64,000 bases of DNA from Vicinamibacteria bacterium. Its GTDB lineage: Bacteria > Acidobacteriota > Vicinamibacteria > Marinacidobacterales > Marinacidobacteraceae. The notes beneath the pieces are model-generated. The model was not told where the DNA came from and made no database searches. It saw only the letters and a list, made by a program, of their open reading frames with translations. Below, in pieces: positions 1 through 64,000 of the stretch. A program made the translations under genes and the position numbers. The stretch's first letter is position 1. Every line of letters begins with the position of its first letter. The DNA is taken from NCBI GenBank assembly GCA_964291235.2, contig OZ219816.1, positions 448,001-512,000 of the forward strand. The letters are read 5' to 3'.

Positions 1-417
1 CAGCCGTCGTTCACCGTGGGGCTCGGCGCCTACGCCGAGGAGGCGCTCGCCGAAGGACGCGAGGAGACCCAGAACCCGACCCGCTCGCTGCTCAACGCCG
101 GAGTCCGGGTGTCCCACGGCTCCGATTCGGCGCCCTACGGACCCCTGATCACGATCTGGACGGCGGTCACCCGGCGGGGCTTCGACGGGGAGGTGCACGG
201 GCCGGAAGAAGCGGTCAGCATCGAGGAAGCGATCCGCCTCCACACCCGGGAGCCAGCCTTTTTCAGCTTCGAGGAGAACGCGAAGGGCGCCATCGCCGAA
301 GGAATGCTCGCGGACTTCATCGTCCTTTCGGACGACATCCTCACCGTCCCGCCCGACACCATCCGGGATCTGCGCGTGGAGCGGACCTTCATCGGCGGCC
401 GCGAGATCGGCGAATAG
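1..417 (+). CDS. Amidohydrolase_3 (YtcJ-like) family protein, C-terminal part (5' end outside window)
   Basis: Frame open from base 1; motifs HGSDSAP, 'EEAIRLHTREPAF..FEE..KGAIAEGMLADFIVLSDD' and 'V.RTFIGG' are typical of the YtcJ-like amidohydrolase C-terminus. Confidence 0.85.
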   Translation, partial: QPSFTVGLGAYAEEALAEGREETQNPTRSLLNAGVRVSHGSDSAPYGPLITIWTAVTRRGFDGEVHGPEEAVSIEEAIRLHTREPAFFSFEENAKGAIAEGMLADFIVLSDDILTVPPDTIRDLRVERTFIGGREIGE

Positions 418-423
418 GCCGGA

Positions 424-654
424 GCGGTTTCCGGACGGGGCTCTCCTCCGAACGGCGCTCGGGATCCTGTCCTTCGATGGGGTTTGAGCCCCGTCCGGAA
501 ACCGCCCGGCGCTACGCGCCGCGAACCGCAACTCCCTTGCGCGCCTACGGCGCACTGCGGCGAGTTCCGATTCGTCGTTACTTTCTTGTGAACGGGGGGA
601 TACCCCCCTTTCACACTTTCCCCCCGGTCACGCGGGCGACGAACCTACGGTTCG
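424..654. repeat. Palindrome-rich intergenic element (20-bp perfect inverted repeat plus several small hairpins)
   Basis: GCGGTTTCCGGACGGGGCTC (424-443) / GAGCCCCGTCCGGAAACCGC (486-505); hairpins at 507-521, 541-553, about 588-614 (GGGGGG-ATA-CCCCCC core) and 640-654. Confidence 0.75.
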
Positions 655-715
655 CCGCCATTGGTTTCGCGCTCGTGGTCATTCACCATCGTCCCGGCAG
701 GGACGGCGCCACGCC

Positions 716-768
716 CAGGAGCACCGGCGAGGAGCGTCGGCCAGGAGCGCCGGCCAGGAGCGCCGGCC
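716..768 (+). repeat. Imperfect 13-bp tandem repeat (CCAGGAGCGCCGG x about 4)
   Basis: ccaggagcaccgg-cgaggagcgtcgg-ccaggagcgccgg-ccaggagcgccgg, running into the REP left arm. Confidence 0.7.
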
Positions 769-941
769 TCCGGCCGGCATCGCGGCCGCAGGCCGCGAAA
801 CTCCCGTAGTTCATCAGCCGCACAGCACCCAGCTAAACGGGGACCACGTAACGCCCGTGTGCCGACGCGCCGTGCGGCCGAGCACCGATACGCGTTTCGC
901 TCCCTTGCAGGGAGCGATGCCGGCCGGAGGCCGGCGCTCCT
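756..941. repeat. REP doublet (REPIN-like) with 28-bp perfect inverted arms
   Basis: AGGAGCGCCGGCCTCCGGCCGGCATCGC (756-783) and its exact reverse complement (914-941); the right arm overlaps the stop codon of the PPOX-class gene. Confidence 0.85.
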
Positions 942-1341
942 AGAGCGTCATTACCGTTTCGGGCTGGATGTAGTAGACGACCCGGACTTCGCCGGGGCGG
1001 CGCCACTCGTAGCGTTCGGAGCCGATGTACTTCTGCGCTAGGCGATCGATCCCCGCTTCGGCGCCGTCCTCGGTGATCTTCACCACCCGGCCGCGGACCA
1101 TCAGTGCCCTGAAGGGATCTTCCGGGTGGGTCGCGGAGACCGCCACGCGGGCATCACGCCGGATGTTCTTGTCCTTGACTCGGCCGGCCGCCGAATTCAC
1201 GACGATGAGATCGCCGTCGGTCTCCACCCAGACCGGGGAGACCTGGGGGCTGCCGTCGGCCATCAGAGTAGCCAGGTGGGCGTAGCACCGGGTTCCGAGG
1301 AAATCCCGGACATCGGCGGAAAGGGTGTTCGTCTTGGGCAT
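940..1341 (-). CDS. PPOX-class (pyridoxamine 5'-phosphate oxidase-like, putative F420-dependent) oxidoreductase
   Basis: 133 aa; LATLMADGSPQVSPVW, 'GRVKDKNIRRDARVAVS' and 'IDRLAQKY' motifs. Confidence 0.85.
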   Translation of the reverse strand: MPKTNTLSADVRDFLGTRCYAHLATLMADGSPQVSPVWVETDGDLIVVNSAAGRVKDKNIRRDARVAVSATHPEDPFRALMVRGRVVKITEDGAEAGIDRLAQKYIGSERYEWRRPGEVRVVYYIQPETVMTL

Positions 1342-1360
1342 TCGTCCGTCCTGCGCCGGG

Positions 1361-2440
1361 TCAGTTCGACGCGTCGATTTCGCGCTCTACTTCGGCCGTC
1401 AACTGCTCGAACGAGACCGCGCCACCGATGTACCTGCCGTTCACGAACACGGCGGGAGTCCCCGTTTGTCCGAGCGCCAGGGCGGCGTCCAGATCCGTCT
1501 GCACGCGATCGTAGCTACTGCCGGAGTTGAGGCACTGCGCGAAGGCCTCCGTGTCCAGGCCGACCAGCCGGGCGTGCTGTTCCAGGCCATCGAGAGAGAT
1601 GTTGTCGTCTGCCCACAGGGCGTCGTGGTATTCCCAGAATTTGCCCTGGTCTTCGGCGCAGACGGACGCTTCATGGGCCTTTTGGGCCATCGGATGCATG
1701 CTGCGCAACGGGAAATGGCGGAACACCAGCCGGACCTGGCTGGCCATGGCCTCGTCCTCTCGCAGCCGATTGATCGACGCGTCGAAACGCCGGCAGAAAG
1801 GACACTCGAAGCAGGAAAAAACCACGAGCTCCACGGGTGCGCTGTCCGGGCCGAGCGTGGCGTGACCTTCGGTTTCGATGGCAACCCGGTAGGCGGGCAC
1901 CCTCAGATCCCATTCGGCCTCGCTCAGGAACCGGTTGCCGGTGGCCTCGATCTTCTGCGCCATCTTCTGGTTGGCGATCTGCCGGCGAAGCTGGGTTCCG
2001 ATCTCGTCGAGGGTACGGCCGCCGAACTGCCCGCGATTCTGGTCGTAGATGTACTGGAGTTCCTGGTCGCTGACCTCGGGGATGCCGACCTCGTTCGTGT
2101 AGTACTGGTTCAGGGTCATGCCCTTTTCCGCGGCGGCGGCCAGGAGCAGTTGCTCGCGCGCGGACCGCACCGCGCCCTCCTCGAGGAGACCGTGGGTCTT
2201 CGTGTAGTAGTCGGTGCGGAGCTGTGCGAGCTGGGCTATATCCCGGTCCGTCAGATCGTCGAGCGTGATCTCCTCGCCGTTCAGAACCCCCAGCACCTCC
2301 GAGTCCACACTGTCGGGGAGTAGCGACCCGGAGCCGGAAGCCTGACCCCCGGAGCCGACGGCGGCGCCGCCGCAACCAGCGAACGCCAACAGGCAGGCGA
2401 TGGCCGCAAACGGCGCGGCCGACCGAAGGAACATACGCAT
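1361..2440 (-). CDS. DsbA-family thioredoxin-domain lipoprotein
   Basis: Lipobox-like LLAFAGC; CPFC active site, 'FRHFPL..HP.A.KA.EAS.CA..QGKFWEYHDAL', cis-Pro GTP.VFVNG; start placed at ATG 2440. Confidence 0.85.
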   Translation of the reverse strand: MRMFLRSAAPFAAIACLLAFAGCGGAAVGSGGQASGSGSLLPDSVDSEVLGVLNGEEITLDDLTDRDIAQLAQLRTDYYTKTHGLLEEGAVRSAREQLLLAAAAEKGMTLNQYYTNEVGIPEVSDQELQYIYDQNRGQFGGRTLDEIGTQLRRQIANQKMAQKIEATGNRFLSEAEWDLRVPAYRVAIETEGHATLGPDSAPVELVVFSCFECPFCRRFDASINRLREDEAMASQVRLVFRHFPLRSMHPMAQKAHEASVCAEDQGKFWEYHDALWADDNISLDGLEQHARLVGLDTEAFAQCLNSGSSYDRVQTDLDAALALGQTGTPAVFVNGRYIGGAVSFEQLTAEVEREIDASN

Positions 2441-2508
2441 GAGAAACACCTCGTTCTCGAGCGAATGCGGTCTGCCCGCACACACCGGTCAGAACCGGGG
2501 AGCCGCCG

Positions 2509-2991
2509 CTATTCGCGAGAATCGGGAAGGATACCCCGCCGAGAAGACTGAGAAGGACTTTCGACGAGCAGGGTGTAAGGCCCGTCGTTCAACAGGGATA
2601 CCTGCATCATCGCCCCGAAGCGGCCCGTGCCCACCGGAACTCCGGCGTCCCGGAGCCGGGAGCAGAACTCTTCGTAGAGCGCTTCGGCCTCCTCCCCCGG
2701 CGCGGCGCGGGTGAAGGAGGGGCGCCTCCCCTTGCGGCAGTTCCCGAGCAGGGTGAACTGGGACACCGCGAGCACCTCGCCGCCGATTTCGAGGACGCTG
2801 CGCTCCGGTTGTCCCTCGGGAGCCCGGAACATCCGGAGCCCGGCGATCTTCTTCGCGAGCCAGGCGGCATCGCCGGCCGTGTCGTTCACGGACACTCCCA
2901 ACAGGACCAGCAGCCCCTCTCCGATTTCGGACACCGGCTCACCGTCCACCGAGACTGAAGCGCGGGAGACCCGTTGGACGACGGCGATCAT
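2509..2991 (-). CDS. dtd: D-aminoacyl-tRNA deacylase
   Basis: MIAVVQRVSRASV, SQFTL, KGRRPSF, G.FGAMM.VSL.NDGP motifs. Confidence 0.97.
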   Translation of the reverse strand: MIAVVQRVSRASVSVDGEPVSEIGEGLLVLLGVSVNDTAGDAAWLAKKIAGLRMFRAPEGQPERSVLEIGGEVLAVSQFTLLGNCRKGRRPSFTRAAPGEEAEALYEEFCSRLRDAGVPVGTGRFGAMMQVSLLNDGPYTLLVESPSQSSRRGILPDSRE

Positions 2992-3180
2992 TTTTCAGGC
3001 GGGAAAGCATCTCACCCCCCTCGTGGCAAGGGCAGGGGTGACGCACCACCGGCGGCTCGCACTTCAAGCCGACTTTTCCACAATCCCCCCGCACGCGGGA
3101 TGGATCGGCGCCGTTTTTCGTCCTTGCCAGTAAAGGCAGACGCCCCCCGCGCCCGCCGCATCGCCTGAAGGATTTCCAGA

Positions 3181-3681
3181 GTGCCCCAATCCGAACCGCA
3201 GACACCCACTGCCCAAGCGTCCCCGAAGTCGCACCCGCCAGCGGGAACTCCGTCCCCCGAACCGGCCGCCGAGGAGTTCCTGTTCCGCACTCTGGTGGAC
3301 GCCGGATGCGATCCGGTGGTCGCCTATACTGCGGACCGGCGAGCACGGAGAATGTTCTCGGAAGTCGCGACGGCAGAGATCCAGCCAATCCTCGCGGAGC
3401 TACGCCAGCTGCGCGCGACCATGGTCAACAGGGAGGATCTGGCCGGCTTCGCCACCAAGGCGGATCTCGCCGGCTTCGCCACCAAGGCGGATCTCGCCGG
3501 CTTCGCCACCAAGGCGGATCTCGCCGGCTTCGCGACCAAGGCGGATCTCGCCAACTGCGCCACCAAGGCGGACCTGGACCGGTTGCGGGCGGAAATGGTC
3601 AAGTGGGTGTTCGGAGCGCTGATGGCACAGACTGCAGTTCTCGTGGCGCTGCTCTTTGCGCTGGTCAGGTCGCTGACCTAG
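3181..3681 (+). CDS. DUF1640/CCDC90-like membrane-anchored coiled-coil protein with FATKADLAG nonad repeats
   Basis: Head 'LFRTLVDAG', five ATKADL repeats, then KW plus a C-terminal hydrophobic helix; start uncertain (GTG 3181 or ATG 3352). Confidence 0.75.
   Translation: MPQSEPQTPTAQASPKSHPPAGTPSPEPAAEEFLFRTLVDAGCDPVVAYTADRRARRMFSEVATAEIQPILAELRQLRATMVNREDLAGFATKADLAGFATKADLAGFATKADLAGFATKADLANCATKADLDRLRAEMVKWVFGALMAQTAVLVALLFALVRSLT
3436..3576 (+). repeat. 27-bp coding tandem repeat x5 plus a partial copy
   Basis: GATCTSGCCGGCTTCGCCACCAAGGCG units start at 3436, 3463, 3490, 3517 and 3544 (the last more diverged). Confidence 0.95.
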
Positions 3682-4074
3682 CCCGGATTTCTCATACTCA
3701 CGGCCCAAGGTGCCGCGCGGATCACGCCAACCTGTTGATGATGTCGGGAGGAACGGGCCAGGCGCGGACCCCAACCGCACGGACAGCGTGTAGGCACGGG
3801 AGCCCCCACCGGGAGAACTGGGCCGACCTCCAGGTCGGCACAGCGGCGCGGAGCGCCGCGGGCAGTTCCTCGCCGCTCGCGCTCACGGGGTCCCTCCGAG
3901 AGAGCGAGCCCATCCCGGCCCAGCCAAGTCCGCCCCGCCGCCCGCCTACGGCGGGCTGTGCCGGCCTGGAGGCCGGCGTTCCCGTGCCTGTCCGACATCA
4001 AGGCTGGTGGGGTTCCCGCCGAGAGGGGAACCATCCTGCATCGAGCTCTGCGGCGGAGGTATGAGAAATCCCGG
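3682..4074. mobile_element. MITE-like non-autonomous element (393 bp) with 16-bp TIRs and CTAG flanking direct repeats
   Basis: CTAG(3678-3681)|CCCGGATTTCTCATAC ... GTATGAGAAATCCCGG|CTAG(4075-4078); one TIR mismatch; no credible ORF. Confidence 0.8.
3792..3989. repeat. REP doublet nested inside the MITE
   Basis: GCCGACCTCCAGGTCGGCACAGC (3822-3844) vs GCTGTGCCGGCCTGGAGGCCGGC (3955-3977); outer arms AGGCACGGGA / TCCCGTGCCT. Confidence 0.75.
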
Positions 4075-4173
4075 CTAGCTAGCAGCCCTGTTCGCGGCCG
4101 GCGAGCCGCCGACCGATCGAACGACCGGCGTCGATTCTCGTCGATTGCTGCCCGGTGAAGACCGGTACGCGGG

Positions 4174-5919
4174 CTATCCCGGGATCCCGCGCGGCGGGCC
4201 GCCGGCCGCCCCCGGCGCGATTCCGTAGGCCCGGAGCAGATCCGAAACGGTCACCACCGCCTCGAGCTGGTGGATGTCCACCCGGCTCACCACGGGGAGA
4301 GTGTCCATCCGGATGCGGCCCATGGTGGCCAGCACGTGGTCGATCGGCTGGTCGGCGTGCGCATGCGGGAAGCTCCGGCCCCGCACCAGGTCGCCGAGGC
4401 GCTCCTGATCCTGTCCCCAGGCATGGAACCGCTCCAACTCGGCGAGCGTGATCAGTCCGAAGATCCGGTTGCCCTCGGCCACCGGCCAGGCGCGCTTGCC
4501 GCTGAGCGCCACCAGCTCGATCGCGTCTTCCACGGTGAGATCCGGCGGGAGGAGTTCGCGCGGCGGGCGCATTGCCGCCCGCACCACGGGATGGGGTTCT
4601 TCGTCCTCGGTGGAGGGAAGCTGGATCCCGTCCTGCGCCGCGAGGGCCTCGTAAACGGAGACCCGCTGGAGCCGCCGGGAGACGAAGAACGAGGTCAGGT
4701 TGGCGATCATCATCGGCACGATGACGGCGTAACTCTGGGTGATCTCGAAGATCATGAAGACCGACGCCATCGGCACCCGGAGGATTCCGGCGAAGGCCGC
4801 TCCCATCCCCACCAGCGCGTAGGGGCCAGGCCCGGATGCGAAGTCGAACCAGATGTCGGCAACGCTGCCCACCACCCCGCCCAGCATGGCGCCGAGAAAG
4901 ATGCTGGGGCCGAAGATCCCTCCGGCGTTCCCGGACGCATAGGCGATGACCACCAGGAAGAGGTGGAGGGCAAGCAGAACCGCCATCCTCCCGATGGGCA
5001 ACTCGCCGGCGAGCGCCTCGCCGACGGGGCCGTACCCGACCTCGAAGAATCCGGGAAGCAACAGCCAGACCGCCGCCACCGCCACCCCGCCGAGCGCCGG
5101 CTGGAACCAGCGGCTCGCCGCCGGCAGCCGGCGCATTTGAGCCCGCAGCCAGAGCAGGGAGCGCACGAACCCGACCGACATCAGCCCCGCCAGCACGCCG
5201 AGCACGGCGTAGATGAGGAGTTCCGCCGAATGGTCGAGCTCATAGGCGGGCACCGAGAAGAGCGGCTCGTCGCCGAGGGACAGGCGGAGGACCAGCCAGC
5301 TCGCTACCGCGCTGAGGACGACCGACCCGAGCACCCGGGCATGCAGGTTCCCCACGATCTCCTCGAGAGAGAACAGGATCGCGGCAATCGGGGTGTTGAA
5401 GGCGGCCGCGATCGCCGCTGCGGTCCCGACGGGAACCAGTTGTCGTCGCTGCTCCGCATCCAGCCCGAGGGTCTTGCCCACCGAGGAGGCGATCCCGGCG
5501 CCGATCTGGGCCGACGGTCCCTCACGCCCCAGCGGAATGCCACTTCCCAGGGTGAGCACCCCGCACAGGTATTTTCCGACCGCCACCCGGAAGGGGATTC
5601 GCCCGTCCTTCGCGACCAGCGCCGCCTTCGTCTGCGGAATGCCGCTGCCCCGTGCTTCGTCGAACCAGCGGTGCAACATAAAGCCGGCGACCAGGGCCCC
5701 AAGCACCGGAGCGGCGAAGCGGATCGCTCCGAGCGCCTCGCCGTGAACCACGATGTCCGTCAACCATTCGGTCACCACGATGAACGACACGATGACTCCG
5801 CCCACCAGGGCTCCGATCCCGAGGTTGAGCCCCGTGAAGAAGCCGGGACTGTGAAGGAAATCGCGGGAAGACAGAGTCTCCACGACCCAGGAGACGACGC
5901 GGGGCCGGATCCGGCTCAC
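4174..5919 (-). CDS. ClC-family H+/Cl- antiporter or chloride channel with C-terminal CBS domains
   Basis: GSGIP, GREGP, AAFNTP and GGIFGP signature motifs; CBS pair at the C-terminus. Confidence 0.93.
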   Translation of the reverse strand: MSRIRPRVVSWVVETLSSRDFLHSPGFFTGLNLGIGALVGGVIVSFIVVTEWLTDIVVHGEALGAIRFAAPVLGALVAGFMLHRWFDEARGSGIPQTKAALVAKDGRIPFRVAVGKYLCGVLTLGSGIPLGREGPSAQIGAGIASSVGKTLGLDAEQRRQLVPVGTAAAIAAAFNTPIAAILFSLEEIVGNLHARVLGSVVLSAVASWLVLRLSLGDEPLFSVPAYELDHSAELLIYAVLGVLAGLMSVGFVRSLLWLRAQMRRLPAASRWFQPALGGVAVAAVWLLLPGFFEVGYGPVGEALAGELPIGRMAVLLALHLFLVVIAYASGNAGGIFGPSIFLGAMLGGVVGSVADIWFDFASGPGPYALVGMGAAFAGILRVPMASVFMIFEITQSYAVIVPMMIANLTSFFVSRRLQRVSVYEALAAQDGIQLPSTEDEEPHPVVRAAMRPPRELLPPDLTVEDAIELVALSGKRAWPVAEGNRIFGLITLAELERFHAWGQDQERLGDLVRGRSFPHAHADQPIDHVLATMGRIRMDTLPVVSRVDIHQLEAVVTVSDLLRAYGIAPGAAGGPPRGIPG

Positions 5920-7634
5920 GCGCTTTCTCCCTGCCGGGGCGCACGCCCCGCGCTCCCGAGCGCGAGGCCGACCAGCACGGTGACCGCCGCCCCGATCAGG
6001 TTGTAGTAGAGGTAGGAGATTCCCTCCACCCCGAGCGCCCGGGGAATCAGGTCAGCGGCCCACACCGCGGCCACCCCGGAGAGCACCGCGGGGAAAGCGC
6101 GGCGGGCGCCCCGATTCGGGAACACCGCCGCGAGGACGAACGCCCCGAGGATCGGACCGTAGAAGAAGGACCCCACCCGGTTCACCGCCTCCACCGCGGA
6201 CCCCAGTCGCCCCATGTAGAGCGCGGCCCCGGTGGCGACCGTTCCCCAGAAGAGGATCCCGATGCGGCCGGCAATCAGGTCGTGCCGGTCCGAAGTGGGA
6301 CCGCGCGCCCATCGGTTTCGGAAACGGCGGTAGAAGTCCACCACGCTCGCCGTGGAAAGCGCCGAGAGTTCCGACTCCACCGTGGACATCGCCGCGGCGA
6401 GCACCGCAATGAGGATCAGGCCGACGATTCCCGGCGGCAACTGGGTGAACACGAAGGTCGGGAAGACGTGGTTCGTATCGCTCCACGGCTCGCCCTTGAC
6501 TTCGGACGCGGCGCGGACCGCATCGGCGCGGCTTTCCTGAAAGGCGCGATCGGCGGCGAGGTAACGGGCCTGGAGTTCGGCCTGGGTCGAGCTGTCGCCG
6601 GCATCCGCAAAGTCGAGCGCCGCCGTCCGGCGCTCCGCGAAGGCGATCTCGTAGCGCTCTTCCATCGCCTGCATCTCCTCGGGCTGCGCGGCGCGCGTCT
6701 CGGCGAGAGTCACCGGGTCGAAGAGCACGGGAGGCTTTTCGAACTGGTAGAAGACGAAGAGCAGCGCCCCGGTGAGCAGGATCACGAACTGCACCGGCAG
6801 CTTGGCGAACGCGTTGAAGATCAGCGAGAGACGGCTCTCGCGGAGCGAGCGGCCGGTCAGGTAGCGCTGCACCTGGCTCTGGTCGCAGCCGAAGTAGGAG
6901 AGCATCAGGAAGAGCCCCCCGAGGAGTCCCGTCCAGACGGTGTAGGTCTGCCGCGGATCGGTATCGAACGACAGCGTTTCCAGGCGGCCGGTCGAGCCGG
7001 CGAGGCGGAGCGCTTCCCCGAGGCTCACCTCGTCGGGCAGCCCCCAGACCACCGAGCCGAGGCAGAAGAGGATGCCGAGCAGGATGATCAGCATCTGCCA
7101 GGTCTCGACCCACATCACCGCCCGCATGCCGCCGAGCGCGGTGTAGATCGTGGCGAAACCGCCGATCAGCAGAATGGTGAGCGTCTCGTCGAGGGAAAAG
7201 ACCACCGAGAGGACCACCGACGGGGCATAGATCACCACGGCTCCGGAGAGCGCCCGCCCGACGAGGAAGAGCAGGCTGGTCAGCGTCCGGGTGTGCGGGC
7301 CGCAGCGCTGTTCGAGGTACTCGTAGGCGGTGAAGACCCGGGCCCGATAGAAGAGCGGCACCAGGGTGACGCACAGGATCACCATGGCGATGGGCAGGGC
7401 GAAGTAGATCTGAATGAACCGCATCCCGTCCACGTAGGCCTGCCCGGTGGTGCCGACCAGCGTGATGGCGCTCGCCTGGGTCGCCATCACCGATAGGCCC
7501 ATCGCGTACCAGGGCATGGAGCGGCGGGCCAGGAAGTAGTCCTCGAGCCCGCGGTTCCCGCGGCCGGTCCGGTAGCCGACCGCGATGATCAGGCCGAAAT
7601 AGGCCACGACGACGACCCAGTCGAGGAGTTGCAC
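5916..7634 (-). CDS. Sodium:solute symporter (SSS family)
   Basis: YFLARRSMPW, SVMATQASAITL, DQSQVQRYL and AAAMST motifs; many TM helices. Confidence 0.93.
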   Translation of the reverse strand: MQLLDWVVVVAYFGLIIAVGYRTGRGNRGLEDYFLARRSMPWYAMGLSVMATQASAITLVGTTGQAYVDGMRFIQIYFALPIAMVILCVTLVPLFYRARVFTAYEYLEQRCGPHTRTLTSLLFLVGRALSGAVVIYAPSVVLSVVFSLDETLTILLIGGFATIYTALGGMRAVMWVETWQMLIILLGILFCLGSVVWGLPDEVSLGEALRLAGSTGRLETLSFDTDPRQTYTVWTGLLGGLFLMLSYFGCDQSQVQRYLTGRSLRESRLSLIFNAFAKLPVQFVILLTGALLFVFYQFEKPPVLFDPVTLAETRAAQPEEMQAMEERYEIAFAERRTAALDFADAGDSSTQAELQARYLAADRAFQESRADAVRAASEVKGEPWSDTNHVFPTFVFTQLPPGIVGLILIAVLAAAMSTVESELSALSTASVVDFYRRFRNRWARGPTSDRHDLIAGRIGILFWGTVATGAALYMGRLGSAVEAVNRVGSFFYGPILGAFVLAAVFPNRGARRAFPAVLSGVAAVWAADLIPRALGVEGISYLYYNLIGAAVTVLVGLALGSAGRAPRQGESA

Positions 7635-7646
7635 GGAGGCCCTTCG

Positions 7647-7784
7647 TCAGGGGCGGAAAGCCCGCGAGAACAAGGAAAGGAGGAGATACACGGCGACGGC
7701 GGTGATCAGCACCGCCGCGTAGAGCCGCCGCCAGGAGCGGAAGACTCCGCCCGGAGAGGGAGGCTGGTCGGAAGAAGGGTCCAT
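7647..7784 (-). CDS. Small single-TM protein (45 aa), probable SSS symporter partner; missing from the ORF track
   Basis: MDPSSDQPPSPGGVFRSWRRLYAAVLITAVAVYLLLSLFSRAFRP*; GGGAG RBS 5 nt upstream; ends 12 nt before the symporter start. Confidence 0.75.
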   Translation of the reverse strand: MDPSSDQPPSPGGVFRSWRRLYAAVLITAVAVYLLLSLFSRAFRP

Positions 7785-7886
7785 CGGTGCTCCCGGCTAC
7801 ACTCACGAGCCGGGCCGGGCGCGTATCGGCCCGCGCCGGGAGATTCTAGGAGGCGCGCCCTCCTCCTCCTCCAAGGGAGCGCAGTG

Positions 7887-10640
7887 ATGACAGATAAAAG
7901 AACGGCGCGCCGGGCTCCGTTCCTGCTGGTCAGCCTGCTGGCCACGGCCCTGCTCGCGGCAACGACCGCTGCGGCCCAACTGCGTCCGCTCACCGAAGAC
8001 CGGGGGGCTGCCGGCCTCGGATTGGCGCTTCGCAAGATCGGGAGCGGCGTCTCCGTGCTGACCATCACGGCGCATCCGGACGACGAGAACAACGCTCTGC
8101 ACGCGCTGCTCAGCCGCGGCCTCGGCGCGAGGGTTTCGCTGTTGACCCTGACCCGGGGCGGCGGCGGCCAGAACGAGATCGGTCCCGAGCTCTTCGATGG
8201 ACTGCGGGTGCTGCGAACGGAGGAACTCCGGACCTCTCACCGGCTTGACGCGGTCGAGCAGTACTTCGGAATGGTGTCCGACTTCGGATACTCGTTCAGC
8301 GTCGAAGAGACGCTCGAGAAGTGGAATCACCAGAAGACGCTCGGCGAGGTAGTCCGCATGATCCGGACCCTGCGGCCGGACGTGATCCTCACCCTGCCGC
8401 CCTCCGGAACCGGCGGGGGCCAGCACCATCAGGCCACGGGACGGATCGCCCACGAAGCTTTCGACGCGGCCGGAGATCCGGACCGCTTTCCGGAACACGC
8501 CGACCTGGGGCTGCTCCCGTGGAGGCCGGTGCGGCTGCTGGTCGGCGGCGTAGGGGGAGGCCCGGCGAGCGGTGACGCACCCACCGTGCGGCTGGAGACG
8601 GCGGTCTGGGATCCGCTGCTCGGCCGCACCTATGCGGACCTCGGCGCCGAGGCGCGGTCGGCGCACCGGTGCCAGGGAATGGGTCAGGTGCGTGGCGGAC
8701 TGACGGGATTTCCCTCGGTGCTGGTGGAAACGCGCGCGGCTGCCGGCGGCGCCTCGCTCGGACCCGAGGGCACGGACGGTCTGTTCGGCGGCATTCCGAC
8801 GGGTCTCGAGCGGCTCGCAGACTTCGTGGAAGGAGATCGGGAAGCGGCCTCCGAGACCCGCGTCCGACTCGCATCTCTCGAAGAAGCGGTCGCCGAAGCC
8901 ACCGCGGCGTTCTCGGCGATCTCGCCCGGCGACTCGCTCCCGGGTTTGCGGAAGGCGCTGAACGCGGCGCGCAGCCTGCGGCGGGACGCCCTGCCGGAAG
9001 GACTGACGGACCGAAGCCGCGTCGAGATCGAACACCGGATGGCGCTCCGGGAAGTCCGGATCCAGGAGGCGATGGCGCTCGCCCACGGGCTCGTGGTGGA
9101 TGCGGTCGCCGACACCGGAACGACGGTGCCGGGAGCAGGGTTCGGGGCGCAGGTTTCCATTCTCGGTGGACCCGCCGAGGCCGCGGTCATTACCGGCATC
9201 GGCATCGAAGCTCCCGAGGGCTGGGAAGTGGGTAGCGCACCCGCCGCCCCGGCGGGCGCCTCCCGTCCCGGGCCGCGCCGGCGTCCCCTTCCCCCGCCGA
9301 TCGATCCCGCGGACCTCCCGCTGGAAGCGAACTCCAGCCGCCCCCTGCGGGCGGAGTTCGAAGTCTCGGTCGCCGCCGACGCCGCTCCGAGCCGCCAACC
9401 CTGGCTCGACGACCCCGACGCCGACCGCTTCGACCCACTGGCCCCGGAGCTGTTCGGGCTTCCCGCCCGGCCACCGCAGGTGAGGGCGCGGGTTGCCTTC
9501 GAGTCGGGGGGGGTCGCCGCCGAGATTCACCGTCCGGTCGGGTACCGCTACGAGGGGCCCTGGGTCGGAACCGAAAAACAGAAGGAGGTCTCGGTGCTGC
9601 CCCTGGCCTCGGTAGCCATCTCGCCGGAGATCGTGGTCTTCCCGCGCGGTCAGAACCCGCGCCGGCTCACGGTTTCGGTGGTGCACCGGGGCGCCGCGGC
9701 CGCCGAATTCGAGGCCGCGCTGGAGGCGCCCGACGGATGGACCGTCGCCCCGGCCAGCACCCCCGTCGCGTTCGCCGGACCCGGTGAGACACGGGTGGAG
9801 TTCGAGGTCAGCGCCCCCGCGGGCGCCACGGACGGCAACTACCGGCTGGGCGCTTTGGTACGGCCCTCCGGAGGCGGTGATCCCTTCACGGAGACCGTCC
9901 AGGAGATCGCGTACCACCACATCGAGACCCGCTACCTCTTCCGGCCGGCGGAAGCCGCGGCGCGGGTGCTGGATGCGACCGTCGCGCCGGTCCGCGTCGG
10001 TTACGTGGAGGGCGTCGGGGACGACGTCGCCGAAGCCATCGCGCAACTCGGAGTACCCCTGACGTTCCTGAACGAGCGGGCGCTGGCCGAAGGCGACCTC
10101 TCGGCGTTCGACACCATCGTGCTCGGGGTGCGCGCCTACCTGGCCCGGCCCGATCTGAGGACCCACAACCAGCGCCTCCTCGACTTCGTAGCCGCCGGCG
10201 GCACGCTCCTCGTCCAGTACAACAAGTTCGAGTTCAACGCCGGCCCATGGGGGCCCTACCCCATTTCGGTCGGCCGGGGCCGGATCACCGCCGAGGACGC
10301 CCCGATGCAGGTGCTGGTTCCCGACCATCCGGTCTTCACCGGACCGAACCCGATCGGCCCCGCTGACTGGGACGGCTGGGTGCAGGAGCGCGGGCTCTAT
10401 TTCCTGGCGCCGGGCGGCGACCCCGCCTATCGGGATCTCCTCGCCTCCGAGGACCCCTTCGAATACAACGCGGGGGAGAAACGGGGAATCCTGGTGGAAG
10501 CGCGCCACGGCGAGGGACGCTGGCTCTATCTCGGTCTCGGACTCTGGCGGCAGCTTCCGGCCGGGACCCCGGGCGCGTACCGAATGCTTGCGAATCTCCT
10601 GAGCCTCGGGTATCAGCCGGACACGACCAACCAGGAGTAG
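7887..10640 (+). CDS. Large secreted PIG-L/LmbE-family de-N-acetylase with Ig-like (NEW3-type) and C-terminal GATase-like domains
   Basis: Signal peptide; AHPDDE, TRG.GGQN.IG, DFGYS and HHQ motifs; C-terminal 'DWDGWVQERGLYF' and 'RQLPAG.PGAYR'. Confidence 0.88.
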   Translation: MTDKRTARRAPFLLVSLLATALLAATTAAAQLRPLTEDRGAAGLGLALRKIGSGVSVLTITAHPDDENNALHALLSRGLGARVSLLTLTRGGGGQNEIGPELFDGLRVLRTEELRTSHRLDAVEQYFGMVSDFGYSFSVEETLEKWNHQKTLGEVVRMIRTLRPDVILTLPPSGTGGGQHHQATGRIAHEAFDAAGDPDRFPEHADLGLLPWRPVRLLVGGVGGGPASGDAPTVRLETAVWDPLLGRTYADLGAEARSAHRCQGMGQVRGGLTGFPSVLVETRAAAGGASLGPEGTDGLFGGIPTGLERLADFVEGDREAASETRVRLASLEEAVAEATAAFSAISPGDSLPGLRKALNAARSLRRDALPEGLTDRSRVEIEHRMALREVRIQEAMALAHGLVVDAVADTGTTVPGAGFGAQVSILGGPAEAAVITGIGIEAPEGWEVGSAPAAPAGASRPGPRRRPLPPPIDPADLPLEANSSRPLRAEFEVSVAADAAPSRQPWLDDPDADRFDPLAPELFGLPARPPQVRARVAFESGGVAAEIHRPVGYRYEGPWVGTEKQKEVSVLPLASVAISPEIVVFPRGQNPRRLTVSVVHRGAAAAEFEAALEAPDGWTVAPASTPVAFAGPGETRVEFEVSAPAGATDGNYRLGALVRPSGGGDPFTETVQEIAYHHIETRYLFRPAEAAARVLDATVAPVRVGYVEGVGDDVAEAIAQLGVPLTFLNERALAEGDLSAFDTIVLGVRAYLARPDLRTHNQRLLDFVAAGGTLLVQYNKFEFNAGPWGPYPISVGRGRITAEDAPMQVLVPDHPVFTGPNPIGPADWDGWVQERGLYFLAPGGDPAYRDLLASEDPFEYNAGEKRGILVEARHGEGRWLYLGLGLWRQLPAGTPGAYRMLANLLSLGYQPDTTNQE

Positions 10641-10772
10641 CGGCCGGCCGGGAGTTTCCGGCAAACCCTACGGATCCTTCGGGAACCCGCGGGCGGGCGG
10701 GATGGCATACGCTCTCGCGCCCCTGCCCGGCGACGGCGGGCGGCCCGGTATCGAACTCCGACGAGACAACGG

Positions 10773-12218
10773 ATGAAACGCGAGCGGATCGGCCTGATCC
10801 TGGGGCTGGCCCTGCTGGTCGGGATCAGCGTCTTCCCGATTCCCGGTATCCCGGACGAAGCGCGCCGCATGCTGGCGGTGGCCGCGATCATGGCCACCTG
10901 GTGGGTGACCGAGGCGGCGCCGCTGGCGGTGACCTCGCTCCTCCCGCTGGTGCTGCTCCCGGCGTTCGGGATCACGAACGCGGCCGGGGCGGCCGCCCCC
11001 TACGCGAACCACCTCGTGTACCTGTTCCTCGGCGGGTTCATGATCGCCCAGGCGATGCAGCGCTGGAACCTGCATCGCCGGATAGCGCTTCGCACCGTGA
11101 TGGCGATGGGCAGCTCGCCGCCCCGGCTGGTACTCGGCTTCATGGTGGCGTCGGCTTTCCTCTCCATGTGGGTCTCCAATACGGCTACCACCGCGATGAT
11201 GATGCCGATCGGCGTCGCGGTCATCGCGGAAATCTCGAGCGCCGTCCACGGGCCGCGCCGGCCCGCTCCCGGAGATTTCCCCTTCGCGGTCTGCCTGATG
11301 CTCGGTTGCGCCTACGGGGCCTCCATCGGCGGATTCGCCACCCTCATCGGAACGCCGCCGAACGTGTTCCTGGCCGGGTTCCTCAGCGAGCAACTGGGCA
11401 TACAGATCAGCTTCGTCCGCTGGCTCGCCTTCGCCCTGCCGCTCACGGTGCTGTTCCTGCCGCTGACCTGGCTATGGCTCACCAAGGTCGCCTTTCCGAT
11501 CCGGATCCGGGACATTCCCGGAGGCCGGGAGCCGGTGCGCGCCGCCTACGCGGCCCTCGGGCCCTTCTCGACCCCGGAGAAGCGACTCTCCGTCCTCTTC
11601 GGCGGCACCGCCCTCCTCTGGATGTTTCGTCCGGTCTGGACCCAGGCGATCCCGACCGGCGGGTTTATCACCGACTCGACCATCGCAATGGCCGCGACCG
11701 TGCTCTGCTTCCTCGTCCCTGCCGGAAACGGCGGCGGGGAGCGCATCCTCAACTGGAAATGGGGCGTGCGCATCCCGTGGGACGTCCTCATCCTGATCGG
11801 CGGCGGTTTCTCGCTCGCGAGCGGTCTCGAAGTGAGCGGGCTTTCGCAGTTCCTCGGCGACCGCCTCGCCGGTTTTTCCGCGCTGCCGCTTCCGCTCTTC
11901 GTGATCCTGGTGGTAGTCGCCATCATTCTCCTGACCGAGCTGGCCTCGAACCTGGCGTCCACCGCGATGATGATTCCGATCCTCGCCGCGGTCGCCACGA
12001 GCGCCGGGATCCCGCCGCTGATGTTGCTGCTTCCGGTCACGGTCGCCGCCTCCTGCGCCTTCATGCTCCCGGCGGCCACCCCGCCGAATGCCATCGTGTT
12101 CGGGACCGGCCATTTCACGATTCCACAGATGGTGCGCGCCGGCATCGGCGTGAACGTGATCGGCGCCATCCTCACCTGCCTTTTCGCCGTCTTCTGGGTG
12201 CCGGTGGTGTTCGGATGA
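10773..12218 (+). CDS. DASS/SLC13-family Na+:dicarboxylate or sulfate symporter
   Basis: SMWVSNTATT, TLIGTPPN, TELASN and FMLPAATPPNAIVF motifs. Confidence 0.95.
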   Translation: MKRERIGLILGLALLVGISVFPIPGIPDEARRMLAVAAIMATWWVTEAAPLAVTSLLPLVLLPAFGITNAAGAAAPYANHLVYLFLGGFMIAQAMQRWNLHRRIALRTVMAMGSSPPRLVLGFMVASAFLSMWVSNTATTAMMMPIGVAVIAEISSAVHGPRRPAPGDFPFAVCLMLGCAYGASIGGFATLIGTPPNVFLAGFLSEQLGIQISFVRWLAFALPLTVLFLPLTWLWLTKVAFPIRIRDIPGGREPVRAAYAALGPFSTPEKRLSVLFGGTALLWMFRPVWTQAIPTGGFITDSTIAMAATVLCFLVPAGNGGGERILNWKWGVRIPWDVLILIGGGFSLASGLEVSGLSQFLGDRLAGFSALPLPLFVILVVVAIILLTELASNLASTAMMIPILAAVATSAGIPPLMLLLPVTVAASCAFMLPAATPPNAIVFGTGHFTIPQMVRAGIGVNVIGAILTCLFAVFWVPVVFG

Positions 12219-12422
12219 GCGGGGCGGAGGGCCATCGAACGTTCAGCGTTCGCTCCATCCGGGATCAGCAGAGCGTGCGACACTCACGTTCGCACAAACG
12301 CAGCACCATCGGCCCGCGTTTCGCGCTCCCGCGCGTGCCGACCTGGAGGTCGGCGTTCCAGTGCGGTCCTCACCTGCCTGTTTGCGGTCTTCTGGGTGCC
12401 GGTGGTGTTCGGGTAAGCGGGG
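12169..12422 (+). repeat. 56-bp direct repeat of the DASS gene 3' end (12169-12224 and 12367-12422)
   Basis: Both copies encode LTCLFAVFWVPVVFG*; five differences, all silent; offset 198 bp. Confidence 0.9.
12335..12360. repeat. Single REP copy
   Basis: GTGCCGACCTGGAGGTCGGCGTTCCA, same family as the 3822-3989 and 756-941 arms. Confidence 0.75.
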
Positions 12423-12441
12423 TCACTAGCATTCCGGTGCC

Positions 12442-13125
12442 ATGACCATCGCCCCCGAAGACCGTTTCACCTCCAGGCTCTGGGCCGGAATCGACGCGAC
12501 CTACGCGGAGATCCTCCGCCATCCCTTCCTCGACGGGCTCGCGGACGGAAGTCTCGACCGTCAGGTCTTCCGCTTCTACGTGATCGAGGACGCGCTCTAC
12601 CTCCACGAATTCGCCCGGGCGGTGGCCATCCTCGGCGGCAAGGCGCCGCATCCCGACATCACGGCGGCCCTGTGCGGCGACGCGGTGGCCACCGTCGAGG
12701 CCGAACGGGAGCAACTGGGGCAGTTCCTGACCGAGTTGGGAGGCTCCCGTGACGAACTCTTCGCCCGGCAGCCGGCACCCACGAACCGCGCCTATACCAG
12801 CTACTTCCTTTCCCAGGTCCATTCGCAGTCCTTCCACGAGGGGCTCGCCGCCGTCCTCCCGTGCTACTGGATCTACGCGGAAGTCGGGAAGGAGCTCCTC
12901 AAGCGTCCTTCCTCACCGGACCCGCTCTACCGCCGCTGGATCGAAAGCTACGGAAGCGAGGAGTACGACGCCGTGGTGCAGCGGGTCGTGCAGCTCACCG
13001 ACGACGTTGCCGAGGGGCTCGGGGACAGTGCCCGGCGGGCCATGGCGCGCCACTTCGCCATGAGTTCCCGCTATGAGTGGATGTTCTGGGACATGGCCTG
13101 GCGGCAGGAGGCCTGGCCTTTGTAG
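12442..13125 (+). CDS. tenA: Thiaminase II / aminopyrimidine aminohydrolase
   Basis: HPFL..L.DGSL, catalytic 'VLPCYWIY', Y..WI..Y and 'YEWMFWDMAW' motifs. Confidence 0.92.
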   Translation: MTIAPEDRFTSRLWAGIDATYAEILRHPFLDGLADGSLDRQVFRFYVIEDALYLHEFARAVAILGGKAPHPDITAALCGDAVATVEAEREQLGQFLTELGGSRDELFARQPAPTNRAYTSYFLSQVHSQSFHEGLAAVLPCYWIYAEVGKELLKRPSSPDPLYRRWIESYGSEEYDAVVQRVVQLTDDVAEGLGDSARRAMARHFAMSSRYEWMFWDMAWRQEAWPL

Positions 13126-13335
13126 CTTCCCGCGGAGGAAGCGCCCCCGGGAGTCAGCGAACGGCACCTCTGTGGCCGTTGGGTTACGAGGCGCTTCCTC
13201 CACGGGAAGGTGGCCGTGAATCGCTGCGCGATTCCGTCCACCCTCTTCTGCGGGGAGGGGAAACCCCTCCCCGCACCCCTCCCCCGCGCGGCGCTGCGCG
13301 CCGCGCGTTCAGCCCGGCGCAAGGTCTCCACAGCG
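13126..13335. repeat. Single diverged unit of the palindromic element family also found at rpsK
   Basis: Starts right after the tenA TAG; IR CTTCCCGCGGAGGAAGCGCC / GGCGCTTCCTCCACGGGAAG, then GCGGGGAGGGG-AAA-CCCCTCCCCGC and CGCGGCGC-TGC-GCGCCGCG hairpins; right end approximate. Confidence 0.75.
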
Positions 13336-13486
13336 AACTGCCCAACCGTGCCGAGAGCGACGCGGGAAGGGTCCACTCGTGCCTGGAAAGATGTCGCGGA
13401 GACACGGGAACGCCGGCCAGTTCTCTCGGTGGCGAGCACGGCGGTTGTGCTGCCGGCAGCCACGTGCCGACGTTCAGCGACCTCGC

Positions 13487-14848
13487 TCAGCGGATCCAGA
13501 CGGTCTTCCGGTTCGTGAACTCGATGAGCCCGTCCGGGCCGAGTTCGCGGCCGAAACCACTGTCCTTCGTGCCCCCGAAGGGGACGCGGGGATCCGATTT
13601 CGTGATGCCGTTCACGAATACGGCCCCCGACTCGATCTGCGGCACCAGCCGCTCCGCACGCCGGGGGTCCGAGGTCCACAGGGAGGAGCCCAGCCCGTAG
13701 TTCGTGCGGTTGGCGATCTCCACCGCCTCGGCCTCGTCGCCGAAGGGAATCACCGTTGCGACCGGGCCGAAGAGTTCCTCCTCGGCAGCCGGGGCTCCCG
13801 CGGGCGGCCCCGCCAGGATGCCCGTCGCCGAAAAGAACCCGCGGCCCGGCGCATCACCCCGGTAGAGGAGTTCGGCCCCGGCGCCGAGCGACTGCGCCAC
13901 CTGCTCTTCAAGGCGATCGCGGAGATCCTGCCGGGCCAGGGGCCCCACCGCGGTTTCGGGCGCAAGCGGATCTCCTACCGCCGCTTCGCGAAATCGGGTC
14001 TCGAAGACCGAAAGGAACGCATCGAGCGCGGGGCGCTGGACGAGGAAACGCTTGGCGGCGATGCAACTCTGGCCCGAGTTGATGAGCCGCGCCCCGGCCC
14101 CCGCCGTGGCCGCCTCCTCCACGTCGGAGTCCTCGAACACGATGAAGGGGTCGCTGCCCCCGAGCTCCGCGACCATCGGCTTCAGGTGACGCCCCGCGAC
14201 CGCGGCGACCTCGCTTCCGGCGCGGGAACTTCCGGTCAACGTGACTCCGCGCACCCGCCGGTCGGCGATGCAGGCGGCCGCCTGCTCATTCGTCAGAAAG
14301 AGATTCTGGAGGAGCCCTTCCGGAGCCCCCGCTTCCCGGTAGAGCTCGACAATCCGGAGCGCGCACTGCGGGACCGACGGCGCGTGCTTGAGCACCATCG
14401 GGTTTCCGGTAACGAAGTTGGGCGCCGAAACCCGGATGACCTGCCAGAGCGGGAAGTTCCACGGCATGACGGCCAGGATCGGACCGATGGGGTCGAAGCG
14501 CACGAAGGCGTCGCTGCCGTCGGATGGGTAGTGGCGCGGGCGCAGCGACTCCTCCGCGGTCTCCGCGTAGTGCCTGGCGACCCAGGCGCATTTGTGCGCC
14601 TCCGCGACTCCCTGGGCGAGCGGCTTTCCCATCTCAAGCGCCATGAGCGCCGCCAGGTCATCCGCCTGCGCCTCCAGCAGGCCGGCGAGACGCTCGTTCA
14701 CCGCGCATCGTTCGGTAAAGGGAGACCGGCGCCAGGAACCGAAGGCAGCGTCGGCGCAGCAGAGGGCAGCCTCGACCTCGCCGTCGGAAGCCGTCGGGAA
14801 TTCGGCCACCAACTCCTCGGTGGCCGGATTCAGGGACCTGTAGAGCAT
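13487..14848 (-). CDS. NAD(P)-dependent succinate-semialdehyde dehydrogenase-like aldehyde dehydrogenase
   Basis: PWNFP, TLTGS, ELGGSDP, NSGQSCIAAKR, EELFGP and PFGG.K.SG.GRELG motifs. Confidence 0.92.
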   Translation of the reverse strand: MLYRSLNPATEELVAEFPTASDGEVEAALCCADAAFGSWRRSPFTERCAVNERLAGLLEAQADDLAALMALEMGKPLAQGVAEAHKCAWVARHYAETAEESLRPRHYPSDGSDAFVRFDPIGPILAVMPWNFPLWQVIRVSAPNFVTGNPMVLKHAPSVPQCALRIVELYREAGAPEGLLQNLFLTNEQAAACIADRRVRGVTLTGSSRAGSEVAAVAGRHLKPMVAELGGSDPFIVFEDSDVEEAATAGAGARLINSGQSCIAAKRFLVQRPALDAFLSVFETRFREAAVGDPLAPETAVGPLARQDLRDRLEEQVAQSLGAGAELLYRGDAPGRGFFSATGILAGPPAGAPAAEEELFGPVATVIPFGDEAEAVEIANRTNYGLGSSLWTSDPRRAERLVPQIESGAVFVNGITKSDPRVPFGGTKDSGFGRELGPDGLIEFTNRKTVWIR

Positions 14849-16051
14849 TCAGCGGCTCCCGCCGGGCGGGTGGAGGCGGTTGTACTTGCGGCCGACCTCC
14901 AGAAGGTCATCGATCGAGATCGCCTCCCGCGTATTGCCGTTCCTCCCGGTGACCGTCGTCGCCTGGAGCATCGAGTTGTAAACGGCCTCCTCGGTCGCCT
15001 CGATCGCGGCCTGGAAAAGCGGCGAAAGCCGGTCTCCCCGCAAGACGGCGCCGCTCTCCGTAGGCGAGTCGTTGCGGAACCCGCTGCGGAGCGATTCCGC
15101 CGACGAGAAAGCAATCACGAAGTCGCCGCTCCCGTGCGACGAGGTAGCTCCGGTGCGGGCCAGGCCGAGCATCACTCGGCGCGCCAGCCGGGTCAGGCCG
15201 AGCGAGCGAACGGGGGCGTCGGTGCCGACCACCATCATGATCGAGCCGTCGGGATTGTCCTGGGAATCGGGTCCGCCGGCATCTCCGGCACCGCCCAACT
15301 GGTCCCGCAGGTAGTACCGGTCCAGTTCCTCGCCGACCGGGAGGCCGTCCATGGTGAGCACACCGCCGTAGTTGCTCTGTACCAGCACCCCGACGGTGTA
15401 CCCACCCAGGCTCCCGGGCAGACGCCGGGACGAGGTGCCGATTCCTCCCTTCCAGCCGAACGCCGAGGTTCCGGTCCCGGCGCCCACGGCTCCCTCCGCC
15501 ACCGGTCCGGGAGAGGCGCTCCGGATGGCTTCCAGCACGTGGCTTTCCTCGACGTGACGTCCGCGGATGTCGTTCAGATACCCGTCGTTCGTCTCCCCCA
15601 CGAGCGGGTTCACGGAGCGCACGTCTTCGTTTCCGGGAAGGCCGAGGACGTAGGTGACGACGGCGCGCGCGGCGTCCCATACCGAGAGCGTGTTGGTCAG
15701 CACGATGGGGGTTTCGATGGTCCCGAGTTCCACCACCTGGGTGGAACCGGCCAGCTTCCCGAACGCATTGCCGATGTGGACCGCGCCCGGCACCTTCTCC
15801 TGGAAGAGGTTGCCGCCGTGCGGGAGGATGGCGGTGACCCCGGTGCGGATGTGATCTCCCTCGACGAGGGTCACCTGTCCCACCAGGACTCCGGGGATGT
15901 CGGTGATCGCATTGTCCGGGCCGGGGTCCAGGACGCCGGGCGTGAGACCGATGTCCCGGGCGCGGGGCCGGGAATCTCCCTGTCCGAAGGCGAGCGGGGC
16001 GGCGAGCAGGCCGGCGACGAGCGCCGCCAGGGTGCGGTGGACGTGATGCAT
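14849..16051 (-). CDS. P1/S58-family L-aminopeptidase/D-esterase (DmpA-like), secreted
   Basis: Signal peptide from ATG 16051; NAITD.PGV.VG, GETNDGYLND, EG.VGAGTG and autoprocessing DG/SI motifs. Confidence 0.92.
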   Translation of the reverse strand: MHHVHRTLAALVAGLLAAPLAFGQGDSRPRARDIGLTPGVLDPGPDNAITDIPGVLVGQVTLVEGDHIRTGVTAILPHGGNLFQEKVPGAVHIGNAFGKLAGSTQVVELGTIETPIVLTNTLSVWDAARAVVTYVLGLPGNEDVRSVNPLVGETNDGYLNDIRGRHVEESHVLEAIRSASPGPVAEGAVGAGTGTSAFGWKGGIGTSSRRLPGSLGGYTVGVLVQSNYGGVLTMDGLPVGEELDRYYLRDQLGGAGDAGGPDSQDNPDGSIMMVVGTDAPVRSLGLTRLARRVMLGLARTGATSSHGSGDFVIAFSSAESLRSGFRNDSPTESGAVLRGDRLSPLFQAAIEATEEAVYNSMLQATTVTGRNGNTREAISIDDLLEVGRKYNRLHPPGGSR

Positions 16052-16161
16052 CAGAACCTCCCGGAACGGTCGTGTCTGGAAGCCCGGGAGAATACGGGAA
16101 GCGTCCGGCGGGCCGGCCGAAGGGAACATTTGTCGCGCGCGGTTCGTAGCCCTCATCCGTC

Positions 16162-16974
16162 ATGGTTCACGGGAATCCACGCGGTGCCCGCCTCGGCGGG
16201 CGCGACGCGGCAATAGCGCTGGTTCTGGGGGTGTCGGCGTTGGCCGGCGCCGCGAATTGCAGCGTCCCGTTTCAGCCGGAACCGAACGTCGAGGAAACCG
16301 AGACGTTCATGGAACCCTTTGCGGCGGGCGAGCTTCTCGATCTTAGAAACGTCCATGGCCGGGTGGCGGTCACCTCGTGGGACCGCGAGGAAGCAGAGAT
16401 CGTGGCGCGCAAGGTGGGGCCGAGCAGCGCCGCGCTCGAGGACATCCGGGTCGAGGTGAATCGTTCCTCGCGGGGAGTCCAGGTTCGCACCCGCTACCCG
16501 AAGAAGACACGAATGTGGGGGCAGCGATACGGCAGCGTGCACTACTCCATCCGGCTGCCGGAGAACGCCGATCTCAAGATCGCCAACGTCCACGGACCCG
16601 TCGAAGTCGCCGAGATTTCCGGCGAAGTCGAGGCGCAGACGGTCAACGGCTCCCTCCGCCTGACCGGACACCGGGGAAACGTGAATGCCAAGACGGTCAA
16701 CGGAGGCATCGAGTGTGAATTCGACAGCTTCGGGGAGGGAGACCGGCACTCGCTCCGCACCGTCAACGGCAGGGTGCAGTTGACCCTGGGGCCCGAGGCC
16801 AGGGGTCAGGTGGACGCCAGCGCCATCAACGGCCGGGTCATCATGGAACTGGCCGACCTCGAACATCTCGACACCCCGACGCGGCGCCGCAAGCGAGTGC
16901 GGGTCGGCGAAGGGGGCGGCGAGTGCCGGGTGCGCACCATCAACGGAACGATTCACGTCAGCGACGGATCCTGA
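16162..16974 (+). CDS. DUF4097-like beta-strand-repeat (adhesin-like) exported protein
   Basis: Hydrophobic signal with Cys; repeated TVNG/NVHG/INGR motifs. Confidence 0.75.
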   Translation: MVHGNPRGARLGGRDAAIALVLGVSALAGAANCSVPFQPEPNVEETETFMEPFAAGELLDLRNVHGRVAVTSWDREEAEIVARKVGPSSAALEDIRVEVNRSSRGVQVRTRYPKKTRMWGQRYGSVHYSIRLPENADLKIANVHGPVEVAEISGEVEAQTVNGSLRLTGHRGNVNAKTVNGGIECEFDSFGEGDRHSLRTVNGRVQLTLGPEARGQVDASAINGRVIMELADLEHLDTPTRRRKRVRVGEGGGECRVRTINGTIHVSDGS

Positions 16975-17042
16975 CCCGGGAGCGGCCGGAGTTCGCGCCG
17001 CGGGCTTTTCGGACAGAATCCCCCGCGCCGAAGGGGGATCCG

Positions 17043-17531
17043 ATGGTTCGCCAGTTGACATATCTCTATAGCTTCAATCTGCGCGTGGCGCGGGCGATGG
17101 TGGACGACCTGACCCCGGAACAGATGGCCGCGCAGCCGCACGGCGTGGTGAACCACCCGGCCTGGTCTCTCGGCCACCTGGTGATGACCGCCGACGGGCT
17201 TGCCGGGCTGCTCGGGCTGGAGTCGGAGGTGGCGGACGGCTGGGCGTCGATCTTCGCCACGGGCGGGACCCCGTCGGATGACCCGTCCCGCTACCCCTCG
17301 AAAGAGGAGCTCCTCGAAGCGCTGGCGGCGCAGCACGCCCGCAACGCCACCGCCATCGAACGGGCGAGCCCGGCCTGGTTCGACACCCCGCACCCGAACG
17401 AGAGACGCCGCCAGCGCTTTCCCACGCTGGGCGATGTGGCGGTCTTCCTGATGACCTCCCACGAGATGCTCCATCTCGGTCAGGTAGCGGCCTGGCGTCG
17501 CGCCATGGGGCTGGGGCCGGCCCGCCGGTAA
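17043..17531 (+). CDS. DinB-superfamily protein
   Basis: NH.AW.LGHL and C-terminal HE..H.GQ..AWRR motifs; GGGGG RBS before ATG 17043. Confidence 0.88.
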   Translation: MVRQLTYLYSFNLRVARAMVDDLTPEQMAAQPHGVVNHPAWSLGHLVMTADGLAGLLGLESEVADGWASIFATGGTPSDDPSRYPSKEELLEALAAQHARNATAIERASPAWFDTPHPNERRRQRFPTLGDVAVFLMTSHEMLHLGQVAAWRRAMGLGPARR

Positions 17532-17612
17532 CCGGGGCGGGCCGCGGAGAACACGCCGCCGCGGAGGATCGGGCTGTCCCGTATCCGGGCCACCAGGTAT
17601 AAACCCCGCACC

Positions 17613-18635
17613 ATGTACCGGTTTGTTCGTTTCGGAACCCTTCTACTCGTCCTCGCAGCCGCTTCGAACGGGGCGGGACAGTCCCTACCCGAGGTCCATC
17701 TCATCGGCACCGGGGGCACGATCTCCGGGGGCGCGGGAGGGCCGCTGAACGCCGACGACCTGCGCGCGGCCCTGCCCGGCCTGGCCTCCGTGGCTTCGGT
17801 CACGACCGAGGACTTCGTTCGCGTCGGCAGCTCCCGGATGCATCCCGAGCTCCAGTTCGGGCTCGCGGAACGGATCGGCGCCGTATTCGCCGAGCGCCCC
17901 GGGCTCGCCGGCATCGTGGTGACCCACGGGACGGACTCGCTCGAAGAGACCGCCTTTCTCCTGGATCTGGTCCTTCCGTCCGGCCGGCCGGTGGTCTTTG
18001 CCGCCGCGCAGCGGCCGCCGAGGTACGAGGACTCTGACGGACCCCGCAACCTGCTGAATGCGATCCGGGTGGCCGGTTCGGCCAGGGCCCGGGATCTGGG
18101 GGTGCTCGTCGTCCTGAACGGCCAGATCCACGCGGCGCGCGAGGTGAAGAAGACCCATTCCATCGCGCTTCACGCCTTTGCCTCGCCCGACACCGGCCCC
18201 GTCGGCGCAGTGGACGACGGGCAGGTGCTCCTCTTCAGCACCCCGGCACGGCGCCTCCATCTCCCCGCCGGGAGCGTGGAGCCACGTGTGGAACTGGTCC
18301 GCCTGACCGCCGGCGGCGGCGCCGCCGCGATCCGCGGCGTAGCGGAGTCCGGAGCTCGGGGGATCGTCGTGGAGGTCTTCGGCCGCGGCAACGCGCCTCC
18401 TCCCGTCGCCGAGGCGGTCGATGCCGCGATTCAGTCCGGCGCGCTGGTGGTCTTTGCCACCCGCACGGGAGGCGGCCGGGTAGTCCTCGCGGACACCCAG
18501 CGGGAGCGGGGAATCATCTCCGGAGAAGATCTTGACGGCCTCAAGGCCCGCATCCTGCTCACCGTCGCTCTGGGGGCAGGCCGCACCGCGCCGGAGATTG
18601 CCGCCGCGTTTCGAACCCTGGCCGGGGCCGGCTAG
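17613..18635 (+). CDS. L-asparaginase (secreted, type II-like)
   Basis: Signal peptide; TGGTI, HGTDSLEET, AQRP and SDGPRNL motifs. Confidence 0.92.
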   Translation: MYRFVRFGTLLLVLAAASNGAGQSLPEVHLIGTGGTISGGAGGPLNADDLRAALPGLASVASVTTEDFVRVGSSRMHPELQFGLAERIGAVFAERPGLAGIVVTHGTDSLEETAFLLDLVLPSGRPVVFAAAQRPPRYEDSDGPRNLLNAIRVAGSARARDLGVLVVLNGQIHAAREVKKTHSIALHAFASPDTGPVGAVDDGQVLLFSTPARRLHLPAGSVEPRVELVRLTAGGGAAAIRGVAESGARGIVVEVFGRGNAPPPVAEAVDAAIQSGALVVFATRTGGGRVVLADTQRERGIISGEDLDGLKARILLTVALGAGRTAPEIAAAFRTLAGAG

Positions 18636-18668
18636 CCGCGGAGCCCCGGGAACGCCCCCCGCAACGCG

Positions 18669-19589
18669 TCAGCGAAGGACGAGGCGGAGGGGCGGCCCTT
18701 CTCCACGGGACAGGACGACCGCCGCCGGCGGCTCGAGAGTCACGACGGTGTACTCCCCGATGCGGTCGCCGACTCCAACCAGCGCGGTTTCGCCGCGATA
18801 AAAGAGCGCCGCCCGAACCGGCGTCCCGGAGCCGACATCGACGAAGCCGTGAAGCTCCGGAGGAGCGGGCCGGGGTGGCTCCACCGCTTCCGGAGCCGTG
18901 TCGATCAACTCCTCCGGGAGGGTTTCCAGCGGGGGGGGCGGCGGCGCGGCGCCGGGCGCCGCCGCGGCGGCAGAAGCCGCCCGCTCCGGCCCCGCCGCGG
19001 TCGCGGTCGATTCCAGCCACGCGAACAACCGCTCCAGATCCGGATCGCCCGCCAACTGGTCCGCGTCCGCCACGGTGAACGAAGTCGCCGGATCGGGCCA
19101 CCAGACGAACGCCGTAGCGGTGAGCGTCCCGAGCCCGCCCCGGACCGCCAGCGTTGCCCGCTCGGTGCGGAGCGGCCATCCCGTTCCCTCGACAACAGCC
19201 AGGAAACGGGACAGCGATGCCGGGTCTCCGAGCAGCGTCACCCGGGCCTCGGCGCCCAGGGTCCCGGCCGGAGTACGAACTAGCGGTTGGAGCCGTGACT
19301 GAGAGAGTTCCACCCCTTGGCTGTCGGCCGCCTGAAGCAGGAACTCGCGCACCGCTGCCACGCTGGTGGGTGGCGGGGTGCGCTCGGCGAGCCGCTCAAC
19401 CACCCGGTGCAGCCGCCGGCGGCGTTCCCGCTGCTCGGCCGTCGCGGCGCCTGCGCGCGCGAACTGCGTTTGCGCCTGAATTTCGGCGGCGAGGTCCTCG
19501 GACGCCCGCCGCTGCTCACCCCAGACGAACCACGCGATCAAGCCGCACAGCAGGGCGAACAGAACCCGCGGTCGGGGCCGTTCGTCCAT
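18669..19589 (-). CDS. PilO/GspM-like protein with a Pro-rich linker and a PilP/GspC-like C-terminal domain
   Basis: N-terminal TM, coiled coil, ferredoxin-like segment ('LSRFLAVVE'), tail 'VGVGDRIGEYTVV'; third gene of a pilMNO-like operon. Confidence 0.55.
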   Translation of the reverse strand: MDERPRPRVLFALLCGLIAWFVWGEQRRASEDLAAEIQAQTQFARAGAATAEQRERRRRLHRVVERLAERTPPPTSVAAVREFLLQAADSQGVELSQSRLQPLVRTPAGTLGAEARVTLLGDPASLSRFLAVVEGTGWPLRTERATLAVRGGLGTLTATAFVWWPDPATSFTVADADQLAGDPDLERLFAWLESTATAAGPERAASAAAAAPGAAPPPPPLETLPEELIDTAPEAVEPPRPAPPELHGFVDVGSGTPVRAALFYRGETALVGVGDRIGEYTVVTLEPPAAVVLSRGEGPPLRLVLR

Positions 19590-19593
19590 ACCG

Positions 19594-20133
19594 CTACGGA
19601 CGCTCCGCCGTGAGTTGGGCGGTGATCCGGACGAGCGTCGCACCGTCCGGCTGGCGAGTCTCGCTGATGACGTGTGTGGAATGAACCGATTCGTGGTCCG
19701 CCAGCTCCGCCAGAAAACGAGCCACGGCCGCGGGCGAGTCCGCACCCGCGGCAATCACGGCATCCAGCCCGCCTTGGCCGGAACCGGGACGAACCTCGAT
19801 CCCGGCGATCTGGATGCCGGGGGGCGCCGCTCCCCGCACGGTGTCGAGCGCCGCACTGACGCGGGGGGTGTCGAGCACACCGGCGAAAAGCAGGACAGCG
19901 GCCTCCCGGGCGCTTCCCGGTTCCAGCACCGGCGACGAATCACTCCCCTCGGCCAGCGAGGATCCGGGGGCCCCCGAGGTCTCCAGAGCCTCCCGGTCGG
20001 CGTACGCTTTCCAGAGCGAAACGCCGCCCCAAAGAGAGATCGCGAGCAGTCCGAGAGCCAGGATTTCGAGCGCCCGGACGAGGCCCGGGCGAGCGCCCTT
20101 CCCGAGTTGGATGCCCACCGGAATTCGAGCCAC
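19594..20133 (-). CDS. PilN-like protein
   Basis: GTG 20133 directly after the upstream stop; one TM, then 'LDTVRGAAPPGIQIAGIEV...AVARFLAEL' PilN-like pattern. Confidence 0.55.
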   Translation of the reverse strand: MARIPVGIQLGKGARPGLVRALEILALGLLAISLWGGVSLWKAYADREALETSGAPGSSLAEGSDSSPVLEPGSAREAAVLLFAGVLDTPRVSAALDTVRGAAPPGIQIAGIEVRPGSGQGGLDAVIAAGADSPAAVARFLAELADHESVHSTHVISETRQPDGATLVRITAQLTAERP

Positions 20134-20135
20134 GA

Positions 20136-21071
20136 CTAGGATCCGGGAACGGCGACCGGGGCGGATTCGAGTGGAGCGGGCCGGTCGCCTACCCGCCGGA
20201 GGAGGGCCGCCAGCGCCTGGTCGGTCACCGGACACACCGCGGAAGACACTCCCTCTTCGCCGGCGTCGCGAACCTCGATCAGCGCGTGGCCGGCCGAGCC
20301 GAGGACCTCGGCGGCGGCGGATGCGCCTTCCCCCCAGATCGCCACGGGACGCTTCCGGCCCTCGGTGGCGCGGCGGACCGCGAGCGCCGGGGGCTCGGGA
20401 TCCAGCGCCGCGCGGAGTTTCATGCGGAAGCCGGTAAGACGCTGCCCGGAGGCGGCGGCAAGCACGAAATGCTGCCGGTGCAGCAGAAGGAGCAGCCGTG
20501 GGCCAGACGTGTCCGCCGCCCGTACCAGCCACTCCGGAAGCACCGCGAGGCTGGTGGCGTCCACCCAGCGCACCCGAAGCCCGGCCGCCTCCGCCGCTGC
20601 CTCGTACTGCTGGACGACCGGCGAACCCGTCACCGCGCCGAGTACGGAGCGGCGCCCGAAGGCACCCGAAGCCATGGTTCCGAATCGGAAGCGTCCATCC
20701 ACGTCCGGGGAGGCGGCGCCCGCACTCGTGGTCAAACCGCGGACGAGTTCGGTGCGCAGTCTCCTGGCGGCTCCCGAACCCGCGGCCGCGGACAAAGCGG
20801 CGTGGGCAGCCCGATCCGGCAGCGCAATCACGGCGTCGCCGAACCTGTCGCCGGAAGAGCCAAGGATCCGGATGGCAGCCTGAACCGCGCGCGCCGCTTC
20901 CACCGAGGAAGCCAGATTGGCCTCGGTGGGTGACGGCTTCAGGAAATCCGCCGGCAGACCCCAGCGTACCCAGCGGCCATCGGTGGTGCGGGCGAGAAGA
21001 TGATCTTCCCGAAACGTGATCGCGACAGCCCCGCGCCCGCGGCCGGGGTGAAGGAAGGACAGCGGGGACAA
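20136..21071 (-). CDS. PilM/GspL-cytoplasmic-like protein
   Basis: 'LKPSPTEANL', 'AVIALPD' and 'VVQQYEAAAEAAGL' resemble actin-fold PilM homologues; operon context. Confidence 0.55.
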   Translation of the reverse strand: MSPLSFLHPGRGRGAVAITFREDHLLARTTDGRWVRWGLPADFLKPSPTEANLASSVEAARAVQAAIRILGSSGDRFGDAVIALPDRAAHAALSAAAGSGAARRLRTELVRGLTTSAGAASPDVDGRFRFGTMASGAFGRRSVLGAVTGSPVVQQYEAAAEAAGLRVRWVDATSLAVLPEWLVRAADTSGPRLLLLLHRQHFVLAAASGQRLTGFRMKLRAALDPEPPALAVRRATEGRKRPVAIWGEGASAAAEVLGSAGHALIEVRDAGEEGVSSAVCPVTDQALAALLRRVGDRPAPLESAPVAVPGS

Positions 21072-21409
21072 GACTCCGACCGGGAAACCGATTTAGCCTA
21101 GCAGCCGGTGGTGAAACGCACGTAAGCGCCGAGAGCGGGGAGGCGGCAGTTGCGGGAGCCGGCAGCTCGTCAAACCCGCCGCGCCGGACAGCGTTTTGGG
21201 TGGTAGGATGGAAGATCGGGCTGCGGGCCTTGTCCGTCCGCGCAGGCGAGCGCGGGGATCATTCGCCCGCGTGGTCATCGTCCGAACGAGTTCCAGCGCT
21301 CCAAGCCGGCGCCGGTTGTTCGGCACCCGGTCGGAACACCGGGATCCGAACGATCTCCGAACGTTCCGGTGCAGAGCAAATCCCCAACGAGCCCACAATC
21401 TGGAGAAGC

Positions 21410-23476
21410 ATGCGCGACTATCAGACCGCCGAACTTCGCAATCTCGCCGTGGTCGGACACGGAACGTCCGGGAAGACGACGCTCGTCTCGGCCCTCCTCT
21501 ACACCGCCGGCGCTGTCACGCGCCTCGCCCGCGTCGAAGACGGCAACACGACGACCGATTTCGATGAAGACGAAATCGAACGCGGCATCAGCCTGAACGC
21601 GGCACCCACCCATTTCGAGTGGGACGGCGTCAAGATCAACCTCCTGGATACACCGGGATACAGCAATTTCCTCACCGAGGCGAAACTGGCCATACCGGTC
21701 GCCGATGCCGCGCTCATCTCGGTTTGCGCTGTAGATGGGGTAGGTGTCAACACGGAGCGGGTCTGGAAGTTCGCGCAGGACAACCGCGCGGCGGCGATCT
21801 TTGCCATCACCCGCATGGACCGCGATCGGGCGTCGTTCGAACGCGCGCTGGGATCGATCCGGGAGACTTTCGGGCGTACGGCGATCCCCGTCCAGCTCCC
21901 GATCGGAAGCGAATCCGGGTTCTCGGGGGTGGTGGACCTCATCACCCTGAAGGCGATCAGCGGCCCGGGACCAGACGGCAGCGGGGCCACGAGCGGCGAC
22001 GTTCCCGCCGAACTGCGGGAGCCGGCGGAGGCCGCCCGCAACGAACTCATGGAAATGATCGCCGAGTCGGACGAAGAGCTGCTGGATCAGTTCTTCAGCG
22101 AGGGAGAGCTGACCGCCGAGGAAATGACCCGGGGCCTCAAGGCGGCCGTCGCCGCCCGGGCCATCTTCCCGGTGGTGGCGGCGACCGGAGCGCACAACGT
22201 CGGCACCACGGCGCTCCTCGACCTGATCGTCGCCGCCACGCCGGATCCGACCGGGCGCGGACCGGCTCGGGGAGTGAACGCGGAAGGGGAGCCGGTGGAG
22301 CGCGAGGTCGCGGACTCCGCAGCGACCAGCGTCTATGTGTACAAGACCATCGCCGACCCCTTCGCCGGACGGCTCAGCCTGTTCCGGGTGATGACGGGCA
22401 GTCTCGATGCCGACACCCAGATGAAGAATCTGACTACCGGCGGCAGCGGGCGGACAGGCGGCGTGAACGTCATGAACGGGAAGACGATGGAGACTGTTTC
22501 CAGGCTGTCGGCTGGCGATCTCGGATGCTTCGCCAAGCTTCGGGACACCTTCACGGGAGACACCCTGGGCTCGGACGACGGGATCCGTTTCGTGCGCCCC
22601 GAGGTGCCGCAGCCCGTCATCGGCTTCGCCATCGAGCCCAAGTCCCGGGGCGACGAGGAGAAGATCTCCCAGGCGCTCCAGCGGCTGCGCGAAGAAGACC
22701 TGACCCTGAGATTCGATCGCGACCAGGAACTGCTGCTCTCCGGGACCGGGCAACTCCACATCGAGGTGGTGGTGTCGCGCCTGAAGCGGAAGTTCGGCGT
22801 CGAGGTGGACCTGAAACCGCCGCGAGTGCCGTACCGCGAGACGATCACGGTGGCCGCGGAGGCTCACGGCAGGCACAAGAAGCAAACCGGCGGGCACGGT
22901 CAGTTCGCCGACTGTCACGTGCGCGTCGAGCCGCTCGAGCGCGGCCAGGACTTCGAATTCGCAAGCGCGATCGTGGGTGGCGCCATCCCGCGGCAGTTCA
23001 TCCCGGCTATCGAGAAGGGATTCCAGGAGGCCCGGCAGAAGGGCTACCTCGCGGGCTACCCCGTCGTGGACTTCAAGGCCACGGTTTTCGACGGGAAGTT
23101 CCACACCGTCGATTCGTCGGAGATCGCCTTCAAGATCGCGGCATCCATCGCGTTCAAGGACGCCATGGCCAAGTGCCGCCCCACCCTCCTGGAGCCGATC
23201 ATGTCGGTGGTGATTACCGTTCCGGACGAGAACACGGGAGATGTCCTCGGCGATCTGAACTCCCGGCGTGGCCGCACCCAGGGCATGGACCGGAAGGGCT
23301 CACAGACTGCCATCACCGCACAGGCGCCGATGGCCGAAATGCTCACCTACGAGCCGACGCTGACCTCTCTGACCGGAGGACGTGGGGGCTTCCACATGGA
23401 GTTTTCCCACTATGACCCGGTCCCCGGGAATCTCGCCAAGGCGTTGATCGACGCCCACCAAACACGGAACGACTAG
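21410..23476 (+). CDS. Elongation factor G-like protein (EF-G2 paralogue)
   Basis: GGAG RBS plus ATG 21410; GHGTSGKTT, ERGISL, DTPGY, TRMD, GQLH.EV and KKQTGGHGQF; five-domain EF-G layout. Confidence 0.93.
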   Translation: MRDYQTAELRNLAVVGHGTSGKTTLVSALLYTAGAVTRLARVEDGNTTTDFDEDEIERGISLNAAPTHFEWDGVKINLLDTPGYSNFLTEAKLAIPVADAALISVCAVDGVGVNTERVWKFAQDNRAAAIFAITRMDRDRASFERALGSIRETFGRTAIPVQLPIGSESGFSGVVDLITLKAISGPGPDGSGATSGDVPAELREPAEAARNELMEMIAESDEELLDQFFSEGELTAEEMTRGLKAAVAARAIFPVVAATGAHNVGTTALLDLIVAATPDPTGRGPARGVNAEGEPVEREVADSAATSVYVYKTIADPFAGRLSLFRVMTGSLDADTQMKNLTTGGSGRTGGVNVMNGKTMETVSRLSAGDLGCFAKLRDTFTGDTLGSDDGIRFVRPEVPQPVIGFAIEPKSRGDEEKISQALQRLREEDLTLRFDRDQELLLSGTGQLHIEVVVSRLKRKFGVEVDLKPPRVPYRETITVAAEAHGRHKKQTGGHGQFADCHVRVEPLERGQDFEFASAIVGGAIPRQFIPAIEKGFQEARQKGYLAGYPVVDFKATVFDGKFHTVDSSEIAFKIAASIAFKDAMAKCRPTLLEPIMSVVITVPDENTGDVLGDLNSRRGRTQGMDRKGSQTAITAQAPMAEMLTYEPTLTSLTGGRGGFHMEFSHYDPVPGNLAKALIDAHQTRND

Positions 23477-23485
23477 TCCGGACGA

Positions 23486-23537
23486 AGAAGCGCCGGCCTC
23501 TGGCCGGCATCGCGGCCGCAGGCCGCGTAACTTCCTG
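23486..23537. repeat. Single REP arm, near-identical to 756-807
   Basis: AGAAGCGCCGGCCTCTGGCCGGCATCGCGGCCGCAGGCCGCG, located 10 nt after the EF-G2 stop. Confidence 0.8.
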
Positions 23538-23771
23538 TCCTGATCACTCCCCACTGCGCTGACCCAGTCGGGGACGGCGCGACGTTCTTCGCCCGCCTGA
23601 GTCGCGTTGCGCCACGGAGTTGGGCTGCGGTGCGGCAGGGAACATCAGCGACGGGAGTTCGCCACCGTCAGGACACCGGGGTGAGCAGGATCCGGCTCCG
23701 GTCCCGTATTGCCGGCCCGGTTCTCCCGGCGGGGGCTCCCAGGCGGGGGTTACGGAGCTGGCGTTGCCGAG

Positions 23772-24125
23772 CTAGTCGACGAACTCGATGCGCGCCATCG
23801 GAGCGCCGTCGCCCCGGCGCGGCCCGAGCTTCAGGATCCGCGTGTAACCACCGGGGCGCTCGTGAAACCGCGGCGCCACTTCGCTGAAGAGATGGCGGAC
23901 CACCTGCTTCCGCGGGAGGATCTGAAGCGCGCGGCGCCTCGCCGCCAGATCAGACCGGCGTCCCAGGGTAACGAGCCTCTCGACGAACGGGCGCACCTCC
24001 TTGGCCTTGGCCACGGTGGTCCGCAAGTGTCCGTGTTCGATCAGGGTGGCGGCCAGATTCCTCAGCAGGGCCCGCCGGTGCGATGGCCGGCGACCGAGCT
24101 TGCGGTGTGCCATCTGGTGACGCAT
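23772..24125 (-). CDS. rplQ: 50S ribosomal protein L17
   Basis: MRH...RKLGR..SHR.ALLRNL; [10 protein letters not shown]. Confidence 0.98.
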
Positions 24126-24126
24126 T

Positions 24127-25074
24127 TCAGTTCTGTCCCATTCCCAGCTTCAGACCGAGACCTTCGAGAATCCGCTCCACTTCCTCGATGCTCTTGCGTC
24201 CGATGTTCCGCTCCCGCAGCAGTTCCGCGTCGGTCTTGACGACGAGGTCGCCGATCGTCGCTATGTCGGCGTTCCGCAGGCCGTTGTACGCCCGCACCGA
24301 GAGCTTGTCCGCATAGTCGTCGATGGAGGTGTTGCAATGCAGCTCGTAAGCCTTCTGCTCGTCGCTAATGACGACATCTTCCGTCGCTTCGCCTTCGCCG
24401 CCGACAAAGATCCCCAGCATCTCCCGCAGTAGCCGGGCCGCGGTGGCGACCGCTTCCTGGGGCCGGATCGAACCGTTGGTCTGCACGTCGATGACGAGCT
24501 TGTCGAGGTCCGTGTCCTGGCCGACGCGCGCCGGCTCAACCTTGTAGTTGACCTTGCGGACCGGCGAATGGGTCGAGTCGAGCGGGATGTAGCCAACCTC
24601 CAGGTCAGTGTCGCGGTTCCGCTCCGCCTGGATATAGCCACGACCGTTCTTGACCCGCATTTCGATGTCCAGCTCGGCCGCCTGGGTAATGGTTGCCAGG
24701 TGGACGTCGGGATCCAGAATTTCGACGTTGGGGTCGGTCTCGATGTCCCCCGACGTCAGAGAGCCTGTTTTTCTGCCCTTGAGCCGGATGGTCCTCGGCT
24801 GCGTCCCATGGACACGCAGAGGGATCCGCTTGATGTTCAGGATGATGTCCAGAGTGTCTTCCTTGACTCCCGGAATCGTCGACATTTCGTGCTGCACGCC
24901 GTCGAATTTGACCGCCGTGACCGCGGCGCCCTGAATGGAAGAGATCAACAGACGCCGCAGCGCATTGCCGATGGTGACTCCATAGCCCCGCTCAAAGGGG
25001 TGAGCAGAAAACCGACCGAAGTCGTCGCTGCTGGTTTCGATGTTGAGGCCGCTGGGCCTCCGAAGTTCTGACAT
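24127..25074 (-). CDS. rpoA: RNA polymerase subunit alpha
   Basis: [16 protein letters not shown] and [19 protein letters not shown] motifs; start at ATG 25074. Confidence 0.97.
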
Positions 25075-25108
25075 ATGCGCCGTCCCTATCCTTTCCTTTT
25101 CTTGCCCG

Positions 25109-25741
25109 TCAGCGCGAGTACAGCTCGACAATGAGCTGGTCGCGAATCTTTAGTTGGGGGTCTTCGCCGGAGGGGAGCGTGACAACCCTGCCCGACGCCA
25201 TGTCATCTGCCTCACGCTGAAGCCATTCGGGAACCGTCCGACTCTCAGCGCTCTCCATGATCTGTTTGAAGAAATCCTTCTTGCGCGTCTTGTCGCACAC
25301 CCGGATCACGTCACCTTCGTTGATGATGCTGGACGGAATGTCCACGCGCTTTCCGTTCACCTCGACGTGCCCGTGCCGGACAAAGAGCCGGGCCGAGGCG
25401 CGTGAGGAAGCGAGACCGAGTCGGTAAACCGTGTTGTCGAGCCGTCGCTCGAGCAGTTGGAGCAGGAATGTGCCGGTCACGGCCCGTTCACGCTCTGCAC
25501 GCTCGAAATAGAGGCGGAACTGACGCTCGAGCAAACCGTAGGCGCGCTTCGCCTTCTGCTTCTCGCGAAGCTGAAGTCCGTAGCCCTGAACACGACTGCG
25601 ACGTGTCTTGCCGTGGGCTCCGGGTGCGAAGTTGCGTTTGTCAATAGCGCACTTCGGGCTGAGGCAGCGGTCGCCCTTCAAAAAGAGCTTGGCCCCCTCC
25701 CGGCGACAGAGCCGGCAGACGGGACCGCGATATCTGGCCAA
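25109..25741 (-). CDS. rpsD: 30S ribosomal protein S4 (Zn-binding form)
   Basis: ARYRGPVCRLCRREG, QLREKQK, LERRLDN; TTG start with GGAGG RBS. Confidence 0.98.
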   Translation of the reverse strand: MARYRGPVCRLCRREGAKLFLKGDRCLSPKCAIDKRNFAPGAHGKTRRSRVQGYGLQLREKQKAKRAYGLLERQFRLYFERAERERAVTGTFLLQLLERRLDNTVYRLGLASSRASARLFVRHGHVEVNGKRVDIPSSIINEGDVIRVCDKTRKKDFFKQIMESAESRTVPEWLQREADDMASGRVVTLPSGEDPQLKIRDQLIVELYSR

Positions 25742-25750
25742 GATCTCCTC

Positions 25751-26701
25751 CTAACAGCCTGTGGACAACGCCTGGCTGCAATCGCTCGCGGCGCAAGGCG
25801 CCGCGAGGGTGGGGTGTGGGGAGGGGTTTCCCCTCCCCGCGAAAGTGGGGGGCGCGGAACGCGCCATCACCCCGTGGGGAAAGCGCCCCGCACGTACGAC
25901 GACCGCCAGGCTGGGCGTACGTGCCGTCCTGCGTCCGGTGCGGGGCGTTTTTTCCACGGGTTTCGCGGCGCACCGCGCCGCGGGGGTGGGGTGTGGGGAG
26001 GGGTTTCCCCTCCCCGCGAAAGTGGGGGGCGCGGAACGCGCCATCACCCCGTGGGGAAAGCGCCCCGCACGCACGACGACCGCCGGGCTGGGCGTACGTG
26101 CCGTCCGAGGTCCGGTGCGGGGCGTTTTTTCCCGGTCGCGGCGCACCGCGCCGCGTGTGGGGAGGGGTTTCCCCTCCCCACGAAAGAGGGGGGCGCGGAA
26201 CGCGCCATCACCCCGTGGGGAAAGCGCCCCGCACGCACGACGACCGCCGGGCTGGGCGTACGTGCCGTCCGAGGTCCGGTGCGGGGCGTTTTTCCACGGG
26301 TTGTTAATTCGCTTCTTGGGTGGCCGGCACCCGTTATGCGGAATCGGGGTGACATCCTTGATCGACCTCACCTCGATACCGGCAGCCGCTATGGCGCGGA
26401 TCGCGGCTTCGCGTCCGGCGCCAGGGCCCTTCACCTTGACGTCCACGTGGGTGCAGCCGCGCCCGCGGGCTTCGCGTGAGGCCGCACCGGCAGCCTGCTG
26501 CGCCGCGAACGGCGTCTGCTTCCTCGACCCCTTGAAGCCCTGCGATCCGGCGGTGGCCCAGCAGACCACGTTTCCGGCGGGGTCGGCGAACGTGATGATC
26601 GTGTTGTGGTACGTCGCCTGGATCGACACGACACCCGCGGTCAGCGTGCGCTTCTCGCGCTTCTTCCCGGTCCGGCGGCGCGCTGTCTTCTTCTTTGCCA
26701 T
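25751..26701 (-). CDS. rpsK: 30S ribosomal protein S11 (core 26306-26701, 132 aa), read through as sequenced into a 184-aa repeat-derived tail
   Basis: [41 protein letters not shown]; no in-frame stop until TAG at 25751-25753. Confidence 0.9.
25755..26303. mobile_element. 549-bp MITE-like element with TIRs and three tandem palindromic units
   Basis: Ends CTAA|CAGCCTGTGGACAACGCC ... GGCGTTTTTCCACGGGTTG|TTAA; units start at about 25786, 25963 and 26136; spacing of the GAGGGGTTTC core is 177 and 164 bp. Confidence 0.85.
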
Positions 26702-26724
26702 GTGGTGTTCCCTATCCCTTCAGC

Positions 26725-27090
26725 TCAGCGCCGGCGCATTCCGACACGACGAGGGCCGCGTCGGGTCCGGGAGTTCGTTTTCGTGCGTTGCCCCCGCGCG
26801 GGAAGTCCGCGACGGTGACGAAGCCCGCGATAACAGCCGATGTCCATAAGGCGCTTCAGGTCCATGGAAATCCGTTTCCTCAGATCTCCTTCGACGCCGC
26901 CTTCGTCGTCCATGACCCGGCCGATGCGGCTCACCTCTTCCTCGGTCAGATCGCTGACGCGCCGGTGGGGCTCGATCCCGGCCTTGCCCAGGATGGTCAC
27001 CGCCCGGTGCGAACCCACTCCGTAGATGTAGGTCAACCCGATGTCGATGCGCTTGGCGCGCGGCAGGTCAACGCCGGCAATTCTGGCCAT
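26725..27090 (-). CDS. rpsM: 30S ribosomal protein S13
   Basis: [38 protein letters not shown]. Confidence 0.98.
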
Positions 27091-27165
27091 CGGTCAGTCC
27101 CTCGCTGTTCCCATCGTCCGGCTCGGCCGGCAGGGAATTCCGTTCAGAGATGCGATCACGATCTG

Positions 27166-27279
27166 TCACCCCTGACGCTGCTTGTGTTTCGGGTTTTCGC
27201 AGATCACCCGCACCACTCCGCGGCGGCGGACAATCTTGCACTTGGCGCAGATGCGCCGAACCGAGGCGCGAACTTTCAT
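27166..27279 (-). CDS. rpmJ: 50S ribosomal protein L36 (missing from the ORF track)
   Basis: Manual translation [37 protein letters not shown]. Confidence 0.97.
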
Positions 27280-27289
27280 GTTGCCGCTC

Positions 27290-27511
27290 CTACTTGCACC
27301 GATAGACGATCCGGCCGCGGCTCAGATCGTAGGGAGAGAGCTCCACCAGGACGCGGTCTCCCGGCAGTACCTTGATAAAGCTCTTCCGCATCTTGCCCGA
27401 TACGTGGGCGAGCACCTTGTGGTCGCCGGTATCGAGCTTCACCCGGAACATGGCGTTGGGCAGAGGCTCCATAACGATGGCCTCCACAGAAATGGCGTCT
27501 TCCTTAGACAT
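27290..27511 (-). CDS. infA: Translation initiation factor IF-1
   Basis: [35 protein letters not shown]. Confidence 0.98.
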
Positions 27512-28295
27512 GATCTTCCTCGGACCCCGGGGTGCCGGGGTTCTGCTTTCTGGGCTCCGCCAGAATCCACGGCCCACCCTCCATAACGGCGATGGATCGT
27601 TCGAAGTGCGCCGACACGCTGCCGTCCGCAGTAACGACCGTCCACCGATCCCTCTTCACCCGAACGTCCGGGCTTCCGCGATTCACCATCGGCTCAATCG
27701 CGATCACCGCACCCGGTATCAAGCGGGTCCGCTTCCGTGGATCATAGAAGTTCGGAATCCAGGGCTCGGCGTGGAGACTCGTTCCGATCCCGTGCCCGCC
27801 GTACTCGCGCACCACGGAGTAACCGTGGCCCTCGGCATGCGCCTGCACCGCCTGCCCGATGTCCGAGATGCTGTTACCAGGACGCGCAGCCCCGATTCCC
27901 GCATACAGAGCCCCCTCGGTCACCTCAAGCAGTCGCGCCACCTCGTCGTCGATCTGGCCGACGGCGACGGTGGTGGCGTTGTCACCGTAGTACCCGTCAA
28001 CGATGCAGCCGAAATCGAGGCTCACGATGTCGCCCTCCTTCAGCTTTCGCCAACGGGACGGGATGCCGTGGACGACTTCGTCATTGACGGAAACGCACAG
28101 GGTCGCAGGAAAGCCCTGGTATCCCTTGAAGGCCGGCGGAACGCCGTGGCGCTTCAGGTTGTCGGCGGCGACCCGGTCAAGATGAGCCGTGGTCACCCCT
28201 GGCTCCACCGTGCGGGCGAGCAGGTCCAGAGTCTCCACGGTGATCGCGTTGGCCTGGTGGAGCTTGTCCAGCTCGGCGTCGGATCTGGAAATCAT
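27504..28295 (-). CDS. map: Methionine aminopeptidase type I
   Basis: [14 protein letters not shown]...DG..GD, GHGIG, AIEPM, SAHFE; ATGA overlap with adk. Confidence 0.97.
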
Positions 28296-28888
28296 CGGGT
28301 CACCAACTCGGGGCTCGCCGACCCGGCCGCCACGAACGGCAAGGCCGCGCACAGCCGGTCGAAGACTTCGTCCCGGGACCCAAGCCCGGAAATGTGGGCC
28401 ACCCGGCCCCCGTAGTAGTCGAGGAGCGGATAGGACTCGGACTCGTACACCGCAAGCCGGCGGCGAAACGCCTCCTCGCTGTCGTCCTGCCTGCCGTCAG
28501 TCCCGCGCCGGCCGCGTACGCGCGCGCCGAGTTCCTCCGGCGGCACGGCGATGTTCGCGATCCACTCGGTAGCCCCGAGCTTCGACAACACTTCGGCCAG
28601 CGTCTCGGCCTGCGCGCGGTTCCGCGGGTAGCCATCAAGGATGAAACCTCGACGGCAGTCGGGGGCGGCGATCCGCTCCTCCACGATTCCCAGCACGATT
28701 CGGTCGCTCACCAGCTGGCCGGCCGCCATGACTTCCCGGGCCGCCATCCCGAGTCTGGTGCCGTCCTCGACGGCCTGCCGAAGAATGGCCCCGGTCGAGA
28801 TGTGGGGCAAGCCAAGACTCTCGGCGAGACGGATCGCCTGCGTTCCCTTTCCGGATCCGGGGGCGCCGAGAAGAATGATGGCGTTCAT
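28292..28888 (-). CDS. adk: Adenylate kinase (short form without a LID domain)
   Basis: GAPGSGKGTQA, HISTG, GFILDGYPR, GR.DD. Confidence 0.96.
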   Translation of the reverse strand: MNAIILLGAPGSGKGTQAIRLAESLGLPHISTGAILRQAVEDGTRLGMAAREVMAAGQLVSDRIVLGIVEERIAAPDCRRGFILDGYPRNRAQAETLAEVLSKLGATEWIANIAVPPEELGARVRGRRGTDGRQDDSEEAFRRRLAVYESESYPLLDYYGGRVAHISGLGSRDEVFDRLCAALPFVAAGSASPELVTR

Positions 28889-28904
28889 GTCAGATCCCGA
28901 CACG

Positions 28905-30290
28905 TCACCCGCGCCGTCCACGAATGCGGCCCCGTTGCAGGAAACCGTCGTAGTTGCGCATGATGAGCTGGCTCTCCACCTGCTGCGCCGTGTCCATGGC
29001 GACGCCGACGACAATGAGGATGGAGGTTCCCCCAAAGTAGAAGGTCACTCCCATTCCTTCGGTGACGAAGGTCGGCAGGACCGAGTCGAGCCACGGCCCG
29101 ATCACCGGAATCGGCGCCACCGTGAACCCGTTCAGAAGAAACTCGGGCAGGACTGCGACCGCGGCGAGATAGATCGCACCCACGAAAGTGAGCTTGCCGA
29201 GGACAGCGTCCAGGTAGCGCGCCGTGGGACGTCCCGGCCGGATTCCCGGCACGTAACCGCCGCTCTTCCGCATGTTGTCCGCAACGTCCGCCGGCTTGAA
29301 GACGATGGCCGTGTAGAAGTAGCAGAAGAACAGGATGGACACCACGTAGAGCAGGGTGTAGAGCGGCATCCCCCAGCGAAGTTGCTCGGCGATCGCCGCC
29401 ATCCAGCGGCTCTCGGTGAACAGCGACGCGAACGTCTGCGGCAGGGCGATGATCGAGCTGGCGAAGATCACCGGAATCACGCCCCCGGTGTTGATCTTGA
29501 GCGGGATGTGCGTGGATTGGCCCTGGTACATCCGCCGACCCACGAACCGCTTCGCGTACTGAACCGGAACCCGCCGCTGGCCTCGCTCGATGAACACGAT
29601 GAAGGCCAGCACGGCGATCATGAAGATGATCAGGATGGCCACCCCGAAGACCGTCTGCTGACCGACCCTGATGTTCTGAACCGTGGTGAGGATCGCCGAC
29701 GGGAACATGACGACGATCCCCGCGAAAATCAGCAGCGACATCCCGTTGCCGACTCCGCGCTCGGTGATCTGCTCGCCGATCCACATGATGAACACCGTTC
29801 CGGCGGTCATCGTGAGGATGGTCATCAGAGTGAACGCCACCCCGGGTTCGTTGACCAGGTTCATCCCGTCCGGCAGGCTCTGGCTCTGCAGGAAGACCGC
29901 AATGCTCGCTGACTGGATCACCGCCAGAATGACGGTGCCGTAGCGGGTGTACTGCGTGATCTTCTTGCGGCCGAGTTCACCCTCCTTGCTGAGCTTCTCG
30001 AGGTACGGCCATACCAGCGTCAGAAGCTGCAGGATGATGGACGCGCTGATATACGGCATGATGCCGAGCGCGAACACGGTGACCTGCGAGAGGTTGCCCC
30101 CGGAGAACATGTCCACGAACCCGAACCAGGTTGCGCGGTTCTGCTCGAAGAACGCGGTCAGCGCGGCCGGGTTGACACCGGGCGTGGGGACGTGGTTTCC
30201 GAGCCGATAGACGGCAAGCATCGCGAGCGTGAACAGAATCCGGGTACGGAGATCCGGAATCCGGACGATGCTGCGGACGGCGTTGATCAC
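28905..30290 (-). CDS. secY: Preprotein translocase subunit SecY
   Basis: [46 protein letters not shown]. Confidence 0.98.
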
Positions 30291-30811
30291 TTCTGGCTGT
30301 CGGACTTCTCGGCGTTCCCGCCGATGATTTCTACGGTCCCGCCCGCGGCTTCGATCTTCCGGCGAGCGGAAGCGCTGAACGCATGGGCGCTCACGGTGAG
30401 CCGGCGATCCAACTCACCCCCGCCAAGGACCTTGATGCGGTAAGGGCGAGGCCGGACCAGCAACGCGGGTCCGTCCGGATCGGCACGGTAGATTCGCGCC
30501 CCCTGGACCAGGCGGGCCGCCACCAGTTCGATTTCGCCGACGGTGGCGCCGTCCTCGAAGCGGTTGAGGTCGCTGAGGTTGACGATCTCCTGGCGGATTC
30601 GGAAGATGTTGGTGAAACCACGCTTCGGCACCCGGCGGATCAGAGGCATCTGGCCCCCTTCAAAACCGCGGCGAAGCGAATACCCGGACCGCGAGCGGGC
30701 TCCCTTGTGACCCCGCCCGGCGGTCTTGCCGGTCCCGGACCCAGGACCGCGTCCCACTCGCTTGCGTGTACGGACAGCGCCCTCGGGCGGCGCCAGTTCA
30801 TGAAGGCTCAC
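30287..30811 (-). CDS. rplO: 50S ribosomal protein L15
   Basis: [34 protein letters not shown]. Confidence 0.97.
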
Positions 30812-30823
30812 TTGTCTCGGTCC

Positions 30824-31072
30824 TCATTCACCGCCGGCCCGATTCTTCGACGATGCCGACTCTTCGACGATGCGGACAAGGTGCGGAATCCGTCGCACCA
30901 TGCCGCGGATCATCGGGTTATCCGGCCGGGAAACCGTCGCTCCCAGCTTGCGAAGCCCCAACCCCTTCACGACTTCGCGCTGATAGCGCGTCGTGCCGGC
31001 CAATCCCCGCACGAGCTGTACGACGATCGTCGCCTTCTCGGGCGCGGCAGCGGTTTCTTCTGGCTGTGTCAT
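30824..31072 (-). CDS. rpmD: 50S ribosomal protein L30
   Basis: IVVQLVRG..G...YQ...VKGLGLRK...[14 protein letters not shown]; position between rpsE and rplO. Confidence 0.92.
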
Positions 31073-31086
31073 GGCTCTTTTCGCGA

Positions 31087-31653
31087 CTACGCGCGGATCT
31101 CCGACTCGATGTGGCTCACGTCCTTGCCCCGAAGCTCCGCAACCGCGGTCTTGGAGCGCAGGGAGAGCAGCGCGACCATCGTCGCTTCCACGACGTTCTT
31201 GGGGTTCGCGGTACCGAGCGATTTGGTCAGGATGTCCTTGATTCCAGCAAGCTCGATGACCGCGCGCACCGGTCCCCCGGCGATGACGCCGGTTCCCTCG
31301 GAAGCGGGTTTCAGGAGGACCCGCCCCGCTCCGAACACGCCAACGATCTCGTGAGCGATCGTGTTCCCCTCGCGGGGAATCGCCGTCAAGTTCTTCTTGG
31401 CGATCTCGATTCCCTTCTTGATGGCCGCCGGCACCTCGCGCGCCTTCCCGAGTCCGAACCCCACGCGGCCGTCCTCGTTGCCAACCACGACCAGCGCGGA
31501 AAAGGACAGGTTCTTGCCGCCCTTGACCACCTTGGTCACCCGGTTGATGGAGACCACCTTGTCCTTCAGGTCCGGATCGCCGGTGCGATCCACCTGGGTA
31601 TTGCGGGAACCGCTGCGAGACCGCGGACGGCCGCCGGAATCCATGTTCAGCAC
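31087..31653 (-). CDS. rpsE: 30S ribosomal protein S5
   Basis: [32 protein letters not shown]. Confidence 0.98.
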
Positions 31654-32000
31654 TGGACGCCTCCATTCCTCACCGCGTCGGCGAGCGCCTTGACCCGGCC
31701 GTGATACTGGGTGCCGCCCCGATCGAACACCACGACCTCGATGCCGGCCGCCCGCGCGCGTTCGGCCAGTTTCTCGCCCACCAGGGTGGCGCCCCGGGCG
31801 TTGCCGCCGTTTTCGATGCCGGCCTCGCGGCTGCCCGCGGCAACCAGGGTCTGGCCCGCGGAGTCATCGATCACCTGCGCGTAGATGTGTTGCAACGATC
31901 GGTACACCGCAAGCCGCGGCCGCTCGGAGGTTCCGACGATCTTCCGGCGAATGCGGGCATGAATTCGCCGCCTTCGCTGGCGGCGGGTAGTGAGTCGCAT
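31647..32000 (-). CDS. rplR: 50S ribosomal protein L18
   Basis: [31 protein letters not shown]. Confidence 0.98.
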
Positions 32001-32060
32001 CTCTTCCGTCCTCGGGTCCTTGTTGTCGAGTTCTGGGTTGTCGAGTTCTGGTCCTCGGGA

Positions 32061-32594
32061 TCAGGCGCCGGTCTTGCCGGCCTTCTTGATGAGGCGTTCG
32101 CCGGTATAGCGAACCCCCTTCTGTTTGTACGGGTCCGGTTTTCTGAGGGCGCGCATGCGCGCCGCCAGCTGTCCGACGGCCTGCTTGTCAGCGCCCGACA
32201 CGACGACGTGGGTGTTCTTCTCGATCTGTACGTCGATACCGTCAGGGAGCGCCAGCTCGATCGGATGGGAGTAGCCCAGCGCAAAGGAGACGTGGCGGCC
32301 TTTCACCTGCGCTCGGTAGCCGACCCCCACGATGTCCAGTTCCTTCTTGAAGCCTTCCGAGACTCCCGTAACCGCGTTCGCGAGGAGCGCCCGGGTCAGC
32401 CCCCAATAGGCCCGGTTCCCGGAACTCTCGGCGAGCGACACCTGGGCCACGTTCCCCTCAAGCTGCACACAAACGCCCGGGAGAAGCGGGCTGGTGAGGA
32501 CGCCTTTCGGCCCCTTCACGCGAACTTGCGAACTCTCGATCGTGATCGAGACCCCGGACGGAACCGGAATTGACTTGGCGCCTATGCGGGACAT
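32061..32594 (-). CDS. rplF: 50S ribosomal protein L6
   Basis: MSRIG, VKGPKG, GVGYRA, LGYSHP, PDPYK.KGVRY. Confidence 0.98.
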   Translation of the reverse strand: MSRIGAKSIPVPSGVSITIESSQVRVKGPKGVLTSPLLPGVCVQLEGNVAQVSLAESSGNRAYWGLTRALLANAVTGVSEGFKKELDIVGVGYRAQVKGRHVSFALGYSHPIELALPDGIDVQIEKNTHVVVSGADKQAVGQLAARMRALRKPDPYKQKGVRYTGERLIKKAGKTGA

Positions 32595-32610
32595 GACAAC
32601 AACCTTCGGC

Positions 32611-33006
32611 CTACCACACCTGGCAGAGCACTTCTCCACCTACGCCGAGATGCCGCGCCTGGCGACCCGTCATGACTCCGCGGGACGTGGAAAGCACGGT
32701 GATCCCGAGTCCTCCCTGTGCCTTGGGAATCTTCTGGTGCGACACGTAGACGCGGATTCCCGGCCGGGATACCCGCTTCACCCCGCTCAAGGCGTCGCGA
32801 TTGCCGGGCAGCCGCCGCAACTTGATTCGGATCGCATCCTGCGGCGGAGAGGGCCGTCGCTCCCAACCGTCCACGTATCCCTCCTCGTGGAGGATGCGGG
32901 CGATTTCCTCTTTCAGCGTTGAGGCGGGAATTTCGACGAAGTCATGCCGCGCCTGAATCGCGTTGCGGATTCGGGTGAGCATGTCGGATACCGGGTCAGA
33001 CCACAT
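32611..33006 (-). CDS. rpsH: 30S ribosomal protein S8
   Basis: DPVSDMLTRIRNA, RVSRPG.RVY, STSRGVMT, GGEVLC.VW. Confidence 0.98.
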   Translation of the reverse strand: MWSDPVSDMLTRIRNAIQARHDFVEIPASTLKEEIARILHEEGYVDGWERRPSPPQDAIRIKLRRLPGNRDALSGVKRVSRPGIRVYVSHQKIPKAQGGLGITVLSTSRGVMTGRQARHLGVGGEVLCQVW

Positions 33007-33018
33007 CAGAAAGCCTCC

Positions 33019-33204
33019 CTACCAGCTCGCCTTGATGACGCCGGGAATCTCTCCCGCAAGCGCCAGCTTCCGGAAACACAAACGGCAGAGTCCGAATTTC
33101 CGCAGATAGGCCCGTGGGCGGCCGCAGCTGAGGCAGCGGCTGTAACGCCGCACCTCAAACTTCGGCCGCTTCTTTGCCTTGGCAATGAGTGACTTCTTCG
33201 CCAA
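33019..33204 (-). CDS. rpsZ: 30S ribosomal protein S14, type Z (Zn-binding)
   Basis: 61 aa; [27 protein letters not shown]. Confidence 0.96.
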
Positions 33205-33235
33205 AACCCTTTCCTCTGCTTCTCAGCTCTTGAAA

Positions 33236-33784
33236 CTACGCTTCGCGGCGGGCGAACGGCATTCCGAAGGCGCGCAGTAACTCCCGCGCCTCATCGTCGC
33301 TCGTCGCGGTCGTGCAAATGGTCACGTTCATCCCGCGGGTCTTCTCGATTTTCGAATAGTCGATCTCGGGGAAGACGGACTGGTCCACGAGGCCCAGCGT
33401 GTAATTCCCGCGTCCATCGAAGGCCCGGTCCGAAACCCCGCGAAAGTCGTGCACCCGGGGCAGCGCGATGTTGATCAGTCGGTCCATGAACTCGTACATC
33501 CGGATTCCGCGCAGCGTGACCCGCGCCCCGACCGGCATTCCGTCCCGAATCTTGAAGTTGGCGATGGACTTGCGAGCCCGGGTAACGACCGGCCGCTGTC
33601 CGGCAATCGCCGTGAGATCCGCCACCGCCGCGTCAATGAATTTGTGCTCGCGCGATCCCTCTCCGACGCCCATGTTGATGACAACCTTGGTGACTCGGGG
33701 CACCGCATGAACGCTCGCAATCTCCAGCTTGGTCTTGAGTTCGGGAGCGATTGTCTCCCGATAACGGGAACGAAGGCGGCTCAC
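33236..33784 (-). CDS. rplE: 50S ribosomal protein L5
   Basis: [30 protein letters not shown]. Confidence 0.98.
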
Positions 33785-34140
33785 TTGTCGATCACTCCCT
33801 GAGAACGGACGCTCACCCGGACTTTGCGTCCGTCGGTCAGACGGGTCCTTCCGGTCCGGGTCGGAAGGTTAGTCTCCGGATCCACGATCATGACGTTGCT
33901 GATCGCGATCGTGGCTTCCCGTTCGACCACCCCACCCTTGATGTTCTGCCGCGGGTTCGCCTTGGTGTGCCGCTTGATCATGTTGATTCCCTCAACGAGC
34001 ACACGTCCGGTTTCCGGAAAGACGCGCAGGATCCGTCCCCGCTTGCCCATGTCGCTTCCCGCCGTGACCTGCACCATGTCGTTCTTGCGGACGTGCAGAC
34101 GCCGCGGCGGAGACGCAATCTTCTTCCGGCCCATCGTCAC
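33781..34140 (-). CDS. rplX: 50S ribosomal protein L24
   Basis: KOW motif '[16 protein letters not shown]', VEGIN, ISNV; start may be ATG 34134. Confidence 0.96.
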
Positions 34141-34505
34141 AAGACCTCCGGCGCCAGCGACACGATCTTCATGAACTGCCGCTCGCGCAGTTCACGGGCA
34201 ACCGGGCCGAAAACCCGAGTTCCGGTGGGTTCGCGCTGTTCGTTGATCAACACGGCGGCGTTGTCGCCGAAGCGGATGTAGGAACCGTCCGCCCTGCGGT
34301 GCTCCTTTCTGGTGCGCACGATCACGGCCTTCACTACCGTGCCCTTCTTGACCGCGCTCCCCGGAGCCGCCTCACGGACCGAAGCCGTAATGACGTCCCC
34401 GAGCCGGGCGATGCGGCCCACCCCGCCCCCGAGCGGCAGAATGCAGGTGACCCGGCGAGCGCCCGAGTTGTCAGCGACCTGCAGCACCGACTGCATCTGA
34501 ATCAT
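34137..34505 (-). CDS. rplN: 50S ribosomal protein L14
   Basis: [34 protein letters not shown]. Confidence 0.98.
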
Positions 34506-34747
34506 GTGGCACGCTCCAGAATCTTGAGCAGCCGGAAGCGCTTCGTCCGGGACAAGGGACGACATTCCTCGATCTGAACCCGGTCTCCGACGCGGCCCTC
34601 GTTCTGCTCATCGTGCACCGCAAAGCGCGTGGACTTGCGATACCGGCGCTTGTACAGCCGGTGTTCCACCAGCCGCTCCACACGCACGGTAATGGTTTTC
34701 TCGGCGCCGCTGGCAACCACGGTTCCGCTCCTGATCAGTCTTGGCAT
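34502..34747 (-). CDS. rpsQ: 30S ribosomal protein S17
   Basis: KTITV.VER...H.LY, HDE.N...[13 protein letters not shown]. Confidence 0.97.
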
Positions 34748-34794
34748 GACGTTTCTCGTACTGGCCTTGTCGTTGTGGTTCTGCTCGCCGGCTC

Positions 34795-35025
34795 TCAGGA
34801 ACCGGAAGCGTTGCTCCCGGGAGAATCGCTCCCGATCTGGAGCTCACGCTCCCTCATGATGGTTTGGAGTCGGGCAACCTCGCGCCGCAGCATCTTGACC
34901 TTGTGCGTGTGCCCGAGCTGACCCGTAGCGGCTTCCAGCCGGGCATCGAAGAGTTGCCGGGTCACTTCCTGCTGCTTCCGCAGCAGTTCCTCGTGGGTCA
35001 ACTCACGAATCCGGGCTGCCTTCAC
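34795..35025 (-). CDS. rpmC: 50S ribosomal protein L29
   Basis: GTG start overlapping the rplP stop; 'ATGQL...H....[10 protein letters not shown]'. Confidence 0.93.
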
Positions 35026-35444
35026 GACGTCTCCTCCTCGAAGCGTCCGACGAACTGTGTGCGCACCGGAAGCTTGTGGCCCGCCCGGCGCATCGCCTCG
35101 ACGGCCTGCTCCCGGCTGACGCCTTCCATTTCGAAAAGGACCCGCCCCGGGCGTACCACGGCGACCCATCCTTCGGGGCCGCCCTTTCCCTTACCCATTC
35201 GGGTTTCCTGGGGTTTCTTCGTGAGTGGCTTGTCCGGAAAGATCCGAATCCAGACCCGGCCGGTCCGACGCACGAAACGGGTGATCGCCACCCGCGCCGA
35301 CTCTATCTGGCGATTCGTGATCCATCCCGGTTCGAGCGTCTTGAGACCGAAGTCTCCGAACGCCACGGTCTGCCCCGTCCAGGACTTGCCGCGCATACGG
35401 CCGCGCTGCTGTTTCCGGTACCGGGTCTTCTTCGGCATCAGCAT
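35022..35444 (-). CDS. rplP: 50S ribosomal protein L16
   Basis: [31 protein letters not shown]. Confidence 0.98.
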
Positions 35445-35475
35445 GGCGTTTTACCTCCCGGATCCTTTCTGGGGC

Positions 35476-36174
35476 TCACCCAGCGCTCGGTCCTTCGGAG
35501 CTGGAAGCTCCCGGCCGCGGCGCGATCTCCGAACTCCCGGACTTACTGACAACATCGCTGACGCCTCGATAGACCCAGCACTTGACGCCGATCTGACCGT
35601 AGGTCGTAAAGGCCTCGGCAAGCCCGTATTCGATGTCGGCGCGCAGCGTGTGAAGGGGGAGTTGCCCCTCCAGGTACCACTCGGCCCGAGCGATGTCGGC
35701 TCCGTTGAGCCGGCCCGCGCAGCGAATCCGAACTCCCTTGGCGCCGTTTCGCATGGTGTTCTCGACGGCCTTCCGCATCGCCCGGCGAAACGCGATGCGC
35801 TTCTCCAACTGGAGGGCGATGGACTCTGCCACCAGCTGCGGGTCGAGCTCCGGCTTGATGACCTCAAGAGGCCGAATGTGGACTTCCTTGCCGGTGCGCT
35901 TACGGAGATCCCGGGTGAGCTTCTCGACCTCGGTCCCCTTGCGCCCAATGATGATTCCGGGTCTCGAGGTGTGGATATAGATGTTGAGCTTGTTGCCCGG
36001 CCTCTCGATCTCGACCCGCGAGATACCCGCGTGGTACAGACGGCGCTTCAGCAGCCGCCGCAGCTTCAGGTCTTCATGTAGCGAATCCCGGTAGGAACTG
36101 TCCGCATACCAGCGGGAGCGCCAGGTCTTGCTGTACCCGAGCCTGAAACCGTGCGGGTGTACTTTTTGACCCAT
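35476..36174 (-). CDS. rpsC: 30S ribosomal protein S3
   Basis: [30 protein letters not shown]. Confidence 0.98.
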
Positions 36175-36176
36175 TC

Positions 36177-36536
36177 CTATTCCTCTTCCACGGCAGTCAC
36201 GCGGATCGTGTAGTGGGTGGTCCGCCGCCGGATACGGCGAATGCGGGCCCGGCGGCCACTACGGGCGATCGCCCGCGCCGGTCCCTGGTCGGCAAACGCT
36301 TCGGTAACCATGAGCTTGTCCTCATCGATTCGTTTCGCCTCGCCAAGCGCCTTGGTCTGGGCATTCGCGATCGCCGATCGCAATACCTTTTCGATGATGG
36401 GCGCCGCGGCGCGATTCGTGTTCTGCAACACGGAAATGGCATCCGCCGCCGGCCTGTCCCGTATGAGGTCAAGAACGAGCCGCGCTTTCTGAACCGACCC
36501 AGGGACCGCCGTCGCCCGAGCAACCGCTTCGATCAC
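36177..36536 (-). CDS. rplV: 50S ribosomal protein L22
   Basis: [24 protein letters not shown]...RT.H.T; operon position; atypical hairpin loop. Confidence 0.93.
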
Positions 36537-36579
36537 CGTCTCACCCCCGTCCACGAGAAGCACGCCGGCATGGGCAGCC

Positions 36580-36864
36580 TCATCGCCGTGCTCTCGACTT
36601 CTCGGACTTCACCTTGTGACCCTTGAAGGTTCGCGTTGGCGAAAACTCACCGAGCTTGTGGCCGACCATGTTGTCCGTGATGTAAACCGGGATGAACTTG
36701 CGGCCGTTGTGCACGGCGAACGTCAGCCCGACCATCTGCGGCACGATCGTGGAGCGCCGCGACCAGGTCTTGATGATCGTCTGCCGACGCGCCGTATGTG
36801 CGTCCTCGACCTTGCGGATCAGGCTTTCCTCGATGTACGGGCCCTTCTGAATCGAACGCGGCAT
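36580..36864 (-). CDS. rpsS: 30S ribosomal protein S19
   Basis: [27 protein letters not shown]. Confidence 0.98.
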
Positions 36865-36910
36865 TCTGTGGTCCTTATGTGATCCCTTCTAGCTCCGGGT
36901 GTTTCCGCGG

Positions 36911-37744
36911 CTACCTTCTCCGGCGGCGGCGGGACCGAACGATCATCGAGTCCGTCCGCTTGTTGTTGCGGGTCTTGTGTCCCTTGGTCGGGACGCCCCA
37001 CGGGCTCACCGGGTGACGTCCTCCGGAACTCTTGCCCTCGCCGCCACCGTGAGGGTGATCCACCGGGTTCATCGTGACTCCCCGGTTGTGCGGCCGGCGT
37101 CCAAGCCAGCGCTTGCGGCCGGCCTTGCCCAGTTTCACGTTCTCGTGATCCACGTTGGACACCTGCCCGATGGTGGCGCGACACTCGCGGAGCACCCGGC
37201 GGACCTCTCCGGAGGGAAGTCGCACCTGCGCGTAGCGTCCCTCCTTGGCAACCAGCTGCACAAACGCTCCCGCGCTGCGGGCCATCTTCCCGCCGCCGCC
37301 GGGACGCAGCTCGACGTTGTGAATCGTGGCGCCGAGCGGGATTCGCTCGATCCGCAGCATGTTTCCCGGCGCGATCTCGGCAGTGTCGCTGGCCATGACG
37401 ACATCACCGACCTGCATGCCCACGGCGTGGAGGATGTAGCGCTTCTCGCCGTCGAGATAGTGCAGGAGAGCGATCCGGGCCGAACGATTGGGGTCGTACT
37501 CGATGGATGCCACCTTGCCGGGGACTTCCGGTTTCGCCCGTCGGAAATCGATCTCGCGGTGACGCCGCTTGTGACCGCCGCCGCGGAACCGGACCGTGAT
37601 ACGCCCGGCGCCATTCCGGCCGCCGCTCTGGCTCTTCCCCCGGGTCAGCCGTTTTTCCGGCGTGGTGGTGGTGAGTTCCTCGAATGTCTGAACGGTGTGG
37701 AACCGCCGTCCGGGGGAGGTCGGTCGGGACTTCTTGATAGCCAC
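36911..37744 (-). CDS. rplB: 50S ribosomal protein L2
   Basis: [21 protein letters not shown]. Confidence 0.99.
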
Positions 37745-37747
37745 TGC

Positions 37748-38038
37748 TCAGACTCCCTTGAAGATCTCGATGGTGTGGCCCTCTTTCAGGGTCACAAACG
37801 CCTTCTTCCAGTTGGGACGCCGGCCGACGAAACGTCCCCAACGCTTGTTCTTGCCCTGGAAGTTGGAAGTGCGAACGTCCTTTACTTCCACCTCGAAGAG
37901 ACTCTCGACAGCGGTACGGATCTGGATCTTGTTGGCCTTTCGGTCCACCCGAAAACAGACGACGTTCTGAGTCTCGCGAAGACGCTCCGCCTTTTCGGTG
38001 GTGAGCGGCTCAAGAATCACGCGGTCGGCTTCCATCAT
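37748..38038 (-). CDS. rplW: 50S ribosomal protein L23
   Basis: P..TEK, F.V...ANK.QI..AVE.LF.V.V, WKKA.VTL. Confidence 0.97.
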   Translation of the reverse strand: MMEADRVILEPLTTEKAERLRETQNVVCFRVDRKANKIQIRTAVESLFEVEVKDVRTSNFQGKNKRWGRFVGRRPNWKKAFVTLKEGHTIEIFKGV

Positions 38039-38748
38039 CAGCTCCCTGCTTCGGTCAGCTTCTGGGACAGCAAGGTCAGCGCTGAACGCCTGATGAGTAC
38101 GGTCTTCGCCTTGAGCACCTCGTAGCAGTGGAGGGCGGCCACCGAAACGACCTCGACTGTCGGCAGGTTTCTCGTGGACAGGTACAGCTCGTCCGATGGC
38201 GCCGCCTCCACGATGAGCACCCGGGTCTTCTTGGAATGCCACCCGGAATCCCACTCGCCCAGACGCCGCAGCACGGCCTTCGTGGAGGGACCCTCAAGAC
38301 CGAAGTCGTCGAAGATGCGCAGGCGCCCTTCGCCGGCGCAAAGCGAGAGCGCCGAACGAAGCGCGCCACGTTGCATCCGCCCAGGCAGGCGATAGCTGTA
38401 ATCGCGCGGCTGGGGACCGAAGACGGTCCCGCCGCCTCGCCACAACGGAGTCCGGCGGCTTCCAACCCGGGCATTGCCCGTGCCCTTCTGGCGCCAGGGC
38501 TTGCGGCCACCACCGGCAACCAGGCCGCGGCTCCGCGTCGCGTGGGTACCGGCGCGCCGCCCCGCCATGTACTGGCGTACGGCGTCGTAGTGGAGGCCGG
38601 GCTTCACCGGCACGGCGAACACGGCGGGATCAAGCTCCACTTCGCCGCCTCCGGAATCACGGGCCACGACGGACGCGGCGCGCTGTTCCGAATCTTCGGC
38701 TTCCGGTGCGCCTTCCGACGGAAGGGCCTTTTGCTCTGCCACGGTCAC
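38038..38748 (-). CDS. rplD: 50S ribosomal protein L4
   Basis: GGGRKPWRQKGTG.AR.GS, GGG..FGPQPRDY; GTG start approximate (38748 or 38742). Confidence 0.95.
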   Translation of the reverse strand: MTVAEQKALPSEGAPEAEDSEQRAASVVARDSGGGEVELDPAVFAVPVKPGLHYDAVRQYMAGRRAGTHATRSRGLVAGGGRKPWRQKGTGNARVGSRRTPLWRGGGTVFGPQPRDYSYRLPGRMQRGALRSALSLCAGEGRLRIFDDFGLEGPSTKAVLRRLGEWDSGWHSKKTRVLIVEAAPSDELYLSTRNLPTVEVVSVAALHCYEVLKAKTVLIRRSALTLLSQKLTEAGS

Positions 38749-38774
38749 TCTCGTTGTTCCTGTTGTGTCTCTCG

Positions 38775-39404
38775 TCAGAACTTGCGGATCTCGACGGTGC
38801 CGCCGCGGGGTCCCGGAACGGCGCCCCGCACCGCCACCAGGTTTTCCCCGGCGTCCACGCGCACGATCCGAAGGTTGCGAACCGTCACCCGTTCCCGTCC
38901 ATGCTGGCCCGGAAGCCGGGTACCCGGCAGCACTCGGGACGGCGTTGCGCACATCCCGATGGCGCCCGGCGCCCGATGGAATTTGGAGCCATGCGATTTC
39001 GGCCCGCCGTGGAAGCCATGGCGTTTCATGACGCCGGCAAAACCCTTGCCCTTGCTGACTCCGGTGATCCGGACCACGTCGTTCGGGGAGAAGACCTCGG
39101 CGCCGAGTCGCGACCCGACGTGCAGGTCTTCACCCGCGTCAGCCTGAAACTCTCGGAGTACCTTGGCGGATGGCGCTCCCGCCGACGCCAAGCGGGTGGC
39201 GAGGGCCCGGTTACGCGCCGGCCGGCTGCCCGGTCCCCGCGATTTCTCGAGGCCAACCTGCACCGCCTCGTATCCGTCGGCCCCGACGGTCTTCTTCTGG
39301 ACGACTACGCAGGGGCCCACCCGGATCAGCGTGACCGGAATCACGCGACCGTCGTCCCCAAAGTGCTGGGCCATCCCCAGCTTCGTGCCCAGCAGCCCGT
39401 TCAT
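38775..39404 (-). CDS. rplC: 50S ribosomal protein L3
   Basis: G.KLGM, DGY.AVQ, SKGKGFAGVMKRH, GAVPG. Confidence 0.98.
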   Translation of the reverse strand: MNGLLGTKLGMAQHFGDDGRVIPVTLIRVGPCVVVQKKTVGADGYEAVQVGLEKSRGPGSRPARNRALATRLASAGAPSAKVLREFQADAGEDLHVGSRLGAEVFSPNDVVRITGVSKGKGFAGVMKRHGFHGGPKSHGSKFHRAPGAIGMCATPSRVLPGTRLPGQHGRERVTVRNLRIVRVDAGENLVAVRGAVPGPRGGTVEIRKF

Positions 39405-39445
39405 CGACCTTCCTCCACGCGTCCTGTTCGCTTGCTTCCCGTTGC

Positions 39446-39778
39446 CTACTTGGCCTGCGGCTCGCCCGCGACCATTGCCTTGATCTCGACGTGAACTCCG
39501 GCCGGGAGATCCAGGCGCGACAGCGCATCCACGGTGGTCGGGGTGGACCCCAGGATGTCGAGCAACCGCTTGTGCGTCCGGAGTTCGAACTGCTCCCGGG
39601 ACTTCTTGTCCACGTGCGGCGAGCGGAGGACGGTGTAGCGGTTCTTCACCGTCGGCAGCGGAATCGGACCGGCCACCGTAGCGCCCGTCCTCTTCGCGGT
39701 CTCCACGATCTCACTCGTGGACTGATCCAGAAGGCGGTGATCGAACGCCTTCAGTCGGATACGGATTTTTTCGTTCAT
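39446..39778 (-). CDS. rpsJ: 30S ribosomal protein S10
   Basis: [34 protein letters not shown]. Confidence 0.99.
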
Positions 39779-39816
39779 CTGTTGAAACCCACTTCAGGCG
39801 TTTTCATCCCGCGCGG

Positions 39817-41889
39817 TCAGGCGCTCGCCATGACCTCCGCCATGACGCTTTCGGGAGCTTCTTCGTAAGACCCGAAATGCATCGTGTAGGTCGCCCGCCC
39901 CTGCGTAGCGGAACGGATATCCGTGGCGTAACCAAACATTCCGGCCAGCGGCACCTGCGCTTCCACCACCTGAGCGTTGCCGCGCATGGAGAGGCCGCTG
40001 ATGCGGGCACGCCGCGAATTCAGGTCGCCCATGACTTCTCCGGTGAAGTCATCCGGAGTCACGACCTCCACCTTCATCACCGGCTCGAGAATCACCGGGG
40101 AGCAGCGGCGCAGTGCTTCCTTGACCGCCATGGACCCCGCGATCCGGAACGCGAGCTCCGAACTATCCACGGTGTGGAAGGTGCCGTCATACAGGCGGAC
40201 CGTCACGCCAGTGACGGGATAGCCGGCAAGCGGCCCGGCGGCCATCGCGTCGCGAGCTCCCGCTTCCACCGCCGGAATGAACTCCCGCGGCACGGAGCCG
40301 CCAACGATGTCATTGACGAATTCGAACGGTTCGACGTCATTCGGAGAGACCTCGACCCGCACGTGGCCGTACTGACCCCGGCCGCCGGTCTGCCGGACGT
40401 ACCGTCCTTCGGTCTTCGTGGCCGCCCGGATGGTTTCGCGATAGGCCACGCGGGGCTGTCCCACAACCGCGCCCACCTGGAACTCGCGAAGCAGCCGGTC
40501 CACGAGGATCTCCAGGTGCAATTCGCCCATCCCGCTGATGAGCGTCTGCGCTGTTTCCTGGTCCGTCGTCACCCGGAAGGTGGGGTCTTCGTGGGTCAGC
40601 TTCCCAAGCGCCCCGGCGAGTTTCTCCTGATCGGCCTTCGTCGCCGGCTCGATGACGCGGGAGATGACCGGCTCGGGGAACTCCATCGCCTCGAGGACGA
40701 CGGGAGCGGCGGGAGAGCAGATCGTCTCCCCGGTCCGGGCGTTTCGCAGCCCGACCACCGCCGCGATGTCGCCTGCGTACACCTCGCGGATCTCCTCGCG
40801 CTTGTTGGCGTGAATCTTGAGAAGCCGACCGACGCGTGAGCGCACCGAACGCGTGGAGTTGAGAACGGTGTCGCCCGTCCTCAGGACTCCCGAATAGACC
40901 CGGAAGAACGAGAGCTGACCGACGAACGGGTCGGCCATTACCTTGAAGACGAGCGCCGCAAACGGCGCATCGTCCCTGGCGTCGCGGACGGACGGCGTCG
41001 GGTCCGCGACCGAGGCCATGCCGGTGATCGAGGGCACGTCGGTCGGGGCGGGAAGATAGGCAATCACCGCGTCCAGGAGGGGCTGCACTCCCTTGTTTCG
41101 GAAGGCGGACCCGCACAGGACCGGAACGAGCTGGAGCGAAACGGTGGACCGGCGAAGTGCGGCCGCGCATTCTTCGGGAGTCAGGTCTCCGTTGTGGTCC
41201 CAGGCCTCAAGCGCCGCCATGTCGCATTCGCAGATCTTCTCGATCAGCGCTTCGCGGGCGAGTTGCGCTTCCTCCTCGCGCTCCGGAGCAATCTCGGTTT
41301 CCTCGTAGCGGGCGCCCAGAACATCCCCGTGATACCGGAATTCCTTCATCCGGACGAGGTCCACCACCCCTCCGAAGGCGTCCTCGGCTCCGATGGGAAG
41401 CTGGATTGCGGCCGCGCGGGCACCCAGCCGGTCCTCCATCATGTTGACGACCCGCCCGAAATCCGCGCCCGTCCGATCCATCTTGTTCACGAAGGCGATG
41501 CGGGGCACGCCGTACTTGTCGGCCTGCCGCCAGACCGTCTCCGATTGCGGTTCCACTCCGGCAACCGCACAGAACACGGCTACCGCGCCATCCAGAACCC
41601 GGAGCGACCGCTCCACTTCGGCGGTGAAGTCCACGTGCCCCGGCGTGTCGATGATGTTGACTCGATGGTCCTTCCAGAAACAGGTTGTCGCGGCCGAGGT
41701 GATCGTGATTCCGCGTTCCTGCTCCTGCTCCATCCAATCCATCGTCGCGGTCCCCTCATGAACCTCACCGAGTTTGTAGGTGACGCCGGTGTAGTAGAGG
41801 ATGCGTTCGGTGGTGGTCGTCTTCCCGGCGTCAATGTGCGCCATGATCCCGATGTTCCGGGTGTCGGACAGGGCGACTTTGCGGGGCAT
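39817..41889 (-). CDS. fusA: Elongation factor G
   Basis: [30 protein letters not shown]. Confidence 0.99.
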
Positions 41890-42153
41890 TTTGACTGGAG
41901 GGCGGAGTGTTGAACGATGAGTTGGTCAGATAGGAGATGGAGGGAAGAGAGTCTGGAGTGCCTGCGGTTCGCCTGGTGACCAATCGGGAATCGGTCGAGG
42001 GCGGCCCAACGCACGACCCGGACCCAGCAGGACAGAGCCTGCGGGTGGGATTCGTGATGGCTTCCTTAATGGCGGTTCCTCCGGATGTTGTGCTTCGAAT
42101 CGTTGAATTTCGTTCGAATCTCTGTTTTCTCGCGGCGTGCTCTGAGCCGGTGA

Positions 42154-42624
42154 CTACCAGCGGTGGTGGGCGAAGGCCTTGTTCGCCTCCGCCATCTTGT
42201 GGGTGTCTTCCCGCTTCTTGATGGCGCCACCCCGGCTCTGGGAAGCATCGAGCAGTTCGCCCGCCAGCTTCTCCGCCATCGTCTTTTCGGGCCGTTTCCG
42301 CGCGTAGCCGACGATCCAGCGAAGCGACAGCGAAGTCCGCCTCTCGGGGCGGACTTCATACGGCACCTGGACATTGGCGCCGCCCTTTCGGCGACTTTTC
42401 ACCTCGAGGGTCGGTTTGACGTTCTGAACGGCCTCCCGGAAGGTCGTGAGCGGTTCACCGCCCGTCTTCTCCCGGATGCGATCGAAAGCCCCATAGACAA
42501 TCGATTCGGCCGTGGACTTCTTTCCGTCGAGCATCACCTTGTTGATGAACGAGGAGACCAGAACGCTCTGGTAGCGAGCGTCCGCGGCGGGTTGCCGCTT
42601 CGGCACATCACGGCGTCTGGACAT
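42154..42624 (-). CDS. rpsG: 30S ribosomal protein S7
   Basis: [31 protein letters not shown]. Confidence 0.99.
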
Positions 42625-42672
42625 GCTGTCGTGCTCCGGATCCGTCTCTTCTCTGAGGCTTGGCTCTAAGGG

Positions 42673-43047
42673 TCAACTCTTCGGCCGCTTGGTTCCGTAC
42701 TTGGATCGGCCGTTCTTGCGTCCATCCACTCCGGTGGCGTCGAGAGCCCCCCGGATGACGTGGTATCGCACGCCCGGGAGATCCTTCACCCGCCCGCCGC
42801 GCAGAAGCACGATGGAGTGTTCCTGCAGGGAGTGCCCCACGCCCGGGATGTAGGTCGTGACCTCGATCCCGTTCGTGAGCCGCACCCGAGCAACCTTCCT
42901 CAAGGCCGAGTTCGGCTTCTTGGGGTTGATCGTAAAGACCCGAACGCATACTCCCCGCCGCTGCGGACACTGTTGAAGCGCCGGAGAGTCGGTGGCCGGG
43001 GCCATCCGCTTCCGCCCACGGCGGACAAGCTGATGAATGGTAGGCAT
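42673..43047 (-). CDS. rpsL: 30S ribosomal protein S12
   Basis: [22 protein letters not shown]. Confidence 0.99.
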
Positions 43048-43219
43048 GGGGAATTCGATCCGAATCAGGAAATGCTGGCCCCTCGCGGGGAAAGGGAAAC
43101 TGGACGTACACCGCCCACCCGTCAGGGCTCGAAATTACGATCGGCGGCCGTCTCCGAGAGGAAGACGCTGACATCCACAACGCTCGAAAAATGCGTATCA
43201 GGCGTGCGGCGGACGAAGG

Positions 43220-43249
43220 ATTTTACGCCCTGGAGCGACCGACTGTCAA
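43220..43249 (-). promoter_or_regulatory. sigma70-type promoter for the str/S10/spc/alpha cluster
   Basis: Minus strand TTGACA (43249-43244), 18-nt spacer, TAAAAT (43225-43220); about 170 nt upstream of rpsL. Confidence 0.8.
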
Positions 43250-43389
43250 ATGACGAACGGCGCCCCAAAGCCCCGGGATCGCCCGCTCCGGAAGCGCCGG
43301 AAACGCAACTCGGCGCGGAGGTTTGGCCCCGACGCGCCGGCGTTCTCGCGACTCCCCCCGACAGGATCCCCCGGCGGCGTTCACAGAGG

Positions 43390-47730
<4,341 letters not shown>

Positions 47731-47762
47731 TTCGTCCCTCTCGATTGCTGGCTACTGGCCGA

Positions 47763-50700
47763 TCAGTTCTTGGCTCGGATCAGCTCGATGTCGAGCCCAA
47801 GGCTCTGGATTTCCGCCATCAGCACCTTGAAAGATGCCGGCACTTCAGGCGAATAGCTCGTATCACCCTTCACAATGGACTCGTAGACCTTGGCCCGTCC
47901 CCGAACGTCGTCCGACTTCACGGTCAGGATTTCCTGGAGAGTGTGGGCGGCGCCGTAAGCCTCGATCGCCCACACCTCCATTTCACCAAACCGCTGGCCA
48001 CCGAACTGCGCTTTGCCGCCAAGAGGCTGCTGCGTAATCAGACTGTAGGGCCCGATGCTGCGAGCGTGCATCTTGTCGTCCACGAGGTGCCCGAGCTTGA
48101 GCATGTAGATGAAGCCACAAGTCACCGGTTGCTCAAACGGCCTCCCGGTCCGCCCGTCGTAGAGAACGGTCTTGCCATCCTCGAGAACGTTCGCTCGCAG
48201 ACCGTCCTGCTTTTTCGCCATGTCGTTCGCTTCATCGAGGAGTTTGCGAATGTCGCTCTCCCGAGCGCCGTCGAAGACCGGCGTGGCGAAGTGGCGATCG
48301 AGCATGCGGGCCGCCCAGCCAAGATGGGTCTCGAGAACCTGCCCGATGTTCATGCGCGATGGGACACCGAGCGGATTCAGGATGATGTCCACCGGTGTGC
48401 CGTCCGGAAGGAACGGCATGTCCTCCAAGGGCACGATCTTGGCGATGACGCCCTTGTTGCCGTGCCGGCCAGCCATCTTGTCGCCCACGCTCAGCTTTCG
48501 CTTCATCGCGACGTACACCTTGACCATCTTGATGACGCCCGGAGGGAGATCGTCTCCCTGGCTCACCACCGCCTGCTGTTCGTCGCGACGAACGGAGAGG
48601 AGGTCCAACTGTTCTTCCGTTTTCTCCTGGATCTCCTGAATCTCATCCCGGACATCGTCAGGGAGGTCGGTCTCGAGCAGGGGAACGAAGTCCAGCCGCT
48701 TCAGTAGCTCCTTCCGCGTGAGCCGGGTGCCCTTCGTGAGTTCGACTTCTCCGGTAGCCGGATTCATGCAGTCTTCCACGAGGTGGGCGCCAACCATCCG
48801 GTCCACGATGCGTTTGTCGCACTCCTCGCGGAGAATGCGCTCTTCATCGCGGTAGTCGCGGTCGATGGCCTCTATGTCATCCGACTGGATGGCCAGCGCC
48901 CGGTCGTCTCGGTCGGCGTCCTTCCGGTGGAACACTCGCACGTCAACGACGACACCTTCGACGCCGGACGGGCACTTGAGCGAGGAGTTCTTGACGTCTC
49001 CCGCCTTGTCTCCGAATATGGCGCGGAGCAGCTTTTCCTCGGGGGTGAGCTGAGCCTCGGCCTTGGGAGTAACGCGCCCGACGAGGATGTCGCCGGGACT
49101 CACTCTCGCGCCGATGCTCACGATGCCGGATTCGTCGAGATTTCTCAGGAAGCTCTCGGCGACGCCGGGCACTTCGCGGGTGATGGACTCGGGGCCCAGC
49201 TTGGTGTCCCGCGCCTGCACGGTGTGCTCTTCGATGTGGATCGAGGTGTAGCTGTCGTCCTGGACCAGCCGCTCCGAAACGATGATCGCGTCCTCGAAGT
49301 TGTAGCCACGCCACGGCATGAAGGAAACCAGGACGTTGCGGCCAAGCGCCAGCTCGCCTCCGTCGGTGCACGGACCGTCGGCGATGATCTGCCCCCTCGC
49401 CACCGGCTCGCCGACTCCCACCAGAGGCTTTTGGTTGATGGACGTGTTCTGGTTGGAGCGACGGAATTTCTTCAGCCGGTAGATGCTCGCGCCGATCTCG
49501 GTCTCGCCGGGGATGTCGCTTTCCTTGCGAACGATGATGCGGCGTCCGTCCACTCGGTCCACGACGCCGTTCTCCCGGCACACGATGACCGATCCGGAAT
49601 CCCGCGCCGTCACGAATTCCATTCCCGTACCGACCAGTGGCGCTTCCGCGGTAATCAGCGGCACTGCCTGACGCTGCATGTTGGATCCCATCAGGGCCCG
49701 GTTGGCGTCGTCGTTCTCCAGGAACGGGACGAGCGATGCCGCCACCGAAACGATCTGCTTGGGAGACACGTCGATGAAATCGACGTTTTCTCTCGGTGCG
49801 GGAACGAACTCGCCCTCGTGCCGGCAGTTGACCCGGGAGTCGAGAAGCTCTCCGTCGTCTCCTACCCGGGCGTTCGCCTGAGCGATCGTATGGCGCTCTT
49901 CCTCAAGCGCCGAAAGATAGAACGCGTGGGGAATCAGCTTGGCGGGTTTCCGGCGGCGACCAAGTTTCCGGTTTGCCGCTTCGGCATCCGTCTTGAGCAC
50001 CACCGCATCATGCTCGAGCTTGGTGTCTCCAGGGTCGTCAACGCGCACGTAGTCCACGACCCGGCCATCCGCGACCTTCCGGTAAGGACTCTGGATGAAG
50101 CCGTAGTTGTCGATCGTTGCGTAGCACGAAAGCGAACTGATGAGGCCGATGTTCGGGCCCTCCGGGGTCTCGATCGGGCAGATCCGTCCGTAGTGCGTCG
50201 CGTGCACGTCCCGCACATCGAATTTGGCGCGGTCGCGGGAGAGTCCCCCGGGGCCCAGGGCGGACAGACGGCGCTTGTGCGTGACCTCGGAAAGAGGATT
50301 CGTCTGCTCCATGAACTGCGAGAGCTGCGAAGCTCCAAAGAACTCGCGCACCGCGGCAGTTACCGGCTTCGCGTTGATCAGGTCCCGCGGCATGGCCGTC
50401 GTCATTTCCTGATACACGTTCATCTTCTCTCGAATGGCCCGCTCCATCCGGACCAGACCCAGGCGGAACTGGTTCTCGAGGAGTTCGCCGACGGAACGGA
50501 CCCGGCGGTTGCCGAGGTGATCGATGTCGTCGGCCCGGTAGCTGCTCTCGCCACGCGTGAGGCGAAGCAGATAATCGAGAACGAGAACGAAATCCTCTTC
50601 CGCGAGAATCGTTCGGTTCGGGTCCATCTCCCGCTCGAGCTTGGTCGCCAGCTTGCGGCGCCCGACCCGGGAAAAATCGTACTTCTGTTCGTTGAAGAAC

Positions 50701-51986
50701 AGGTTGTGCAGCAGGTTTCGGGAACTCTCGACCGTCGGCTGGTCACCGGGACGCTGCCGGCGATAGAGCTCCACGAGGGCACCGTCCACACTCTCGGCAT
50801 TCGGCGCGTCCGTGCCGCGCTGCCGGGTAAGCGGATCCTTGTCGAGCGTATCGGCCAGGACCGAGCCCACCGGGTCGGCGCCGGGGAGAAGGATCCGGAT
50901 CGGACCGATGTCTCCGAGTTCATCGACCAGTTCCGGCGTCAACCGGGTGTTGGCCGGCACTTCCTCGCCGGTGTCCGGGATCGTCACCGCGGTAGCGAGC
51001 CGAAAACCGCCGAGAGCCTCGAGGTGGAACTCAAGGGCTTCGCGGTTCTGCCGCGTCAGTCTCCTGATGTCGCCGCGGCTGATCCGCTTGCCACCTTCGA
51101 TGACGACTTCCCCGCCCGATTCGATGTCCCGCTCGATGCGTTCGTCCAGGAGCATTTCCTTCAGGACATCGGTAAGCGGAAGGCGGACGCGGGTGCCGTC
51201 CAGCGTCGCCTCGTGCACCCGGTAGAACCGGGCCAGGATGGACTCCGTTTTCCCGAACCCGAGGGCCCGCAAGAAGATCGTCGCGGGGAACCGCTTCTTC
51301 CGGTCGATGCGAACCTGCAGCAGGCCTCTGGCGTCGGTTTCGAATTCGAGCCAGGAACCGCGATACGGAACAACCTGGGCCAGGAAACACCCGCGCTCCG
51401 CCTCGTGGAAGAAAACTCCGGGGGAGCGATGCAACTGCGAGACGACGACGCGCTCGGTCCCGTTGATGATGAAGGTTCCGTTTTCGGTCATCAACGGGAT
51501 GTCGCCGAAGAAGACCTCTTCTTCCTTGATGTCGTGGATGGACCGCTGGTTGGTCTCCGGGTCCCGGTCCCAAACCGTGAGCCGGATCTTCACCTTCAGT
51601 GGTACGGCAAATGTCTTGCCGCGCTGCTGGCACTGCTCGACGTCGTGCTCCACCTTGAGGTGGACGCGATCTCCGCAGTAGTTGCAGACGGATCCGTTCC
51701 GAGTGTGCTCGATGCCCTCGAGTTCACCGCAACTGCAGGCCCACCGGCCCACCGAATACTCGAGGAAGTCGAGTTCGCAGTTGTCGCGGAAGTCCTTGAT
51801 CGGGAAGATCGAGCGGAATACCGCCTGGAGGCCGATCTCCTCGCGATCCTGCGGCTGCAGATCCTTCTGAAGGAAGCGATCGTACGACCGGTGCTGTACC
51901 TCAATGAGTTTGGGCAGAGGGATCGACGCACGGATGCGGGAGAAGTCGTGCCGCGTTTTCTTCGGAGTGATTTCAGCGGTCAGCAT
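47763..51986 (-). CDS. rpoB: RNA polymerase subunit beta
   Basis: [40 protein letters not shown]. Confidence 0.99.
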
Positions 51987-52175
51987 GAGGACGGCCTGTT
52001 CGCGTAACTACACGACACCCGACGGTGCCCGAGGCAGCCGAAAGACGCCTCGAGGGATCGGGAGATAGTCCGGGCAGCCGCTGCCCCGCTGGCCGATGGC
52101 AGTCCTCCGCCATCGGGGAAACGGGAAACGCGGCGAAACCGGGGGAAAAGAGTTGGCAATGGAGACGCACCCGAT

Positions 52176-52565
52176 CTACTTGATTTCGATCGTTGCGCCG
52201 ACCTCCTTGAAGCGGTCCTGGATCTGCTTGGCTTCCTCTATCGGAACGCCTTCCTTGACCGCCTTCGGAGCCTCTTCCACAAGCGTCTTCGCCTCTCGGA
52301 GACCGAGACTCGTCAACTCCCGAACGGCCTTGATGACCTGAACCCGATTGGGGCCGGTCTCCGTGAGGACCGCATCGAACTCCGTCTGCTCCTCGACTGG
52401 CGCTGCTTCGCCGCCGCCGGCCGCGACTGCCATTGGCATAGCGGCCGCGGCGGAAACTCCGAGCTCATCTTCAAGCGTCTTGACGAGTTCGGAGAGCTCC
52501 AACACGGTCAGCTCCTTGATGTGGTTGACAACATCCTGCTGGGTGATTGTCGACATGGTGGGCAT
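52176..52565 (-). CDS. rplL: 50S ribosomal protein L7/L12
   Basis: [13 protein letters not shown]...GVSAAA, EEQTEFD, LGL.EAK.LVE; start may be ATG 52556. Confidence 0.98.
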
Positions 52566-52664
52566 CTACTCCTTACGCCTTGATCCAATTCGGCGAATAC
52601 ATTGGGGACGAGAAATCGGCATCGACGAAGCGTCGATCCAGATCAAATGAACTCCGGGGGGCCA

Positions 52665-53198
52665 CTAACCGGCTCCCCCGTCTTCGGCAGCCTTTTGTTC
52701 GGCCGCCTTGAGCACGAGCACAAGCTTGCGGGGAACGCCCTCGAGGACGTTCATGAGGTTCCGGATCGGCGCCGCAATGACCGCCACGAGCTGGCCCCGA
52801 AGAACCTCCTGACCCGGAAGCTTCGCCAGTGCTTCGAACTGCTGGGGATCAACCCTCTGCTCGGAAACGACGCCACCCTTGTACTCGAAGGCGGCGAACT
52901 CCTTCGTCCCTTCGTGGAGCGCCTTGGCCAGAGCCACCGGGTCTTCTTCACACCAGGCGAGTCCGGTCATTCCCGCCAACTGTTCGTCCAATCCGGCAAT
53001 GCCGGCCTCCTCGAAGGCCCACTTCGCCGTACTGTTCTTTACGACGCGGTACTTGCCGCCAGCTTCCCGGACCCGGCGGCGAAGATCCGTGATGTCGGCC
53101 ACGGAAAGGCCCCGGTAGTCAAAGGAGAACACTGCTGTCTGGGATTTGAGTAGTGCGGCGAGCGACGTGGCCGCTTCCCGCTTCTCCATGCGTTGCAT
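52665..53198 (-). CDS. rplJ: 50S ribosomal protein L10
   Basis: DYRGLSV...T.LR, VVKN, LAKLP. Confidence 0.96.
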   Translation of the reverse strand: MQRMEKREAATSLAALLKSQTAVFSFDYRGLSVADITDLRRRVREAGGKYRVVKNSTAKWAFEEAGIAGLDEQLAGMTGLAWCEEDPVALAKALHEGTKEFAAFEYKGGVVSEQRVDPQQFEALAKLPGQEVLRGQLVAVIAAPIRNLMNVLEGVPRKLVLVLKAAEQKAAEDGGAG

Positions 53199-53237
53199 CG
53201 TTTCGACCCTTTCTCGAATCTCCGGCTGCCTTGCGAC

Positions 53238-53927
53238 CTACTTGGCGCCGACCAGCGACGGATTGAGGCGGAGGCCCGGGCCCATGGTCGAGCTGATCGC
53301 GACACTCCGGATGTAGCGCCCCTTGGCCGCCGCCGGCCTCGACCGCACTACGGAGGAGACGAAGGCCAGCGTGTTCTCCACCAACCGCTCCTCCGAAAAG
53401 GAGAGCTTCCCTACCGGGGCGTGAATGTTGGAGGTCTTATCCACCCGATAGTCAACTTTGCCGGCCTTGATTTCCTTGACCGCCCGCTCCACGTCGAAGG
53501 TGACGGTCCCTGATTTCGGGTTGGGCATCAGGCCGCGCGGCCCCAGAATCCGTCCGAGCTTGCCGACCGACCGCATCATGTCCGGCGTCGCCACCACTGC
53601 TTCGAAGTCGAGGAACCCTTTCTGGATGCGGGCCACCATGTCGTCTCCGCCCACCTCGTCGGCGCCCGCTTCCTCGGCTTCCTTCGCCTTTTCGCCGGCG
53701 GCGATGACCACCACGCGGCGTGAGATACCGAGCCCGTGAGGAAGAACCACGGAACCGCGAACCATCTGATCGGCGTGCCTCGGGTCCACTCCGAGCCGCA
53801 TGGCGATTTCGGCCGTTTCGTCAAAGGACGCAAAGCTCGCGCCCTTGAGGGAGGCAAAGGCCTCTTGGAGCGTCTCCGGATTTGCATCCGCGATAGCCGT
53901 CTTCGCCGCTTTGAACTTCTTTCCCAT
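53238..53927 (-). CDS. rplA: 50S ribosomal protein L1
   Basis: [40 protein letters not shown]. Confidence 0.98.
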
Positions 53928-53968
53928 AATCAGTGTCACGATCCTGGTTGCCGTTTGTGAACCTCTAG

Positions 53969-54055
53969 CAGCCTGTGGCGTGCGTCACCCGGAGTGACAC
54001 CGCCATGGGTGTCGTTCGGGTTGGCGGCCATGCGGAGTGCTTCTTCCACGGTCTG
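53969..54055. repeat. 87-bp short member of the rpsK element family (or an L1-binding leader) between rplK and rplA
   Basis: Minus strand: rplK TGA|CAGACCGTGGAAGAAGCACTCCGCA ... CCACAGGCTG|CTAG; both ends match those of the rpsK element. Confidence 0.6.
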
Positions 54056-54475
54056 TCAGTCGACCTCGATCCCCATGCTGCGGGCCGTGCCTTCGACGAT
54101 GCGCCGCGCGCCCTCGATGTCCACCGCGTTGAGATCCTGCATCTTGATCTGGGCGATTTCCTCAACCTGACTGACGGACACTTTGCCCACCCGCATTCGG
54201 TTCGGCTCGCCGGACCCCTTCGCAATTCCCGCTGCCCGCTTGAGGAGGACGGCGGCAGGCGGAGTCTTGGTGATGAAGCTGAAGGAACGGTCCTGATACA
54301 CCGTGACGACACACGGAATGATCATTCCGGGGTCGCTCGCCGTCTTGGCGTTGAAGGACTTGCAAAAGTCCATGATGTTGATCCCGTGCTGCCCGAGCGC
54401 GGGACCGACCGGCGGGGCCGGCGTTGCCTTCCCCGCGGGCAACTGGATCTTCGCAACCGCAAGAACTTTCTTCAT
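54056..54475 (-). CDS. rplK: 50S ribosomal protein L11
   Basis: [34 protein letters not shown]. Confidence 0.99.
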
Positions 54476-54497
54476 CGCAAACCTCTCCGGCGGACGC

Positions 54498-55025
54498 TCA
54501 GATTTTTTCCACTTCGAGGAACTCCAGTTCCACGGGGGTAGAGCGTCCGAAGATCGTGACCATGACCTTCACCTTGTTGCGATCCGGCTGGACCTCATCC
54601 ACAACACCCTGAAAGCCATTGAAGGGGCCGTGAATGATGCGCACGGATTCGCCTGTCTGAAAGGTGTGCCTCAGTTTCGGCGCCTGCGTCGCATCGTCCA
54701 TCTGCTCCCGAATGCGGAGCACTTCGTCGTCCGGCATGGGCTGCGGCTTGTGTGGCGGCACGAATCCCATCACCTTGTCGGTGTTCTTGACGACCTGCCA
54801 GGTATCCGCGTTCATTTCCATGTTGACCAGCACGTATCCCGGATAGACCTGTTTCGTCGTCACCACGCGGCGCCCACCGCGCATTTCGACGACCTTTTCC
54901 GTGGGGATCAGGATTTCTCCGATCTGCTCGCCGAGCCCATACGCGTTCGCTCGGTGGCGCAGGGCCTCCTTCACGCTCTCCTCGAACTTGGAGTGCGTCG
55001 AGACGATGAACCACTCTCTGGCCAT
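54498..55025 (-). CDS. nusG: Transcription termination/antitermination factor NusG
   Basis: [31 protein letters not shown]. Confidence 0.97.
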
Positions 55026-55029
55026 GGAA

Positions 55030-55239
55030 CTATCCAATCAGGTTCGTGATGAAAGCGGAGATGTACGACATGACCACGTCGAGGCCATACAGGTAAAACC
55101 CGAAAAAGAAGACCGTGATCAGCACGATGATCGTCGTGCCTCGCACCTCATCCCTGGTCGGCCAGGTGACCTTGTCCAGTTCGCCGCGGACTTCCCCGAG
55201 GAAAGAGCGGGCCGTGCCAAATCGTTCGAGAACGCTCAA
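55030..55239 (-). CDS. secE: Preprotein translocase subunit SecE
   Basis: EV..EL.KVTWP.R plus one TM helix; TTG start inferred. Confidence 0.92.
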   Translation of the reverse strand: MSVLERFGTARSFLGEVRGELDKVTWPTRDEVRGTTIIVLITVFFFGFYLYGLDVVMSYISAFITNLIG

Positions 55240-55281
55240 AGCCGGGGTCTCCCGCTCGTGCCGCACCGGGGAACATGGGGA

Positions 55282-55357
55282 TGGCAGGCCAGGAGGGGAT
55301 CGAACCCCCAACCCCCGGTTTTGGAGACCGGTGCTCTGCCGATTGAGCTACTGGCCT
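55282..55357 (-). tRNA. tRNA-Trp (CCA)
   Basis: AGGCCAGTAGCTCAATCGGCAGAGCACCGGTCTCCAAAACCGG...GGTTCGATCCCCTCCTGGCCTGCCA; 76 nt. Confidence 0.97.
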
Positions 55358-55510
55358 TCGCACCCCTCACGTCACCGGGCACCGCCCGAACCGCGTGTTC
55401 AGCCCAAAGAAGGCCCATCGCGCCGGTTCGAGTCCCACGCGACCGGGCGTTCGCCCCGGACTTTCGATCAGCGGAATTCACGGGGGAACCGGCGGGCGGC
55501 TTGAGCAAAG

Positions 55511-55675
55511 TCACCGCGTCTCCCTGTGCATCACATGAGTCCGGCAGAAACGGCAGTACTTGCTCAACTCCATCCGGCCCGGATGAGTCGCCCGGTTCTT
55601 CGTCGTCGAATACGTACGGCGCTTGCAGTCCGTACACGCCAACGTGACGATCTGCCGCTTCTTTTCGCGAGCCAT
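55511..55675 (-). CDS. rpmG: 50S ribosomal protein L33 (Zn-binding; missing from the ORF track)
   Basis: Manual translation [54 protein letters not shown]. Confidence 0.96.
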
Positions 55676-55779
55676 GCCGGTTTCCCCGTGGGTTGTGCTC
55701 CGTTGAAATGTTCTGAGGATGGTCTCCCCGCAACCGACTCACGTCGTTCGCGGAGAGACCGTTTCCCGTCTCTGCCGCT

Positions 55780-56967
55780 CTACTCCAGGACTTCGGTGGT
55801 CATCCCGGAGGCGACCGTCCTGCCACCTTCGCGGATCGCGAAGCGGAGGCCGCGGTCCATGGCGATCGGGGTGATCAGTTCCACTTCGAGCTGGATGTTG
55901 TCGCCCGGCATGGCCACCACCTGGTCTCCCAGGAGGGTGGCGGTGCCGGTCACATCCGTGGTCCGGAAGTAGAACTGCGGGCGATAGCCGCTCTTGAACG
56001 GCTTCTCGCGTCCTCCCTCTTCCTTGGACAGCACGTAAACCTCGGAACGGAACTTGGTATGAGGAGTGATCGAACCCGGCTTGGCAAGCACCATTCCGCG
56101 CTCTACATCCCGGCGGTCGGTTCCTCGCAGCAGGATCCCGACGTTGTCCCCGGCCTCGCCCTCGTCAAGAAGCTTCTTGAACATCTCGACGCCAGTCACC
56201 ACCCGCTTGCGGGTTTCGCGGATCCCGACGATCTCGACCTCCTCCTGGACGCAGACCTTGCCCTGCTCGATCCGGCCGGTCACGACGGTGCCGCGGCCGG
56301 AGATCGAGAACACGTCCTCGATCGGCATCAGGTAATCCTTCTCGATCGCACGCTCGGGCATGGGCACGTACTCGTCGAGAGCCTTCGTCAGCTCCCGGAT
56401 CGGCGCCCAATCGTTCGAGTCGTCCGACTCGAGCGCCTTGAGCGCGCTGCCCCGGATGATCGGGATGTCATCGCCAGGAAAGTCATAGTAGGAAAGCAGT
56501 TCCCGGACTTCGAGTTCCACGAGCTCGAGCAGTTCCTCGTCGTCCAGCATGTCCACCTTGTTGAGGAACACGACGATCCGGGGCACACCAACCTGACGAG
56601 CCAGCAGAATGTGCTCGCGAGTCTGAGCCTGGGGGCCGTCCGGAGCCGAAATCAGCAGTACCGCGCCGTCCATCTGGGCGGCGCCGGTGATCATGTTCTT
56701 GATGTAGTCGGCGTGGCCCGGGCAGTCCACGTGCGCGTAGTGACGCGCTTCGGTTTCGTACTCCACGTGCGCGGTGGCGATCGTGATGCCCCGCTCCCGC
56801 TCCTCCGGAGCGTTGTCGATCGAGTCGAAACTCCTGAAATCTCCGCCCTGTTCAGCCGCGAGGACCTTCGTAATTGCTGCGGTCAGGGTCGTCTTGCCGT
56901 GATCCACATGACCGATGGTCCCCACGTTCACGTGGGGTTTGGTGCGTTCGAACTTCTCCTTGGCCAT
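55780..56967 (-). CDS. tuf: Elongation factor Tu
   Basis: [41 protein letters not shown]. Confidence 0.99.
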
Positions 56968-57051
56968 CAGGGCTTCTCCTTGTTTGCTGCGAGATGGGCT
57001 GTGAAACCCGGGGGAATCAGATCGTTCCCACGGTGAGTGGGAGGGCGAGAG

Positions 57052-57126
<75 letters not shown>

Positions 57127-57222
57127 GGAGACGAGGGCGAGTGCCGACAGTGCAGCTCCGGACCGGTCGAGTACCGACGGATCGGCCCCGGTCCCGGAAC
57201 AACACGAAGCGGGCCGCCAGCA

Positions 57223-57298
57223 TGGAGCGGGAGACGGGATTCGGACCCGCGACCCTCAGCTTGGAAGGCTGATGCTCTGCCAACTGAGCTACTCCCGC
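57223..57298 (-). tRNA. tRNA-Gly (TCC)
   Basis: GCGGGAGTAGCTCAGTTGGCAGAGCATCAGCCTTCCAAGCTGA...GGTCCGAATCCCGTCTCCCGCTCCA. Confidence 0.95.
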
Positions 57299-57456
57299 GT
57301 TATGGAATGAGGAAACAGACCGGCGACGCCGCGGCGTCTCGTCCACACACACGTACCCGGCGTGCCCACGGCGGGAGCGCGGCGGATCGACCCGGAGCGA
57401 GCCGTTGGTGGTGGTCAAAGTGGTCAAAAGGGTCGGTCGAGGAACTCCGGAAGAGG

Positions 57457-57543
57457 TGGTGGAGCGGGGAGGATTCGAACCTCCGAAGGCGTAAAGCCGG
57501 CAGGTTTACAGCCTGCTGCGTTTGGCCGCTTCGCTACCACTCC
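57457..57543 (-). tRNA. tRNA-Tyr (GTA)
   Basis: GGAGTGGTAGCGAAGCGGCCAAACGCAGCAGGCTGTAAACCTGC, long variable arm, GGTTCGAATCC...CCACCA. Confidence 0.96.
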
Positions 57544-57680
57544 CCCCGAGAAAAACTCCGCCGCTCACGAGACTGGAGAGCAACCTCTTTGATGGCCAGC
57601 CGGCCGATCCGGACCAAGCGTCCAGATCAATCCCTCCGGACCCAGCGCGGTCCGGTCCGATGCGATCTGGCCCGATCCGG

Positions 57681-57753
57681 AGCTGGCGAAGGGACTTGAA
57701 CCCTTGACCGGCTGATTACAAATCAGCTGCTCTGCCTCCTGAGCTACGCCAGC
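57681..57753 (-). tRNA. tRNA-Thr (TGT); 3' CCA not encoded (CCG follows)
   Basis: GCTGGCGTAGCTCAGGAGGCAGAGCAGCTGATTTGTAATCAGC...GGTTCAAGTCCCTTCGCCAGCT. Confidence 0.96.
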
Positions 57754-57772
57754 GTGCACCGGCGAACGGCTC

Positions 57773-57802
57773 ATTATAGGACCGCGCTCATCTGGGTGTC
57801 AA
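57773..57802 (-). promoter_or_regulatory. Consensus sigma70 promoter for the tRNA-tuf operon
   Basis: Minus strand TTGACA (57802-57797), 18-nt spacer, TATAAT (57778-57773); the -35 box overlaps the rlmB TGA. Confidence 0.9.
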
Positions 57803-58698
57803 CTGGCATTCGGAACATCCGGACCCTGCCCGGAGACCGGCTTCGCCCGGGCCTTCCCGAGCCCCCGCTGGCGCACCGTTTCATAGAGCACGATTCCCGT
57901 CGCCACCGAGACGTTGAGAGACCGCACGGACCCCAGTTGCGGCAGCGAAACCAGGACCTCGCACTCTTTCGAGACCCCGGCCGCAAGACCCCGTCCCTCG
58001 GAACCCACCGTGAGGACGGTCGGCTGGGTCCAGTCGAACTCGTCCCAGCGAAGGGTTGCCCGGGGAGTGAGTCCGACGGCCCAGTACCCGTGCGCCTTCA
58101 GGGCCCGCAGGGCCGCCGCAGCGCCTGGAATCCGAACCAGGCGGGCGCGGGCGATCGCCCCGGCTGACGCTGCCACGGCGACGGGAGAGGGCGGAGCCGC
58201 GCCGCGGCGGGGCACGAGGATGGCATCGACTCCCGCGCCATCGGCCGCGCGAACCAGGGCGCCGAAATTCCGGGGATCCTCGATGCGGTCAAGGAGCAGC
58301 AGCCGGCTCGGTTTCGGGTCCATGGACAGCACATCTCCAAGAGCCAGCCAGCGCACCGGCGACACTTCACACGCCGCTCCCTGATGACGCGCGCCCGCCG
58401 AGATCCGATCGAGGTATTGGTTGGGCACCCGCTGCAACGGAGCGCCGCGAGCCCGGGCGATCTTCAGCAGCGCCAGATGGCGCTGCTCGAGCCGTCCGGT
58501 TCGCACCAGAACCCGGCGGACCTGGTTGGGGATGCCCTGCAGCGTCTCCTCCACCCGCGCCGGGCCGAACACCCAGGTGGCGCCCCGGTCCTCGGCGCTC
58601 CCCTCCCCGGATTTCGGATCCCCAGACCTCCCGTTCCGAGGTCTCTCATCCCGAGGCTGGGCGGCCCTCTCCGGACGACGTTTTTCGTGTCGCGTCAT
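57799..58698 (-). CDS. rlmB: 23S rRNA Gm2251 2'-O-methyltransferase (SPOUT family)
   Basis: HQG, LDRIEDPRNFGA..R.A, GSEG.G, SLNVSVA. Confidence 0.92.
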   Translation of the reverse strand: MTRHEKRRPERAAQPRDERPRNGRSGDPKSGEGSAEDRGATWVFGPARVEETLQGIPNQVRRVLVRTGRLEQRHLALLKIARARGAPLQRVPNQYLDRISAGARHQGAACEVSPVRWLALGDVLSMDPKPSRLLLLDRIEDPRNFGALVRAADGAGVDAILVPRRGAAPPSPVAVAASAGAIARARLVRIPGAAAALRALKAHGYWAVGLTPRATLRWDEFDWTQPTVLTVGSEGRGLAAGVSKECEVLVSLPQLGSVRSLNVSVATGIVLYETVRQRGLGKARAKPVSGQGPDVPNAS

Positions 58699-59924
58699 CC
58701 CGAAGGAGTTCCCGCTTCGGACATTCGCGCGCGCGGATCGAGACGGACGAGCGCCTTGGCCGCCAACCCCTCACCCCTCCCGGTAAAGCCCATGCCGTCG
58801 GTGGTCGTAGCTTTCAGGCCCACCGCGCCCCGAGCGATTCCGAGCAGCTCCCCGAGCCTTTGCCGCATCTCCTCGATCCGGGGGGCGAGCCGGGGACGCT
58901 CGGCGATGATGGTGATATCCACCTGACCCGGCGTATAGCCCGCGTTCGCCGCAATCCCGAGCGCTCGCTGCACAAACCGTTCACTCGACGCGCCCCGAAG
59001 CGCGGCGTCGGACGACGGGAACAGCGCTCCGATGTCGGGTGCGGCAACCGCGCCGAGAATGGCATCGGTGAGGGCGTGCAGGACGGCGTCTCCGTCGGAA
59101 TGTCCCACGAGGGCGGCGACGCCTGGAAACGAAATCCCGCCCAACTGGAGCGTGCCGGTCGTTCCGAAGCGATGCGCGTCGAACCCCAGGCCGATCCTCG
59201 GCATGCCCGGGGTCCCCCCGAGCACGATACGAGCGAATTCCAGATCGGCCCCGCGAGTCACTTTCAGGTTTTGTGGACTCCCCTCGACGACCCGGACCGG
59301 ATGTCCCGCGGCGCGCACCACCGAAGCTTCATCCGTTCCGGTCACTCCGGCTCCCGCCGCCCGGGCAAGGGACTCCTTCAGGAGTTCCCGGCGAAAACAC
59401 TGCGGCGTCTGGACCGCGACGGTCTGCTCCCGGTCCAGCAGAGTCTCCGCGTCGCCGCCGGCGCCCAGTCGCCAGAGGGTGTCCGACGGCCGGCACCCCG
59501 GGATGGCAGCGCCGTGACGCTGCGCCGTCTCGATGATCTCCTCGATCAGCGCAGGCGGCGGTGCGGGCCGCGCCCCGTCGTGGACGGCGACGAGATCCGC
59601 CACCGCACCTTCCGCTTCCTGAAACCGCTCGTCGAGCGCCGCAAGCCCCCGCGCGGTCGATTCCTGGCGGGTAGCCCCCCCGGAACAGAAGAAAACGCGG
59701 TTCGCCTCGGCGCCGAAGAAGGGCCGGAGCTCCTCCTGCCAGGCAGTGAAGCCGGCCGCCGGAAGCACCAGCACGAGACGGGTGACGCGAGCCGTGGCCA
59801 GGACGGCCCGGACGGAGTGGACAACCAGCGGCAGGCCGAGCACCGGTTGGAACTGCTTCGGGGTCGGATCGGTGCCGAACCGGGTTCCCGCACCGGCCGC
59901 CACGACGACAGCACCAACCCGCAC
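58695..59924 (-). CDS. ispDF: Bifunctional IspD/IspF (MEP cytidylyltransferase / MEcPP synthase)
   Basis: AAG.G.R...PKQF, VHDGARP, QTPQ.F, N.KVT, followed by RIG.GFDAH, GHSDGD..LHA, KATT. Confidence 0.96.
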   Translation of the reverse strand: MRVGAVVVAAGAGTRFGTDPTPKQFQPVLGLPLVVHSVRAVLATARVTRLVLVLPAAGFTAWQEELRPFFGAEANRVFFCSGGATRQESTARGLAALDERFQEAEGAVADLVAVHDGARPAPPPALIEEIIETAQRHGAAIPGCRPSDTLWRLGAGGDAETLLDREQTVAVQTPQCFRRELLKESLARAAGAGVTGTDEASVVRAAGHPVRVVEGSPQNLKVTRGADLEFARIVLGGTPGMPRIGLGFDAHRFGTTGTLQLGGISFPGVAALVGHSDGDAVLHALTDAILGAVAAPDIGALFPSSDAALRGASSERFVQRALGIAANAGYTPGQVDITIIAERPRLAPRIEEMRQRLGELLGIARGAVGLKATTTDGMGFTGRGEGLAAKALVRLDPRARMSEAGTPSG

Positions 59925-59938
59925 GACGCGCCCCCGGG

Positions 59939-61315
59939 CTAACCGACCGCCGCCAGAGCGTCGTGGAGGGACTCCACCGCGACGAGCTCAATCTCCGCCG
60001 GACGCTCGGCGGAGCGGATTCCGCCCGGGTTCATAACCGCGCGACGGTATCCCAGGCGCGCCGCCTCCCGGAGGCGGACAGCCGCCTGGTGGACCGGCCT
60101 GACTTCGCCGGAGAGTCCGACTTCTCCCAAGAGGACGGTCCCCGGCGCCAAGGCCACTCCGCGCCGCCGGGAAGCCACCGCGGCGAGCAGCCCCAGATCG
60201 GCAGCGGGCTCGCTCACGGTCAGCCCACCGGTAACCGAGACGTAGACATCACTGCGGAGCAATCCCCCGCCGCCACCCGTTTCGAGGACCGCCAAGAGCA
60301 CCGCGAGTCGGCCGCCATCGAAGCCGACGGGAACCCTCCGGGGATAGGCAAGGGGGCTCTCGGCAAGCAACACCTGGATTTCGGCGAGGAGCGGCCTCGT
60401 TCCTTCCAGCGTGCAGACGACCGCCGACCCTGGTTGCGGAGCGCCTCGGGTAAGGAAGAGCTCCGAGGGATTCTGGATCGGTACCAGCCCCTGCCCGGTC
60501 ATGTCGAACACCCCCAACTCTCCTGCCGCGCCGAAGCGGTTCTTCACCGCCCGTAGCAGCCGATGCGACTGTCTCCGGTCCCCTTCGAAGTGCAACACGG
60601 TGTCCACCATGTGTTCGAGGGTGCGCGGCCCCGCAATCGCGCCGTCCTTGTTGACGTGGCCGATGATGAAGACGGGAACCCGGGTGGCCTTCGCATACAG
60701 CACCAGTGCCGCAGCCGCCTCCCGGACCTGGGTGACCGTCCCGGGAGCCCCGCTGATTTCCGGTGAGTGCACGCACTGCACGGAATCGAGCACCAGGAGC
60801 CGCGGCTCCAGGGACTGCGCCGCGTCCAGGATGCGGGGCATGCTGGTCTCCGAAAAGAGGAAGACCGAGTCCGGCTGAAGTCCCAGGCGCTCGCCGCGGA
60901 GCTTGAGCTGGTGTTCGGATTCCTCTCCGCTCACGTAGAGCACGGGCTCGCCGGAAGCCGCCGCCGCGGCAGCCAACTGCAGGAGCAGGGTGCTCTTTCC
61001 CGCGCCGGGCTCACCCGCGACCAGCACCGCCGAGCCCGGTACCACCCCGCCGCCGAGAACCCGGTCGAGTTCGGCGATGCCGAGCGGGCGGCGGGGTGCC
61101 GCGGCGGTATCCACCTCTTTCCAGGCGACGGGCGCCGCGGCGGCGCCGCCCGCCGCGGCGAACCCGCGCCAGCGCCCTCCCGCGGAATCCTCCGGGGGCG
61201 CTTCGTGTTCCACCAGCGGCGTCTGCGACGAGCACGAAGGGCAGTAGCCCATCCAGCGGGAGAAATCCTGCCCGCACTCGAGGCAGGCGAAGCGAACCCC
61301 CGACCGTTTTGCCAC
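59939..61315 (-). CDS. radA: DNA repair protein RadA/Sms
   Basis: C..CG...W.G.CP.C Zn finger, GEPGAGKSTLL, KNRFG; GTG start at 61315. Confidence 0.97.
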   Translation of the reverse strand: MAKRSGVRFACLECGQDFSRWMGYCPSCSSQTPLVEHEAPPEDSAGGRWRGFAAAGGAAAAPVAWKEVDTAAAPRRPLGIAELDRVLGGGVVPGSAVLVAGEPGAGKSTLLLQLAAAAAASGEPVLYVSGEESEHQLKLRGERLGLQPDSVFLFSETSMPRILDAAQSLEPRLLVLDSVQCVHSPEISGAPGTVTQVREAAAALVLYAKATRVPVFIIGHVNKDGAIAGPRTLEHMVDTVLHFEGDRRQSHRLLRAVKNRFGAAGELGVFDMTGQGLVPIQNPSELFLTRGAPQPGSAVVCTLEGTRPLLAEIQVLLAESPLAYPRRVPVGFDGGRLAVLLAVLETGGGGGLLRSDVYVSVTGGLTVSEPAADLGLLAAVASRRRGVALAPGTVLLGEVGLSGEVRPVHQAAVRLREAARLGYRRAVMNPGGIRSAERPAEIELVAVESLHDALAAVG

Positions 61316-61319
61316 GGAC

Positions 61320-62720
61320 TCAGAAACCCAGATCCTCATCCGGATCCGGGGGCCCGAGGTCCCTGCCGGCCGCTTCGGCATTGATGTCCTGAAACAGGGT
61401 GTAGCGATCGAGCCAGGCGAGCTTGAGATCTCCGACCGGACCGTTCCGGTTTTTCGCCACGATGATCCGACGCTGGGGACGTTCGGGAGGCTCGATTTCC
61501 TCGGCCCCCTCCTTTTTCTTCTTCCACTCCCGGTGGATGAAGATCACGATGTCGGCATCCTGTTCGAGAGCGCCCGATTCGCGCAGATCCGAAAGCCGCG
61601 GCGCGGTGGAAGTCCCGGTGCGCTGTTCCGGCGCCCGGCTCAACTGGGAAAGAGCCAGGATCGGCACGTCGAGTTCCTTGGCGAGCAGCTTGAAAGAGCG
61701 ACTGATCTCGGCGATCTCCAGGTTGCGGTTCTCGAAACGCCGGGCTCCCGGTTCCGAACCGCGCATCAACTGCAGATAGTCGATAACGATCAGATCGAGC
61801 CCGTGCTCGCGCTGGAGTTGCCGCGCCTTGGATCGCAGCTCGACGGGGGTGACGTTGGAATCGTCCACGTAAATCGACATGGAAGCGACCCCCGGGAGGG
61901 CGTTCTGGATGAGCCGGCGATCCTTCTCGCTGAGGATGCCGGGACGCAGAAGTTGCCGGGCATCCACCATCGCCTTCGAAAACAGCAACCGCGCGGCAAT
62001 CTGGCGCCGAGGCATCTCCAGGCTGAATACCAGCACCCGCTTGCCCGCGCGGCCGGCCTCGAGAACGATGTTGAGCGCCAGGCTCGTCTTGCCCTCTCCG
62101 GGCCGGGCCCCAATGAGAATCAGGTCGGATTGCCGCAGACCCCCCAGGAGGTCGTCCAGCGCTCGAAACCCGGTAGGGATTCCCGCGAATCCCTCGCGGT
62201 GCCGGGACGATTCGTCTGCCAGATCGCCGAGGTCCTTGGCGAGGGAGACCGGACCCGATGCGAACGAGCCCTCCGTGATCGCAAAGAGATCCTTCTCGGC
62301 ATCGCGCAGAATGTCCCGGGGAGCGTTCCGGATCGCGTCGCTCGCGAGGCGGCTGCCGAATTGATGGAGTTCACGGCTGAGAGAATGGTCGCGGACCAGT
62401 TGGGCGTAGTCCGCGGCGTTCGAAGATCTCGCTACTCCATCGAGCAGTTCACCCAGATAGGCCCCGCCGCCGGCCGCCTCCAGTTTTCCGGTGCGCTCCA
62501 ATTCCGCCCGCACGGTAAGCACGTCGATCTTTCGCATCTCGGGGGCGTCGTCGAGGGCGCAGAAGGCCTCGAAGATGCGCTGGTGCCGGGAATCGTGAAA
62601 GTCCCTGGATTGCAAAACCTCGCGGACCGCGTCGAGTTGCCGCCGATCCACCAGCACCGCGGCCAGGACCGCCCGCTCGGCCGCCGGATCCTGCGGAAGG
62701 CGAACGGCTTCCTCCGGCAC
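61320..62720 (-). CDS. dnaB: Replicative DNA helicase
   Basis: AERAVL, ARPG.GKT, IDYLQL, LSQLSR, DLRESG.LEQDAD, KNRNGP. Confidence 0.98.
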   Translation of the reverse strand: MPEEAVRLPQDPAAERAVLAAVLVDRRQLDAVREVLQSRDFHDSRHQRIFEAFCALDDAPEMRKIDVLTVRAELERTGKLEAAGGGAYLGELLDGVARSSNAADYAQLVRDHSLSRELHQFGSRLASDAIRNAPRDILRDAEKDLFAITEGSFASGPVSLAKDLGDLADESSRHREGFAGIPTGFRALDDLLGGLRQSDLILIGARPGEGKTSLALNIVLEAGRAGKRVLVFSLEMPRRQIAARLLFSKAMVDARQLLRPGILSEKDRRLIQNALPGVASMSIYVDDSNVTPVELRSKARQLQREHGLDLIVIDYLQLMRGSEPGARRFENRNLEIAEISRSFKLLAKELDVPILALSQLSRAPEQRTGTSTAPRLSDLRESGALEQDADIVIFIHREWKKKKEGAEEIEPPERPQRRIIVAKNRNGPVGDLKLAWLDRYTLFQDINAEAAGRDLGPPDPDEDLGF

Positions 62721-62818
62721 GGTCAGAGGCCTGGTTACGGCTCTTCCCCGAAGGGAACTGGGCCGGCTCGTCGGGGGGCCGCTGCCATTTCCGCCACTAC
62801 GCGGTGCACGCGACGCCG

Positions 62819-63403
62819 TCAGTCCTGCGAGTCGTCGGCTTCCTCGGCGGGTACCCCGGAGACGGCCTCATCCTCGTCGGATTCGGCATCGGCGGCACGG
62901 CTAGCCGATACCTCCGTCGGGATCTCCGGCAATGGCTCCACTCCGAGAGAGCCCGCGGCCACCGGCGATACCTCGATCGGAAGATCCACTTCGATCTCGC
63001 TGTGAAGCCGGACGACCGCCGACGAGGGACCCGCGACCTTGATGGGGCCACCGAGAATGATGCGGTTGCGGGCGATTTCGAACCCGTTTTCCGCAAGCTG
63101 CCTGGCAATGTCCTGGACCGAGACGGAACCGTAGAGTTCGTTGGAATCGGTCTTCACCCGGCGGTCGAACCGGAGGGTCTGGCCTTCGAGGGAACGGGCG
63201 ACAGCTTCGGCCGCGTCCTTTTCCCGGATCCGCTGGACAGCCCAGACTTTCCGGGCGTCGGCCACCTCGCGGCGGTTTTCGTCCGTGATGGGGACCGCGA
63301 TCCGTCGGGGAAGCAGGTAGTTGCGAGCGTAACCCGGGCGGACGTTCACCTCGTCGCCGGGTTCACCCAGGGAATCGACGGGCTGTTTCAACAGAAGGCG
63401 CAT
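62819..63403 (-). CDS. rplI: 50S ribosomal protein L9
   Basis: LG..GD.V.V.PGYARNYLLP, LYGSV; acidic C-terminal tail. Confidence 0.97.
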   Translation of the reverse strand: MRLLLKQPVDSLGEPGDEVNVRPGYARNYLLPRRIAVPITDENRREVADARKVWAVQRIREKDAAEAVARSLEGQTLRFDRRVKTDSNELYGSVSVQDIARQLAENGFEIARNRIILGGPIKVAGPSSAVVRLHSEIEVDLPIEVSPVAAGSLGVEPLPEIPTEVSASRAADAESDEDEAVSGVPAEEADDSQD

Positions 63404-63423
63404 GGGACTCTCCCCGACCGGCC

Positions 63424-63669
63424 CTATTCGTAAGGCAGGAGCGCCATCTGCCGGGCGCGCTTGATAGCGACCCGAATCTGGCGCTGGGCTCGGGCGCTGG
63501 CGCGCGATACGCGGCGGGGTGCGATCTTGGCGCGGTCACCGAGGAACTCACGAAGGAAATCCACATCCTTCCAGTCCACCCGGTCCACGCCATTCAACGT
63601 TGGATTGACTCGCACCCGCCGAACGGACTGCCGGCGGCGGCGGCGAGGGGTCGCGGGTCTGTCGCTCAT
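63424..63669 (-). CDS. rpsR: 30S ribosomal protein S18 (Cys-free form)
   Basis: DWKDV..L..F.....KI.PRR, QR....AIKRAR.MALLPY. Confidence 0.96.
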
Positions 63670-64000
63670 GAGGTCTCCTCCTCGGCATTCTCAGCAGACG
63701 GGCCTTCAGCGGAACCGTTCGATGATGCCACTTCTACGGGTTTCTCGGGCTCTTTTTCGTCCGGCTCCCGAGCCGCTTCCTCACTTGCCCGGGCGGCAGC
63801 CTCAGCGGCGGCAGCGGCAGCGCGGGCGGCTCGTTCCTCGCGGCGGCGGAGGTCAGCGGCTTGATCCCGTTCCCGGGTCTCCTTGTCCGTCCGCAGCACG
63901 ATGAACCGCAAGACGCCTTCGGTGAGGCGAATCCGGCTTTCGATGTCTCGGATGGAGCCGGGGGGCGCATCGAAGTAACAAAGGATGTAAAGGCCCTCGT
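63666..64000 (-). CDS. rpsF: 30S ribosomal protein S6, C-terminal part (5' end outside window)
   Basis: ...[36 protein letters not shown], then an acidic tail; directly upstream of rpsR. Confidence 0.92.

Follow-up and report, generated by a model that had tools for sequence, protein, structure and literature searches.

A tandemly tripled MITE at the rpsK stop codon of a marine Vicinamibacteria bacterium and an S11 fusion that is an assembly error

Elements of the IS630/Tc1-mariner type use CTAG or NTAN as target and duplicate the TA, and the Correia elements of Neisseria are MITEs of this type. Rickettsia palindromic elements (RPEs) sit in frame within coding regions and are translated, and REP-like hairpins are located just downstream of stop codons, a position associated with a tmRNA-linked mechanism. 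Copies of IS5 are flanked by CTAA or CTAG in the part of PMC11677980 that deals with them. In Coxiella burnetii, a QMITE2 element lies at the 3' end of enhC, and the enhC passage of PMC5896051 reports that EnhC is 33 residues longer in one strain and that an indel creates a stop just before QMITE2 in another. An excerpt of PMC12548453 describes MIRUs as inserting such that an internal ORF is coupled to the neighbouring gene. Here, an insert between rpsK and rpsD of a Vicinamibacteria bacterium was compared with these systems and was found to be one more MITE, of a kind already known.

The window is a stretch of 64,000 nucleotides of this genome (contig OZ219816.1, positions 448,001 to 512,000 of the forward strand). 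As assembled, it contains a 316-aa ORF (25751..26701, minus strand) that begins as S11 and continues through an insert of about 550 bp made of three tandem units. A sequence-only reading had described this ORF, the units, the terminal inverted repeats (TIRs), the TTAA and TTAG flanks and the hairpins, all of which are present in the assembled window. Minus-strand features are read on the gene strand, on which TTAA runs from 26307 to 26304 and TTAG from 25754 to 25751.

26309..26701, minus strand: rpsK (S11) conserved part, residues 1-131, as assembled (ORF list and translation)
26304..26307, minus strand: proximal flank TTAA (TTAG in the reads), containing the true S11 stop codon at 26306-26304
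26288..26308, unstranded: mis-assembled junction (window versus read contigs of the runs X1, X2 and X3)
26285..26303, minus strand: left TIR CAACCCGTGGAAAAACGCC, which doubles as the 5' arm of the unit 1 hairpin A
26136..26303, minus strand: unit 1, modules A-B-C-D, 168 nt as assembled (repeat searches)
25963..26135, minus strand: unit 2, modules A-B-C-D, 173 nt (repeat searches)
25786..25962, minus strand: unit 3, modules A-B-C-D (repeat searches)
25755..25785, minus strand: right terminal segment with the right TIR (...GCAGCCAGGCGTTGTCCACAGGCTG), single copy at the distal array end
25751..25754, minus strand: distal flank TTAG; its TAG (25753-25751) shares bases with the rpsD ribosome-binding site and closes the artefactual 316-aa ORF
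25739..25752, minus strand: rpsD ribosome-binding site AGGAGG (25752-25747) and TTG start (25741-25739)
25109..25741, minus strand: rpsD (S4), 210 aa (ORF list; 93-95% identity to same-genus relatives)
13123..13299, plus strand: second, short family copy with A-D modules (nhmmer, G000:C2:461123-461299, E = 9e-19)

Residues 22-131 of the window S11 shared 92-97% identity with the 13 same-genus loci that had an S11 match (tblastn). Tandem repeat analysis of the insert gave 3.0 copies with a period of 177/164 and 91% matches (TRF), and a separate repeat search gave three copies of 170 nt with 100, 95 and 84% identity. The periods of 164 and 177 put unit 1 out of frame with units 2 and 3, as the earlier observation of units in two frames had it. 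Each unit carries a 23-nt inverted repeat with arms 44 nt apart and two further hairpins, GGGGAGGGG-TTT-CCCCTCCCC and CGCGGCGC-nnn-GCGCCGCG. The insert is bounded by the TIRs CAACCCGTGG... and ...CCACAGGCTG; its right end reads CAGCCTGTGGACAACGCC on the plus strand (25755-25772), and the right terminal segment is common to all rpsK-site orthologs. The ORF end reported at the distal-flank TAG, adjoining GAGG-AGATC-TTG of rpsD, was located at 25753-25751, and GAGGAGATC-TTG of rpsD directly adjoins this TAG. The folding z-score of a 574-nt stretch was -8.4 on the gene strand and -9.1 on its complement, and 0 of 100 shuffles folded as well on either strand; the hairpin structure of the array is not due to chance. 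Within the element, a search of 24000-28000 with the Rfam 15 covariance models (cmscan, E <= 1) found nothing; the sole row, 27936-27975, lies elsewhere and is weak, at 20 bits where the gathering score is 70.

Three public runs, X1, X2 and X3, were compared with the window as k-mer contigs, a form in which rare variants are dropped and which may represent another strain than the assembly. The read contigs carried an extra TCCG (plus strand) behind 26308, C instead of T at 26304 and an extra T behind 26288. All three differences were found in one 2254-nt contig per run and were supported at the full contig depth (43.2 in X1, 11.5 in X2 and 16.1 in X3). Only one contig per run covered 26274-26750, and the window version occurred in none of the contigs listed. 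The junction has the form CGACGGAATTAG when corrected and CGAATTAA in the window. The corrected gene strand reads AAG AAG CGA CGG AAT TAG, and S11 therefore ends in KKRRN followed by the stop codon. Since the window disagrees with the contigs of all three runs at 26288-26308, the long ORF exists in the assembly and is absent from the dominant DNA according to those reads. An assembly error at the edge of a repeat, comprising a 4-nt deletion, one substitution and the loss of one homopolymer base, accounts for the 316-aa S11 fusion. The sequence-only reading had offered a 1-nt sequencing deletion with a purely intergenic array as one of two explanations; its substance was borne out, but the error comprises the 4-nt deletion, the substitution and a missing homopolymer A. 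The reads over the junction, which it had named as a check, restore an in-frame TAG in the contigs of all three runs and remove the fusion while the insertion stays.

A 2236-nt contig of X1-X3 matched 25400-25836 with 0 differences, right terminal segment included, and in all of X1, X2 and X3 a 70-nt contig over the junction of units 2 and 3 (25933-26002) had 0 differences from the window. The unit number of three rests on the assembly together with this confirmed junction, the contigs listed bridging neither the unit 1/unit 2 junction nor the whole array. A low-depth X1 contig connected 25753 to 26316 with empty-site sequence. A joint in X2 from 25991 to 26157 (165 skipped, GG between) looked like cross-mapping from a paralog with CCCCACCCCCCACCCCC, such as C1:693324, and was not used.

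The insert is a non-autonomous transposon (MITE), a remnant mobilised by a cut-and-paste transposase, that is non-coding, rich in hairpins and tripled in tandem. A profile of five orthologs gave 20 strong matches at 15 loci of G000, the genome that contains the window (nhmmer), and family matches were found in 16 of 16 genus genomes, with 1 to 50 each among the matches listed. One-unit copies are 218-239 bp long. The family TIR, CAGCCYGTGGyrAAAC (15-17 bp), and Y-TA-R flanks were clear in the copies of G013 and in 36 TIR pairs of G000, and such flanks also lie on both sides of the window insert. The hairpin modules of the element form a mosaic, occurring in varying combinations and in tandem arrays (e.g. 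C1:954469-955293). The second copy in the window begins at the TAG stop of an upstream co-oriented ORF (about 12442-13125).

With genes approximated as long open frames of high GC3, a crude proxy, 40 of the 93 copies abutted the stop of such an ORF, 23 lay between co-oriented ORFs and full copies beside stops preferred one orientation (19 vs 6). The G000 genome has 1867 YTAR sites, 500 of which fall on the stop of a long high-GC3 ORF. The Y-TA-R target lands on and rebuilds stop codons, and about 4 in 10 copies consequently abut a gene end; the position of the insert at the rpsK stop follows mostly from this target. At rpsK-rpsD, the target was the CTAG that joins the rpsK TAG stop to the rpsD Shine-Dalgarno sequence (TAGGAGG). 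The proximal stop codon was rebuilt by the target duplication together with the terminal purine of the element, and the distal TAGGAGG by the target duplication, so that both rpsK and rpsD were left intact.

The family resembles IS630-derived MITEs in being small, non-coding and multi-copy, in having 15-17-bp TIRs at Y-TA-R and in lying often inside operons (the 23 of 93 copies between co-oriented ORFs). Target duplication was assessed in 54 copies, of which 16 were dropped for lack of TA on both sides and 38 were kept. Thirteen fitted only TA with a TIR one nucleotide longer, and five fitted only a 4-bp duplication; a further 15 were palindromic and uninformative, and five fitted neither model. 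The genus also contains IS630-type insertion sequences with CTAG as target and a TA duplication. Unlike IS630-derived MITEs, the family has a body of four hairpin modules in place of a single long TIR-to-TIR palindrome. The element shares with IS5 the YTAR target class and copies with identical 4-mers at both ends (15 palindromic, five non-palindromic), whereas 13 family copies need extra mutations to fit a 4-bp duplication. Samples of 20 DDE_3 loci (IS630 type) and 12 DDE_Tnp_1 loci (IS5) of relatives contained no autonomous partner that shares the TIR, and G000 gave no match to either domain. TIR pairs in G000, G008 and G013 were all under about 710 bp apart or were chance pairings of neighbouring copies.

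The rpsK-rpsD junction was readable in 13 same-genus loci, the window's own excluded; G027 (a locus without rpsK) and G015 (no S4 match) were outside this comparison. S11 ends in KKRRN and a stop in 13 of 13. Seven loci have the empty site AAC TAG GAGGA(C/G)ATC TTG, and six carry the element, with one unit in five and two units in one (G002). These counts answer a second check named beforehand, the junction in related genomes. Proximal flanks in the six filled relatives are TTAG, CTAA, CTAA, CTGA, TTAG and TTAA, with an in-frame stop in all six, and TAGGAGGA(C/G)ATCTTG before rpsD is identical in genus sites with and without the element. The other explanation offered earlier, a real capture that keeps ribosomes moving through the hairpins, is not supported, given this in-frame stop and the KKRRN ending in the X1-X3 contigs. 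The distal part of the element was found at a contig end in G003. Overall, eight of 15 genus genomes are filled at the site and seven are cleanly empty. Empty sites were also found in other genera (G016-G018, L161, L163 and L164, the last being the same stretch as the G016 locus), and other genera likewise end S11 at this point.

The 10 rpsK-site units form one clade among the 93 copies (support 100/99), and membership of the site required one change on the tree of these copies, a value that 0 of 500 shuffles reached. Because the site copies form one clade, they probably descend from one old insertion. The units of G000 group together, as do those of G002, and in the flank tree the carriers of the element lie on the deepest genus branches. 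These trees suggest that the insertion probably occurred in the genus ancestor and was inherited vertically, and that precise loss probably followed on at least four occasions and tandem amplification, independently, on two (three units in G000, two in G002). The array may have grown by microhomology-mediated duplication, and precise loss may have occurred by slippage between the short repeats that flank the hairpin-forming insert.

Our preferred reading, with a probability of roughly 0.7, is a tripled MITE in a CTAG target joining stop and Shine-Dalgarno sequence, with a normal S11, a fusion created by assembly error, an old insertion and a passenger that is tolerated. The array would be transcribed within the operon mRNA, rpsD would be translated from its own rebuilt ribosome-binding site, and the element would have no dedicated role. 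A scan for sigma-70-like promoters found none in the element. Two terminator-like sites were found (shuffle mean 0.9), each on the strand that runs against the operon, and no sense-strand terminator was found in the element.

An improbable alternative, which opposes a role to the tolerated passenger, is that S11 ends normally but the host has recruited the element into the alpha operon as an RNA module between the two cistrons, protecting the rpsM-rpsK message, serving as a processing site or slowing termination, and setting the S11:S4 ratio. Terminating ribosomes might be stalled or paced 7-8 nt before a 23-bp stem, or the upstream message might be shielded. Stable hairpins do begin 7-8 nt past the S11 stop, and eight of 15 genus genomes have retained the element at this site after what looks like one old insertion, but seven genomes do without it. 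Divergence among orthologs was 0.03-0.07 in arms A and D, 0.25 in the A loop, 0.29 in the left TIR and 0.09-0.43 at four-fold sites of rpsD; the rate of change in the arms is 4-9 times lower than in the loop, the left TIR and the neighbouring four-fold sites, and the left TIR, which mobility needs, decays while the arms stay. However, 15 cross-genome pairs at other loci gave 0.05-0.06 for the arms and 0.18 for the loop. The stem-versus-loop contrast is equal there and is therefore a property of the family with nothing special to rpsK-rpsD, and hairpin-templated repair could also yield it.

Covariation bears on the RNA module in both directions. RNAalifold on the 93 copies missed obvious gene-strand stems, and pairs were therefore counted on stems defined from the consensus, a choice that leans toward that structure, among copies that are related and non-independent. 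Double-sided Watson-Crick changes occurred at 8 of 23 stem A pairs and 7 of 12 stem B pairs, above the partner-shifted controls (3-4 of 23 and 2-5 of 12, with far fewer paired cells). Against this, none were seen among the 10 orthologous units, in 86 of 93 copies the better fold is that of the strand opposite to the operon, and A.C mispairs on the gene strand outnumber G.U pairs (272 to 53), which is the wrong way for selection on mRNA. A closing stem between left and right TIR that would bring the stop to the Shine-Dalgarno sequence was considered and rejected, as the orthologs gain mismatches (left TIR 0.29) with no compensation. The slow arms, the orientation preference of full copies beside stops (19 vs 6), which also favours the RNA module, and stop-to-TAG distances divisible by three in all five single-unit orthologs are several results that point to some constraint as opposed to neutrality of the array. 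A more specific version, in which a structured intercistronic RNA has replaced the lost overlap of stop and Shine-Dalgarno sequence since the genus ancestor and unit numbers of 0, 1, 2 and 3 tune S11:S4 between species, is slightly less probable again.

Far less likely than either is a real frameshift in the assembled strain, which would give a 316-aa S11 with a MITE-derived tail through three units, like Coxiella enhC. The open frame is present in the window, and a minority haplotype with the 4-nt deletion is conceivable, given that k-mer contigs drop rare variants. There is also a printed precedent in the QMITE2 tail on EnhC (the enhC passage of PMC5896051), where, as here, a MITE lies at a gene end and an indel decides between a MITE-encoded tail and a stop just before the element. 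Both states of enhC occur in real strains according to that passage, whereas the extended S11, an essential ribosomal protein, is contradicted by the reads: the sole contig over the site in X1, X2 and X3 has the four extra bases and the TAG at full depth. Three differences within 21 nt at a repeat edge, one of them a homopolymer length, are the pattern of consensus error, and S11 ends at this point in the 13 same-genus loci and in other genera. The tail also lacks codon periodicity, variable columns in five orthologs falling 15/20/19 by codon position, in keeping with the earlier judgement that the peptide sequence does not look selected. The S11 frame of corrected G000 is, by arithmetic, out of phase with the distal TAG (554 nt).

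The likeness to RPEs that had been drawn extends to palindromic repeats tied to conserved genes and to family master lengths, element plus duplication, that are multiples of three (225 and 183 + 18k). The comparison breaks down once the sequence is corrected, as the insert is then outside the coding frame: the window copy is past the rpsK stop, and 0 of 36 G000 TIR-pair copies are spanned by an ORF. Mosaic or tandem short repeats between cistrons are likewise shared with REP/BIME repeats and mycobacterial MIRUs. In the five single-unit orthologs, the distance from stop to distal TAG was always divisible by three (243, 222, 225, 225 and 222 nt), the S11 frame was open over it and a GTG lay 6 nt past the stop. 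The least likely reading, that these are REP/BIME-type palindromes spread by a RAYT (Y1) or a MIRU-like small-ORF relay from rpsK to rpsD, can point to these open frames, to the mosaic hairpin modules in tandem arrays, to one Y1_Tnp-like gene in G000 (33 bits) and to the internal ORFs of MIRUs in the excerpt of PMC12548453, but it is disfavoured given clear TIRs, target duplications and clean empty sites, a Y1_Tnp gene bordered by inverted arrays of a different repeat (about 120 nt), open frames that are expected at 68% GC with a second frame open in paralogs at least as often (38 vs 32 of 47), 20 off-length paralogs of which seven are multiples of three (chance level), no conserved relay ORF evident from codon columns or frame keeping, an interrupted frame in G002 and the phase of corrected G000.

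The name 'Marinacidobacterium' gave no literature match. The preferred reading removes a false 316-aa S11 from consideration, leaves S11 ordinary and illustrates how a striking fusion in an essential gene can arise where a long-read metagenome assembly meets the edge of a repeat. A MITE family that lands on stop codons and rebuilds them is also recorded in marine Vicinamibacteria-type Acidobacteriota. At rpsK-rpsD, an essential and normally tightly coupled operon junction, the genus provides a natural series of 0, 1, 2 and 3 units, which could be used to probe the effects of hairpins on coupling and message stability.

On the minus strand of the window, the genes were found in the order rpsM, rpsK, a 550-bp insert, rpsD, rpoA and rplQ. 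The features of the insert as assembled were:

26701 to 25753-25751, minus strand: rpsK, 316 aa, ending at a TAG
26307-26304, gene (minus) strand: insert flank TTAA
25754-25751, gene (minus) strand: insert flank TTAG
Insert ends: CAACCCGTGGAAAAACGCC; on the plus strand, CAGCCTGTGGACAACGCC

In this version, the conserved end of S11 is followed by I-N-N-P-W-K and a tail translated from the insert. Tandem Repeats Finder reported 3.0 tandem copies with a period of 177/164, and a repeat search found three 170-nt copies with identities of 100, 95 and 84%. Every copy, or unit, contains a 23-nt inverted repeat that encloses a 44-nt loop, and the further hairpins GGGGAGGGG/CCCCTCCCC and CGCGGCGC/GCGCCGCG. 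The stretch folded with z scores of -8.4 and -9.1 on the two strands compared to shuffled sequences, none of which (0/100) equaled it. The open reading frame, flanks, ends, units and hairpins described in the sequence-only reading are thus all present in the window as assembled.

The contigs of four public sequencing runs were compared with window positions 25400-26750. Runs X1, X2 and X3 contain 0.81-0.83 of the sampled words, as k-mer contigs from which rare variants are dropped and which may or may not derive from the source of the assembly. Positions 26274-26750 were spanned in each run by one 2254-nt contig (depth 43.2, 11.5 and 16.1, respectively), which differed from the window at exactly three points: an added TCCG behind 26308, a C where the window has T at 26304, and an added T behind 26288. 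Each difference was present at full depth in X1, X2 and X3, and the version in the window occurred in none of the listed contigs. On the gene strand the contigs read AAG AAG CGA CGG AAT TAG CAACCCGTGGAAAAAACGCC, such that S11 ends in KKRRN and the extra bases place the stop before the element. Positions 25400-25836 were covered by a 2236-nt contig with no differences, which confirmed the distal junction. The three runs contradict the assembly at the rpsK junction, rather than echoing it. A 218-nt contig of X1 (depth 4) joins 25753 to 26316 with the empty-site sequence and 17 other differences, indicating that X1 also contains a related strain or species that lacks the element.

Ribosomal protein S4 was searched in 31 related genomes, and the rpsK-rpsD junction was extracted where both genes matched; G003 and G027 (without an S11 match) and G015 (without S4) fell outside this set. 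Excluding the window's own locus, seven of the 13 same-genus loci carry an empty site (...CGC CGG AAC TAG GAGGA(C/G)ATC TTG), and in six the element occupies precisely this position, as one unit in five loci (222-243 nt from the stop to the distal TAG) and as two units in G002. In all 13, S11 ends in KKRRN followed directly by TAG, TAA or TGA. The site is also empty in three more genera of the same taxonomic family and in two additional public records, and order-level relatives have ordinary rpsK-rpsD spacers and an S11 end of KRRRV. The window reads CGAATTAA compared to CGCCGGAAYTAR in relatives, a 4-nt deletion. The 184-aa extension of S11 proposed in the sequence-only reading was therefore contradicted by both the X1-X3 contigs and the 13 same-genus loci, and we consider it an assembly artefact with a probability of about 0.9. 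Short-read assemblies break or degrade at the element: the contig of G003 (L028:1-100) begins within it, at the same rpsK-rpsD site, with a G-rich low-complexity stretch, and in G002 (L030) the second unit contains runs of over 20 Cs. Fragmented genomes thus yield underestimates of copy number.

A family search profile was built from five one-unit orthologs. In the window's own genome (G000, 3.45 Mb) it gave 20 strong matches at 15 loci, and BLAST detected the family in 16/16 genomes of the genus, with up to 48-50 matches in the contiguous assemblies. Copies in G013 are bounded by a 15-bp terminal inverted repeat (TIR; CAGCCTGTGGTGAAA / TTTCACCACAGGCTG) with Y-TA-R on both sides. The same TIR encloses MITEs with unrelated bodies in G000 (36 TIR pairs, 113-323 bp), many flanked by perfect CTAG..CTAG or TTAA..TTAA, and together these form a MITE superfamily. 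This second type, of approximately 179 bp, carries the same TIR on an unrelated body and lies, for example, at C1:124772-124950 and C2:652138-652316. At C1:954469-955293, an 825-bp mosaic array starts at the TAG stop of the upstream ORF and contains one full A-B-C-D unit, then three in which another segment replaces hairpin modules A and B before C and D.

An approximately 18-nt hyper-iterated motif, CCCCCACCGGGAGAACTGG, has two occurrences in the window, near 3806-3821 (+) and 13417-13432 (-, one mismatch). It has 133 copies in G000 (at most one mismatch, both strands) compared to none for a reversed control, and a long high-GC3 frame spans only nine of these sites. The motif is the 18-nt module by which MITE lengths differ (179, 197, 215, 233, 251 and 269 bp), and in G008 and G002 it lies in hairpin B of the copies at the rpsK site. 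Of 16 other genomes in the window's taxonomic family, 13 contain the exact 17-mer (G008 has 536 copies and G018 has 221), and it is absent from all 24 genomes of the two sister families.

IS630 elements duplicate TA, and under a TA model the TIR here would be longer by one R/Y base. Among 38 usable copies, 13 fit only a TA duplication, five only 4 bp, 15 were uninformative and five fit neither. Relatives contain IS630-type insertion sequences with a TA duplication in CTAG, but their TIRs differ from that of the MITE. Elements of this type (DDE_3, approximately 1.1-1.2 kb, at least three distinct TIR types) were observed with a TA duplication in CTAG/CTAA at MITE ends or inside the 179-bp MITE (loci L244, L249, L250, L253, L237, L243 and L254, from G001, G008, G004 and G013). 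No autonomous partner with the MITE's TIR was found among the sampled DDE_Tnp_1 and DDE_3 loci of relatives, and G000 had no match to either domain. Copies of IS5, which makes a 4-bp duplication, are flanked by CTAA/CTAG (PMC11677980). The insert is a MITE by every feature save an identified partner.

The empty-site CTAG consists of the C of the Asn codon and the rpsK TAG stop, and TAGGAGG begins within it. In filled sites, the proximal flank reads AAY-TAR (TGA in G002) and the distal flank Y-TAG-GAGG. Under the TA model, the terminal purine of the element would complete TAA or TAG, and insertion after the TA of any TAG or TAA stop would thus rebuild the stop. In carriers, the codon at the proximal flank has since varied (TAG, TAA or TGA) but has remained a stop. 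G000, with 68% GC, contains only 1867 YTAR sites, approximately 12-fold fewer than expected by arithmetic from base composition; 500 (27%) lie at the stop codon of a long high-GC3 open frame, and 157 adjoin MITE ends. A set of 93 copies with a left end was taken from G000 and, for G013, G004 and G008, from the 30 best-matching loci of each genome (15 of 108 non-redundant matches, without a left end, were excluded). The stop of a frame of this kind lies in the left flank of 40 copies at GC3 >= 0.75 (49 at 0.70, 31 at 0.80), and a gene stop lies in one or other flank of 16/36 other TIR-pair MITEs. Among full copies, the left end lies beside the stop in 19 and the right end in six (binomial p ~0.015, with related copies counted repeatedly). 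Most of the stop association is accounted for by target choice together with the loss of insertions inside genes. The copy at C1:77513-77627 has a mutated flank stop (AAG), and the upstream ORF ends four codons on at a TAG created within the TIR (CCCGTAG), a small natural MITE-encoded tail.

The history of the insertion was assessed with a tree of 2.1 kb of rpsD-rpoA-rplQ. Within the genus, carriers (G000, G008, G002, G006 and a group with G009, G010, G003 and G011) occupy the deepest branches, and empty sites fall in four places (G004+G001+G013; G005; G007; G012+G014). When the 93 copies were placed in a tree, the 10 units from the rpsK site fell into a single clade (100/99), with an internal branching order that matches the species tree; G000's three units group together, as do the two of G002. 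In the simplest reading, the element inserted once, in the ancestor of the genus, was precisely lost at least four times and was amplified in tandem twice independently. Unit junctions read ...GCGCCGCGA | (A)ACCCGTGG..., which suggests tandem duplication at a short AAC-type microhomology.

Across seven orthologous units, element divergence was 0.08-0.16, compared to 0.09-0.43 at adjacent rpsD four-fold sites. Divergence was 0.07 and 0.03 in the hairpin A arms and 0.03 in hairpin D, versus 0.25 in the A loop, 0.21 in the B region and 0.29 in the left TIR with flank. Double-sided changes occurred at 8/23 pairs of stem A and 7/12 of stem B across the 93 copies, indicating that these stems are maintained; none occurred among the 10 orthologous units. 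The same contrast between stems and loops was seen in 15 cross-genome pairs at other loci, so slow stem evolution extends beyond the rpsK-rpsD site. On the gene strand, non-Watson-Crick pairs were A.C in 272 cases and G.U in 53, a count driven by a few shared positions, and the opposite strand was more stable in 86/93 copies (mean difference 11.6 kcal/mol). These biases may reflect the founder sequence, a fold of the opposite strand, or selection against mRNA structure that is too stable.

No sigma-70-like promoter or gene-strand terminator-like site was found in 25600-26500, and 23/93 copies lie between co-oriented ORFs, a location that argues against termination of transcription by the element. 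The open frame and multiple-of-3 lengths recall the MIRUs (PMC12548453), and the element could likewise be translated between rpsK and rpsD: in the five one-unit orthologs the S11 frame is open up to the distal TAG (243, 222, 225, 225 and 222 nt from the stop), with a GTG 6 nt past the stop, and the master lengths of both MITE types are multiples of 3 (225; 183 + 18k). However, changes by codon position (15/20/19) showed no periodicity, in agreement with the earlier impression that the peptide is not selected; frame keeping was at chance (7 of the 20 paralogs departing from the master length); in paralogs, a second frame was open no less often (38 vs 32 of 47); and neither G002 nor the corrected G000 array fits. 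The evidence against translation is the stronger, and we regard it as unlikely.

An in-frame insert of the RPE type was rejected because the S11 stop precedes the element in reads and relatives. A RAYT-type REP was rejected because the single Y1_Tnp gene of G000 is flanked by a different repeat, and a known Rfam family because Rfam returned no match to the element. The Y1_Tnp (RAYT-like) locus, L257 (C1:15098-18334), has repeats at 637-1033 and 1928-2486, inverted arrays on both sides of the gene, made of a repeat of approximately 120 nt with a CCCCGC-GAAG-CGGGG hairpin, in a classic REP-RAYT layout. The closest printed parallel to the proposed S11 extension is QMITE2 at enhC in Coxiella. There, depending on an indel, the protein either carries a tail encoded by the MITE or ends at a stop immediately before it (PMC5896051). 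The insert between rpsK and rpsD is a real, old, tandemly amplified MITE, in a position that is remarkable but explicable.
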